A stretch of DNA of 41,333 nt, from positions 1-41,333 of IMG/VR virus record IMGVR_UViG_3300032280_000028, one strand, 5' to 3'. This stretch comes from a virus (Duplodnaviria > Caudoviricetes). Shown one piece after another: positions 1 through 41,333 of the stretch. The notes below the pieces were generated by a model. It saw only the letters and a program-made list of their open reading frames with translations. It was not told the DNA's origin and did no database searches. Within the stretch, counting starts at the first letter, position 1. Each line of letters starts with the position of its first letter. Both the position numbers and the translations under genes were made by a program.

Positions 1-123
1 AGTAGGTATTGCTGGTAAGAACTGGCATTGTCGCTTCGTTCATCTCAGCCAAAAGACTGTCGTACTCCTCAAAGGTATAGCCTGTTCCGTCTAACTCCGG
101 CAGAGCTTCGAGAAGTTTGGCTA
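1..123. repeat. 123-bp terminal direct repeat, left copy (circular assembly overlap)
   Basis: Identical to 41211-41333 (agtaggtattgctgg...agaagtttggcta); joining the ends restores one reading frame. Confidence 0.95.
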
Positions 124-418
124 ATTGCTCGTTATCGTAAGTGCCGTTATCGCTTGTTCGGTTATCTATGGCCACGATCTTTGCTGCGGTCGTATCATCT
201 ACATTGACATACACCACATCTATATCGGCCCAACCAAGAGACTGAGCAGCTTGATAAGTGTGATTGCCGGCTAGGATCTCTCCTGTGGCCTCATTGACTG
301 TGATTGGCTTGTATTGGCCGTAACGCTCAAGAGACTCGGCAATTAGATCTACATTACCTTTGCGCGGGTTATTTCTGTATAACTTTAGATCCGTCAGCGA
401 TACTTTCTTGATCTCCAC
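1..418 (-). CDS. ParB/Srx-like N-terminal domain protein, 5' part (continues across the join to 40954; 224 aa in total)
   Basis: Not in the ORF track. Manual translation from GTG at 418 after GGAGG: MEIKKVSLTDLKLYRNNPRKGNVDLIAESLERYGQYKPITVNEATGEILAGNHTYQAAQSLGW...DNRTSD, with ParB-N motifs NPR, G-x-x-x-PI, GNH. In frame with ORF 40954..41262. Confidence 0.85.
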   Translation of the reverse strand, partial: MEIKKVSLTDLKLYRNNPRKGNVDLIAESLERYGQYKPITVNEATGEILAGNHTYQAAQSLGWADIDVVYVNVDDTTAAKIVAIDNRTSDNGTYDNEQLAKLLEALPELDGTGYTFEEYDSLLAEMNEATMPVLTSNTY

Positions 419-426
419 TTTGCCTC

Positions 427-615
427 CTAGATATATGACTCTGCCTTTAATTGTAATCTTACATCGAGCAACTCATCTACCGACTCAAGCAATAGCGCTC
501 TTTTTTGATGAGTGAGCCGGTTGCCGTAACGATCTTGTAGAAGCTCTCTCACATGGGCCAGCGCCTCGTCAATCTCCTCGATTGTAACGATCTCTGGATC
601 AGCAAGAATAGTCAT
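427..615 (-). CDS. hypothetical protein (62 aa)
   Basis: ORF packed co-directionally between neighbours. Confidence 0.7.
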   Translation of the reverse strand: MTILADPEIVTIEEIDEALAHVRELLQDRYGNRLTHQKRALLLESVDELLDVRLQLKAESYI

Positions 616-624
616 AACTACATA

Positions 625-813
625 CTACAATTTATTACGCTTCGTGCGCTTTTCTTTGTATGCCTCAACCTCGGCTTTGTCGTAATAGACATTGCGCCCA
701 GTCTTTTTTACCCATACAAGAGACTTGCGATATTGCATCTGTCGCAAATTATTCATAGTGATCTCAAGATCGTTGGCGACTTCCTGAGCGCTTATTAGTG
801 ACTCATCTACCAT
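625..813 (-). CDS. excisionase/MerR-like helix-turn-helix DNA-binding protein
   Basis: LISAQEVANDLEITMNNLRQ...GRNVYYDKAEVEAY pattern. Confidence 0.7.
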   Translation of the reverse strand: MVDESLISAQEVANDLEITMNNLRQMQYRKSLVWVKKTGRNVYYDKAEVEAYKEKRTKRNKL

Positions 814-1178
814 GGCGCGGTCTCCTCCTCTACGGAGCGAGACTTTTTATTATCTGCTTTTGGAGCAACATAAATATCTGTCGCGTTGATCTCAAGATTG
901 GTTTTTTCTACGCCGTCTTTATTGGTGTAGGTAGATTGCTTCCAAGATCCGACTACAAAGACTTTGTCGCCTTTGCGAACTAGATCTACAAGCTGCTCAG
1001 CCTTCTCGCCAAATTGGACTACGCGGAACCACATTGTGTCGCCGTCAATCCATTGTTCGCCTTGCTTTGTGCGAGGCGTATAGGCAAGGCTAAAAGTAGC
1101 CCAAGCTTTGTTAAGTTTTGAGAACTTGATTTCCGGATCTGTTCCTACATTACCTTTGATCTGAATAGGGATACTCAT
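807..1178 (-). CDS. ssb: single-stranded DNA-binding protein
   Basis: GNVGTDPEIKF, TMWFRVVQFGEKAE, KGDKVFVVG, acidic tail ending APW. Confidence 0.93.
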   Translation of the reverse strand: MSIPIQIKGNVGTDPEIKFSKLNKAWATFSLAYTPRTKQGEQWIDGDTMWFRVVQFGEKAEQLVDLVRKGDKVFVVGSWKQSTYTNKDGVEKTNLEINATDIYVAPKADNKKSRSVEEETAPW

Positions 1179-1509
1179 TTTTACCTTCCTCTAACATTAT
1201 TATCGAACCATCGTTGTTTAATAGAACCCAAGATCCGTCAGGCCGAAGGAACGGAGTCTCTTGGGGTTCTTTCCAAGAGGAGACCATGTGCCCTCGATCT
1301 TCTGCAATAGCGGGATTAAGGTGGATACTATCCGAGTCTAGGTTATGACACCCGTGATGAACTCGAATTAGGTTTGCCGGCGTGTCTTTACCGCCCCGGC
1401 TCTTTAGTTTTCTATGGTGCAAAGCCATCATCGTAGAAGCAGGTCTCCCGCAAACTTCGCAGTAAAACCCGGCCCTTTCTTCGACTATTTTGACTATCGC
1501 CTTGTCCAT
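1150..1509 (-). CDS. HNH endonuclease
   Basis: CEVCG...LHHRKLKSRGGKDTPANLIRVHHGCH. Confidence 0.85.
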   Translation of the reverse strand: MDKAIVKIVEERAGFYCEVCGRPASTMMALHHRKLKSRGGKDTPANLIRVHHGCHNLDSDSIHLNPAIAEDRGHMVSSWKEPQETPFLRPDGSWVLLNNDGSIIMLEEGKNEYPYSDQR

Positions 1510-1528
1510 AGGGCCGATAGTAATCTAT

Positions 1529-1618
1529 TTATTCGTCTTCGTCATCTTCCCACTCAGAGGGATCTACCCCGGGAATATCGACACGAAGCGGTAAGCCAAA
1601 CGGCGAGTCAAAAGACAT
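1529..1618 (-). CDS. small acidic peptide (29 aa)
   Basis: Manual: MSFDSPFGLPLRVDIPGVDPSEWEDDEDE; ATG overlaps the upstream TGA. Confidence 0.5.
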   Translation of the reverse strand: MSFDSPFGLPLRVDIPGVDPSEWEDDEDE

Positions 1619-2016
1619 CAGTACCAACCTCTCTTTTGCCAGAAGCTCCAAGCCCGGCAGGGATTGGAATAGCGGTGCTTAATATATTTGATCCCACGAT
1701 CTATTTGCTTTGTGTGAGGCATTGCTGGATCGAGTCCAAGGATCTGAGGAATACCTCCGGCGTTCAGGCCATTGACCTTGACCGGGTTGAAAGCGCGTGG
1801 GTTCCACGCAGACTCTTTGCCCCAGAGCTTCGACAAACACCCAAAATGACTCGCGCCCCACTCGGCTTTTACCAATTTCAACGCATATGCCTTCGGAGTC
1901 ATAGCCAAAAGGCGTTGCTCGTAATTCATATTTGGAGCTTCGGCCTCAGCGTGGGGAATAACTACAAATCCAACCGCAAGAACGGCTGCTAAAAGGATTT
2001 GTTTAATGCGAGTCAG
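1618..2016 (-). CDS. secreted lytic transglycosylase (SLT-like, actinobacterial type); probable CTG start at 2016, first ATG at 1929
   Basis: LWGKESAWNP, GIPQ, QIDRGIKYIKHRY..PCRAW...GWY motifs; the open frame upstream of the ATG encodes signal-peptide-like TRIKQILLAAVLAVGFVVIPHAEA. Confidence 0.8.
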   Translation of the reverse strand: MTRIKQILLAAVLAVGFVVIPHAEAEAPNMNYEQRLLAMTPKAYALKLVKAEWGASHFGCLSKLWGKESAWNPRAFNPVKVNGLNAGGIPQILGLDPAMPHTKQIDRGIKYIKHRYSNPCRAWSFWQKRGWY

Positions 2017-2019
2017 GCT

Positions 2020-2109
2020 TTACTCGTTCCGCCCCTTTCGGCAGACTCCGCAGAGCTGATCTCCATAATGCCAAGCCCCGTATGTGCATCTCGATAGTTC
2101 GTTGTCCAT
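2020..2109 (-). CDS. Cys/His-containing micro-protein (29 aa)
   Basis: Manual: MDNELSRCTYGAWHYGDQLCGVCRKGRNE, preceded by GAGAGGAAAAG. Confidence 0.5.
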   Translation of the reverse strand: MDNELSRCTYGAWHYGDQLCGVCRKGRNE

Positions 2110-2155
2110 GTTCTTTTCCTCTCGGTTGGTAATGGATCGTGCTAATTCTAGCCTT

Positions 2156-2350
2156 TTATACCGGCAAGTAGGCCGTAAAGACTTTCACTATTTTCTGGCC
2201 GTTAGGCTCAACTAGCGTAATTGACCGGTCATATTTGGCCAATCCTGAGTCTGTGAATTTATCAAAAGCATGAACCGCGCTGACGCAATCGGAGTAGCTC
2301 TGAGTCCAAGTAATTTGTCCGTCTTCTTCTGCCGTGATCTGATACATCAT
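2156..2350 (-). CDS. hypothetical protein (64 aa)
   Basis: ORF with ATGA overlap to the upstream gene. Confidence 0.7.
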   Translation of the reverse strand: MMYQITAEEDGQITWTQSYSDCVSAVHAFDKFTDSGLAKYDRSITLVEPNGQKIVKVFTAYLPV

Positions 2351-2559
2351 GCCTCCTCTGAGTAGCCGTAAGTGTGATTACATTTTGGGCAAGTCACATC
2401 GCAATCTACATTACCCCGGTCGTCTGTCTCAAAATCTTGATCCCAATAATGATCGCAAGGCTTAGCGTTCTCTTCACTAAGACACTCCTCGCACCGCTCA
2501 TCGCAAACTATCTCTCGAGTTACTGTTTCCGAATAAATCCCTGATCCGATCATGCTCAT
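2347..2559 (-). CDS. Zn-binding hypothetical protein (70 aa)
   Basis: CDERCEEC...C..CPKC motifs; overlapping junctions. Confidence 0.7.
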   Translation of the reverse strand: MSMIGSGIYSETVTREIVCDERCEECLSEENAKPCDHYWDQDFETDDRGNVDCDVTCPKCNHTYGYSEEA

Positions 2560-2672
2560 CAGATATCATCCCAACAGGTTTCGCAAACCTTCCAATCGGC
2601 GAATCTGATCAATGTCTCAGATCCAACCTCGGTTTCGCATCGTGTGCATTTCTCAAGATCGTCTTCAATCAT
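2559..2672 (-). CDS. Zn-finger micro-protein (37 aa)
   Basis: Manual: MIEDDLEKCTRCETEVGSETLIRFADWKVCETCWDDI; overlaps both neighbours. Confidence 0.6.
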   Translation of the reverse strand: MIEDDLEKCTRCETEVGSETLIRFADWKVCETCWDDI

Positions 2673-2794
2673 TTCTCAAGATCCTTCACCGCAGCTTGAT
2701 AGCCAGCATCGAACGCCATGCGTAGGTTATAGACATTTTGATAGGCCTCGACTTTATCCCACCACTCAAAAAACGCTTTTTCCTGTTCGTTCAT
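2669..2794 (-). CDS. hypothetical micro-protein (41 aa)
   Basis: Manual: MNEQEKAFFEWWDKVEAYQNVYNLRMAFDAGYQAAVKDLEK; ATGA overlaps at both ends. Confidence 0.6.
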   Translation of the reverse strand: MNEQEKAFFEWWDKVEAYQNVYNLRMAFDAGYQAAVKDLEK

Positions 2795-3045
2795 GATAGA
2801 AGCTCTTTCATCATCTCGTTGAGCGCTTTGTAATCTAATTGGTCGCTCTTGTATTTAATTCGATCCGGGGTAGTTTGCGTATCTAACCCGCAGCTCTTGA
2901 TGAAATTAAGGTACGGGTGCTTACTTTTCGGGTGAGCCTTCATAAACTCGACCGCTCCTCGATAGAGAGCTTCGTCATTGTTAATCGTAAGCGACACATT
3001 CCAAGTCGCTCTGTTTTTCCAGCCGTTGTATTCTTCTTCAGTCAT
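2791..3045 (-). CDS. conserved phage hypothetical protein (YNGWxNxxTW family)
   Basis: YNGWKNRATWNVSLTINNDEALY motif typical of small phage early proteins; GGAAGG leader. Confidence 0.75.
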   Translation of the reverse strand: MTEEEYNGWKNRATWNVSLTINNDEALYRGAVEFMKAHPKSKHPYLNFIKSCGLDTQTTPDRIKYKSDQLDYKALNEMMKELLS

Positions 3046-3187
3046 TAGGATTGCCTTCCTTGAATATATCTTGATAGATTAAATGGGTACACATCTCGCA
3101 CTCATAGACTGCGCTATTGTCCGAGGCTATGTAGATTATTAATTTGTTTATGACTCCTCCGCGAGATCCGCACCAGAGACATTTCAC
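3038..3187 (-). CDS. Zn-finger micro-protein (49 aa)
   Basis: Manual from GTG: MKCLWCGSRGGVINKLIIYIASDNSAVYECEMCTHLIYQDIFKEGNPND. Confidence 0.55.
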   Translation of the reverse strand: MKCLWCGSRGGVINKLIIYIASDNSAVYECEMCTHLIYQDIFKEGNPND

Positions 3188-3375
3188 GAATGAGCCTTTA
3201 CCACGCTAACTGTTTTGCCCTCTACGCCGTAAAGCCTCAGAGCTTCGTCAAGATCTAGCATTAGCCGAATCTTGGCAAGCGCCTGAACATAAGAGATCTG
3301 AGAGCCATACGGAACTTCGGAGTATTTATTTAGATCGGTTGGAAGATCTACTTCCACTACGGCTTTGAACTTCAC
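3184..3375 (-). CDS. hypothetical protein (63 aa)
   Basis: 3' part of ORF 3184..3459; GTG at 3375 overlaps the upstream stop. Confidence 0.65.
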   Translation of the reverse strand: MKFKAVVEVDLPTDLNKYSEVPYGSQISYVQALAKIRLMLDLDEALRLYGVEGKTVSVVKAHS

Positions 3376-3521
3376 TATTTGCCTCCCCACATCTGCGCCA
3401 ATTCCTGCGCGGTTATTTGACGATTGGCCTCCGGCGAGATCGCCCAGCACTCGAGGCACAGGCCTCCCGGGAATACCGCCAACCGATCTACTTCTGTTCT
3501 ACATTGTGTGCAGATCTCCAT
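3375..3521 (-). CDS. Zn-finger micro-protein (48 aa)
   Basis: MEICTQCRTEVDRLAVFPGGLCLECW...; TAATG coupling with the upstream gene. Confidence 0.65.
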   Translation of the reverse strand: MEICTQCRTEVDRLAVFPGGLCLECWAISPEANRQITAQELAQMWGGK

Positions 3522-3667
3522 TACTTTTCTCCAAAGTGGCACTCGATCATTGAACCCCAGCAATAGTGATCTCCAACCCACCAGAGATTGCCGGAGATCT
3601 GCCAAATCGCCAAAGCTCCAAGAAGGATTGCTATGGCCCGTACTCGCTTACCGCGTTTTGTGATCAT
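3521..3667 (-). CDS. small membrane protein (48 aa)
   Basis: Manual: MITKRGKRVRAIAILLGALAIWQISGNLWWVGDHYCWGSMIECHFGEK (basic N-terminus, one TM helix, two Cys). Confidence 0.65.
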   Translation of the reverse strand: MITKRGKRVRAIAILLGALAIWQISGNLWWVGDHYCWGSMIECHFGEK

Positions 3668-3669
3668 CT

Positions 3670-3732
3670 TTACGCCTTTCCGTGATCTTTAGTAGAGTGA
3701 TATTTTGATCCGCATTTCATACACATAATCAT
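3670..3732 (-). CDS. possible 20-aa Zn-knuckle-like peptide
   Basis: Manual: MIMCMKCGSKYHSTKDHGKA (C-x2-C-x4-H-x4-H); fills the gap between genes exactly. Confidence 0.4.
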   Translation of the reverse strand: MIMCMKCGSKYHSTKDHGKA

Positions 3733-4064
3733 TAGATCTCCCTCACGATCCATTGGTGGCCGTTAAATAGATAGAGATACTCAAGACCGGCACTCTCAGC
3801 CCAATTGATCCATCCATCTTCGTTGGACCAGAGATTGGCCTTTGTGTTCTCGCCTCGCCAAGAGTTATAGAACCGGCTCTCTGCGATAGTCGTAGTTAAA
3901 AAAGAGACATCACCCTCAGCGAACATCGCCTCGATCGTCTCAACGCTTGAGTAATTATTTGTTAGAAGCTTGAGCATATAACTCGGATAGCCGTCTGAGT
4001 GCGAATAAATAGATTTGATTTGGCCGTCTTCTGTGACGCGAGCAATTGAGGCGCGGGTACTCAT
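3732..4064 (-). CDS. conserved phage hypothetical protein (YxHxDGYP family)
   Basis: MSTRASIA...SIYSHSDGYPSY...EYLYLFNG; start at 4064 coupled to the upstream stop. Confidence 0.75.
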   Translation of the reverse strand: MSTRASIARVTEDGQIKSIYSHSDGYPSYMLKLLTNNYSSVETIEAMFAEGDVSFLTTTIAESRFYNSWRGENTKANLWSNEDGWINWAESAGLEYLYLFNGHQWIVREI

Positions 4065-4336
4065 TACGCGCTCGCCTTCACATAGACACGAACACATCTA
4101 GTACCTGTTCCATTTTCGAGATCGTAGCAACCCTCGCCATGACCGAAATCGTAAAACACGACTTTGGAGAAATCGGCATTTAATATACGGCGAATACGAG
4201 TCTGCCCCGCCTTGGACTGCGCATCGGCATAGTTGCCGGCGCAACCGCAAGCGCAACCGGTCTTTCCGTTGTAGGTATCTGTCGCGTATTTTTCAATCGC
4301 ATCGCACATAGCGTCATAAGTAGAAGGAGTAATCAT
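4064..4336 (-). CDS. hypothetical protein with GCxCGCxG motif
   Basis: TYNGKTGCACGCAGNY; TAATG junctions. Confidence 0.7.
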   Translation of the reverse strand: MITPSTYDAMCDAIEKYATDTYNGKTGCACGCAGNYADAQSKAGQTRIRRILNADFSKVVFYDFGHGEGCYDLENGTGTRCVRVYVKASA

Positions 4337-4572
4337 TACGCACCGGCCTTCGCTGGATCGTATGAATAATTGTGTTCCGAGAATTTGTGAGATTGAACTT
4401 CATCAATTACGCATGACTTGATCGCTCCGCCGGTGACTGTTTTCCAACCGCAAGAACATTCTGCGTCAAAACCCCAAGTGCCACGCATTGATGACTCGTA
4501 AGGGATCTTTTCGTCACCTGAATAAACAAACCACTTGATTCTTACTTTTGTATCTGTCGCATAGATCTTCAT
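4336..4572 (-). CDS. hypothetical protein with CxCGW..H..H motif (78 aa)
   Basis: Start MKIYATD at 4572 behind GGAAGG; AECSCGWKT...HKFSEH. Confidence 0.7.
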   Translation of the reverse strand: MKIYATDTKVRIKWFVYSGDEKIPYESSMRGTWGFDAECSCGWKTVTGGAIKSCVIDEVQSHKFSEHNYSYDPAKAGA

Positions 4573-4597
4573 AGCTTGGATTGCCTTCCAATTGATA

Positions 4598-4652
4598 ATT
4601 GGAGGGAGATCCTCCAATAGCTCTATTATGAGGATTACAATAAAAAAGGCAA
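4598..4652 (-). promoter_or_regulatory. putative sigma70-type promoter plus downstream inverted repeat
   Basis: Minus strand TTGCCT-16 nt-CATAAT in an AT-rich gap; ATTGGAGG-N5-CCTCCAAT at 4598-4618. Confidence 0.5.
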
Positions 4653-4675
4653 GGATCTTTCGGCGATAATTTCGG

Positions 4676-5047
4676 CTACTTTTTAGCGATAAAGACCTGC
4701 ACGCCGGGGCGGTCTCCATACTCCTTCGAGGCCGTTATCAGGGTCACTTGTGCATCATCTCGGTAGGCGATAGCCGTAAGGCCGTCTAAGACCGCTCTAA
4801 CGAGTTTATCGAGGTCTGGAGGAACAGACGGCTCGAGGCGGGTCACAGTCCGAGGCCGGGCCATTATGAAGATCAGGCGGATCTCCACCGGGTCGCCGTG
4901 AGGCTTAGCGCCGGCGTATTTGGCCGATAGGCCGATAGCGGATCTCCAAGCTGCGAGCGCTGATCCTTGCGAGTGGATTATGTTTCCGTGAATGACTTTC
5001 ATCGACCCTTGAGGGATCGGTTTGCCATCGACTCGGAAAGTAATCAC
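4676..5047 (-). CDS. rusA: RusA-family Holliday junction resolvase
   Basis: GKPIPQGS...PPDLDKLVRAVLDGLT..AYRDDAQV. Confidence 0.92.
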   Translation of the reverse strand: MITFRVDGKPIPQGSMKVIHGNIIHSQGSALAAWRSAIGLSAKYAGAKPHGDPVEIRLIFIMARPRTVTRLEPSVPPDLDKLVRAVLDGLTAIAYRDDAQVTLITASKEYGDRPGVQVFIAKK

Positions 5048-5232
5048 ATAATTATTCTAACCGGATTATTTACAATTTCGAATTTAGCATTTCCTTGATC
5101 GTCAATTAACGATACATCAAAAGTTCCAATTCGATCCGGGCCATCTACAAACTTAACGCTCCAAACATGATTGTCTGGAGTCACTAACTGATCACCCGGT
5201 TGCAGAGCTTCTGGCGAGATTAAGCGTTCCAT
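5044..5232 (-). CDS. hypothetical protein (62 aa)
   Basis: ORF with AAGGGG RBS, overlapping the rusA start. Confidence 0.65.
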   Translation of the reverse strand: MERLISPEALQPGDQLVTPDNHVWSVKFVDGPDRIGTFDVSLIDDQGNAKFEIVNNPVRIIM

Positions 5233-5271
5233 TATTTCCCCTTGTCGTAATGGTTACGGAAATTGTAACAG

Positions 5272-6075
5272 TTACGGAGATCTGCGCAACAGTTTGCGTA
5301 ATTCTTCCGGCATAGGAACGGCTCGTAATCTTGCCTCCTCCTGCTCCTTCCAATATTCCGCTGCCTTAGCCTTCTCGATCTCTGCCCTTTTGCGAGCTTC
5401 TAATGCCTCTCTCGCGTTCTTTTCTTCCTTACTCAACTCTCGTTCTGGCAAAGGTTGATCGGCCCACCTACCGGCGTTCAGCCAAGTCGTAGGGTGTGCC
5501 GTATATGCATCGACTCGGTTGGGATCTTCGGCATATCTCGTAGCTCCGGCGATCAAGGTTGCTAAGTCTGTTTCGCTCAGCGCTTTATTAAACGCGTCTT
5601 TGGCTTTCTTCTTTCCAACCTTGACTGGATAAATAGACCAAAAGAGATCGAACGCATTGGTTGTTTCTAAGGGTGGTTCTAAAGGAAGGTTCTTAGGTCG
5701 TGAGAGTCGCCCCGTGTTGGTCGTCAAAGTCGCCCCGTCTAAGTCGTCAAAGTCGCCTCGTTTGGAACGAGTAGTCTCTTTGTCGCCCCGTAGTTTATGT
5801 AATTGGATCGTGTATCGGTGAGGCCGGCGATCTTCTCGACAAGTCGCTGAGCCTCCCTTGTGCTTCTCCATACGCAAATAACCCTGTATTACTAGGCTAT
5901 TGATTGACCTTTGAACAGTCCGAATCGAGACAGAGGCTTTTTTAGCAATCGTAGCTTGAGAAGGCCAAGCCTCTGATCCGTCATCGTTAGCGTGATCGGC
6001 TATGACTAGGAGGATCATTTTCTCTATGGTCGGCAGAGTTGTGCGCCACACATCTGTCATCAGCCTAATACTCAT
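5272..6075 (-). CDS. phage replication initiator-like protein (N-terminal winged HTH)
   Basis: KMILLVIADHANDDG..AWPSQATIA, FDLFWSIYPVKVGKKKAKDAF, HPTTWLNAGRW; internal DNA repeats. Confidence 0.8.
   Translation of the reverse strand: MSIRLMTDVWRTTLPTIEKMILLVIADHANDDGSEAWPSQATIAKKASVSIRTVQRSINSLVIQGYLRMEKHKGGSATCREDRRPHRYTIQLHKLRGDKETTRSKRGDFDDLDGATLTTNTGRLSRPKNLPLEPPLETTNAFDLFWSIYPVKVGKKKAKDAFNKALSETDLATLIAGATRYAEDPNRVDAYTAHPTTWLNAGRWADQPLPERELSKEEKNAREALEARKRAEIEKAKAAEYWKEQEEARLRAVPMPEELRKLLRRSP
5706..5791. repeat. iteron-like direct repeats, candidate replication origin
   Basis: GTCGCC(C/T)CGT at 5706, 5729, 5752 and 5782; two copies extend to TCGTCAAAGTCGCC. Confidence 0.6.
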
Positions 6076-6413
6076 TTCTTGCTGGCCTCCAAGCAGCTCT
6101 GGATCACCTCAAGAGAGATCCCGTATTGGCTTAAATCGTCTAGCGCTCGCCGGCGTTGCGCGGGATAGGCCTCCGGCTCATCCATTGCCTTTCGCTCTAC
6201 GCTAGTCAGACCGCCCCACACTCCGTACCTCTCATGAGCAAAAGCGTAGGTCAGGCAATCTTTCATAATAGGACATCGAACGCAGATAGATCTAACGGCG
6301 TTGATATAGTTATAGGCATAGGCGTTGCGCTCCTCCTCGACATCGTAGAACATCTCAATTTGGCTATCCCAACACTCTGCCTTATCCCAATCTACTTGGC
6401 GGAACTCGGGCAT
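6072..6413 (-). CDS. whiB: WhiB-family Fe-S transcription regulator
   Basis: W..AEC...ICVRCPIMKDCL.YA...ERYGVWGGLTSVER. Confidence 0.93.
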   Translation of the reverse strand: MPEFRQVDWDKAECWDSQIEMFYDVEEERNAYAYNYINAVRSICVRCPIMKDCLTYAFAHERYGVWGGLTSVERKAMDEPEAYPAQRRRALDDLSQYGISLEVIQSCLEASKK

Positions 6414-7063
6414 CCAATCTCTCCTGACGGGTCGTAGAAATTACAATACTTAGAACAGAACGCAACTCTTTCCTCCGGCGCGGGTGCGGGAGCTTCGGTG
6501 GCTACGATCTCTTTGATCGAGTTCAACCAAACAAGAGCAGTAGAGGCTATCTGAGGATCGTAAGCTTCTCTATGTACCCGTATCTCAGCCATTACTCCGT
6601 CTCGAGGAATTGCTACCAACGAGACTTCTTTGACCTCGTATCCGTTTTGCGCGAGTAACCAGCCATAGACCTGAACCTGCCAGCGCTGCTGCTCAGAAGG
6701 GAAGTAGCGTAGGGATTTTACCTTTGTAGTTTTCCAATCAACTACCAGACCTTCATCTTTAATATACAGGTCAATGTGGCCCTTCATATCACCGGATTTG
6801 ACTTCGATTTCGGTCAGATAATTATCTCCAAAAGGATCTTCCCGCCTGATTGCTTCCTCAACTCCTGAGTGAATAAAAGTGCCGAGGATCGCAGCAAGCG
6901 ACTCTGTGCTTGGATTTGTAACCGGAGTTTGCTTGAGATCGTGATACACGCGCCTTCTGCAACCTCCCAATGATGAAGGCCCAATCTCGATCTGCATTGA
7001 CCGATCTCGAGTCTCATCAAAGCCTTTAAGTGATTTCGTTAATAGATCTTTGGGATCAATCAT
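6392..7063 (-). CDS. PD-(D/E)xK exonuclease, Cas4/RecB-like
   Basis: IGPSSLGGCRRR, GHIDLY, VVDWKT, QVQVYG, C-terminal C..YC.....C; probable start MIDPK at 7063. Confidence 0.85.
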   Translation of the reverse strand: MIDPKDLLTKSLKGFDETRDRSMQIEIGPSSLGGCRRRVYHDLKQTPVTNPSTESLAAILGTFIHSGVEEAIRREDPFGDNYLTEIEVKSGDMKGHIDLYIKDEGLVVDWKTTKVKSLRYFPSEQQRWQVQVYGWLLAQNGYEVKEVSLVAIPRDGVMAEIRVHREAYDPQIASTALVWLNSIKEIVATEAPAPAPEERVAFCSKYCNFYDPSGEIGCPSSAK

Positions 7064-7217
7064 CAAGCTGCTCCTCATCTAGTTCGCTGACGCTATCGGC
7101 GATAGACGCGGTTATATTCGAGATCTCTTTCTGAGCCGTATCTCGATCGACATTGTGCTTCTTGATATAGGCCTCAATCATTGCCTCGTAAAGATTTTGA
7201 TTTAAGTGTTCAGTCAT
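7056..7217 (-). CDS. hypothetical protein (53 aa)
   Basis: Manual: MTEHLNQNLYEAMIEAYIKKHNVDRDTAQKEISNITASIADSVSELDEEQLDD; overlaps both neighbours. Confidence 0.6.
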   Translation of the reverse strand: MTEHLNQNLYEAMIEAYIKKHNVDRDTAQKEISNITASIADSVSELDEEQLDD

Positions 7218-7576
7218 GAGAGATCCATACTTGTTCGGACAGAAGTACCGATCGAGCGAGCGATATCTACCTGTGTTCGGATACGAGAGGCATTGGCCCG
7301 GGCTGCTCTGACAAGAGCTTCGGCCGTTGCCATTTTCATGTGAAGTTCCTCAGTAGCAACCAAAGCCAAATCTGCTTTGTCCGATACTGTGACTTTCATA
7401 TCTTTCTTGTTAGCGACCGATAAACGAGCGTGAGCAAGAGACAATTCGTATTTAGCCTTTGTCTCATAGTAATTGCGCTCGGCCTCAGCCAGATCTGCGT
7501 GAGATTGATCTACTTCCTTTGATAGCTCTTTAAGACGGCGCTCAATCATCTCCGGTGTAATTATTTGATTACTCAT
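7214..7576 (-). CDS. coiled-coil protein of the recombination module (120 aa)
   Basis: Helical heptad-like sequence, GGAGAGG RBS. Confidence 0.7.
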   Translation of the reverse strand: MSNQIITPEMIERRLKELSKEVDQSHADLAEAERNYYETKAKYELSLAHARLSVANKKDMKVTVSDKADLALVATEELHMKMATAEALVRAARANASRIRTQVDIARSIGTSVRTSMDLS

Positions 7577-7669
7577 TTACCTCTCCTCCGAACATTAAGG
7601 CCGTGAAGATTGAGGTTGATCTGCGCTTTATGACATAGATCCGAAAGCCAAAAAATAACTCGTACATAA

Positions 7670-7900
7670 CTAGATCTCATCATCAGGCTTCCACATTTCT
7701 CCCAAGAACTCTTCCAAAATATGATTGAGGGTATGTAGATCGTGGAAAGTGACCCCGGCGATACTCAATTTACCGCCCATATAGTTCTCAACCGCAAGGA
7801 CCAATTCTTGTGAGTGTTGTTCCCACTTGAAAGAGATAGATCCGGCATCCATATCGTAAGTGCGATCCGTACTCCAACCGCCAAATCTAGTTGTCGCCAT
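7670..7900 (-). CDS. hypothetical protein (76 aa)
   Basis: ORF with GGAGG RBS. Confidence 0.7.
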   Translation of the reverse strand: MATTRFGGWSTDRTYDMDAGSISFKWEQHSQELVLAVENYMGGKLSIAGVTFHDLHTLNHILEEFLGEMWKPDDEI

Positions 7901-8132
7901 TAGGAACTACCTCCAAGTTCTTTTTGTTCTTTTGCTGGAGGATTACTTTGCCGGAGTCGGCAGATATATCGAACGGATCTGTGACAAGACTTAGCCCAAC
8001 GGCCTCAAGAACCTGCGCGATTTCATAGGGATCTTGGTCAAGCTTCGAGGCAAGCGCGTGGATACGACCAATGTGTTCGTGGATCGTAACGATATAGCCC
8101 ACCGGTGGATTGAATTTATTTTCTTTACTCAT
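7887..8132 (-). CDS. hypothetical protein (81 aa)
   Basis: Start MSKENK at 8132 overlaps the upstream stop (ATGA). Confidence 0.7.
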   Translation of the reverse strand: MSKENKFNPPVGYIVTIHEHIGRIHALASKLDQDPYEIAQVLEAVGLSLVTDPFDISADSGKVILQQKNKKNLEVVPNGDN

Positions 8133-8443
8133 AACAACATATCTCCTTCTGCTGCTCGCCAAACGATGCAGTCTTGTTGGTTGTAGTTTTTGCGTGTAGT
8201 TCCTGTGTCGATCAAATACCCGTCTTTGACAAGCGAACCGCGAGTGGGTCTCAGCGTATTGCCTGATATTTGCAGAGCTATCTCAACCTCTTGATCCGTT
8301 GCGCCTCTAAGACCACGATCTACAAAGTAGTCATAGACCTTTCGGCGAATAGTTCCCGTACGAGGCAGAGCAGACAGAGCTGCTGCGACTGATGTGCGCT
8401 GAGCGTTCTTAGCGATTAAGACCGAGTTACGATCTACGCTCAT
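8129..8443 (-). CDS. winged HTH DNA-binding protein
   Basis: GATDQEVEIALQISGNTLRPTRGSLVKDGYLIDTG. Confidence 0.75.
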   Translation of the reverse strand: MSVDRNSVLIAKNAQRTSVAAALSALPRTGTIRRKVYDYFVDRGLRGATDQEVEIALQISGNTLRPTRGSLVKDGYLIDTGTTRKNYNQQDCIVWRAAEGDMLL

Positions 8444-8997
8444 GACTCAAGCTGCTTCTTCTTGATATTGACCGCGCTAAGAAGGCTTACGCCGTCTATC
8501 TTGCACTCTCCAAGATCTTTGTATTCTTCCCAAACGAGTTTGAGAGCTTCGACTGTGGGCGCTTCACCGAATAACACAAGTGCTTTAGTCGCTTTTGCGA
8601 TCTCTTCTTCGCTATAAACTCGAGCCGGCTCTGCCTCTTTAACTGGCTTGCGCGGTTCTTCGGAGTATCGCTGAACCTTTTCCATTTCTTCTTTGCTAGG
8701 GCGCTTGCCAAGAGAGGCAAAACCGCAATTGGCTAGACTGCGCCCAATCGAACTGGTTTCGCAGTTCTCCAAAGCCGAGGTTCTATTGACGGGAGAAGCT
8801 CCAACTATCTCCTCAGCGTATCCGGTGGCTACCGGGGTGTGATCTTCTCTATCGAAATAGATCTCTGAATAAACAATAAATCTGCGTTCATCGTGGAACT
8901 CTAATTTAGTGAGAACGCGCCCGTTTGGATGTGCCTCCCAGAACCGGGCAAGGCGGGTTTCAACTGTGTCGTACGCCTCGAGATCGAACTTTGCCAT
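8440..8997 (-). CDS. ssDNA-annealing (Rad52/Sak-like) recombinase
   Basis: Y..VETRLARFW..HPNGR...ATGYAEE...SALENCETSSIGRSLANCG; start MAKF at 8997 behind GGAAGG; upstream of the exonuclease. Confidence 0.7.
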   Translation of the reverse strand: MAKFDLEAYDTVETRLARFWEAHPNGRVLTKLEFHDERRFIVYSEIYFDREDHTPVATGYAEEIVGASPVNRTSALENCETSSIGRSLANCGFASLGKRPSKEEMEKVQRYSEEPRKPVKEAEPARVYSEEEIAKATKALVLFGEAPTVEALKLVWEEYKDLGECKIDGVSLLSAVNIKKKQLES

Positions 8998-9144
8998 AAC
9001 TATCCTTCCGTTGGGGGAACGCTTGTGCGCTCCTGTTAGGCACAAGTATCCCGATAGATTACGGATCTCCCGGGATTGCCACGCCGGCGAGTCGCCTGTA
9101 ATGTGTGCAAAGGTGAGAGAATAAAGGAGTCTAAGGAGTCCAAA

Positions 9145-9345
9145 ATGACCGCTCGAGTTCATATCAGTCTTTTTAATCTGATCGTAGAGTTAGAATCCGA
9201 TAACGCATATCCAGATCAAATGACGGATATGAGTAATCGCACTCTCAATCTATTCCAGAACGCTCTTTTGACCGCCAAAGAGACTGGTATAGATATCACC
9301 GAGATAGCTCTGCTTGAGTTAGACGAAGACGAAGACGATTACTGA
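9145..9345 (+). CDS. small acidic protein (66 aa), only convincing plus-strand gene
   Basis: Two AAGGAG motifs before ATG 9145; MTARVHISLFNLIVELESD...LELDEDEDDY; fills the gap between minus-strand genes. Confidence 0.7.
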   Translation: MTARVHISLFNLIVELESDNAYPDQMTDMSNRTLNLFQNALLTAKETGIDITEIALLELDEDEDDY

Positions 9346-9974
9346 TCTGCTTGGATCATAAACTGGCGTAACCAAGATCTTCCAGCAGCGTTGATCGCGT
9401 CTTGAGTCTTAGTTCGCTTTTTGTCTCCCCACGAATAGTTCTCCAATCCCTCCAGCGATAATTTTTTTCTAGTCTTCATTGGAGGCAGAGCTTCTAACGG
9501 GTGGTCTATTGCAAAGTCTCGATAGGCCAGTTGTTCTGATCGAGTGGGATATAGCGGTTGATCTGATCGCAAAGATCCGGAGGGATCTACCGCCCACCAA
9601 AGTAATCCATTTCGTTGATGCCATGTAATCGAACTAGGAGTGCAAGACATTTTTAACCTAGTCACTCCGCGTTCTAACACCGCATAATTTATCCAGATCT
9701 CCCAGATCCTCGAAGCGTATCCGTTTCCTTCTTGGCCTTGAATCGTGACTATCTCGTATAGGTTGGAATAGGTATCGCGGTTGTAAGTAGCGAAGATCAA
9801 AGAGACTACTTCCCCATTGACCTCCAGAGCCATTGGCGGAGTCTTCTCATAATTCTTGAATCGATACCAAAGAGAGTGAGCCGAGGATAGAAACTTCGTG
9901 TTTGTTCCTTTTGGCGAGGTCTTTACGATCTCCTCTACTTGAGTGAAATCTAAGAACTTAATTGCCTCGTTCAT
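9339..9974 (-). CDS. GNAT-fold acyltransferase
   Basis: Motif A-like NLYEIVTIQGQEGNGYASRI followed by RLKMSCTPSSITWHQRNG. Confidence 0.75.
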   Translation of the reverse strand: MNEAIKFLDFTQVEEIVKTSPKGTNTKFLSSAHSLWYRFKNYEKTPPMALEVNGEVVSLIFATYNRDTYSNLYEIVTIQGQEGNGYASRIWEIWINYAVLERGVTRLKMSCTPSSITWHQRNGLLWWAVDPSGSLRSDQPLYPTRSEQLAYRDFAIDHPLEALPPMKTRKKLSLEGLENYSWGDKKRTKTQDAINAAGRSWLRQFMIQADQ

Positions 9975-10670
9975 CTACCGATCTTTCTGAGCTTCGCTAA
10001 ATGTTCGGCCGGCTAGTCGCTTTCTAAATTGTGGAATATTGTTTTGAGGTATTCCGATCTTGTTGGAAGGCAAAGTGATAGCCAATAGATCTGAGTCAGA
10101 TTGATTGCTATATCCAGCGTCTAATATTGCGGCATCGTTAGGAAATACATCAGCGTGACGATCATTTTCCAAATCGACAAGGTGATCCTCCCGGCCTCCA
10201 AGAGAGTATAGATACCTAAAATTAGGAGGGCAATTAGGCTCAACTACTCTCTTAAACATTGAGACCTCTTTGGTATAGCAATAGAAAGTGACTTCCGGAG
10301 TTAGCAGAGCTATCTTGAGCCACAGGCGCAGGTATTCTTCCGAAAAAAAATCTCCTGAATCGTGTATGCGAATAAACTTTCCGCGCTTCTTTGGGTGCTG
10401 AACCTCAGCCAGCATTTGACCAAACCAGCCTTCGGGATCTTCTATTATGTATTCTAAGTTTTGAGTGTGCCGACCTTTTACATTACTGAAATTGTAAGTG
10501 CCGTTACGGGCATAGCAAACAGTCGCGCAAGCACCGGCGTTAGGACAAGTCTTTACATTTGTTCCATTAGATAATTTTACGGCAAGCGCGGGTATCGCCC
10601 AATTAAAGATCCCGTCAGGGCGAAGCTCTGAGTTTTGAGTTAGCAATTTCTCTGGTCTTAGTCCAGCCAT
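9975..10670 (-). CDS. GP88-like protein with a three-Cys motif
   Basis: TCPNAGACATVCYA, FIRIHDSGDFFS, FYCYTK, PPNF. Confidence 0.75.
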   Translation of the reverse strand: MAGLRPEKLLTQNSELRPDGIFNWAIPALAVKLSNGTNVKTCPNAGACATVCYARNGTYNFSNVKGRHTQNLEYIIEDPEGWFGQMLAEVQHPKKRGKFIRIHDSGDFFSEEYLRLWLKIALLTPEVTFYCYTKEVSMFKRVVEPNCPPNFRYLYSLGGREDHLVDLENDRHADVFPNDAAILDAGYSNQSDSDLLAITLPSNKIGIPQNNIPQFRKRLAGRTFSEAQKDR

Positions 10671-11689
10671 ACTTTGTACCCCGCAGTCACTCGACCTTGT
10701 ATTGGATCTATGAAATGTAATCGTTGAGAAGGAGTAGCGCTTGCAGCGAGCATTACGCCAGCATAACGATTATCCGACTCAGTAGATCCGGTTTGATAAA
10801 CAGATCCAAGGCCGTTAGGCAGCGCCCACTCATTGTGTGTGTGATAGTGACCTATGTAGCAATCTCGAAATTGCCAAGGATAAGATCCAGATAGCCAACG
10901 AGATACATGGCTTACGATTGCTCCGGGTGAAGCGAATCCGTTACGGCCTACTTCGTCTCCGTGAATAAGTAACGCACGATAATTACCAATCTCAACTCGC
11001 TGAATATCCTCGGGGCAATCTTGCCAAGTCAGGCGCTTTTCTCCGGCCAAGAGCTGCTTTGCTAACTCGTAGCACATACGATCAAAGTTATCGGATCGAG
11101 GAACATTGTCGCGTTTAGATCCAATACGGCCGTGATTACCCCACTCCGGAACTACTGTGACTTTTTCATAATTAGATAGGGCTACTCGAACGACATCTAC
11201 GCAAAGGCGCGAGACATTGACATATTGCTCAAACAAAGTCGCATCTACCTCGAACGCTTGAGTTGGGAAATTGAACAAACCTTCCACCATATCGCCACCG
11301 AATAATATGTAGCACTCTCGCACCGGGTGATCGGCTCTTTGGATCTCAGTAATCTTGATCGCTTTATCGGCAAACTCTAATACGCGCTTGCGCATAATCT
11401 CGGAGTTGTAAGTAGTAGTTCTCTTAGCGCCTTGCCAATCGGTCATATGCCACAACGCTACTTCGGCTTTCTTTTTAGATTTATCTGCCGGCGGAGCTTC
11501 GACCAAAGGAACTTTACCCATAGATAGCATTGCGTCATAAGCAGCCTGTTGCGTGGTCTCTACTAGATCTTCTGTACGCTCTTTGGCTTTTTTAAGTTGC
11601 TTTTGTAACCGAACAATAATCTGCCTAAGTTCCACTACTTCTTCTGGTAACTCCGGCGGTGCGTTTTCTAATTGATCTCTAAGACTCAT
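10658..11689 (-). CDS. calcineurin-like metallophosphoesterase with N-terminal coiled coil
   Basis: TDWQ, GGDMVEG, GNHGR, IHGD, GHYH motifs. Confidence 0.85.
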   Translation of the reverse strand: MSLRDQLENAPPELPEEVVELRQIIVRLQKQLKKAKERTEDLVETTQQAAYDAMLSMGKVPLVEAPPADKSKKKAEVALWHMTDWQGAKRTTTYNSEIMRKRVLEFADKAIKITEIQRADHPVRECYILFGGDMVEGLFNFPTQAFEVDATLFEQYVNVSRLCVDVVRVALSNYEKVTVVPEWGNHGRIGSKRDNVPRSDNFDRMCYELAKQLLAGEKRLTWQDCPEDIQRVEIGNYRALLIHGDEVGRNGFASPGAIVSHVSRWLSGSYPWQFRDCYIGHYHTHNEWALPNGLGSVYQTGSTESDNRYAGVMLAASATPSQRLHFIDPIQGRVTAGYKVWLD

Positions 11690-11933
11690 AATCTGCTATC
11701 TCTTTCCCGTGTTGGGTATAGCCCTGCTTGTCTATCCAAGAGTCGGTATGCGAGCCATTTTGGAACAGTCGTACAGTCTTTAGTGTATCCATAAGTAAGG
11801 CTACTTGGTACGCCGGAATGGGCGAGATCCCGAGCAAAGTTCCCCAAATAACTCCTATGTCCGTAAAGTTCTTATAGGCATCTCCGTATTGAGATTGGCG
11901 TTGGCTCAGAACATCATCTAGTTCTTCGGACAC
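11679..11933 (-). CDS. DUF6378-like small helical protein
   Basis: RQSQYGD...NF..IG.IW...V.LLM..LK..R.......DSWID..GY pattern. Confidence 0.7.
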   Translation of the reverse strand: MSEELDDVLSQRQSQYGDAYKNFTDIGVIWGTLLGISPIPAYQVALLMDTLKTVRLFQNGSHTDSWIDKQGYTQHGKEIADYES

Positions 11934-12154
11934 TTACAAACACCAGTTCTGTGCGCTCTGATTGCTTCGTTGCTGGTCTTGTAGCCTTCGGATCGCAACG
12001 CTTGAAGTATGACCCTTTGAGAGATCTCTTTCTTCCAAGCTTCGTCCAATGCTTTTCTCTCGTCTTCCGGCATATTGTTCAACATCTTTTGGTAAGTGCA
12101 AACACCGCCGTGAAGATTATTATTTATCGTGCTGATCTTGTCTGCTAATCCCAT
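11918..12154 (-). CDS. hypothetical protein, possible HTH/Zn (78 aa)
   Basis: AGGAGG RBS; C-terminal H...C.C. Confidence 0.7.
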   Translation of the reverse strand: MGLADKISTINNNLHGGVCTYQKMLNNMPEDERKALDEAWKKEISQRVILQALRSEGYKTSNEAIRAHRTGVCKCPKN

Positions 12155-12188
12155 AATTGCCTCCTGTGGTCAAGCGTAACTTAACATA

Positions 12189-12232
12189 GGCAAAAAGAAA
12201 ACCCCGAGGAACGGCTCGGGGTCTTCTTTGCC
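12189..12232 (-). terminator. rho-independent terminator ending the late/lysis operon (possibly bidirectional)
   Basis: ACCCCGAG-N6-CTCGGGGT stem followed by TTTCTTTTT on the minus strand and CTTCTTT on the plus strand. Confidence 0.85.
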
Positions 12233-12240
12233 TTGCGTGC

Positions 12241-12483
12241 TTATTTAGTTTTTTTCTTACTGGCTTTAGCCAATTTATCGATCTCTACCATAGCGAGATC
12301 TGCGACCTTGCCAAAAGCGGGATCTTTAGGATTGATTGCTCTGATTGCGACCGGCACGACTGCGCTAAGTCCAGCTGCAAGTAGAACCTTCCAGCCTGTC
12401 TCACCAGTAGCATAAACTGCGATCGCAGCAGCTAGAAAAGAACGAGCGTAAGAGGCCAACATTGCTTGGATCTTCTTGTTCAT
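12241..12483 (-). CDS. holin (2 TM)
   Basis: Two hydrophobic segments, INPKDPAFG, basic C-terminus, follows the endolysin. Confidence 0.75.
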   Translation of the reverse strand: MNKKIQAMLASYARSFLAAAIAVYATGETGWKVLLAAGLSAVVPVAIRAINPKDPAFGKVADLAMVEIDKLAKASKKKTK

Positions 12484-12485
12484 AT

Positions 12486-12956
12486 TTACTCCTTTGGTCG
12501 AGCGATTGCCATAATCGTAGCGTAAGTGCGTCTCTTTAGGTAGAAGCCGTCTCCGTTTGATTGGCTACCCTTTTTATCTGCTGAGGTATTGCCCTCATAT
12601 ACTTGTAAATACTTGAGAGTTTTATGGTGAAATTTAACAATGCCCACATGATCTGGCTGAGCGTCTTCATCAAATTGGAAGAACACTAGATCTCCGCGTT
12701 GGGCTTGACCGACAGGTACGAGTTGATTGTTCTTAGTTAGGTACTTGAGCCAAGCATCGCAGCTCGCATAGCCCTTTGGCTTGTCGGATACAGACTTGAT
12801 CGCGCCGGCATCAAAATACATCTTAGAGGCGCTCATAGCGCACCAAGGCTGATTGTTCAGGCCAAACCACTTACCGAACTTAGTGTCATTATTGCCGGTC
12901 TCTTGGTAGCCAAGATCCGCTTCGCATAGCGCTAGTAATTTATTGACATCTATCAT
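12486..12956 (-). CDS. CHAP-domain endolysin
   Basis: QPWCAM...GDLVFFQF...DHVGIV...EGNT catalytic Cys/His pattern. Confidence 0.88.
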   Translation of the reverse strand: MIDVNKLLALCEADLGYQETGNNDTKFGKWFGLNNQPWCAMSASKMYFDAGAIKSVSDKPKGYASCDAWLKYLTKNNQLVPVGQAQRGDLVFFQFDEDAQPDHVGIVKFHHKTLKYLQVYEGNTSADKKGSQSNGDGFYLKRRTYATIMAIARPKE

Positions 12957-13237
12957 TTTATTTCCTTCTCTATTTCCTCCGTTGGAGGCTTGGGTTTTGA
13001 TTTTAGTCCATTAGCGCTAAGTATGCCGGATAGTGTTCCGGTCAAAAATACGCATAGCGTAGAAACTAGATCTATGAAAGCTGCGTCATTAGGCGCTTGC
13101 GCCATAGGTTGAGTCACAAACACCAACGCGTAAAGCATCGCAAATACTGATCCGGCAAACACTAAGGCTAACAATATGCCTATTGTGACTATGAGCCTCG
13201 CGTGGAGTTCTTCCGGGGTCAATCTTTTTCTAGCCAT
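12953..13237 (-). CDS. 2-TM membrane protein in the lysis cassette (94 aa)
   Basis: Start MARKRL at 13237 behind GGAGG; two TM helices flanking QPM.QAPND. Confidence 0.75.
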   Translation of the reverse strand: MARKRLTPEELHARLIVTIGILLALVFAGSVFAMLYALVFVTQPMAQAPNDAAFIDLVSTLCVFLTGTLSGILSANGLKSKPKPPTEEIEKEIK

Positions 13238-13409
13238 TAAATACCTCCGGCAATAGATCCTTCGTGCATTGTCCGACCGCTTCGCATTGAGGAGGATTGC
13301 ACTCAGCCTTCTCCCAATTAGCGAACTCTTGACAAGGGTAGCGCGTATAGCCCTGATACCCACACCCGCTTAGGCTAAGAGCGATTAACAAGCAAACGAT
13401 AGATCTCAT
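13230..13409 (-). CDS. Cys-rich lipoprotein (59 aa)
   Basis: Manual: MRSIVCLLIALSLSG-CGYQGYTRYPCQEFANWEKAECNPPQCEAVGQCTKDLLPEVFNG; lipobox LSGC. Confidence 0.7.
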   Translation of the reverse strand: MRSIVCLLIALSLSGCGYQGYTRYPCQEFANWEKAECNPPQCEAVGQCTKDLLPEVFNG

Positions 13410-13593
13410 CTACGCGCTCTTCCAATCGCTTGATAGTGTCGCCTTGCCTCGTTTGTTCGTCTCGCATAGAGCTTCCAGAGTTTGGTTTAAGTTCGATCAA
13501 ATAATGCTTAACTAGAAATCGAACGCCTATTGCCAAAGATCCTACGAGAGTCGTCACGGCTACGGCTAGGCCAGCCCAATCTGATGCAGTCAT
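13375..13593 (-). CDS. single-TM membrane protein with coiled coil (lysis-associated)
   Basis: N-terminal TM, ELKPNSGSSMRD motif, C-terminal heptads. Confidence 0.75.
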   Translation of the reverse strand: MTASDWAGLAVAVTTLVGSLAIGVRFLVKHYLIELKPNSGSSMRDEQTRQGDTIKRLEERVDEIYRLLVNRS

Positions 13594-13611
13594 GGCCGTA
13601 ATAATAACGGA

Positions 13612-13839
13612 TTACAAAGCGGTTTGAGTCAATTTAAACCAAGCGCTTCCGTTCCAATACACCAAGCGCTGAGAGTTTGTATCGTAAAAAATATCTCCCT
13701 GACGAGGATTGCTCGGCGTAGAAGTAGCAAAATTGACTACCGGCGCAGTAAATCTTTGCGCGGTCTCGAGTTTATTAAGTCGCGCATAAATATCTTGAGC
13801 AAAAATACGAAGATCAAACGGCTGATTTATGTACCCCAT
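13612..13839 (-). CDS. small tail-associated protein
   Basis: Short coiled coil then TPSNPRQGDIFYDT...YWNGSAW fibre-type motif. Confidence 0.65.
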   Translation of the reverse strand: MGYINQPFDLRIFAQDIYARLNKLETAQRFTAPVVNFATSTPSNPRQGDIFYDTNSQRLVYWNGSAWFKLTQTAL

Positions 13840-14933
13840 TACGCACCTGTTCCTTGAGTTAGCGTAAGCGTAACGCGTTCTGGGCCGTCTTCGCCCGGTT
13901 CTACTGTTAAACCCACTATGCGGTATAACTCATCTAAGCCGTTAGGAAAGCGCACATCGCGGATCATAATTCGAGCATCGTCTCCAATGTCGTATGTTCC
14001 AAACTCCGGATCTACAAAGGGAGGCACAACGAGTTTAAGAGTAGTTGGAGGATAGGCGACCGCTAGAACTTGGCCGTCAGCAAGCTGCTGGAGAACCACA
14101 TCGTCATCTATGTCCGAGTAATTAGCGCTATCTTCTAAGAGCGCCCAGCCCTCAGCGAACTTAGCCGTATCTTGGGCTATGGCGATTAGTTTGCCCTCGT
14201 TAGATCCCGCTCCAAGAGCATAAATAGTGTTTGCTGCCGTAGCTCCGTCTTCGGGATACTCGTACTCGACTGTGTTGCCGGCCGGAAAGATCCAGACCGG
14301 GATATTGAGAGGGTCGCCGGATCTAGGAAAGTAAGTATTGAAAGCCTTTACGGGTAGCCCGGTGATGTCGTCATAATAAACATCTACGCGGAAATCAAAG
14401 CCGTCTAACTGACGCGATAGATCTTGAATAGCGCCAAAGACCGATTTGAGTTCGTAGTCGTAATACACGCGATCCACAAGAACGCCGGAAGTAGTCTCGC
14501 CTTCGGTATTGAGAAGTAGGCCAATGTCTCCGTTAGGAACGGCCTGAGCAGCGGTGATGATGTCGCTGGCTATCACGAGTTGATCTTCCTCAAAATAATC
14601 TATGGTCTCAATAATTCTTCGGCGCTCAAAATAGGAAATAAACTCACGCGCCTGAATAGATAATTGTTGCTCAGTAGAGTTATACGATCTGCCCCAGATT
14701 ACTCCGCCCCATACCAAAATCCCATTACGATCTACATAAATAGCGTTTTTCATAGGAATTGTAGCTTCGTCAATATTGAACTCAGCGGTGTTTATTCCGC
14801 CAATAAGAATATGACCTTGGAAGTTGCCGGCTTGATTTAACTGTTGAGTAAAAGAGACCCCGGTAAAAGGAAGCTCTGCGACAATCTCATTTGTGACTAG
14901 ATTGGCTATAAGATAGCGATAGGTAGTGGTCAC
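13839..14933 (-). CDS. minor tail/baseplate hub protein (ReqiPepy6 gp37-like)
   Basis: AELP..GVSFT..LN.AG, VWGGVIW, Y.IGD, YRIVG pattern; tail-module position. Confidence 0.75.
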   Translation of the reverse strand: MTTTYRYLIANLVTNEIVAELPFTGVSFTQQLNQAGNFQGHILIGGINTAEFNIDEATIPMKNAIYVDRNGILVWGGVIWGRSYNSTEQQLSIQAREFISYFERRRIIETIDYFEEDQLVIASDIITAAQAVPNGDIGLLLNTEGETTSGVLVDRVYYDYELKSVFGAIQDLSRQLDGFDFRVDVYYDDITGLPVKAFNTYFPRSGDPLNIPVWIFPAGNTVEYEYPEDGATAANTIYALGAGSNEGKLIAIAQDTAKFAEGWALLEDSANYSDIDDDVVLQQLADGQVLAVAYPPTTLKLVVPPFVDPEFGTYDIGDDARIMIRDVRFPNGLDELYRIVGLTVEPGEDGPERVTLTLTQGTGA

Positions 14934-15289
14934 GCAACTTCAACCCACGCTAAATCTGCTTCACTCCATAAATAATATTTGCCGTCTATTGGTCGAGAAA
15001 TAGGCGCTTCCCATTGGCAATTATCTTCGTTTAATACCCAAGACTCGTAAGGTTTTGAAGCAATAAAAGCATCACGAATTGGATCGTACAAACCATTAAT
15101 AACCGCGTAATTTTTACGGAAGTTTCCGTTGTAGGAGGTTTGGATCCATCTACCGCCCAAAAGATCAACGCAAAAGTCAATACCTTTTTGTTCTAATTCG
15201 TTACCATTTTCATCAAGCAACTCGTTGTTATGCACAACAATTACTTGTTTAACTATATTGTTTTCATCGAGTTCTGCAAAGTGTGCCAT
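14930..15289 (-). CDS. conserved partner of glycine-rich tail proteins (MAHFAEL family)
   Basis: Start at 15289 (TAATG); WIQTSYN..FRKNYA, YD..RDAFI..KPY.SW.LNE..C.WEAP. Confidence 0.7.
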   Translation of the reverse strand: MAHFAELDENNIVKQVIVVHNNELLDENGNELEQKGIDFCVDLLGGRWIQTSYNGNFRKNYAVINGLYDPIRDAFIASKPYESWVLNEDNCQWEAPISRPIDGKYYLWSEADLAWVEVA

Positions 15290-16650
15290 TAGAAAGTTAT
15301 GCTCCCGCTTCCAGTCCATCGGTAAATCTTGTATCCACCTGTATTTGTAAATGTGGGTGAACCTGTAGTAGATGTAGCATTAGGATATGTATTTGAATAA
15401 CGAATAATTACTACACCAGAACCACCAGAACCTGGAGAACTTGAACCAGAGCCTCCGCCACCACTACCTGTGTTTCCTGTTCCATTACCTCCGCTACCAG
15501 TCGCTGAACCATTACCACCAATTCCGTGACCACTTCCTTGAGGTTGTCCGTCAAAGCCAGACCCGCCTCCACCAGCAGCATAGTTTGTAGATGTACCACT
15601 TATGCTAGATGTAACAAGGTAGCCACCATTAGGAGGATTCCATTGAGTTGTGTAACTTATTGGTGTACCAGCGCTTCCAGCTCCGCCACCGCCACCACAG
15701 ATCGCTCCACCGCCACCACCAGCGTTTCCTTGTCCAGAAGTTCCTGCGCCAGCAGCACCACTTCTTGTAGCACCACCACCAGAACCACCAGTAGCGCCGT
15801 TGCCATCTACTCCACCAATTCCACCACGACCACCACCAATAGAAGTAATTCCATTAAATACTGAGTTAGCACCATTACTAGCGCCACCGCCACCGCCACC
15901 AACTGTAACTGTGTAAGAAACTCCAGCCGTAACTGCTAATCCCGCTGCTGTTCTATAACCACCCGCACCGCCACCACCAGCAGCGTTTGTTCCGCCGTCA
16001 TAGCCTCCTCCAGCACCGCCAGCAAGAACAAGATATTCAACATTAGGGGTAGAAGGAACAACAGGAGTCACAGAGTTAGAAGCAGCTGAGGCCGTTGAAG
16101 TTCCATTAGCGTTTGTCGCCGTTACTGTAAATGTGTAAGCCGTTCCGTTGGACAATCCTGAAACTGTAATCGGGCTTGATCCTGTTCCGGTAAATGATCC
16201 CGGAGAAGAAGTTGCGGTAAATGTCGTGATTGTAGAACCGCCCGTTGCGCCAGCAGTATAGGTAACTGTCGCAGAAGAGCTTCCAGCAGTAGCAGTACCA
16301 ATAGTGGGCGCTTGAGGAACAGTAGTCGCCGTGATGCTATTTGACGCAGCAGACGAAGCTCCTGTGCCTTGAGCGTTTGTTGCCGTGACAGTAAATGTGT
16401 ATGAAGTAGAAGATTGCAACCCTGTCACAGTCAAAGGAGACGAAGCTCCAGAAGCAGTAAATCCACCCGGGCTAGAAGTTACCGTGTAAGAGGTAATAGG
16501 AGATCGGCCTGTATCGGTAGGAGCGGTAAAAGTGACCGAAGCAGCACCATTATTGTAAGCACGACCCGTACCGACATTGGTAGCAGTACCAATAGTCGGA
16601 GCGCCCGGTGCGTTCTTATCAGAAGAAGCAATCACTCCAAGAATAGGCAT
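15289..16650 (-). CDS. tail/receptor-binding protein with two FN3 domains and a glycine-rich C-terminal domain
   Basis: Start MPILG at 16650; two AP.IGTAT...YTFTVTATNA.G repeats; EYLVLAGGAGGG...GGSGVVIIRY. Confidence 0.8.
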   Translation of the reverse strand: MPILGVIASSDKNAPGAPTIGTATNVGTGRAYNNGAASVTFTAPTDTGRSPITSYTVTSSPGGFTASGASSPLTVTGLQSSTSYTFTVTATNAQGTGASSAASNSITATTVPQAPTIGTATAGSSSATVTYTAGATGGSTITTFTATSSPGSFTGTGSSPITVSGLSNGTAYTFTVTATNANGTSTASAASNSVTPVVPSTPNVEYLVLAGGAGGGYDGGTNAAGGGGAGGYRTAAGLAVTAGVSYTVTVGGGGGGASNGANSVFNGITSIGGGRGGIGGVDGNGATGGSGGGATRSGAAGAGTSGQGNAGGGGGAICGGGGGAGSAGTPISYTTQWNPPNGGYLVTSSISGTSTNYAAGGGGSGFDGQPQGSGHGIGGNGSATGSGGNGTGNTGSGGGGSGSSSPGSGGSGVVIIRYSNTYPNATSTTGSPTFTNTGGYKIYRWTGSGSITF

Positions 16651-17723
16651 TAGGAAATATCTCCTATCACATACCAAGTATCTGTTCCTGTTTTTATACA
16701 AGTAGCAGAGGAGTTAATAACTCGTAATTTAGGAGCGGTAGAGGTAGCGCCAGTAGAAGCGACTGTAACTCCTCCAGCACCTTGGATCGTAATTTGTCCT
16801 GCTCCCGTTTGGATAAGTGTGATTTGAGTTCCAGTTGGGAAAGCAACGGAAGCGTTCGTTGGAATAGTGACAGTTCCCGCAGTCGCTCCATTGGAGGTCA
16901 ATAGTATGTCGCCTTGGTCTGTAAGAACAAGAGTATAAGCATTTGTTGTAAATGTCGGAGTTAATAACGATTGACGAATAACTGCGTCAGCAAAAGTACC
17001 GCCTGTGATTGTTGGGCTAGTTCCAAATACAAGAGATCCGGAACCAGTCTCATCTGTGACTGCTGCTGCTAAGTTTGCGGAAGACGGAGTTCCAAGAAAT
17101 GTAGCTACGCCTGTTCCAAGAGAAGTGATACCAGTACCGCCGTTAGCAACAGGTAGTGTTCCAGTTACGCCACTTGTAAGAGGAAGTCCTGTGGCATTAG
17201 TAAGAGTTCCTGATGTTGGAGTGCCAAGAACAGGAGATACCAAAGTTGGTGAAGTAGAAAGAACATTATTACCTGAACCTGTTGAAGTAGTAACGCCAGT
17301 TCCGCCATTTGCAACAGGTAATGTGCCAGTTACGCCAGTACTTAAAGGCAATCCAGTTGCGTTGGTCAAAAGGCCTGACGCTGGAGTTCCTAGCGCTGGA
17401 GCAGTCATCGTTGGAGAAGTCAAAGTTTTATTTGTAAGAGTTTGAGTGCCAGTTAATGTTGCAACAGTTGAGTCGATAGCGATTGTTCCGGTAGTGGTAA
17501 TTGTGCCACCGCTTAAACCAGTTCCCGCTACGACAGAAGTTACTGTTCCCGTAGCTCCGGTAATAATATATGAAAGCGAGTTCCAAGCGGTTGATCCGTT
17601 GCCAATTTTTGCCTTGTTTGTATCGGTCTCGAAACCCCATTCGCCAGAAGCAAGCGTTGGATTAGCAGCAGTCCATTGAGCAGCGGTTCCTCTGCGAATT
17701 TGTATCTGGGTTACGACCGCCAT
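16650..17723 (-). CDS. tail fibre protein with Mtd/hyaluronidase-type N-terminal domain
   Basis: QIQIRRGTAAQWTAANPTLASGEWGFETDT; two LGTP.SG.LTNATGLPL..GVTGTLPVANGGTG repeats. Confidence 0.8.
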   Translation of the reverse strand: MAVVTQIQIRRGTAAQWTAANPTLASGEWGFETDTNKAKIGNGSTAWNSLSYIITGATGTVTSVVAGTGLSGGTITTTGTIAIDSTVATLTGTQTLTNKTLTSPTMTAPALGTPASGLLTNATGLPLSTGVTGTLPVANGGTGVTTSTGSGNNVLSTSPTLVSPVLGTPTSGTLTNATGLPLTSGVTGTLPVANGGTGITSLGTGVATFLGTPSSANLAAAVTDETGSGSLVFGTSPTITGGTFADAVIRQSLLTPTFTTNAYTLVLTDQGDILLTSNGATAGTVTIPTNASVAFPTGTQITLIQTGAGQITIQGAGGVTVASTGATSTAPKLRVINSSATCIKTGTDTWYVIGDIS

Positions 17724-17980
17724 TATGGAGTACCTCCGTTAAAGAACTGCGTTGCCGTGTCATTGTACTGGCCATTGTTATATGGTGCAATACTATCAAA
17801 TTGTCCGGCATCTATCGCACTCTCGGCAGGAGCATTGACAACCTGTACCCAAGACAATCCGTTATAGACCATTAAGCCGTATGTCGTATTGTAATAAAGA
17901 TCTCCTGCTCGCAAAGTAGGGGTGTTGATGTCCGTACTTGATACAGGAACATTAGTCGGAGTTAGGGCTAGACGACTCAC
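17723..17980 (-). CDS. small tail-associated protein (85 aa)
   Basis: GDLYYNT...VYNGLSW motif; coupled to neighbours. Confidence 0.7.
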   Translation of the reverse strand: MSRLALTPTNVPVSSTDINTPTLRAGDLYYNTTYGLMVYNGLSWVQVVNAPAESAIDAGQFDSIAPYNNGQYNDTATQFFNGGTP

Positions 17981-18792
17981 GCTATGTCGCCCATTATGAG
18001 CCAGTTATTAGTGCTTGTTTGTACGGCAGTAGCAGTCGAGTAAGTAGCTCGTAAAGTTGGAGTTGCAGCGGTAGCGCCCGTGGAGACTATGGTGACTCCG
18101 GCCGATCCAGAGATAGTGACTGATCCTGCGCCGTATCGAGCAAAGTTTAATTGCGTTCCTATTGGATAGGCTACCGAGGAGTTCAAAGGAATAGTTACGG
18201 CGATAGAGCTTCCGTTGTTTAAAGTGACCAATGTATTTATGTCTGAATAAACAGTAGTGTAAGTAGTTCCTGTTTGTGCGTTAATGCCAACAGGCGACAG
18301 ATTTGTAGTTGCCAAGACTCGTGTATCTGTAATATTTCCTGAGTTAATTGAAGTTACACCAGCACCCACAGAAATAGTAGCCAGAGAAATAGAGTTGGCC
18401 GGCAAAGAAGGTGCCACCGGAGAACCAGCTGGAGTTCCTGCGATTACTTGAAATACGACATTGTTAGTAGATCCTGAGTAATAAGAGTCATTGATTGTTA
18501 AGCAAACTAGATCTATACGAGGATTAGTCGGGTTTGAAGTAGTGATCGTAAGCAATACAGAAGCATCGTTATAGGCCATATAAGTTCCCATATCCGCTTG
18601 AGTAGTTCCTACTATTGCAGCCCAGCCGTCAGCAACATAAACATTCATAGCAGCAGGAGAATTAGCAGTTACTTTAAGAGAAGGAGAAGCGACAATTCCC
18701 GTGGTATTGAAGATTGCCTGAGTAGTCAGGCGATCGTTCTCAGCCGGGTGAGAGGCATTTTGTAACCAACTCGGAGGTGTGTGCAGAGTCAT
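17977..18792 (-). CDS. minor tail protein (baseplate/fibre anchor)
   Basis: NPTNPRIDLV...GTPAGSPVAPSLP...ITDTR N-domain; C-domain paralogous to that of 16650..17723. Confidence 0.75.
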   Translation of the reverse strand: MTLHTPPSWLQNASHPAENDRLTTQAIFNTTGIVASPSLKVTANSPAAMNVYVADGWAAIVGTTQADMGTYMAYNDASVLLTITTSNPTNPRIDLVCLTINDSYYSGSTNNVVFQVIAGTPAGSPVAPSLPANSISLATISVGAGVTSINSGNITDTRVLATTNLSPVGINAQTGTTYTTVYSDINTLVTLNNGSSIAVTIPLNSSVAYPIGTQLNFARYGAGSVTISGSAGVTIVSTGATAATPTLRATYSTATAVQTSTNNWLIMGDIA

Positions 18793-18799
18793 TTTTCTC

Positions 18800-19672
18800 C
18801 TATATGTATGCTGATTGGAACTCTATTGTAGCGACAGTTTGATCTATTACCGTAGAACCGGCATTTCCTTGAAGAGTAAATATTGAGTTTCCCGGAGGAG
18901 CTGCAAACCAAACTCCGGAGGTTAATAGATTACGAGCAGATACGCCGTTTAGCGTGACCAATTTATTGTAAAGATCGACAACCAGAACATCAGCACCGGT
19001 CATGGCTTTGGTGAAATAAAGATACTCGTTAGTAGTCTGATTTCCTAAGATTGGATTCGTGATTGGGCCGTTCAAGGTTATGACCGGGTAGGTAGTAGCC
19101 CACCCGTTGTTAGAGACTGTGGTGGTCTTGACCAAAGTAGCCGGATCATAGACCAGATTGTATGTGCGGTTATAGACACGCCCAGTAGGAGCAAAATAAC
19201 CCAAAATAGCCGTCTGAGTATTGGAGTTGAAATAAGTGGGATTAGGGCAAAAGAATTCGACTCGAGTGACAATATACCCGTAAGTGTAATTAGGATCGAT
19301 AGTGGTTTGGAAGGCACGAACTCGAGCGTTAATTACTTGCGTAATGTCTCCAAGAGATCCCGGAAGATAGAAATAAAGAGGAGTTGTTCCGGATTGCTGA
19401 GGCAGCAGCGCCCTTTGAAGGGTTTGGAGATTGACCTGAGCGGAGTTATCGTCTGACCCCAGAACTAGCATAATAATTGAGATAGTACGGCCGGCATAAA
19501 AGTCTCTACCGGAGAACATTCCGTCAGCGTAACCTCTGTTATCGTCTTGATTACGGATTGGAGGCACTCCCTCAAGGCCATCTACCGATTGGATTTGATA
19601 GGGAGATCCAGCGCCACCAAAGACTTGATCGTTGAAAGAGAACGAATACTGAGCGGTGAGCGTCAAAGTCAT
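18800..19672 (-). CDS. distal tail protein (Dit-like)
   Basis: Directly after the TMP; GRD.YAGRTI, F.CPNP.Y, P.ITLNGP..NP, PPG.S motifs. Confidence 0.8.
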   Translation of the reverse strand: MTLTLTAQYSFSFNDQVFGGAGSPYQIQSVDGLEGVPPIRNQDDNRGYADGMFSGRDFYAGRTISIIMLVLGSDDNSAQVNLQTLQRALLPQQSGTTPLYFYLPGSLGDITQVINARVRAFQTTIDPNYTYGYIVTRVEFFCPNPTYFNSNTQTAILGYFAPTGRVYNRTYNLVYDPATLVKTTTVSNNGWATTYPVITLNGPITNPILGNQTTNEYLYFTKAMTGADVLVVDLYNKLVTLNGVSARNLLTSGVWFAAPPGNSIFTLQGNAGSTVIDQTVATIEFQSAYI

Positions 19673-22614
19673 TATAGATATCCACCATTTCTTTGTTTTG
19701 CAGCATTGACCGCATCCATAGAACTCATTGCTACTGGCTTAACTAGGGTATTCACAGTAGATCCATATTTAAGTTGATTAGATACTGTTGCTCCGGTTTG
19801 TGCCGGGCTAGTTAAATTGTAACCCGTGATACTTATAGTAGTCGAACCAGCCACAGGGCCGATAAAGCCCGGATCTCCCGGCTTGAGAGTTGCAGCATAT
19901 CCGCCCGGAATAGTCGTGAATTTAGGAGCGTTAGCGAGCGCCTTAGCAGCATCGTTCTTTGCTCCTAGTTCTAGCATAAGTGCAGCGACCTCAACGAGCT
20001 TCTCTTTTAGTTCTGCCATTTTCTTTTGCGTGTCTTTATTGATCTTGTCGATAGCCTCGCCGTAAGACTTTTGAGTTTCCGCGAGCGACTCAGCCAAAGT
20101 CTTTGACGCTTCTGCCAATCCTTCGTCTAGTTGCTTTTTCGCGTCTGCCCTAGATCGAGTCAATGTCTCCAATGCGTCAGCGAGGGTCTCATCTAATCTC
20201 GCTTTTGCGTCTGCGATACGCTCCATACTAGAAGCTTGAGCATCGGCCAAAGCATCTCGGTAATCTGAGTGTGCTTGTTCGAAGCCTTTGTTAAGTTCTA
20301 TATTCACTTCCGCAAGAGAGTCTTTGAGATCTGTAGCAACTTTCTTGTATTCGTCCATCAATTCTTGAGTGGCTAGTTTGCCACCCTTGTTCATTGTCTC
20401 GGCCAGTTTGTCCATTCCCGTATTGGATAAAGTCTCTACTTCTGCATACAGGGATTGGAGTTTCTCGGTAGCCTCGGGCGTAGATTTCTTGAGAGCTTCT
20501 GCGATCTTGTTGCCAAGGCGTGGGCCGTTTTTGACTACCTGTTCAATAAATGTTTGTGAGTAACCCATACCCGCCAAGGCAGCAGCGTTTTCCTGCAATC
20601 TTTTAGCGCCGTTAAGAGTCTCCTCCAATTTCTTAATCATATTCTTAGGGCTTGAACCCTTAACAAAATTGTCCATATTTAAAGCAGAGTCGAAAGCGCT
20701 ACGCAAACGATCCATAGATTTCTGAATGATAGAGACTTGCTTCTCAGAGGCAGCCTTATTTAGATCAGCAGTTTTCTCAAGCGCTTTTGCTCGAAGATCT
20801 GTTAATTTGTCTTGTAACTTTTCTTCTATATCTGCTACTTTACTTGCGTAATCTTTCGCGTTATCGGCCAACGATTTAGCGTAAGTCTTTCGAGCGTCTC
20901 TTTCAGTATCGTCATATTTAAGTTGAGCGCTTGCCATTGACTCTGAGAAACGCTTATTAAGATCGGCTACTGTTTCTGAATAACGCTTGTTAGCCTCAAA
21001 GATAGACTCATCACGATCTTTTTGAGCAGCCAAGACATCATCATTGGCTTCTGCAATAGTCTCGTTCATATCTTTGTAGATACCTACGACATCTTTTTTG
21101 TATCCCTTAAGATCTTCAAGGCGTTTCTTTTCTTCCTCAGATAAACCGCCACCGCCTCCTCCGCCACCGCCTCCTCCGCCTTTGGTCGCTTCTTTAACTT
21201 CTTTTCCTGCTTTTGTTGCGCTCTTTCGCAAAGTTTCTAATTTATCGGAGAGTTCAGTTGCCTTCTTGGCTGCGCCGTCAGCAAAATCAGATACCCCGTC
21301 TAAGCCGTTGTTTATGAAGTCTAGAGCTGACTTTGCATATTTACCTACTCCGGGAAGTTTGGACAATAATGTTAAGAACCCTCGCAACGGCCCGGTGACT
21401 ACTTTAAGAACTGCCTCAGCCACTTTGCCAATTATAGGAATGATCGAAGCGAAAGCCTTTAAAGCACCTTGTGCTACTGTAATTACTACATTTCTAAATG
21501 TTTCAGATTTCTTCCAAGCGAGAACCAATCCTGCTGCGACAAGAGCAATAGCGGTGACGATCATTCCTATTGGGTTGGCTCTCATAGCAGCGTTCAATGC
21601 CAGCATAGAAGCAGCAAGGCCATTGGTAGAGGCGATGCTTGCTAATTGACCGCCTCTCATAAGAACAGTCGCAACGGCATAAACTTTTTGAGCAGTAGCA
21701 GTCAAAATGACCATACCGCGATAAACCTTCATAGCAACATAAGCGCCTGTTAGAGCTACTGCGAAAGTAATAATGACATCTTTATTATCTGATAAAAATT
21801 TGCCTAATCTTCTTATAGCAGGAACAAACTGCTCGGTAATAAATCTGCTGACCGCTTCTACCGCCGGCAATAACGCTTTACCTATGTCGCCTTGTAATTT
21901 ATTTAGATCTGCTCTTGCTGCTGCGATTGGGTTTGTATCGCGCAAATTCTCATTAAAGCCTTTGTAAGTAGAGTCCAATACCTTTACGATTGCTGCTGCT
22001 CTTTCGCTCTCCGTTCCGCTAGAGATCAATTTCTTAGTTTGCTCGTCCAGAACAAATCCCACTCGAGTAAGAGATCCAAAGTTTCCGTTAAGCGCTTGCG
22101 CTAAGCCGTTGGTCATTTGCTTAAAGTCGTCAGAACTTGCAGCAGCGCCTTTTTCTGCGGTGACATAATCTAAGATCGCCGGAGTCAATGTTTTGATCGT
22201 GTCGCCTGTAAGATCAAAAGTTGCTAATTGTGATTGCGCTACTACAATATTGTCAGCGCTGACTACGCCGACCTTCTCGAGCGCGTCTGCTTGGGCTAAG
22301 AGACTATCTACAAAGTCGTTCGTAGCTCCGCCCGTAGTAATAAGGATCGTACGCAATCTATCTTGTGCTGCTGCTGCTGCGGTTGCATCGACTACCGAGG
22401 CTTTGAGGAAATTAAGTACGGCAGCAGCACCAAAGGTCACGCCTAAAGTAGCACCGACTTGCTTGAGTTTGCCCATATAGTTCGTCATAGTGCTTTCAGA
22501 TTGCTTAACGCTATCGTTTAAGCCTTTAAGAGAAGCTTGTGCTTGCGCTAATCCGTTTTTAAGTGACGCTACATCTGCCTGAATGGATACGAGGATTGGC
22601 TCTGTCGTTGCCAT
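19672..22614 (-). CDS. tape measure protein (980 aa)
   Basis: Long Ala/Lys-rich helical protein with ANPIG.IV.AI hydrophobic region, canonical position. Confidence 0.92.
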   Translation of the reverse strand: MATTEPILVSIQADVASLKNGLAQAQASLKGLNDSVKQSESTMTNYMGKLKQVGATLGVTFGAAAVLNFLKASVVDATAAAAAQDRLRTILITTGGATNDFVDSLLAQADALEKVGVVSADNIVVAQSQLATFDLTGDTIKTLTPAILDYVTAEKGAAASSDDFKQMTNGLAQALNGNFGSLTRVGFVLDEQTKKLISSGTESERAAAIVKVLDSTYKGFNENLRDTNPIAAARADLNKLQGDIGKALLPAVEAVSRFITEQFVPAIRRLGKFLSDNKDVIITFAVALTGAYVAMKVYRGMVILTATAQKVYAVATVLMRGGQLASIASTNGLAASMLALNAAMRANPIGMIVTAIALVAAGLVLAWKKSETFRNVVITVAQGALKAFASIIPIIGKVAEAVLKVVTGPLRGFLTLLSKLPGVGKYAKSALDFINNGLDGVSDFADGAAKKATELSDKLETLRKSATKAGKEVKEATKGGGGGGGGGGGGLSEEEKKRLEDLKGYKKDVVGIYKDMNETIAEANDDVLAAQKDRDESIFEANKRYSETVADLNKRFSESMASAQLKYDDTERDARKTYAKSLADNAKDYASKVADIEEKLQDKLTDLRAKALEKTADLNKAASEKQVSIIQKSMDRLRSAFDSALNMDNFVKGSSPKNMIKKLEETLNGAKRLQENAAALAGMGYSQTFIEQVVKNGPRLGNKIAEALKKSTPEATEKLQSLYAEVETLSNTGMDKLAETMNKGGKLATQELMDEYKKVATDLKDSLAEVNIELNKGFEQAHSDYRDALADAQASSMERIADAKARLDETLADALETLTRSRADAKKQLDEGLAEASKTLAESLAETQKSYGEAIDKINKDTQKKMAELKEKLVEVAALMLELGAKNDAAKALANAPKFTTIPGGYAATLKPGDPGFIGPVAGSTTISITGYNLTSPAQTGATVSNQLKYGSTVNTLVKPVAMSSMDAVNAAKQRNGGYL

Positions 22615-22617
22615 TGA

Positions 22618-23070
22618 TTACCCCTTTATCACTTGATTGAAGCGCTGAATAAATATCTTTTGAAGCTCTCCGCTTTGGATAAGTTTATCTGCTGCTGGCG
22701 TTAAATAAGGGTACTTTACGCCTGACTTCCAAATTGGAGATCCTAGTTCTACGGCGCGAGCATAAACGACAGTTGGGCCAACATCAGCAATATAAGTTCC
22801 AAATCCATATCGAACTCGCGTAGAGATAGATCTTTTAAGAGCGCCGGTAATAACATTTGGGCCAGATCCACTAGGGCCAATGTGCTTTGGCGGATCTATT
22901 TTGTTTCCTACTCTTGTTCGAGATCCGTTGTTAGCGTTGATTTTGGCATCGCGCTCGACTCTCAAACCGGCCATTGCCACTCCAAGTTGTGCAGCCTTAT
23001 CTAAGTCAGACTCAAGTTTGTCGAGAGAGGCCAGAGCTTCTTGAAGATTACGAACAATGATTGCTCCCAT
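22618..23070 (-). CDS. HK97 gp10-like tail completion protein
   Basis: TGALKRSI, VGPTVVYARAVELG, YPYLTPA. Confidence 0.8.
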   Translation of the reverse strand: MGAIIVRNLQEALASLDKLESDLDKAAQLGVAMAGLRVERDAKINANNGSRTRVGNKIDPPKHIGPSGSGPNVITGALKRSISTRVRYGFGTYIADVGPTVVYARAVELGSPIWKSGVKYPYLTPAADKLIQSGELQKIFIQRFNQVIKG

Positions 23071-23297
23071 TATTCTTGCATCCTCTCAGCCTTGATCTCC
23101 TCGACTGTTCCTGCTATTGCGAGTAGCCAATCAGCCGTAACCGGATTGAGATTATCAACCTCATCAGGCGTATATCCGAACCTATCTGCCATTTGATAGT
23201 AAATCCAATACTCATCAGGATACTGGAAGTCATCGTGTCTTTGCCCGCCTTTAAGCAGCCATTTAAGCCGTTCTAATTGGCGGTAGGCGCTTTTGGG
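23070..23297 (-). CDS. tail assembly chaperone extension (gpGT-like) reached by -1 frameshift
   Basis: Slippery C CCA AAA at 23297-23291; -1 frame SAYRQLERLKWLL...MADRFGYTPDEVDNL...MQE ends at 23070. Confidence 0.75.
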   Translation of the reverse strand, partial: PKSAYRQLERLKWLLKGGQRHDDFQYPDEYWIYYQMADRFGYTPDEVDNLNPVTADWLLAIAGTVEEIKAERMQE

Positions 23298-23617
23298 TCT
23301 GCCTCATTCGCAGGAGTATCAGACAAAGAAGGGAACAAAGAGTTTTGTGCGCCTTTGGTTGCTTCTGTTAGCGCGTCATAATCAGCCATAGATAATTCGT
23401 CTAATGACTCAAGGCGTACTGACGGAAGAATGAGATCAAACGACCACTCCTCAATCATCATTGCAATAAGAGCATCGCCAAGAGCCATAGCTTTGGACAA
23501 ATCGCCTTCTTGATTGTCGGTTGCTTTGATTACTCTTTTACGATCTCCGACTTTAAGAGTAGAAGTGTCTTTAAGAGTTACTGTATTGCCTGACGGCAGT
23601 TTAATTGTGTTTGCCAT
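23273..23617 (-). CDS. tail assembly chaperone (gpG-like)
   Basis: Acidic 114-aa protein after the tail tube, ending ...DPK at the slippery site. Confidence 0.8.
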   Translation of the reverse strand: MANTIKLPSGNTVTLKDTSTLKVGDRKRVIKATDNQEGDLSKAMALGDALIAMMIEEWSFDLILPSVRLESLDELSMADYDALTEATKGAQNSLFPSLSDTPANEADPKAPTAN

Positions 23618-23635
23618 TGGTGCCTCCGGTTAGTT

Positions 23636-23715
23636 TGCCTTCCTAGAATAATAGCAGGGAGTAGGGGCGCGGGATAGCGGGAAGGCAGTCGCTATCAACC
23701 TGACCGCCCCTACTC
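23636..23715 (-). ncRNA. candidate structured intergenic RNA element
   Basis: Perfect 11-bp outer stem (23659-23669/23705-23715), 7-bp inner stem (23673-23679/23690-23696), loop complementary to 23636-23643. Confidence 0.5.
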
Positions 23716-23725
23716 TTGGAACTAT

Positions 23726-24712
23726 TTATGCATAGACGCTTGCTGCAAATGCGTTCTGTAGAACCCACTTGATCGGAGCAAAGCCAGCGGTAGATCCTGC
23801 GTCAGCGGTCGTAGCCTGAGCGTTGATATCTACCATAATCTGTACGAAATCTGAACCACGATCAATAACGGCAGTTGTGTAAGCGCCCTTAGAGATAGTA
23901 GCTTGAAGTTGTACCAATGACGCTCCTGTGCCATAAGACCAGTTCAGCACAATCGCTGGCTGAGTGTTATTAAGGAAGCGAGTCAATTCAGTATCGTTCT
24001 CCATTACAAAAGTGAATTTACCTGATGTATCAAGAGCGCCAGTAAAAATTTGGTAAGGATTTTGTGTATTACCAATTCCGTAGATTGGAGTTACTGGGCG
24101 TGTGACATCAATATTTCCGCTTACTGAGTTGGAGACAGTAGCTCCGCCAATAGAGACTGTACCGCGCCATACCGGAGTAGGAAGAATTGTTGAGAAGGAA
24201 GGAGTTGGAGTTGCTACTGTTGAAGAAGCCCAACCTGTTCCCTTCGCGTCATATTCCAGCATTCCGTCAGCGTTGAACTTAAGTGAGAAATCGTGGAACT
24301 GAATTCCCGGATAAGAGCGAACATTTGCGGCATAGAAGTCTGTCAATGTATATGAGATCGGCTGAGAGTCAGCTGCGACCGCAGAGGCGTTGAGCAAAGA
24401 GATCGTGTGAGTGTATGGAGCGCTCGCGCCTGTAGTAGCAACAGATCCCATAATACCCGCGATTGGAAAACCAATTGTGTCAGGGAATACAGATCCGCCA
24501 AAATCAAAAGTCGAGCGAGTGCGACCTTGTAGATAGGCATAGTTTGTTGCCATAGATCCACGAAGTCCTGTGTCGTAAAGTGGATCTACGATATCGACAG
24601 GCTTGAGGTTATTTTGCATTACTGGAATAAAGTGTGTTGGCGCTACAACAGTTCCTTTGGTTGCTTCTTTAGCAATACCTAAATAACTGCGTACGGAATT
24701 TTGAACTGTCAT
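23726..24712 (-). CDS. major tail (tube) protein
   Basis: SYLGIAKEATKGT N-terminus, beta-rich, precedes the chaperones. Confidence 0.85.
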   Translation of the reverse strand: MTVQNSVRSYLGIAKEATKGTVVAPTHFIPVMQNNLKPVDIVDPLYDTGLRGSMATNYAYLQGRTRSTFDFGGSVFPDTIGFPIAGIMGSVATTGASAPYTHTISLLNASAVAADSQPISYTLTDFYAANVRSYPGIQFHDFSLKFNADGMLEYDAKGTGWASSTVATPTPSFSTILPTPVWRGTVSIGGATVSNSVSGNIDVTRPVTPIYGIGNTQNPYQIFTGALDTSGKFTFVMENDTELTRFLNNTQPAIVLNWSYGTGASLVQLQATISKGAYTTAVIDRGSDFVQIMVDINAQATTADAGSTAGFAPIKWVLQNAFAASVYA

Positions 24713-24716
24713 TTAA

Positions 24717-24902
24717 TCACTCTCCTACTTTCAGGTCAGACGGGGCTGACGACTTGGGTGCTTCTACTGGTTTGGTTGTTGCCCCAGAAGTAACATCTTG
24801 TGCAGAGAAGTCTGCTGGTGCGTCAAACTCTTCTCCCGGCTGAACTGTGATCCCGAGCGTAGGGAACACGCGCTCATCTGTTCCTGTGTATTTGTATTTC
24901 AT
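24717..24902 (-). CDS. small virion-module protein (61 aa)
   Basis: AAGGAG RBS; between the tail terminator and tube genes. Confidence 0.7.
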   Translation of the reverse strand: MKYKYTGTDERVFPTLGITVQPGEEFDAPADFSAQDVTSGATTKPVEAPKSSAPSDLKVGE

Positions 24903-24910
24903 ATTGCTCC

Positions 24911-25426
24911 TTATGCTTGGATCATTTCGGTAACGATGAATTCTATCTCAGCGTAGGTCTCTGTTGCGCCTTCTTTGGAAGTAGCAGGTTCGCCATACCG
25001 AGCATTGATTGCTGGCTCTGCGCCTTGCCAAACTAGATTGCCCGCGTCATTGCCAAAATTGTGATTGGATCGAAGTCTTGTTTTTATGTCATCAATTAGT
25101 GTATCGAACGCAACCATTGCTTCTTCCGAATTTCGCTCCATAGAGTGCTGAAAGATCTGCAAAATAACTGTGTAGTCAATGCGCTTCCAGCCGTTCGTAG
25201 CTCCGCCTACTGCAATACGAGACTCGTTCTCACCAGCGATATAAATTACAGCAGCAGATCGAGAGAGTTGCCCGGGCTGACTATTGACTTGGTAATTTAT
25301 GCGTTTAGGAAACGAAGTAAATACCTGATTGAGCGTAGGGATAGGCGGGTTGTAAAGAAAGTTAAATAATGTATATCGAACTCCGGAGCGCCCACCAGTA
25401 GGCAAAGTATTCGAGGTTGTAGGCAT
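24911..25426 (-). CDS. probable tail terminator
   Basis: Size and position; FDTLIDDIKTRLRS helix with flanking beta strands. Confidence 0.6.
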   Translation of the reverse strand: MPTTSNTLPTGGRSGVRYTLFNFLYNPPIPTLNQVFTSFPKRINYQVNSQPGQLSRSAAVIYIAGENESRIAVGGATNGWKRIDYTVILQIFQHSMERNSEEAMVAFDTLIDDIKTRLRSNHNFGNDAGNLVWQGAEPAINARYGEPATSKEGATETYAEIEFIVTEMIQA

Positions 25427-26316
25427 TATCTGATCCTGCGGTACTTATCGACCATATCAAGAGCCAAAGCGATCTCGTTGCCATAGCGGTTAGCGGAGGA
25501 GATTAGGCTGGCAGTAGGCTGAGTTGTAATCTGCATTGTCATAGAGTTGTCGCCTCGAGCTTTGATAAATGCCGTTGTGATGAGGATACAAGCCTGTTTA
25601 ATGGCGTTAGGTAGATTTCCTATGGTCGCCCCGGCATCGTGGCTATAAACGAGCGCAGAGGTCAAAGGAACAGTAGTTGAGCCGTAGGTATAAGTGCTGG
25701 CTACTGTGACTTGTTCTGATTTAGCGCCGTCAAAGATCCGAAGGCGCTGGCCGGCAATAATTCCTGTGCCGTCTCTGACTACTAGGCTTGTCGCTGCTGC
25801 TACGGCCGTGACTGTATAGGTATTCACAAAGCCCGCAACATAGTTATATTCGGTAAAAACTATGGAAGTAGCTCCGAGGCCTCCACCAAATCCAAGTGGG
25901 CCTTGTGATGAGTAATTTGTTTGTATTTGAGATAGAGGAATAATCATTTGCTGACCCTCGAACCACGCATAAGAAGGATCTTGGATAGGGGTCAAAGATC
26001 CGGGATATGGCCCATACGAAAACGACTCAAGAGAAATGATCGGCGAGCAGTTTGGGTGTAGAGAAATCCAGCCTTGTGGAGTAATTCTTGTGCGCTGAGT
26101 CTCTGTGTATTGAGTCGCTATCACGCTTTGATTGAGATATTCGTCCATGTAAGACGAAGCTCTAAGGATCACACGCGACAATTCTGCGTCTTGCGCAGCT
26201 AAGTTACCGCCTACTACGAGGTTGTCATAGTCAATAGAGGTCGGAGCGTCTTTGAACTCTGCAACCGATAAATAACTAGCCTCATAGAAAGTATCTGGTG
26301 TGATCCCCGTAGTCAT
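25426..26316 (-). CDS. head-tail adaptor protein
   Basis: YLSVAEFK, ILRASSYMDEYL, Y.AGF, LPNAIKQAC, final DKYRRIR. Confidence 0.75.
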   Translation of the reverse strand: MTTGITPDTFYEASYLSVAEFKDAPTSIDYDNLVVGGNLAAQDAELSRVILRASSYMDEYLNQSVIATQYTETQRTRITPQGWISLHPNCSPIISLESFSYGPYPGSLTPIQDPSYAWFEGQQMIIPLSQIQTNYSSQGPLGFGGGLGATSIVFTEYNYVAGFVNTYTVTAVAAATSLVVRDGTGIIAGQRLRIFDGAKSEQVTVASTYTYGSTTVPLTSALVYSHDAGATIGNLPNAIKQACILITTAFIKARGDNSMTMQITTQPTASLISSANRYGNEIALALDMVDKYRRIR

Positions 26317-26588
26317 TATTCCCCGTCTCTATCTGGCGTTCCGTTCTCATGCCCGCAACGCGAACACTTACGAAACCAAGATCCGAAGCCACATTCTACG
26401 CAAGTAAAACCCGCTCCGGCGTTTGTTGTAGGCCCCATAAGAGAAGCCTCAAAAAAACCTTCCGCTTTCATAGCTCTTTCTGCCGAAGGGCTATCAACAT
26501 TGTAAATTCCGCCTTTGTCCGGGCGATATGTATATGCGCCCACGACTGTTTCTCTTACGCCTTTGTCCGGTGCTACCCAGCGACCCAT
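26316..26588 (-). CDS. small Zn-ribbon protein of the head module
   Basis: CVECGFGSWFRKCSRCG; AGGAGG RBS. Confidence 0.7.
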   Translation of the reverse strand: MGRWVAPDKGVRETVVGAYTYRPDKGGIYNVDSPSAERAMKAEGFFEASLMGPTTNAGAGFTCVECGFGSWFRKCSRCGHENGTPDRDGE

Positions 26589-26602
26589 ATTTGCCTCCTA
26601 GA

Positions 26603-26646
26603 TTAAATAAGGGAGAGTGCGCCCAATATATGACGCACCCTCCCTC
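26603..26646 (-). terminator. rho-independent terminator after the capsid gene
   Basis: Minus strand AGGGAGGGTGCGTC-loop-GGCGCACTCTCCCT then TATTT (G-U pairs valid on this strand). Confidence 0.7.
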
Positions 26647-26659
26647 CTATTTATATTAC

Positions 26660-28330
26660 TTATGCAGAAACGATACCTGATACTGCGCCGTTCCAAGCAG
26701 GAGCGGTACAGAAGAAAGTTCCACGGAAGTATGTTGAGAACTCATACTGGAACTGAGTTACTGGCCATTGGATGCCCATGTAATCCTGAACCATAAAGTT
26801 CGCCCATACATCAGAAACCTCTGTGTCAGGGATTGGAAGTGTGAAAGACAGAACTGGAGATACGCCAGAGTTCAACCATGGGTGAACCATGATATCTACT
26901 GCCTTGCCAGTTACTTCGTTCTGGAGACCAGTCACAATAGAACCATAAGTAGTTCCAGTTGATCCCGGATCGTTGATTGTCAAACGATAGTTTGCAGTTG
27001 AGCCATTCTTGATTGCGTCAGAGAGCTGCTTGCGATCGTTACCGTTCATAAGAACGACATCTGGATCAGCCTTTACATTCTGGTAGAGGTTAGCGAACAC
27101 AGTCTGGTATTCCGCACCCGGATTAGAGGTTGAGAATGTTCCGTTGATTGCGTTGTTGAAACCTGTGTTTGGACCAAGAACAGTAGGAAGAATTCCGTCA
27201 TATCCAGTCGCGTAAGCAGAAGTGTTTGTAGCAGCGCGTGAAGCAGCTGCGCCATTTGTTGTCAAAGGAGCGTTGTTACCTGTTAGACCCTGAGCGCTTG
27301 CGCCTTGGATCGTGAAAGTACCTGTTCCCTTGAGTGTTCCCTGATATGTGAGGTTCGCTGCGCCAGTAGTTGTACCGACATAGATATTGTATCCAAGCGC
27401 TCCGACAACAGGAGTTGAGACAGTCACAGTTAGAACATCGCCTGATGCTACTGCGGTGCTTGCTTCTGTTCCGAGAACTGACTCACCGAAGCCGTTACCT
27501 GAGATACCAGCGTCAGTTGTGACATTCACATAGTAAGTAGTAGCAGCAAGAGCAACCTGTGATCCTGATGCGACTGGTGAAGCAAGTGCGAATGTTGGAG
27601 CAGCCATTGTTCCTGAGTAACCAGCAGCAGTACCGCGAGCCATTAGCATCATGCGTTCTTCCATAAGCATTGTTGCGTATAGAGTTGAAGTTGATGATAG
27701 TTGGCGAAGATCCTGATATCCAAGACCTGAGAAGTTAGCATCGAAGCTTACTGCGTCAGATAGTGAGTATGAGTTGTAAGGCAGGATCAAGTCATCTGCT
27801 GCGTATGTGATCTGTGGACCACGCTCAAAGTTAATCGAACCGAACGCAGTTGTCGTGCTCTGAGTAATTCCTGGCCATGTGTTTCCTACTCCGCCTGTAC
27901 CTGTACCGGTGTATCCAAGAATTCTCTTGACGCGGTGTGAAGTACCGACACCCTTCTTGCGAGGAATGCGGTTACGAAGTGGTGTTGGGCGAGGTGTTAG
28001 AAGCTTGGCAGGTGCCTCAAGGTCGAACGCTGCGAAAGAAGAAGCCAAAGGAACATCAAGAGTGATTTCCTTGTTGATGCTTCCCATGGCGGTGCGCTGA
28101 GCAGCGAGTGCGTTCTGGAGGCTTGCGTTTGCGTCTGCTGAAAGTGACTTGTTAGCCACAAGAGCTTCTAGTTGTGAAGTTGGATCTACGACAGGTGCTT
28201 GTCCGGGCATTGGAGCAGTGCGTGATAGAGACTTACCGAGTTCTCCGGTAAATTCTTCAAAGCGCTCTGCTGCTTCGCGTGGAGTAGCATCGCCGAAAAG
28301 ATCGTTAGCCTTTGGCGTATTTAATGCCAT
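26660..28330 (-). CDS. major capsid protein with internal beta-sandwich insertion
   Basis: Follows the protease; FDLEAPAKLL.P..TPLRNRIPR, EERMML, VHPWL..G, APAWNG; GAAAGGA RBS and downstream terminator. Confidence 0.85.
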   Translation of the reverse strand: MALNTPKANDLFGDATPREAAERFEEFTGELGKSLSRTAPMPGQAPVVDPTSQLEALVANKSLSADANASLQNALAAQRTAMGSINKEITLDVPLASSFAAFDLEAPAKLLTPRPTPLRNRIPRKKGVGTSHRVKRILGYTGTGTGGVGNTWPGITQSTTTAFGSINFERGPQITYAADDLILPYNSYSLSDAVSFDANFSGLGYQDLRQLSSTSTLYATMLMEERMMLMARGTAAGYSGTMAAPTFALASPVASGSQVALAATTYYVNVTTDAGISGNGFGESVLGTEASTAVASGDVLTVTVSTPVVGALGYNIYVGTTTGAANLTYQGTLKGTGTFTIQGASAQGLTGNNAPLTTNGAAASRAATNTSAYATGYDGILPTVLGPNTGFNNAINGTFSTSNPGAEYQTVFANLYQNVKADPDVVLMNGNDRKQLSDAIKNGSTANYRLTINDPGSTGTTYGSIVTGLQNEVTGKAVDIMVHPWLNSGVSPVLSFTLPIPDTEVSDVWANFMVQDYMGIQWPVTQFQYEFSTYFRGTFFCTAPAWNGAVSGIVSA

Positions 28331-28360
28331 AAGAGGTAGTTCCTTTCGAGTTGGGTTGAG

Positions 28361-29782
28361 TTACTTATTAAGAGACGCTTCGGCACTTGCGAAATATTCT
28401 TTTGCAAGTTCGTTATATCCCTTTACAAGAACTGGGTCTGTTGTTGCGTTTGCTTTCGCTTTGTAGGTAGCAGCCTTGACAAGAAGATCATTGTCTTGCG
28501 CTAATGATGTTCCTGTTCTTTTTGGGCCACCAGCCACCGCGAGAGATTTAGCAGTTGCCAACTCGGCCTCAAGGCTTACCGACTTCTCAAGTGCAGCCTC
28601 TTTTGCTGCGACAAGTGACTCGATCTCTGCTTTAAGTGACTCTGTTGCGCTCTTGACTACTTGCTCCACGAGGGCATTTACTTCTGTCTCATCGACAGAA
28701 ACTGTTTTAGCTGCGTTGATCCGGGCTTGTGAGTCTGTCACAGTAGCCTCAAACGGAACTCCGGCGGTCTCGCCAGCAGCAATGTTTGTAGTTCCTTCAA
28801 GATCTGCTTCTGTTTCCTCAGTAGGAACAGGATCAGGATTGGCTTTCTTGTCGCACATACATTCCTTCATAGATTTATCGCAGTCTTCGCACATCTTGTC
28901 TTCGTCTGCGGTCTCCTCAGCAGCCTTGGCATATTCTTCAATCTCCTCAGCGACTTCGCCTTCCGCCTCTTCACCTGAGTACCACATAGCAAGGTGCGCT
29001 ACGGCTTCGAGTAAGTGAGAGATAGACATAATTTCGTTAGATCCCTCTTTCATCTCACCGGCTTCAACCTGAATGAGATTAGCAAGAGCTTTGCGGGCTG
29101 CTTCGTATTGTGTTTTATCAAACTTCACAAGTGAAGCAAGAATTGATTTAGCCTTAGCGGTCTTTTCAATACCGAGAGCTTCTAGTTGTTCTTCTTCTAC
29201 GATCTCGGCAATAGGTGTGTCAGGTAATACTTCTTCAACCAATTCCGGAGTCTCAGTAGCAGGAGTTGTCTCTACTGCGTCTTCTTTTTCAATGAGTTCT
29301 TCCACTTTCCATACTCCGTTTTCTCCGTTGATGCTTTTTGCAAGAACGAGTTGGCAATTAGGGTTCGCTGGGCGATCTACCAAAGATACCTCAACAATTT
29401 GTCCGTCAATAATCCGGCCGTTAGCAGCCTTCTCATCTCTGGTAATTCTAGGGTTTTTAATTCCAATAGAGAAGCCTTTTAGAACTCCAAGATCTACCTT
29501 TTTGACTGATGCTGGATCTACTACAAGGGCGCGGATATAGTGGCCGTCTTGTTTCTTCTCGTATTCTTTTGCAACACCCGCTGCGATAGAGGAGTGTTGC
29601 TCGCGAATATTTCCACCGGATTTGAACCACTCAGGCATAGCAGAGTCGAGCCAAGTGTCATCACAAATCTGCTGGTCAATATCGATTGAGTCATCTGTCG
29701 CCTTGCCATAGACCATAAGTGTTCCGTCAGCGTTTTTATCTGACTTTACAATTGCGAAGAACGCGGTAGTTAGATCAGCCAT
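28361..29782 (-). CDS. HK97-type prohead protease fused to scaffold region
   Basis: IREQH, GVLKGFSIG, EVSLVDRPANP, then a long acidic coiled region. Confidence 0.88.
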   Translation of the reverse strand: MADLTTAFFAIVKSDKNADGTLMVYGKATDDSIDIDQQICDDTWLDSAMPEWFKSGGNIREQHSSIAAGVAKEYEKKQDGHYIRALVVDPASVKKVDLGVLKGFSIGIKNPRITRDEKAANGRIIDGQIVEVSLVDRPANPNCQLVLAKSINGENGVWKVEELIEKEDAVETTPATETPELVEEVLPDTPIAEIVEEEQLEALGIEKTAKAKSILASLVKFDKTQYEAARKALANLIQVEAGEMKEGSNEIMSISHLLEAVAHLAMWYSGEEAEGEVAEEIEEYAKAAEETADEDKMCEDCDKSMKECMCDKKANPDPVPTEETEADLEGTTNIAAGETAGVPFEATVTDSQARINAAKTVSVDETEVNALVEQVVKSATESLKAEIESLVAAKEAALEKSVSLEAELATAKSLAVAGGPKRTGTSLAQDNDLLVKAATYKAKANATTDPVLVKGYNELAKEYFASAEASLNK

Positions 29783-29795
29783 TTTGTCTCCTCGA

Positions 29796-30077
29796 TTACG
29801 CCGAATAGGTTAGAACGATCGCGCCTGTTGCTGAAGCTGCTGCTGAAATTGCATAAATAGTGTCGTTAGCACTTGCATAAAATATTTGATTGGCTCCAGA
29901 AGCAAGCGTGCGCCCAATGGTCGCGCCTGAAGTAGTAATAGTTTGATCTCCGATAAAGATTGCTGCACTATGCCCGTTGTGAATGTTAATTGGAGTTTGT
30001 GGTCTCGCGTTGCTATCTACTTGATGCAAAATTGAGACTACTGTTTGTGTGCTTGCGTTGATGTGCTTAAATGCCAT
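29796..30077 (-). CDS. small beta-rich head-module protein (93 aa)
   Basis: HNGHSAAIFIG...TIYAISAA pattern and position. Confidence 0.65.
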   Translation of the reverse strand: MAFKHINASTQTVVSILHQVDSNARPQTPINIHNGHSAAIFIGDQTITTSGATIGRTLASGANQIFYASANDTIYAISAAASATGAIVLTYSA

Positions 30078-30078
30078 G

Positions 30079-30222
30079 TTATTCGATCCATTCTATTGGC
30101 GATAGGAGCAAAGCCTCTTCTATTGTGGCCATAACTTTATCATTACTTGTAACTGGAGTGCCTCTTTTTAGGAACTCTGCGCCTTCGAGTATATCTCCGG
30201 CTATGCGCTCTTTGGCGCTCAT
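30079..30222 (-). CDS. 47-aa protein coupled to MuF-ART (candidate immunity protein)
   Basis: Manual: MSAKERIAGDILEGAEFLKRGTPVTSNDKVMATIEEALLLSPIEWIE; ATGA overlap with the MuF stop. Confidence 0.55.
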   Translation of the reverse strand: MSAKERIAGDILEGAEFLKRGTPVTSNDKVMATIEEALLLSPIEWIE

Positions 30223-31634
30223 TTAGTCACCGCAGATACATCGATAATTGTCATTCTAACTCCGTTTATTACTTCCTCGGTAATGTCTTCTACTTCAAAG
30301 ATCGTTCCACGGGCTAAGATCACTTCGTACTCAGAGCTTCCCGGAACTACCAAACCCTTAGCCCCGTAACTATCAATACGAAGAATAGTGGCTTGTTCTC
30401 CGGTGCGTATGCCTCCAACAACAGATCCGCTCGATTTAGAAAAACCCGCAGCAGTAATAGGATCAGTAGTAGTAGCTTGGAATAACTTAGAACTGAATTT
30501 GTCGCCTACTGTAAGTTGCGCCAAGCCGTCTGTCTGGCCTCTATACAAATACTCGATCTCGTCAAAGGCCAAAGATTGCATATTGTCGTCAAGTATGCCA
30601 ATAATCTCTTTTATCTCGCCTGTTGGAGATCCTCCTGAGAGAGATCCTTGAACACGGCGGTAATCTTCGCCTTGCCAGCGTTGAGCAGCGAAGCGCAAAT
30701 CATCAGAAGGCTCGCCAAACTCTCGTTGTAAATAATCGTAATCCCTTTTGCCTTGCTTGGTAGGAGACGCAAAATCTCCAACTTCGACAGGGATTTGTTC
30801 CGGTACTGCGGTAGGTGCTATATCTACTACGCCGTTTTGGTTCGGAGTCTCGCTCATATCCGGGATCACCGGGATCAAGGCGCAACGGCAATTAGGGTGT
30901 TGAGGAGGTTGAATAACTCCAGAAGGAAAAGGCGAACCGATATTTACCACCGCTCCGTCATTGAGAGCGCAGATATCGCAAGGGTTGATAGGTAGCCACT
31001 CTTGCTTTTCAAGGCCAAACTCTTTGTATGTCTCCATAGCAGCGTAAGAGGCGACTCGATTCGTCTCAGTAATGGCGATAGTTAGCGCTCGCGAAGCCGA
31101 TTGAACATGATTTTGGATCAGTCTCGAAGCTTGCCGGCTAGATAAACCGAGGGCAATAGATTCCCCAAGAGCAGATCCGATCTCGTTGTATGTCTCTTTT
31201 TCTAGCCCGCGTATTCGTGCCTTGCCCGCGTTGAGTAATCTTTCAAGAGCGCCCGGTGGCTTTACAAGCGCAGCAGCAACTTCGTCTCCCGGTGTCCAAT
31301 TATCCCAGTCGATATAGTCGGTATCTCCGGCCTTTTGCAGTTCCTTGGCCTTCTGTACGGCCTCTCGAGCTGCTAATTGACCCATTATGAAGGCCTCAGT
31401 CCATAAGCGAACAAGAGCCAAATAGACGGCATCCATTTCTAAATTTACATTGAGCATAGCCCAAGAGCGAGCGCGAGAACGATCTCTGGCAAGATTATCG
31501 GTCTTGATTGGCTGAGTCTCTTGGTATCGTTCAAAGACTTTTTTAGGATCTATTTGCTGACCAAGAGCAGCGCGGATCTTTGTCGCGTTCTTTGCTGCTA
31601 TGCGCCCCTCTGCCTTATGAGCGCCCCAGATCAT
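30219..31634 (-). CDS. MuF (SPP1 gp7-like) minor head protein with C-terminal ADP-ribosyltransferase domain
   Basis: IAITETNR, CDIC, PPQHPNCRC (MuF); YLYRG, FQATTTD, SEYEVILARG (R-S-E type ART). Confidence 0.85.
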   Translation of the reverse strand: MIWGAHKAEGRIAAKNATKIRAALGQQIDPKKVFERYQETQPIKTDNLARDRSRARSWAMLNVNLEMDAVYLALVRLWTEAFIMGQLAAREAVQKAKELQKAGDTDYIDWDNWTPGDEVAAALVKPPGALERLLNAGKARIRGLEKETYNEIGSALGESIALGLSSRQASRLIQNHVQSASRALTIAITETNRVASYAAMETYKEFGLEKQEWLPINPCDICALNDGAVVNIGSPFPSGVIQPPQHPNCRCALIPVIPDMSETPNQNGVVDIAPTAVPEQIPVEVGDFASPTKQGKRDYDYLQREFGEPSDDLRFAAQRWQGEDYRRVQGSLSGGSPTGEIKEIIGILDDNMQSLAFDEIEYLYRGQTDGLAQLTVGDKFSSKLFQATTTDPITAAGFSKSSGSVVGGIRTGEQATILRIDSYGAKGLVVPGSSEYEVILARGTIFEVEDITEEVINGVRMTIIDVSAVTK

Positions 31635-33499
31635 GCCAGATACGCTTTGGCGAGCGCTCTTGCGGTATCAAGATCCCCGTCAAAAGCACACTTATTGAGT
31701 GCGTCAGCAACAATAGGATCTAGGTGCTTGAACTCAAATAGGCGGGCGCGCTTACCCTTGTTAGCCCATTTCATAAAGGCTTTGACCTCAGCGCCTACTT
31801 CGGCATTTACTTCGGTCTCTTCTTCCAGAGCTTCGGAAGGTTCGCCTTCTTCTTCCGGCTTCTCGCCAATCTCAGTAGTAGCCGGCTTGTTCTCAAGCGG
31901 GTTTCCTTCTTGATCTAATTGAGGAGCGCCAGCAATAGAGGTCGCGTTGATGATTCCTTCTGGCGAGAACAGGTACATACCCGCTCCAGATACAAGAATA
32001 GGCATATCAGCCTGTGGTGTATCGAGGAGGGGAAGACCCAATTCGGATCTATGCTCGTTAAGAGTCTTAGCGCCGGAGGTCACTTCGATCTGCGCTTTAC
32101 GAGCGTTTGATTCGTCATCGATTCGCTTAGAGGTCATCAACTTAAACTCGAGTTCGCGTGGCATACCGAGGTAGGCATAGGAGAGCTGCGTAATCATCTT
32201 CGAGATCCAGTTAACAAGAGGCTGAGCGCCAATCGCTTCGGAAGTAGAAGCTCTGCCTTCTTCGAAGCCCGCTCCTCCAAGGCCACTCTTTGGAGAGAAG
32301 CCGATTTCGGAAGGCTGAACGCCAAAGTGACCGCAAATTGAGGTAATTAAGTAATCGTCAAGAGTATCTTTGAACTTCTCGCCATAGCCTTCGTATTGCA
32401 CCGGCTTCATACCGGAAGGAAGAAGACGCGCTCGCATTCTTTGTTGAGTCTGTCCAGCAAGATCGTCATTGAATATGTTTTCGTAGGCGCGTAGAAGCTC
32501 TGGATTAGTTCCCCAAGTAGCGTCTGTCTCGAACATCAATTCAGGTAAAACGCCGTCTGTGTATTCGGCGCGTAACCATTGTTGTCTGCGAAGGTAGATA
32601 TCGGCTAGTGGTAGGGCGCGTTCGGTTGGAGAGTAACCATAAACAGAGATCGTTCTGCGGTTACGCACCATATAAGCAAGATCGTCAGAAGTAAATTCTC
32701 CGTCTGCCTGTGGATCGTCATTGTTTGCTGAGAACTCGGATCTTGGGAAGCCGTAAAGGATCTGTTGATAGGCAGCGCTTGGAGGCATTGGGCGCATACC
32801 GCGATCATCTAATAAAGGCTTGATTGTTGTGCCGTCTAGGATCTGGAGGCCGTATAGATCCCCGCCGACAGAGCGCTGAGGCCAAACTGCCCAAGCATCT
32901 ACCACAAGGATTTCTTCAAGGGCAATCATTAGCCAGTCGGTGAAAGTAAGGCCGTTTGAACGATCTGGGTTCTCCCAGAAAGTACGAACGCGGTCAATCT
33001 CGTCATTGAACTCTGCGCGAGCCTTAGCCATAGCGCGTACATGATCTCCTCCGCTATCGGAAGCAATCTTCTCTGCTGCGTCTGAGCCGAGAACAATATC
33101 CCAATCAAGTCCGGTGATCTTCGACTTTAGAACCTCAATACAACGGCGCAGAATATCGATTTGTTCGCTCGCAGCTCTGAGAGTCTTGAACGGAACAATG
33201 CGTGTTTCGGTGATGTTGATGTTCTGAGCAACTTGGAACTCATACCTACGGGGATCTGGTCGCCCGTCTGGCCGAACAGGGTTGATCGCTCCCGGAGTAA
33301 TTGGTGTGCCCGGCCCAAACGGAACCATTGACATCCAAGGCTCGCGTGGTAGGGGCGTAGAGTTTCCGTAGCCGGTTGAGTTCTGGCCACCGCGTGACAT
33401 TTCTGCCTCGGTCATAGTGACTGCTCCGGCAGGAAGGTTCGGTGCTTTATCTACCGATCCAGCGAGTATTGCCTTAGCGATACGGTCTCGAAGACCCAT
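31631..33499 (-). CDS. portal protein
   Basis: 622 aa upstream of MuF; YGYSPTE, ICGHFGVQPSEIG, TLNEHRSELGL. Confidence 0.9.
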   Translation of the reverse strand: MGLRDRIAKAILAGSVDKAPNLPAGAVTMTEAEMSRGGQNSTGYGNSTPLPREPWMSMVPFGPGTPITPGAINPVRPDGRPDPRRYEFQVAQNINITETRIVPFKTLRAASEQIDILRRCIEVLKSKITGLDWDIVLGSDAAEKIASDSGGDHVRAMAKARAEFNDEIDRVRTFWENPDRSNGLTFTDWLMIALEEILVVDAWAVWPQRSVGGDLYGLQILDGTTIKPLLDDRGMRPMPPSAAYQQILYGFPRSEFSANNDDPQADGEFTSDDLAYMVRNRRTISVYGYSPTERALPLADIYLRRQQWLRAEYTDGVLPELMFETDATWGTNPELLRAYENIFNDDLAGQTQQRMRARLLPSGMKPVQYEGYGEKFKDTLDDYLITSICGHFGVQPSEIGFSPKSGLGGAGFEEGRASTSEAIGAQPLVNWISKMITQLSYAYLGMPRELEFKLMTSKRIDDESNARKAQIEVTSGAKTLNEHRSELGLPLLDTPQADMPILVSGAGMYLFSPEGIINATSIAGAPQLDQEGNPLENKPATTEIGEKPEEEGEPSEALEEETEVNAEVGAEVKAFMKWANKGKRARLFEFKHLDPIVADALNKCAFDGDLDTARALAKAYLA

Positions 33500-33521
33500 G
33501 TGTATCTCCCTTTACTGCTAG

Positions 33522-35423
33522 TTATCCCTGTACTACTACACGATATTGGTTTGTAGTTGGGGCTGCTGGTACGCCCGATACGATAATAGTAACTGTATTT
33601 ATAGTGGTGTGCTGAACATCAGTTATCACTTCTGCGTAAGGAGCAGAGTTATCATAAACAGTTACCTGAACATCTTGAGTTCCAAGGTTATGTGTAACAG
33701 TAAAAGAAGTTGCAGATCCGTTACCAATTGAGGCAGAGAATTTACGAACAACAACAGAAGTATCAATTGCAGCCGTGACTGCTGCTGACCCGTTGTAAGA
33801 AGTTCCTGTCAATCCCGTACCTAGCGTGAGGGCGTTTGGGCTGGCTGCGGTAATTGTTCCCGAAGCACCAAGAGCTATCGAAGTTCCGTTGATTGTGGTT
33901 GAGGAGTTTGTCAGGCTTGCGTTTGCAATGTTTGAGAGAGTATTTGACGCTCCGGAGATCGTCTTATTTGTCAAAGTAGCAGCTGCGTCATCTGCGGTAA
34001 ATATGCGCAGTACTGTGCCGTCACCAACCTCTAATTGCTTGCCAGTTGCGTCAAAAGCGATACGACCGCTTGTTGTCGAAGTGGTTGAAGACAAGGTAAG
34101 TGTTGGAGTTGCAATAGTTGGTGATGCACCAAAAGAGGTAAGAGAAGACGCGGTAACACCGCTCGCTAAAGTAGCTCCGGTAAGAGTTCCAGCAGCAGCA
34201 GTTACTGTTCCGGAAGCACCCAGAGCAATAGAAGTTCCATTTACAGTTAAGGAACTGTTTGTTAGCGATACTGAATCTGGGCCTACTGTAATACCTGTAC
34301 CTGCTCCTACTGCAAAGGTATTTCCTACAAGAGTTAAGCCATCGCCGGCAATATATTCACCTGCGCCTGAGAATTGTGACCAAGTGATAGGTGTCGTACC
34401 CAAAGTGACAGGATCGTTATTTGTACATACCCAACCGCTATCAGCATTTACTGTTCCTTCTTCTACAAAAGTAAATGCTCCAGGAAATTCTGTTCCTAAA
34501 TTCATGTCTGTTGAGCGAGTCGGCGCACCAGAAGCGTTTACTGTATAAATGCCGTTTTCTGAGGCAGTCGTTTGGTTCTTGATAAGAATGCGCTCGCCTG
34601 TCACGAGTGTTACGCCGTCAATTACAGATCCGTTAGCGTAGGCAGTAGCGAGAGTTCCGTTTGCAGTTGTAGCAGCAACGACAGAAGCTTTAACATCTAA
34701 TCCCTGAGCGACCGAATCTACATAAGCCTTTGTCGCTGCGTCAGCGTCAGCAGTAGGAGTGCCAAGACCGGTGATCTTGTTTGTTCCCATAGCGATAGCG
34801 CCGGACATTGTTCCACCAGCAAGAGGAAGCATTAAGTCTGCGTAAGCCTTTGTTGCTGCGTCTGTTCCAGTAGTAGGAGTACCAAGATTTGTAAGTTTGT
34901 ATGTCGCCATTGACAAGTTCTGTGTTGGCGTAAATGCGTGAGTGTGATCTTCTTTAGAAGGAACGCTTGCGGTTCCTGCGGAAGCAGTACCGGTAATTGC
35001 AGTCGGAGTTGATGTTCCAAGAGCCGGTGTTCCGTGAGTGTGATCTGCGCGAGCATAAGTAGTCGCTGATCCGTTACCGCTAGAAGCTCCGTAAGTTGTT
35101 TGAGCGGTTACTGTTCCAAATGCGTTGGTTTGAGTCCAAGCAGATCCGTCTGAGTAGTAGAAAAGGTAAGTGTCTGTTGCGTAGTAAATTGTTCCAGCAT
35201 CGACAGTAGCAGCAGCAGGTCGAGAAGCTAGAAGGCCTGAAAGAATAGCGTTACCGGTAACTTCCCAGCGAGTGCCATTGTAAATATAAAGTTGATTATC
35301 TACTGTGTTGTAATAGATCTGTCCAGCAGCAGGAGAAGCCGGAGCGGTTGCAAGGTTTTGAATTACTGCGTTTTCTAATTGGTTCTTATTAAGATCTATA
35401 CCTACGAGGAACTTACGGCTCAT
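33522..35423 (-). CDS. fibre-like virion protein (633 aa)
   Basis: Thr/Ala/Gly-rich; repeats LGTPT...DAATKAY.D (x2), DHTH (x2), LTNSS.T.NGTSIALGASGT (x2); C-terminal THNLG domain. Confidence 0.75.
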   Translation of the reverse strand: MSRKFLVGIDLNKNQLENAVIQNLATAPASPAAGQIYYNTVDNQLYIYNGTRWEVTGNAILSGLLASRPAAATVDAGTIYYATDTYLFYYSDGSAWTQTNAFGTVTAQTTYGASSGNGSATTYARADHTHGTPALGTSTPTAITGTASAGTASVPSKEDHTHAFTPTQNLSMATYKLTNLGTPTTGTDAATKAYADLMLPLAGGTMSGAIAMGTNKITGLGTPTADADAATKAYVDSVAQGLDVKASVVAATTANGTLATAYANGSVIDGVTLVTGERILIKNQTTASENGIYTVNASGAPTRSTDMNLGTEFPGAFTFVEEGTVNADSGWVCTNNDPVTLGTTPITWSQFSGAGEYIAGDGLTLVGNTFAVGAGTGITVGPDSVSLTNSSLTVNGTSIALGASGTVTAAAGTLTGATLASGVTASSLTSFGASPTIATPTLTLSSTTSTTSGRIAFDATGKQLEVGDGTVLRIFTADDAAATLTNKTISGASNTLSNIANASLTNSSTTINGTSIALGASGTITAASPNALTLGTGLTGTSYNGSAAVTAAIDTSVVVRKFSASIGNGSATSFTVTHNLGTQDVQVTVYDNSAPYAEVITDVQHTTINTVTIIVSGVPAAPTTNQYRVVVQG

Positions 35424-35432
35424 CTTCTCTCC

Positions 35433-35735
35433 TTATACGACATACGCAGTACCGCTAAATGCTGCGGTAAAGGTAATTACCATTTGGTTGTTACTAGGAT
35501 AACTGAAAGTGCCCTCGCATTGCGTTCCTGCGGAGTCTAGCACTACCGCCGTTGGCTGACCTCCGAGATTGTGATTGATAGTCCAAACCGCACTTGGAGA
35601 TCCTTGATTGTGAACATAAAATATATCTACCGCAGGGCCTTGTGGCCCGGGAGAAGCAACAGTTACAGTAGGAGTTTGATTGATTACCGTAATCTGCGGA
35701 ATTATCGGCTCAACAATTACTACTTCATCGCTCAT
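35433..35735 (-). CDS. small fibre-associated protein (100 aa)
   Basis: PGPQGP then WTINHNLG domain similar to the C-terminus of 33522..35423. Confidence 0.7.
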   Translation of the reverse strand: MSDEVVIVEPIIPQITVINQTPTVTVASPGPQGPAVDIFYVHNQGSPSAVWTINHNLGGQPTAVVLDSAGTQCEGTFSYPSNNQMVITFTAAFSGTAYVV

Positions 35736-36079
35736 CGCGTGACCTGTGCGCTTACTATGGCTTGACCTTGAATAAGTCTTGTTACAACAGAAGTTGAAGA
35801 AGTTATCTCAAGATCATAAACATAATCTCCTTCGTCTATTGCTCCTGTTTGGACTGCCGTAGCTCTGATCGATACAAGGCCAGTTGCACTTGTGATGACA
35901 ATTCCACCATTTGCCGTTGTAAGCGTAAGAACCGCTGACGGAGAATTAGGTAGCGAACGCAACTGTAAGGCAGCAGTATAATTCGCAAGGTTGATAGGAG
36001 TACCGTTCGGATCTTCATAAGTAACATCGAGAAACCAGTCTGCGCCTTGATCGATAGTGACATTATATAAGCCCGCCAT
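35732..36079 (-). CDS. Ig-like anchor protein (BppU N-domain-like)
   Basis: IDQGAD, PINLANYTA..QLR, YVYDLEI, RLIQG. Confidence 0.7.
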   Translation of the reverse strand: MAGLYNVTIDQGADWFLDVTYEDPNGTPINLANYTAALQLRSLPNSPSAVLTLTTANGGIVITSATGLVSIRATAVQTGAIDEGDYVYDLEITSSTSVVTRLIQGQAIVSAQVTR

Positions 36080-37457
36080 TTGTCTCCTCTTTCGCCGGGG
36101 TAATCATAGCCGTTCCGCAACTAGAACAATGCGACATCGACTTAGGCATAGGTAATCCGCAACCCGGACACATATTAGCAAGCGCATTAAAGTAATTTGC
36201 AACATTTATTGTACCGAGAAGATCAGCAAAACCTTGCACCATTGCGTCAAGGCGATCTGGTGACTCTACTTCTTCCGGTGTCCAAGTAGCCATTTGATCT
36301 TCTAATTGTTCGTACTCTCCAACATGATGAATACGACCTTGCTCGTACATTGCTGAGATTGGCTCTGCTCGTAATCTCTTACCAATATGCGCTCGCACTT
36401 CTCGGATAGGCAAGCCCATACGGATCTGTTGGAGAACGGCCGTAACCATATCTCCGCCTTGATTTACTTCTACAAGGATTGAGTCAGCCTTGTGTTTGTC
36501 GAAGATCTCTACTGCTTTGGAAGCCCAATCAAGAGGCGATCCCCGGAAAGAGTAATCTCCAAGAACATATCCGTGACCGGCGGTGTCTGATCCGCAAACG
36601 ATAATTCCGGTCTCGTCACTATCTTTCGTATTCGTTACTGCGGGGTCAATAGAGACTACAACGCGAGACAGAGGCGGAGCTACTTGAACGCGGTTACGCT
36701 CAATCAAGCCCTTTGTCCATAGTGCGCCTTCCACATCTTCTAAGATCTCGCCGTATAACTCCTGCTTGCCGAGGCGTGTTCCGTTATATCGCGCTTGTAA
36801 TTCCATAAGCGCTGAGGGTGCTAAGTTCTTGGCGTTATCGAAGGTAGATCCTCGAGTGATAGCAACAGATCCGTCTATGCGGTTTGCAAGCGCTCGGATC
36901 AAGGGAACAGGCCGGGGTGTAGTAGTTACGATAATGCGAGGCTTTTCTCCGAGGCGTAATCCAAATTGCAACTGATCCCAAGCGTCTGAGTATCGGTACG
37001 CTGCTAACTCATCACACCAAGCGCCGTGATGCTGAGGGCCACGAAAGCGATCCGGCTGATCTGCTGAGAATAACTTTATGCGCGATCCGTTGGTGAGGAT
37101 AATCTCTCCAATAGATCTGTTCCACGATTTAAGCATTTTGTATCGGCGCAGGATAGAGATAACTCCTGACTCACCCTCAGCGCAAGTATCTCGAGCGTCA
37201 GAAAAAGTCGGAGCTACGATAGCCCAACGCGTCATTGGTTGGCGGATAGCCTCCCACGCAAGCCACTCTGCTGCGGTTCGAGTCTTCCCCGCTCCGCGAC
37301 CGGCCATATAAAGCCAGATATGCCAATCACCCTCCGGAGGTAATTGCTCGGATCTCGCTAGTTCCCGCCTCCACTTGTATCGTGCTGCTCTGATCCATTT
37401 GGTCGAGAAGCTTGATAATTCGTTCGATGTCTCCTTCAATGTCTCCACCGCCGTCAT
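36063..37457 (-). CDS. terL: terminase large subunit
   Basis: AGRGAGKT (Walker A), WCDELA (Walker B), VTTTP, SIDPA, SPDRLDA; GGAGGTGA SD before ATG 37457. Confidence 0.96.
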   Translation of the reverse strand: MTAVETLKETSNELSSFSTKWIRAARYKWRRELARSEQLPPEGDWHIWLYMAGRGAGKTRTAAEWLAWEAIRQPMTRWAIVAPTFSDARDTCAEGESGVISILRRYKMLKSWNRSIGEIILTNGSRIKLFSADQPDRFRGPQHHGAWCDELAAYRYSDAWDQLQFGLRLGEKPRIIVTTTPRPVPLIRALANRIDGSVAITRGSTFDNAKNLAPSALMELQARYNGTRLGKQELYGEILEDVEGALWTKGLIERNRVQVAPPLSRVVVSIDPAVTNTKDSDETGIIVCGSDTAGHGYVLGDYSFRGSPLDWASKAVEIFDKHKADSILVEVNQGGDMVTAVLQQIRMGLPIREVRAHIGKRLRAEPISAMYEQGRIHHVGEYEQLEDQMATWTPEEVESPDRLDAMVQGFADLLGTINVANYFNALANMCPGCGLPMPKSMSHCSSCGTAMITPAKEETNGGLI

Positions 37458-37818
37458 AGGTAATCACCTCCGCCTGTATTCGTTGTGGTGCGTCTAGTCC
37501 TAGAAGCTCTGCCCGCTTCCCGATAAGTTTGAGAACAAAATCAGCGCTCTTGTGATTGCCGTCTATTGCGTCTTTCCAATAAGCCCGTTGGAGGCGATCG
37601 AGACGATCTAACTCCAATTCTCGAAGCTCGTCAGTAGGTTGCTGGAGAGTGCGAACAATTGCCCTCTTGTAAGCCTTGTATGCCCCTCCTGCGTTTGCGT
37701 AACCGATAGCCCGGGCTATTCGTTCCCAAGTCTCACCGGTACGGCGTAATTCGACTACCGCCAATTCGCGATCAACTACCTCCGGTGTAGGAGTTTTCCC
37801 GTGTTTTTTTCCTGCCAT
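37327..37818 (-). CDS. terS: terminase small subunit
   Basis: HTH (AVVELRRTGETWERIARAIGY), ELDRLDRL, KRAELLGLDAP; directly upstream of terL. Confidence 0.85.
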   Translation of the reverse strand: MAGKKHGKTPTPEVVDRELAVVELRRTGETWERIARAIGYANAGGAYKAYKRAIVRTLQQPTDELRELELDRLDRLQRAYWKDAIDGNHKSADFVLKLIGKRAELLGLDAPQRIQAEVITYDGGGDIEGDIERIIKLLDQMDQSSTIQVEAGTSEIRAITSGG

Positions 37819-37832
37819 AGTTATACTGTAAC

Positions 37833-38372
37833 TCAGGAAAAGACAGATTGCGAAATGAGATTAGCGCCTTGCTCTGGAGTTAAGCCTCCCGGGATACAAG
37901 TAGCACTCCAACGCTCAGCAAGGTTCTTGTGTTTCGTAGCTCTGCCTTTGACCCAAGAGGCGTTCTGTTCTTTCCCTGTTGCCAAGGATCTTTCGTATCT
38001 TCTTAATTTGGCGATTTCTGGATCTGTGTCGAGATAGAACAAGTGGAACTCCCCATTGGATTTGCATAGGTTAAAGAACCGGTCATTGGCAAGGCGATCT
38101 CCTTCCCCGTACAAGATCTGGTACAGGTTACTTTCGGCTACCTTTGGCAACCAAGGCTCGATCGAGACTATCGCTGCGTTACCTAGTGTGTCTGTTCCTC
38201 CAAAGTTAGGCCTCAGCCAACCAAGAGATAGGGCTAAGCCGTTAGGCGTGTCGTGTTCTCGGTATTTGATTGGCTTCTCAAAGTGTTGCGGGTTTGACCA
38301 GTCACGAGTAAATGCCTCGGTCAGCGTAGTCTTTCCTGATCCCGGTTCTCCGATTAGATAGATTATCTTCAT
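37833..38372 (-). CDS. P-loop nucleotide kinase of the 5-hmU DNA kinase (5-HMUDK) type
   Basis: IGEPGSGKTT, FGGTDTL, EGDRL, Q..SWVKGRATK; in the aGPT-PPlase2 operon. Confidence 0.82.
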   Translation of the reverse strand: MKIIYLIGEPGSGKTTLTEAFTRDWSNPQHFEKPIKYREHDTPNGLALSLGWLRPNFGGTDTLGNAAIVSIEPWLPKVAESNLYQILYGEGDRLANDRFFNLCKSNGEFHLFYLDTDPEIAKLRRYERSLATGKEQNASWVKGRATKHKNLAERWSATCIPGGLTPEQGANLISQSVFS

Positions 38373-38399
38373 AGCGCCTCCTGTTGTAATGTAATCATC

Positions 38400-39212
38400 T
38401 TACAGACTTTCGATCCATTTCTCTGCGAGCGCCGGTGAGAGTCCGTACCCGCTTCTTGCTAATCCTGAGAAGTAGGCATTACGCTCGCCAAGCTTCGGAT
38501 AGATCGGTTTGCCTCCTGCTCCTTTGGCTCTCCAACCTAGCGACATTTCCCAATCCCCTGCCTGAACTATGCCTAACGCTATTGCGGTCATCAGTAATTC
38601 TTTGCCGTCATCTATCGCTCTATCCGCAGTCTTGGCAATAGAAGATCCAAGTCGAGTTACGCCATTGATTTGTGCTACCGATAAAGATTTATACGGGCGC
38701 AGGTGATGAACTCGGTAGGGTGCGTAATCTAATTTAGCCGTGTGCGAGATCCAAGTGACTCCAGCGAACAAAGTTACTTCACGCGCTAAGTGTTTCCCGT
38801 ATCCGCCGGTGCAATTAAGTATCGCGTCAGCCTCAATTTCAGATCCGTCACTCAACTCTACGCTTGTGCGGTCAATTCCTATTACGCGCTCGGTGATATC
38901 CGGTGATACCAATGGCAAGATAGGATCTACCAGCCACCAATCTTTTTGCGCTTTGATCTCCGGGCTGCGCCAATTTGATACATAAGCCTCTTTTGATCCT
39001 GCTGCTCCCCAAGCGCTATACCACTCCCAAGATCTTTCAAGATCTGACCGCTCAGATTTATCAAACCAAGTAGGGCGAATAGTCGCCAGCGCAGATCGTG
39101 ACGCAGCTTGTTCAGGAGCGTGGTCAATAAGAGTGACCTCCCACCCCTTTGCCCGGGCTATACGCGTGGCTGATGATCCGGCAATACCTGCGCCAATAAC
39201 TATGAGTTTCAT
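38400..39212 (-). CDS. FAD-dependent oxidoreductase, DAO/glycine oxidase-like (270 aa)
   Basis: Start MKLIVIGAGIAG at 39212 (ATGA overlap); AASRSALA; C-terminal SGLARSGYGLSPALA. Confidence 0.85.
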   Translation of the reverse strand: MKLIVIGAGIAGSSATRIARAKGWEVTLIDHAPEQAASRSALATIRPTWFDKSERSDLERSWEWYSAWGAAGSKEAYVSNWRSPEIKAQKDWWLVDPILPLVSPDITERVIGIDRTSVELSDGSEIEADAILNCTGGYGKHLAREVTLFAGVTWISHTAKLDYAPYRVHHLRPYKSLSVAQINGVTRLGSSIAKTADRAIDDGKELLMTAIALGIVQAGDWEMSLGWRAKGAGGKPIYPKLGERNAYFSGLARSGYGLSPALAEKWIESL

Positions 39213-40087
39213 CTGACTGCGATCTCTCTTGTATTTTTGTAGATAGATTTGCGGGTTTTGTCGATCCCTTCCCACCCGTTGAGTTCTCCCAAATAATTGT
39301 GAGGCAAAGACTCGTATCGAGCTTTGAACGCCCAATCAGTTAGATCCGAAGGAACGCGTAATAGTTGTTCTTGCATTTCGTCTATGTCTATGCCGACATA
39401 ATAACGGCCTCGAGTCATTGCGTAGAAATCGCATAACGAAGTCTCAGCGGTCTCCATACTTACTTGCGAAGCTCTGCCGGTCAGGTACTCGACTACTTTG
39501 AGGCTTAGATCATCTAATTGTGCGATCTCAGCAGGTGAGTTACCTAGTGGCAAACCCGGAAAAAACAGACCTAAGCCCTTGCGTGGCCCACTCGAGTTCG
39601 CATTACCCATATCAGGCACTTCGAGATTAAAGCCGTGACTCTTGAACAAGATCTCTGCCGTTTTATACGCTGCCCACCGGCCGTTGCCATACACAGTCGC
39701 TAACTCATCGTTAAGAGTCTTCCAGTTCGCTACCGGATCTTCTGACGAACAGGCACTATCTAGCCAAGCGCCGAGGCCTCCGTGTTTCTCAATCTTGGCA
39801 CAGAGAGAGTCAAGGTGCTGAGCGAATTTAAGAGTAGATCTATGCGCCCGGCGAGGTTGCGCAATTGGAAGCTTTAGAGTCTCTTGATCCGGAACAGTAG
39901 GAGTTGGATAAAGGCTGAACGCTTTTAGCGCTGACCCCATGTGATAGTAGCCAACGAATAGGAAAGTAAGCCACAATCCTTTGTCTCGATCTAGTTGATC
40001 TGCGAACCATTTTAGAACGGGATACGCAGGGTCCATATCGCGTGATTGAGTTTGCGCTTCGTGAAAGTAGGCATAGTCGCTATTCAA
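39209..40087 (-). CDS. aGPT-PPlase clade 2 / amino acid:DNA transferase (292 aa)
   Basis: DMDPAY, GNGRWAAYKTAE, SSGPRKGL, ETSLCDF...GRYYVGIDIDE; TTG start at 40087. Confidence 0.82.
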   Translation of the reverse strand: MNSDYAYFHEAQTQSRDMDPAYPVLKWFADQLDRDKGLWLTFLFVGYYHMGSALKAFSLYPTPTVPDQETLKLPIAQPRRAHRSTLKFAQHLDSLCAKIEKHGGLGAWLDSACSSEDPVANWKTLNDELATVYGNGRWAAYKTAEILFKSHGFNLEVPDMGNANSSGPRKGLGLFFPGLPLGNSPAEIAQLDDLSLKVVEYLTGRASQVSMETAETSLCDFYAMTRGRYYVGIDIDEMQEQLLRVPSDLTDWAFKARYESLPHNYLGELNGWEGIDKTRKSIYKNTREIAVR

Positions 40088-40967
40088 CGGCCTTGACCTT
40101 GCCGATAGTCGGCATATCGATCTCACCCTTGAGCGCTCGAGCCATATTATCTTCGCGCTTGGTACGAGACTCTTTTGCCTTCGCGGTCTCTACTGCATAA
40201 GTGAAACAATCTTTCATTCCACGCAACGCGTAATACACGATTGAATATCGATATGCGTCTTTGGTTTTTGGCGACATAGGAGTTACGCCATGAACATATT
40301 TATATCCTGCAAAGAAAGTCACCCAGCCGTCACGACAAGAACAAGTCAGATTGTACTCAGGCAAAGTTAGATAACCGCCGGACATATCTCTACGGATCAC
40401 CGGCATCGCAGACCAAGTAGCAAAGTTAAAGCCGTCTCGGTGATAAGGAAGTGTTGAAGATTTATTGACTACTCCAGAAGTCCAAAGTGCGTCATCGGTC
40501 ATGCGCCACTCGTCAGATAGTCCAGCGTCAGCAAGGTTCTTTTTGTCGTGTTCGTATAGATCCGGAGCGAACTCTTTATAGAGCTTTGCAAACTTTTCTG
40601 CAAAAGCGATCAATACCGCGTGTTCGCTTGGTTGTTCTAGCGCGAGGGTAGTAGGTCTGCAACTCTCTCTGCGTTGGAATATCTTGCGTGGAGCCATTCC
40701 GAAAGTTCTTGATTTATTTTTAAGTCCAGTTGATTGCCGGATCGTTTCACCATAATTGATATTAAGAACTGCTGCCCGTAGGAGATTGACTTCTTGCTCC
40801 ATTGGAAAATAAACAAATAAGACTTCATCTGTGTCTTCGTCAATCCAGATCCCTTCCTTATTACAATTCGGTTCATACTCCGGAACAGTAGTACCTACAA
40901 GCGCGGTTGCTTCTTCTTCGGTCATTACGCGCTTGACTTTATAGACAGGTAACTCAGATAGGTTCAT
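40080..40967 (-). CDS. TET/JBP-family 2OG-Fe(II) dioxygenase (295 aa)
   Basis: WTSGVVN...YHRDGFN (HxD), GGYLTLPEY, VHGVTP (distal His), RYSIVYY (2OG-binding Arg); start MNLSEL at 40967. Confidence 0.88.
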   Translation of the reverse strand: MNLSELPVYKVKRVMTEEEATALVGTTVPEYEPNCNKEGIWIDEDTDEVLFVYFPMEQEVNLLRAAVLNINYGETIRQSTGLKNKSRTFGMAPRKIFQRRESCRPTTLALEQPSEHAVLIAFAEKFAKLYKEFAPDLYEHDKKNLADAGLSDEWRMTDDALWTSGVVNKSSTLPYHRDGFNFATWSAMPVIRRDMSGGYLTLPEYNLTCSCRDGWVTFFAGYKYVHGVTPMSPKTKDAYRYSIVYYALRGMKDCFTYAVETAKAKESRTKREDNMARALKGEIDMPTIGKVKAVE

Positions 40968-41333
40968 TCTCTGGCCTTTTCTCTCCAACGGCATCTTCTA
41001 CAAGACTCAATATTGCATCAGAATTGCTTACAAGATTGTTAGCAGCGCGATACTGGATTAGTTTATCAATCAACCATACATAAGTGTCGTTGTCGTAATC
41101 CATCATCAGCATACGAGTAGCCTTTTGCGCGTAGCGTTCGGCGTAATCTCCGAGTGTGGGGATAAAATGAACTCCGCTTTGTCCGGTCTCGCCTACTCCT
41201 ACTGATTCGAAGTAGGTATTGCTGGTAAGAACTGGCATTGTCGCTTCGTTCATCTCAGCCAAAAGACTGTCGTACTCCTCAAAGGTATAGCCTGTTCCGT
41301 CTAACTCCGGCAGAGCTTCGAGAAGTTTGGCTA
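40954..41333 (-). CDS. ParB-like protein, 3' part (continuation of 1..418)
   Basis: Open frame runs through the terminal repeat; stop at 40954 overlaps the TET/JBP start. Confidence 0.8.
   Translation of the reverse strand, partial: AKLLEALPELDGTGYTFEEYDSLLAEMNEATMPVLTSNTYFESVGVGETGQSGVHFIPTLGDYAERYAQKATRMLMMDYDNDTYVWLIDKLIQYRAANNLVSNSDAILSLVEDAVGEKRPENEPI
41211..41333. repeat. 123-bp terminal direct repeat, right copy
   Basis: Identical to 1-123. Confidence 0.95.

Follow-up and report, generated by a model that had tools for sequence, protein, structure and literature searches.

A five-gene ParB and TET/JBP cassette predicted to form 5-aminomethyl-uracil in replicated phage DNA

Genome organization and gene content

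The window analysed here, the whole 41,333-nt stretch of virus record IMGVR_UViG_3300032280_000028, carried a 123-nt terminal repeat and was classed as 100% complete, in line with an original prediction that had described it as an apparently complete genome. That prediction had also proposed a four-gene operon for thymine hypermodification, encoding a TET/JBP dioxygenase, an amino acid:DNA transferase, a FAD-dependent oxidase and a P-loop kinase (Table 1), and on re-reading all four genes were real and their spacings (8-nt and 4-nt overlaps, 27-nt gap) exact. However, a fifth gene had been overlooked, a ParB-like gene upstream that was split by the contig ends, as had a distant GNAT acetyltransferase gene that may alter the end product. 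Read round the circle, the ParB-like gene encoded 224 aa; its frame ran through the terminal repeat (positions 41211-41333 are a copy of 1-123) and its stop overlapped the TET/JBP start by 14 nt. The protein matched the PHROG ParB-like family (E 1.4e-47), its PF02195 domain spanned residues 2-86, an HTH match was absent, and intact 224-aa orthologues at 86% identity were found in three loci (L006-L008). All cassette ORFs were intact, coupled frames on the minus strand.

Table 1. Positions of the cassette genes and of other features discussed in the window.
Feature	Position	Strand	Details
ParB-like activator, 5' part	1..418	-	GTG start at 418, GGAGG upstream, PF02195 E 1.6e-7
GNAT acetyltransferase, outside the cassette	9339..9974	-	Candidate 5-aminomethyl-U acetyltransferase
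GP88	9975-10670		
Large terminase ORF	36063-37457		After the probable small subunit; true start uncertain
Probable terminase small subunit, HTH protein	37327..37818	-	Named from position; 14 nt past the kinase
P-loop kinase (Ploopntkinase3), predicted 5-hmU DNA kinase	37833..38372	-	179 aa, PF18751 E 7.2e-25
FAD-dependent oxidase, PaMx11 gp47-like	38400..39212	-	270 aa, PF01266 E 2.2e-13
Amino acid:DNA transferase (aGPT-Pplase2/ADDT)	39209..40087	-	292 aa, TTG start, PF18724 E 1.8e-19
TET/JBP	40080..40967	-	295 aa, PF12851 E 1.4e-10
ParB-like activator, 3' part	40954..41333	-	Linker and C-terminal domain, phrog_6392 E 2.2e-8

A six-frame search of the whole record gave no match at E<=0.1 to PF00145, PF00303, PF01555, PF00383, PF00476 or PF18723, and the first five were each recovered from 9-14 of 14 control genomes. 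Scanning 8 and 66 ORFs with Pfam and 67 ORFs with PHROG likewise turned up none of these families. The predicted lack of a dUMP hydroxymethylase, dCMP deaminase, methyltransferase and polymerase (family A being the polymerase tested) therefore held, and neither the six-frame nor the ORF scans found a hidden gene for a family-A polymerase, a C5 methyltransferase, a dCMP deaminase or a thymidylate synthase/dUMP hydroxymethylase. Nor did these scans reveal a diverged hydroxymethylase or methyltransferase among the hypothetical ORFs, the largest unexplained one being the GNAT gene. Since the searches returned no nucleotide-level modification or polymerase genes, the phage would have ordinary DNA copied by host enzymes before any modification takes place.

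Predicted thymine oxidation by a ParB-activated TET/JBP

The TET/JBP protein kept the HxD...H iron ligands and the 2-oxoglutarate arginine (H176, D178, H226 and R240). H176-x-D178, H226, R240 and C254 were invariant in alignments with long-insert relatives, and a C-terminal extension of 41 residues followed C254, the last conserved cysteine. Identity to those relatives (L111-L113) was 22-23%, with a much shorter variable insert, most of it missing, and the short long-insert motif had no match among the nearest 150 cluster representatives of the TET. The protein belongs to a short-insert actinophage branch of predicted 5-methylpyrimidine dioxygenases, in which 176 cluster representatives were counted at E<=1e-30. 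A PHROG label of queuine tRNA-ribosyltransferase was overruled by the Pfam and residue evidence; the TET of cultured mycobacteriophages is often misannotated under the same name.

The original prediction had taken characterized phage TETs to act on 5mC, and its premise of novelty is now outdated. PMC13229309, together with work on TET89 (PMC8256090), demonstrates thymine oxidation by phage TET/JBP proteins in vivo and in vitro, with one subclass dependent on ParB. In that subclass, clade C1 (5mYOX176/ParB176 and others; O'Toole et al. 2026, PMC13229309), a ParB without a DNA-binding domain adjoins a TET with a C-terminal extension, no C5 methyltransferase is adjacent and the neighbours are annotated as PF18751 kinase and PF18724 transferase, all as found here; the C-terminal part of the tested ParBs is also resembled by this ParB in a comparison by eye only. 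The two differ in the short insert of the TET in our phage, and in scope, as PMC13229309 tested the oxidation step only and the text of its 12 supplements lacked the terms 'FAD', 'DAO' and 'oxidoreductase'. According to the same paper, the long variable-insert (vi) domain is essential in the tested ParB-dependent T-dioxygenases, the constructs in the first half of Dataset S11 being all long-insert by eye, and many tested ParB-TET pairs gave <5% or no 5-hmU, with several inactive in E. coli. Because of the short insert and the identity of 22-23%, and with sequences compared by eye, we describe the TET/JBP as probably working like clade C1 rather than as a member of the tested clade. By analogy with those ParB-dependent T-dioxygenases, the ParB-like protein would activate the TET/JBP, which would then turn T into 5-hmU in favoured sequence contexts, and co-expression of the four downstream genes without the ParB gene would probably fail.

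Predicted steps from 5-hmU to 5-aminomethyl-uracil

The kinase aligned with M6 gp54 and PaMx11 gp49 over 128 columns (hhalign probability 97.4%, E 1.4e-11) at 19% identity to each, and shared with them the invariant G8, K14, D61, E90 and G91 of the Walker A, Asp and EG motifs. This homology supports its prediction as a 5-hmU DNA kinase, whereas its Pfam match was PF18751 (Ploopntkinase3) and not PF18748 (HMUDK_HMUD1, the family of M6 gp54). Membership of PF18748 is a weak test, as PaMx11 gp49 likewise has no match to it at E<=0.001. A PHROG label of terminase small subunit was set aside on Pfam and residue evidence; the records of M6 gp54 and PaMx11 gp49 bear the same label. By homology to M6 gp54, the kinase would convert 5-hmU to 5-phosphomethyl-U.

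For the transferase, hhalign against PaMx11 gp46 and M6 gp51 gave a probability of 98.1%, identity to gp46 was only 17% in a small alignment and a single-sequence PDB search gave no match. Its key residues were D19, W138, K142, E215, T216, C219, D234 and E237, which include the catalytic cysteine (C219), the metal ligands (E215 and T216) and the glycine-binding D19, W138 and K142. In gp46 the glycine-binding trio is D24/W146/K150, and the metal ligands E243 and T244 bind thymine O4 (PMC11472151). All 16 transferases from flavin cassettes kept the trio, and none of the 6 that belonged to GATase, PLP-like or hydroxylase cassettes did so. Equivalents of gp46 Y51, D262 and E265 were also kept, whereas the proposed phosphate pocket has P78 and F44 in place of gp46 E92 and Y47, and gp46 H95 and F173, of the phosphate-pocket/DNA-wedge set, align to A and S. 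A glycine:DNA transferase is the likely assignment from the conserved residues; the enzyme would exchange phosphate for glycine through a covalent intermediate at Cys219, giving N-alpha-glycinyl-T. The pocket changes, like the inactivity of several tested ParB-TET pairs in E. coli, might instead reflect an inactive or decaying cassette, which we regard as highly improbable because the same changes are common to orthologues at 84-89% identity and every frame is intact and coupled. A transferase tree (30 sequences, FastTree, midpoint root) did not recover the flavin-linked transferases as one clade and was set aside as evidence of co-evolution.

The conserved metal ligands bear also on whether the substrate is thymine at all. 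The TET could oxidize host-made 5-methylcytosine, with the downstream enzymes decorating 5-hmC: tested T-dioxygenases oxidize 5mC in vitro too, the substrate of the short-insert branch is a prediction, and a C5 methyltransferase was present in 5 of 47 relatives, two of them with the gene ~2 kb from the TET. Two flavin-cassette relatives (G024 and G030) had a partial C5-methyltransferase match ~2 kb upstream of the TET. We nevertheless consider this very unlikely, given that no methyltransferase was found in this complete genome, that 10 of 14 near-complete relatives likewise had none, that the thymine O4-binding ligands are kept and that the characterized transferases of this family in the literature examined all use 5-phosphomethyl-U. 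The C5 cytosine methyltransferase that accompanies phage 5mC dioxygenases of clades A/B (Burke 2021) in their gene clusters had no counterpart here.

If the substrate is thymine, the flavin enzyme would complete the route to 5-aminomethyl-U by oxidative cleavage of the glycine N-C bond, releasing glyoxylate, as in PaMx11 gp47. The best PDB match of its family profile was gp47 (E 3e-5), and its model (pLDDT 94) had its highest listed TM-score with gp47 (8z2o, 0.79/0.75), although Foldseek ranked CmiS2 above gp47 by E-value. Among its noted residues (W49, F50, Y174, R228 and R253), the first four correspond to W51, F52, Y180 and the carboxylate-binding R242 of the gp47 pocket; gp47 K268 is present as R, Q182 as S176 and Y244 as K230. 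A different amine donor or flavin reaction, following the same TET, kinase and transferase entry, would give a base other than 5-aminomethyl-U. Such an outcome is compatible with the low identities (17% to gp46 and, in another small alignment, 25% to gp47), the altered pocket residues (P78, F44, S176 and K230), the scores of sarcosine, proline and iminodiacetate oxidase folds, which come close to that of gp47, and an amidoligase-like gene added in four flavin loci. We judge it unlikely, as W146/K150 follow flavin cassettes and are lost beside a GATase or PLP-like partner, the carboxylate-binding arginine is retained, and the GNAT genes inside 16 of 52 flavin cassettes, the PaMx11 set, imply a free amine.

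Possible acetylation by a distant GNAT

The GNAT gene, unannotated in the genome, encoded a protein with a GNAT fold that matched GNAT clusters in the ESM Atlas (0.99); of 21 aligned family members, 17 matched PF00583, this protein not being one of them. Of 25 related loci, 19 lay in GATase-GNAT cassettes that also carried TET and/or AADT, and the gene is probably related to the thymine pathway. Its product may convert the amine to 5-acetylaminomethyl-U, the base with which the PaMx11 pathway ends, a step suggested by these neighbourhoods and which we put forward tentatively, at somewhat under even odds. The gene was absent from 14 of 14 near-complete relatives (5 of which had the flavin cassette) and from mycobacteriophage Phelemich, and had no match in cultured phages. 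It lies ~9 kb from the ParB start and belongs to a different subfamily from that of PaMx11; orthology to PaMx11 gp48 was not supported, as similarity was not detectable (probability 0.5%). Its association with flavin cassettes (4/18 vs 0/29, Fisher p 0.017) stems from about two independent lineages, so we take it as a hint only. The adjacent GP88 showed no similarity to the M6 gp53-like radical SAM partner considered for it; found in 9 of 50 records, it is not a core part of the system, being spread across cassette types and missing from four GNAT-bearing relatives.

Comparison with known systems and relatives

Taken together, we propose, with a probability of roughly 0.6, that the five-gene cassette converts a subset of thymines in replicated phage DNA to 5-aminomethyl-uracil, which the distant GNAT may acetylate. 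The original pathway logic, in which TET makes 5-hmU in finished DNA that is carried on to 5-aminomethyl-U, agrees with the residue conservation, fold comparison and neighbourhoods. Counted against it are the short TET insert, the weak tested ParB-TET pairs, the transferase and flavin pocket changes, the CmiS2 rank, the G024 and G030 matches, the kinase family (PF18751 in place of that of M6 gp54) with kinase relatives in 390 phage records versus 103 for the TET, and a GNAT missing in relatives and Phelemich and dissimilar to gp48.

PaMx11 gp46-gp49 form a pathway to 5-aminomethyl-dU and 5-acetylaminomethyl-dU (PMC8989533, PMC11472151) and share with our phage a transferase, flavin oxidase, kinase and GNAT, with catalytic and substrate-binding residues largely kept. 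PaMx11 differs in that a thymidylate-synthase-like enzyme supplies its 5-hmU ahead of replication, and in having its own polymerase and an aGPT-Pplase1 paralogue, where our phage has the TET/ParB pair. More generally, the pre-replicative 5-hmU phages (M6, ViI and PaMx11) carry a dUMP hydroxymethylase, a dCMP deaminase and their own polymerase, which were not found here. PF00303 was likewise absent from all 47 IMG/VR relatives, with the PaMx11 control positive, and none of 52 flavin-enzyme family loci had a thymidylate-synthase-like gene nearby. In each of the 26 among them with full flanks, the ParB, TET, transferase and kinase genes all fell within 3.5 kb. ParB preceded TET in 73 of 80 TET loci, the remaining 7 being cut at the TET start, and the same downstream module was joined to short-insert or long-insert TETs in different loci (L142-L149, L151, L153-L156).

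The concept itself is not new and will not surprise specialists. Lee et al. 2022 (Fig. 2, sequences 22-25) predicted that TET_JBP replaces the dUMP hydroxymethylase to give 5-hmU in DNA, the same inference as ours and a prediction only; O'Toole et al. 2026 reported ParB-dependent phage thymine oxidation; and Phelemich has the same order of ParB, TET, transferase, oxidoreductase, kinase and terminase at 30-45% identity. Mycobacteriophage Reprobate (genes 1-5, as in Phelemich) has the same TET, transferase and flavin genes, whereas Rhodococcus phage Tonitrus and Gordonia phage LittleMunchkin have related cassettes without the flavin gene. The literature searched held no base analysis of the DNA of these four phages and, as originally claimed, no characterization of the complete chain. 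As the same five genes occur in cultured mycobacteriophages, the chain is directly testable.

If the proposal is right, a small phage using the host polymerase can bear a hypermodified genome with all steps performed on finished DNA, and thymine dioxygenase activity extends to the large short-insert branch. With a working set, chosen thymines of ordinary DNA could be given primary amines that serve as handles in labelling and sequencing. A broader version, that short-insert TETs, widespread in actinophages, drive a fully post-replicative 5-aminomethyl-uracil route that is compatible with the host polymerase and that a GNAT from the TET-GATase cassettes of unrelated phages acetylates the product here, we hold to be doubtful. 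If true, the same amine could be reached in two interchangeable ways, by flavin-dependent cleavage of glycine or from glutamine-derived ammonia, and the set of five or six genes would amount to a portable kit to place amines into any DNA at chosen sequence contexts.

Possible role in packaged DNA

The likely purpose of the modification is partial shielding from host nucleases when the DNA is packaged. With the same chemistry, it might mainly serve as a sparse packaging or regulatory mark for the terminase rather than as anti-restriction armour: in most relatives the cassette is directly upstream of the terminase genes, and a regulatory role is raised in PMC13229309. The genome was also still cleared of T-containing palindromes (ACGT 0 vs 195 expected, GAGCTC 0 vs 26, GGATCC 2 vs 44), although such site avoidance can predate the cassette. 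The slot between TET and terminase held at least 6 interchangeable modules across 80 loci, as expected for an arms-race trait, and phosphorylation of 5-hmU blocks NcoI; we therefore think a mark improbable as the main purpose and favour shielding. Word counts were dropped as a guide to the modified sequence context, as avoidance in loci of at least 7 kb did not track cassette type.

Organization of the cassette

The cassette is real and coherent. Its four genes, all with intact frames, were coupled exactly as the original prediction had it, by overlaps of 8 nt and 4 nt followed by a 27-nt gap, and the terminase genes began 14 nt past the kinase. The proposed four-gene operon stood for these genes but had overlooked both a distant GNAT gene and a ParB-like gene (224 aa) upstream of TET/JBP, which was broken by the contig ends and whose stop overlapped the TET start by 14 nt. 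Among related TET loci (80 kept of 112 found), 73 had ParB preceding TET and the remaining 7 ended at the TET start. Two tandem ParB-like genes lay upstream of the cassette in related loci L057, L058, L060-L062, L064, L075, L154 and L155. The five-gene order of cultured mycobacteriophage Phelemich was identical to that of the window, and a five-gene system in phage Tonitrus has been named (PMC11955845).

Cassette genes in the window
Gene	Coordinates	Strand	State
TET/JBP	40967-40080	-	intact ORF
Amino acid:DNA transferase	40087-39209	-	intact ORF
FAD oxidoreductase	39212-38400	-	intact ORF
P-loop kinase, predicted 5-hmU kinase	38372-37833	-	intact ORF

Thymine as the predicted substrate

TET retained H176-x-D178, H226, R240 and C254 and had a C-terminal tail of 41 residues; its variable insert was short, with 22-23% identity to long-insert relatives. 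The earlier statement that characterized phage TETs act on 5-methylcytosine no longer stands, as thymine oxidation was first seen with TET89 (Burke et al., PMC8256090) and O'Toole et al. (PMC13229309) describe ParB-dependent oxidation of T, up to ~35% and with NTG preferred, remarking on links to glutamine amidotransferases (GATases), PF18751 kinases and transferases. Lee et al. (PMC8989533) characterized the steps of the kinase, the transferase and the flavin enzyme as well as acetylation, and for some contigs they predicted TET_JBP in place of dUMP hydroxymethylase, in agreement with the claim that comparative genomics had foreseen such neighbourhoods. The window cassette appears to work like these ParB-dependent T-dioxygenase systems combined with the PaMx11 tailoring module. 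Unlike the tested clade of T-dioxygenases, the window TET lacked the long insert, and we therefore kept it outside that clade; the module of some flavin-family loci was paired with a long-insert TET instead, suggesting that the base supplied is the same for TETs of either insert length.

Six-frame family searches of the complete genome (terminal repeat 123 nt) returned no C5 or N6/N4 methyltransferase, thymidylate synthase family enzyme, dCMP deaminase, family-A polymerase or aGPT-Pplase1, upholding the predicted absence of dUMP hydroxymethylase, dCMP deaminase and methyltransferase, and that of a polymerase for family A, the family searched. PF00303 was found in none of 47 relatives. An unlikely alternative, that TET oxidizes host-made 5-methylcytosine and the downstream enzymes decorate 5-hmC, gains slight support from a C5 methyltransferase in 5/47 relatives (4/14 among the near-complete), in two of them ~2 kb from TET. 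Thymine hypermodification on finished DNA is our main reading, with a probability of about 0.85.

Tailoring enzymes and proposed pathway

Comparisons of the kind first proposed tied all three tailoring enzymes to their expected counterparts, and the kinase fell in Pfam family PF18751. The transferase matched gp46 of PaMx11 and gp51 of M6 at 98.1% in profile comparison, and retained the catalytic cysteine, metal ligands and glycine-binding D/W/K set out in the gp46 structure (PMC11472151); P78 replaced E92, F44 replaced Y47, and equivalents of H95 and F173 were absent. Across an alignment of 30 sequences, the D/W/K trio occurred in 16/16 flavin-cassette transferases, both characterized glycine transferases and 5/6 transferases of cassettes without a recognized tailoring partner, and in 0/6 from GATase, PLP-like or hydroxylase cassettes.

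PaMx11 gp47 was the first match of the flavin family profile among solved structures and had the highest TM-score among the matches listed for the enzyme model (pLDDT 94.1). W51, F52, Y180 and R242 of gp47 were kept, with K268 changed to R, Q182 to S and Y244 to K. First by E-value in the structure comparison was CmiS2, which likewise removes an N-carboxymethyl group. The kinase was homologous to M6 gp54 and PaMx11 gp49 (97.4% in profile comparison, identity 19%). Many GenBank/RefSeq actinophage records label the kinase 'terminase small subunit' and the TET family 'queuine tRNA-ribosyltransferase', both of which look like propagated mis-annotations.

From computed gene content, residues, folds and neighbourhoods we infer each chemical step: ParB-activated TET would convert selected thymines of finished DNA to 5-hmU, the kinase would phosphorylate it, the transferase would replace the phosphate with glycine, and the flavin enzyme would then yield 5-aminomethyl-U, which the distant GNAT could possibly acetylate. 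The route via glycine to 5-aminomethyl-U is somewhat favoured; acetylation is a more tentative proposal. The literature searched, which took in few subscription journals, contained neither a reconstitution of a TET-started chain to 5-aminomethyl-U nor a base analysis of Phelemich-type mycobacteriophage DNA, in line with the original remark that no biochemical characterization of the combination was known.

Cassette variants

Wherever a flavin-family locus had full flanks (26 of the 52 found), ParB, TET, transferase and kinase were all present; 16/52 carried an in-cassette GNAT and 4/52 an amidoligase-like gene. The slot before the terminase in the 80 TET loci held transferase, flavin and kinase genes (27, some of them cut short), transferase and kinase (9), kinase only (7), a second transferase with PLP-like and kinase genes (7), two glycosyltransferase-like groups (14 and 15) or another arrangement (1), the PLP-like and most glycosyltransferase-like labels being assigned by eye, with only one protein tested matching TAGT. 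Loci L096-L114 had the order TET, glutamine amidotransferase, GNAT, transferase and kinase, many after a DnaB-like helicase gene (by eye); their transferases lacked the glycine-binding Trp/Lys, and the cassettes are candidates for an ammonia route to 5-aminomethyl-U. Flavin cassettes L153-L156 had inserted amidoligase-like (PF12224) and low-molecular-weight phosphatase-like (PF01451) genes, which may extend the amine further, and a long-insert TET downstream. In a further variant, a gene resembling Asp/Asn beta-hydroxylases (L075:5181-6266; PF05118) separated a divergent transferase from the kinase. Tonitrus (L002:3761-4642) and LittleMunchkin (L003:3045-3926), whose cassettes lacked the flavin gene, encoded after the kinase a 293-aa protein (45% identical, no Pfam match) that is a candidate tailoring enzyme.

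The distant GNAT

The 211-aa ORF at 9339-9974 had no meaningful match in Pfam or PHROG scans and was recognized as a GNAT by language-model features; 17/21 members of its family matched Pfam GNAT, and its model had a GNAT fold (pLDDT 94.5). Relatives occurred in 25 loci, a class II glutamine amidotransferase immediately preceding them in 19, with TET in 18, transferase in 15 and the flavin gene in none of these 19 (3-kb flanks); the other six were close relatives of the window phage with the GNAT gene alone. When the 80 TET records were ranked by length, four of the top 47 carried the GNAT, all with a flavin cassette, and it was absent from the 14 near-complete records and from Phelemich. The gene is thus optional, and a role for it in the pathway is a hint. 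A GP88-family protein (9975-10670, minus strand; PF17338, E 1.6e-50) that has a cysteine-rich motif abutted the GNAT with zero gap; its relatives were neighbours of the cassette or of the terminase in loci L037, L045-L047, L075, L152 and L157, and occurred in only 9/50 records, independent of cassette type.

Host and genome composition

Pfam/PHROG ORF scans identified genes for tail and portal proteins, terminase and WhiB. From these genes, and because the cultured phages closest in their cassette genes infect actinobacteria, we infer an actinobacterial host. The C-terminal part of a MuF-like minor head protein (30219-31634, minus strand) weakly matched ADP-ribosyltransferases (PF03496, E 0.007, below cut-off). 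On both strands of the whole window ACGT was absent (0 observed, 195 expected), GATC was enriched (780 vs 558 expected), and many palindromic hexamers were missing. T-containing palindromes were still purged, a pattern consistent with modification that is partial, not blanket, though it proves nothing. Avoided words differed among close relatives (AGCT, CCGG, GGCC), suggesting that these phages face different host restriction systems.
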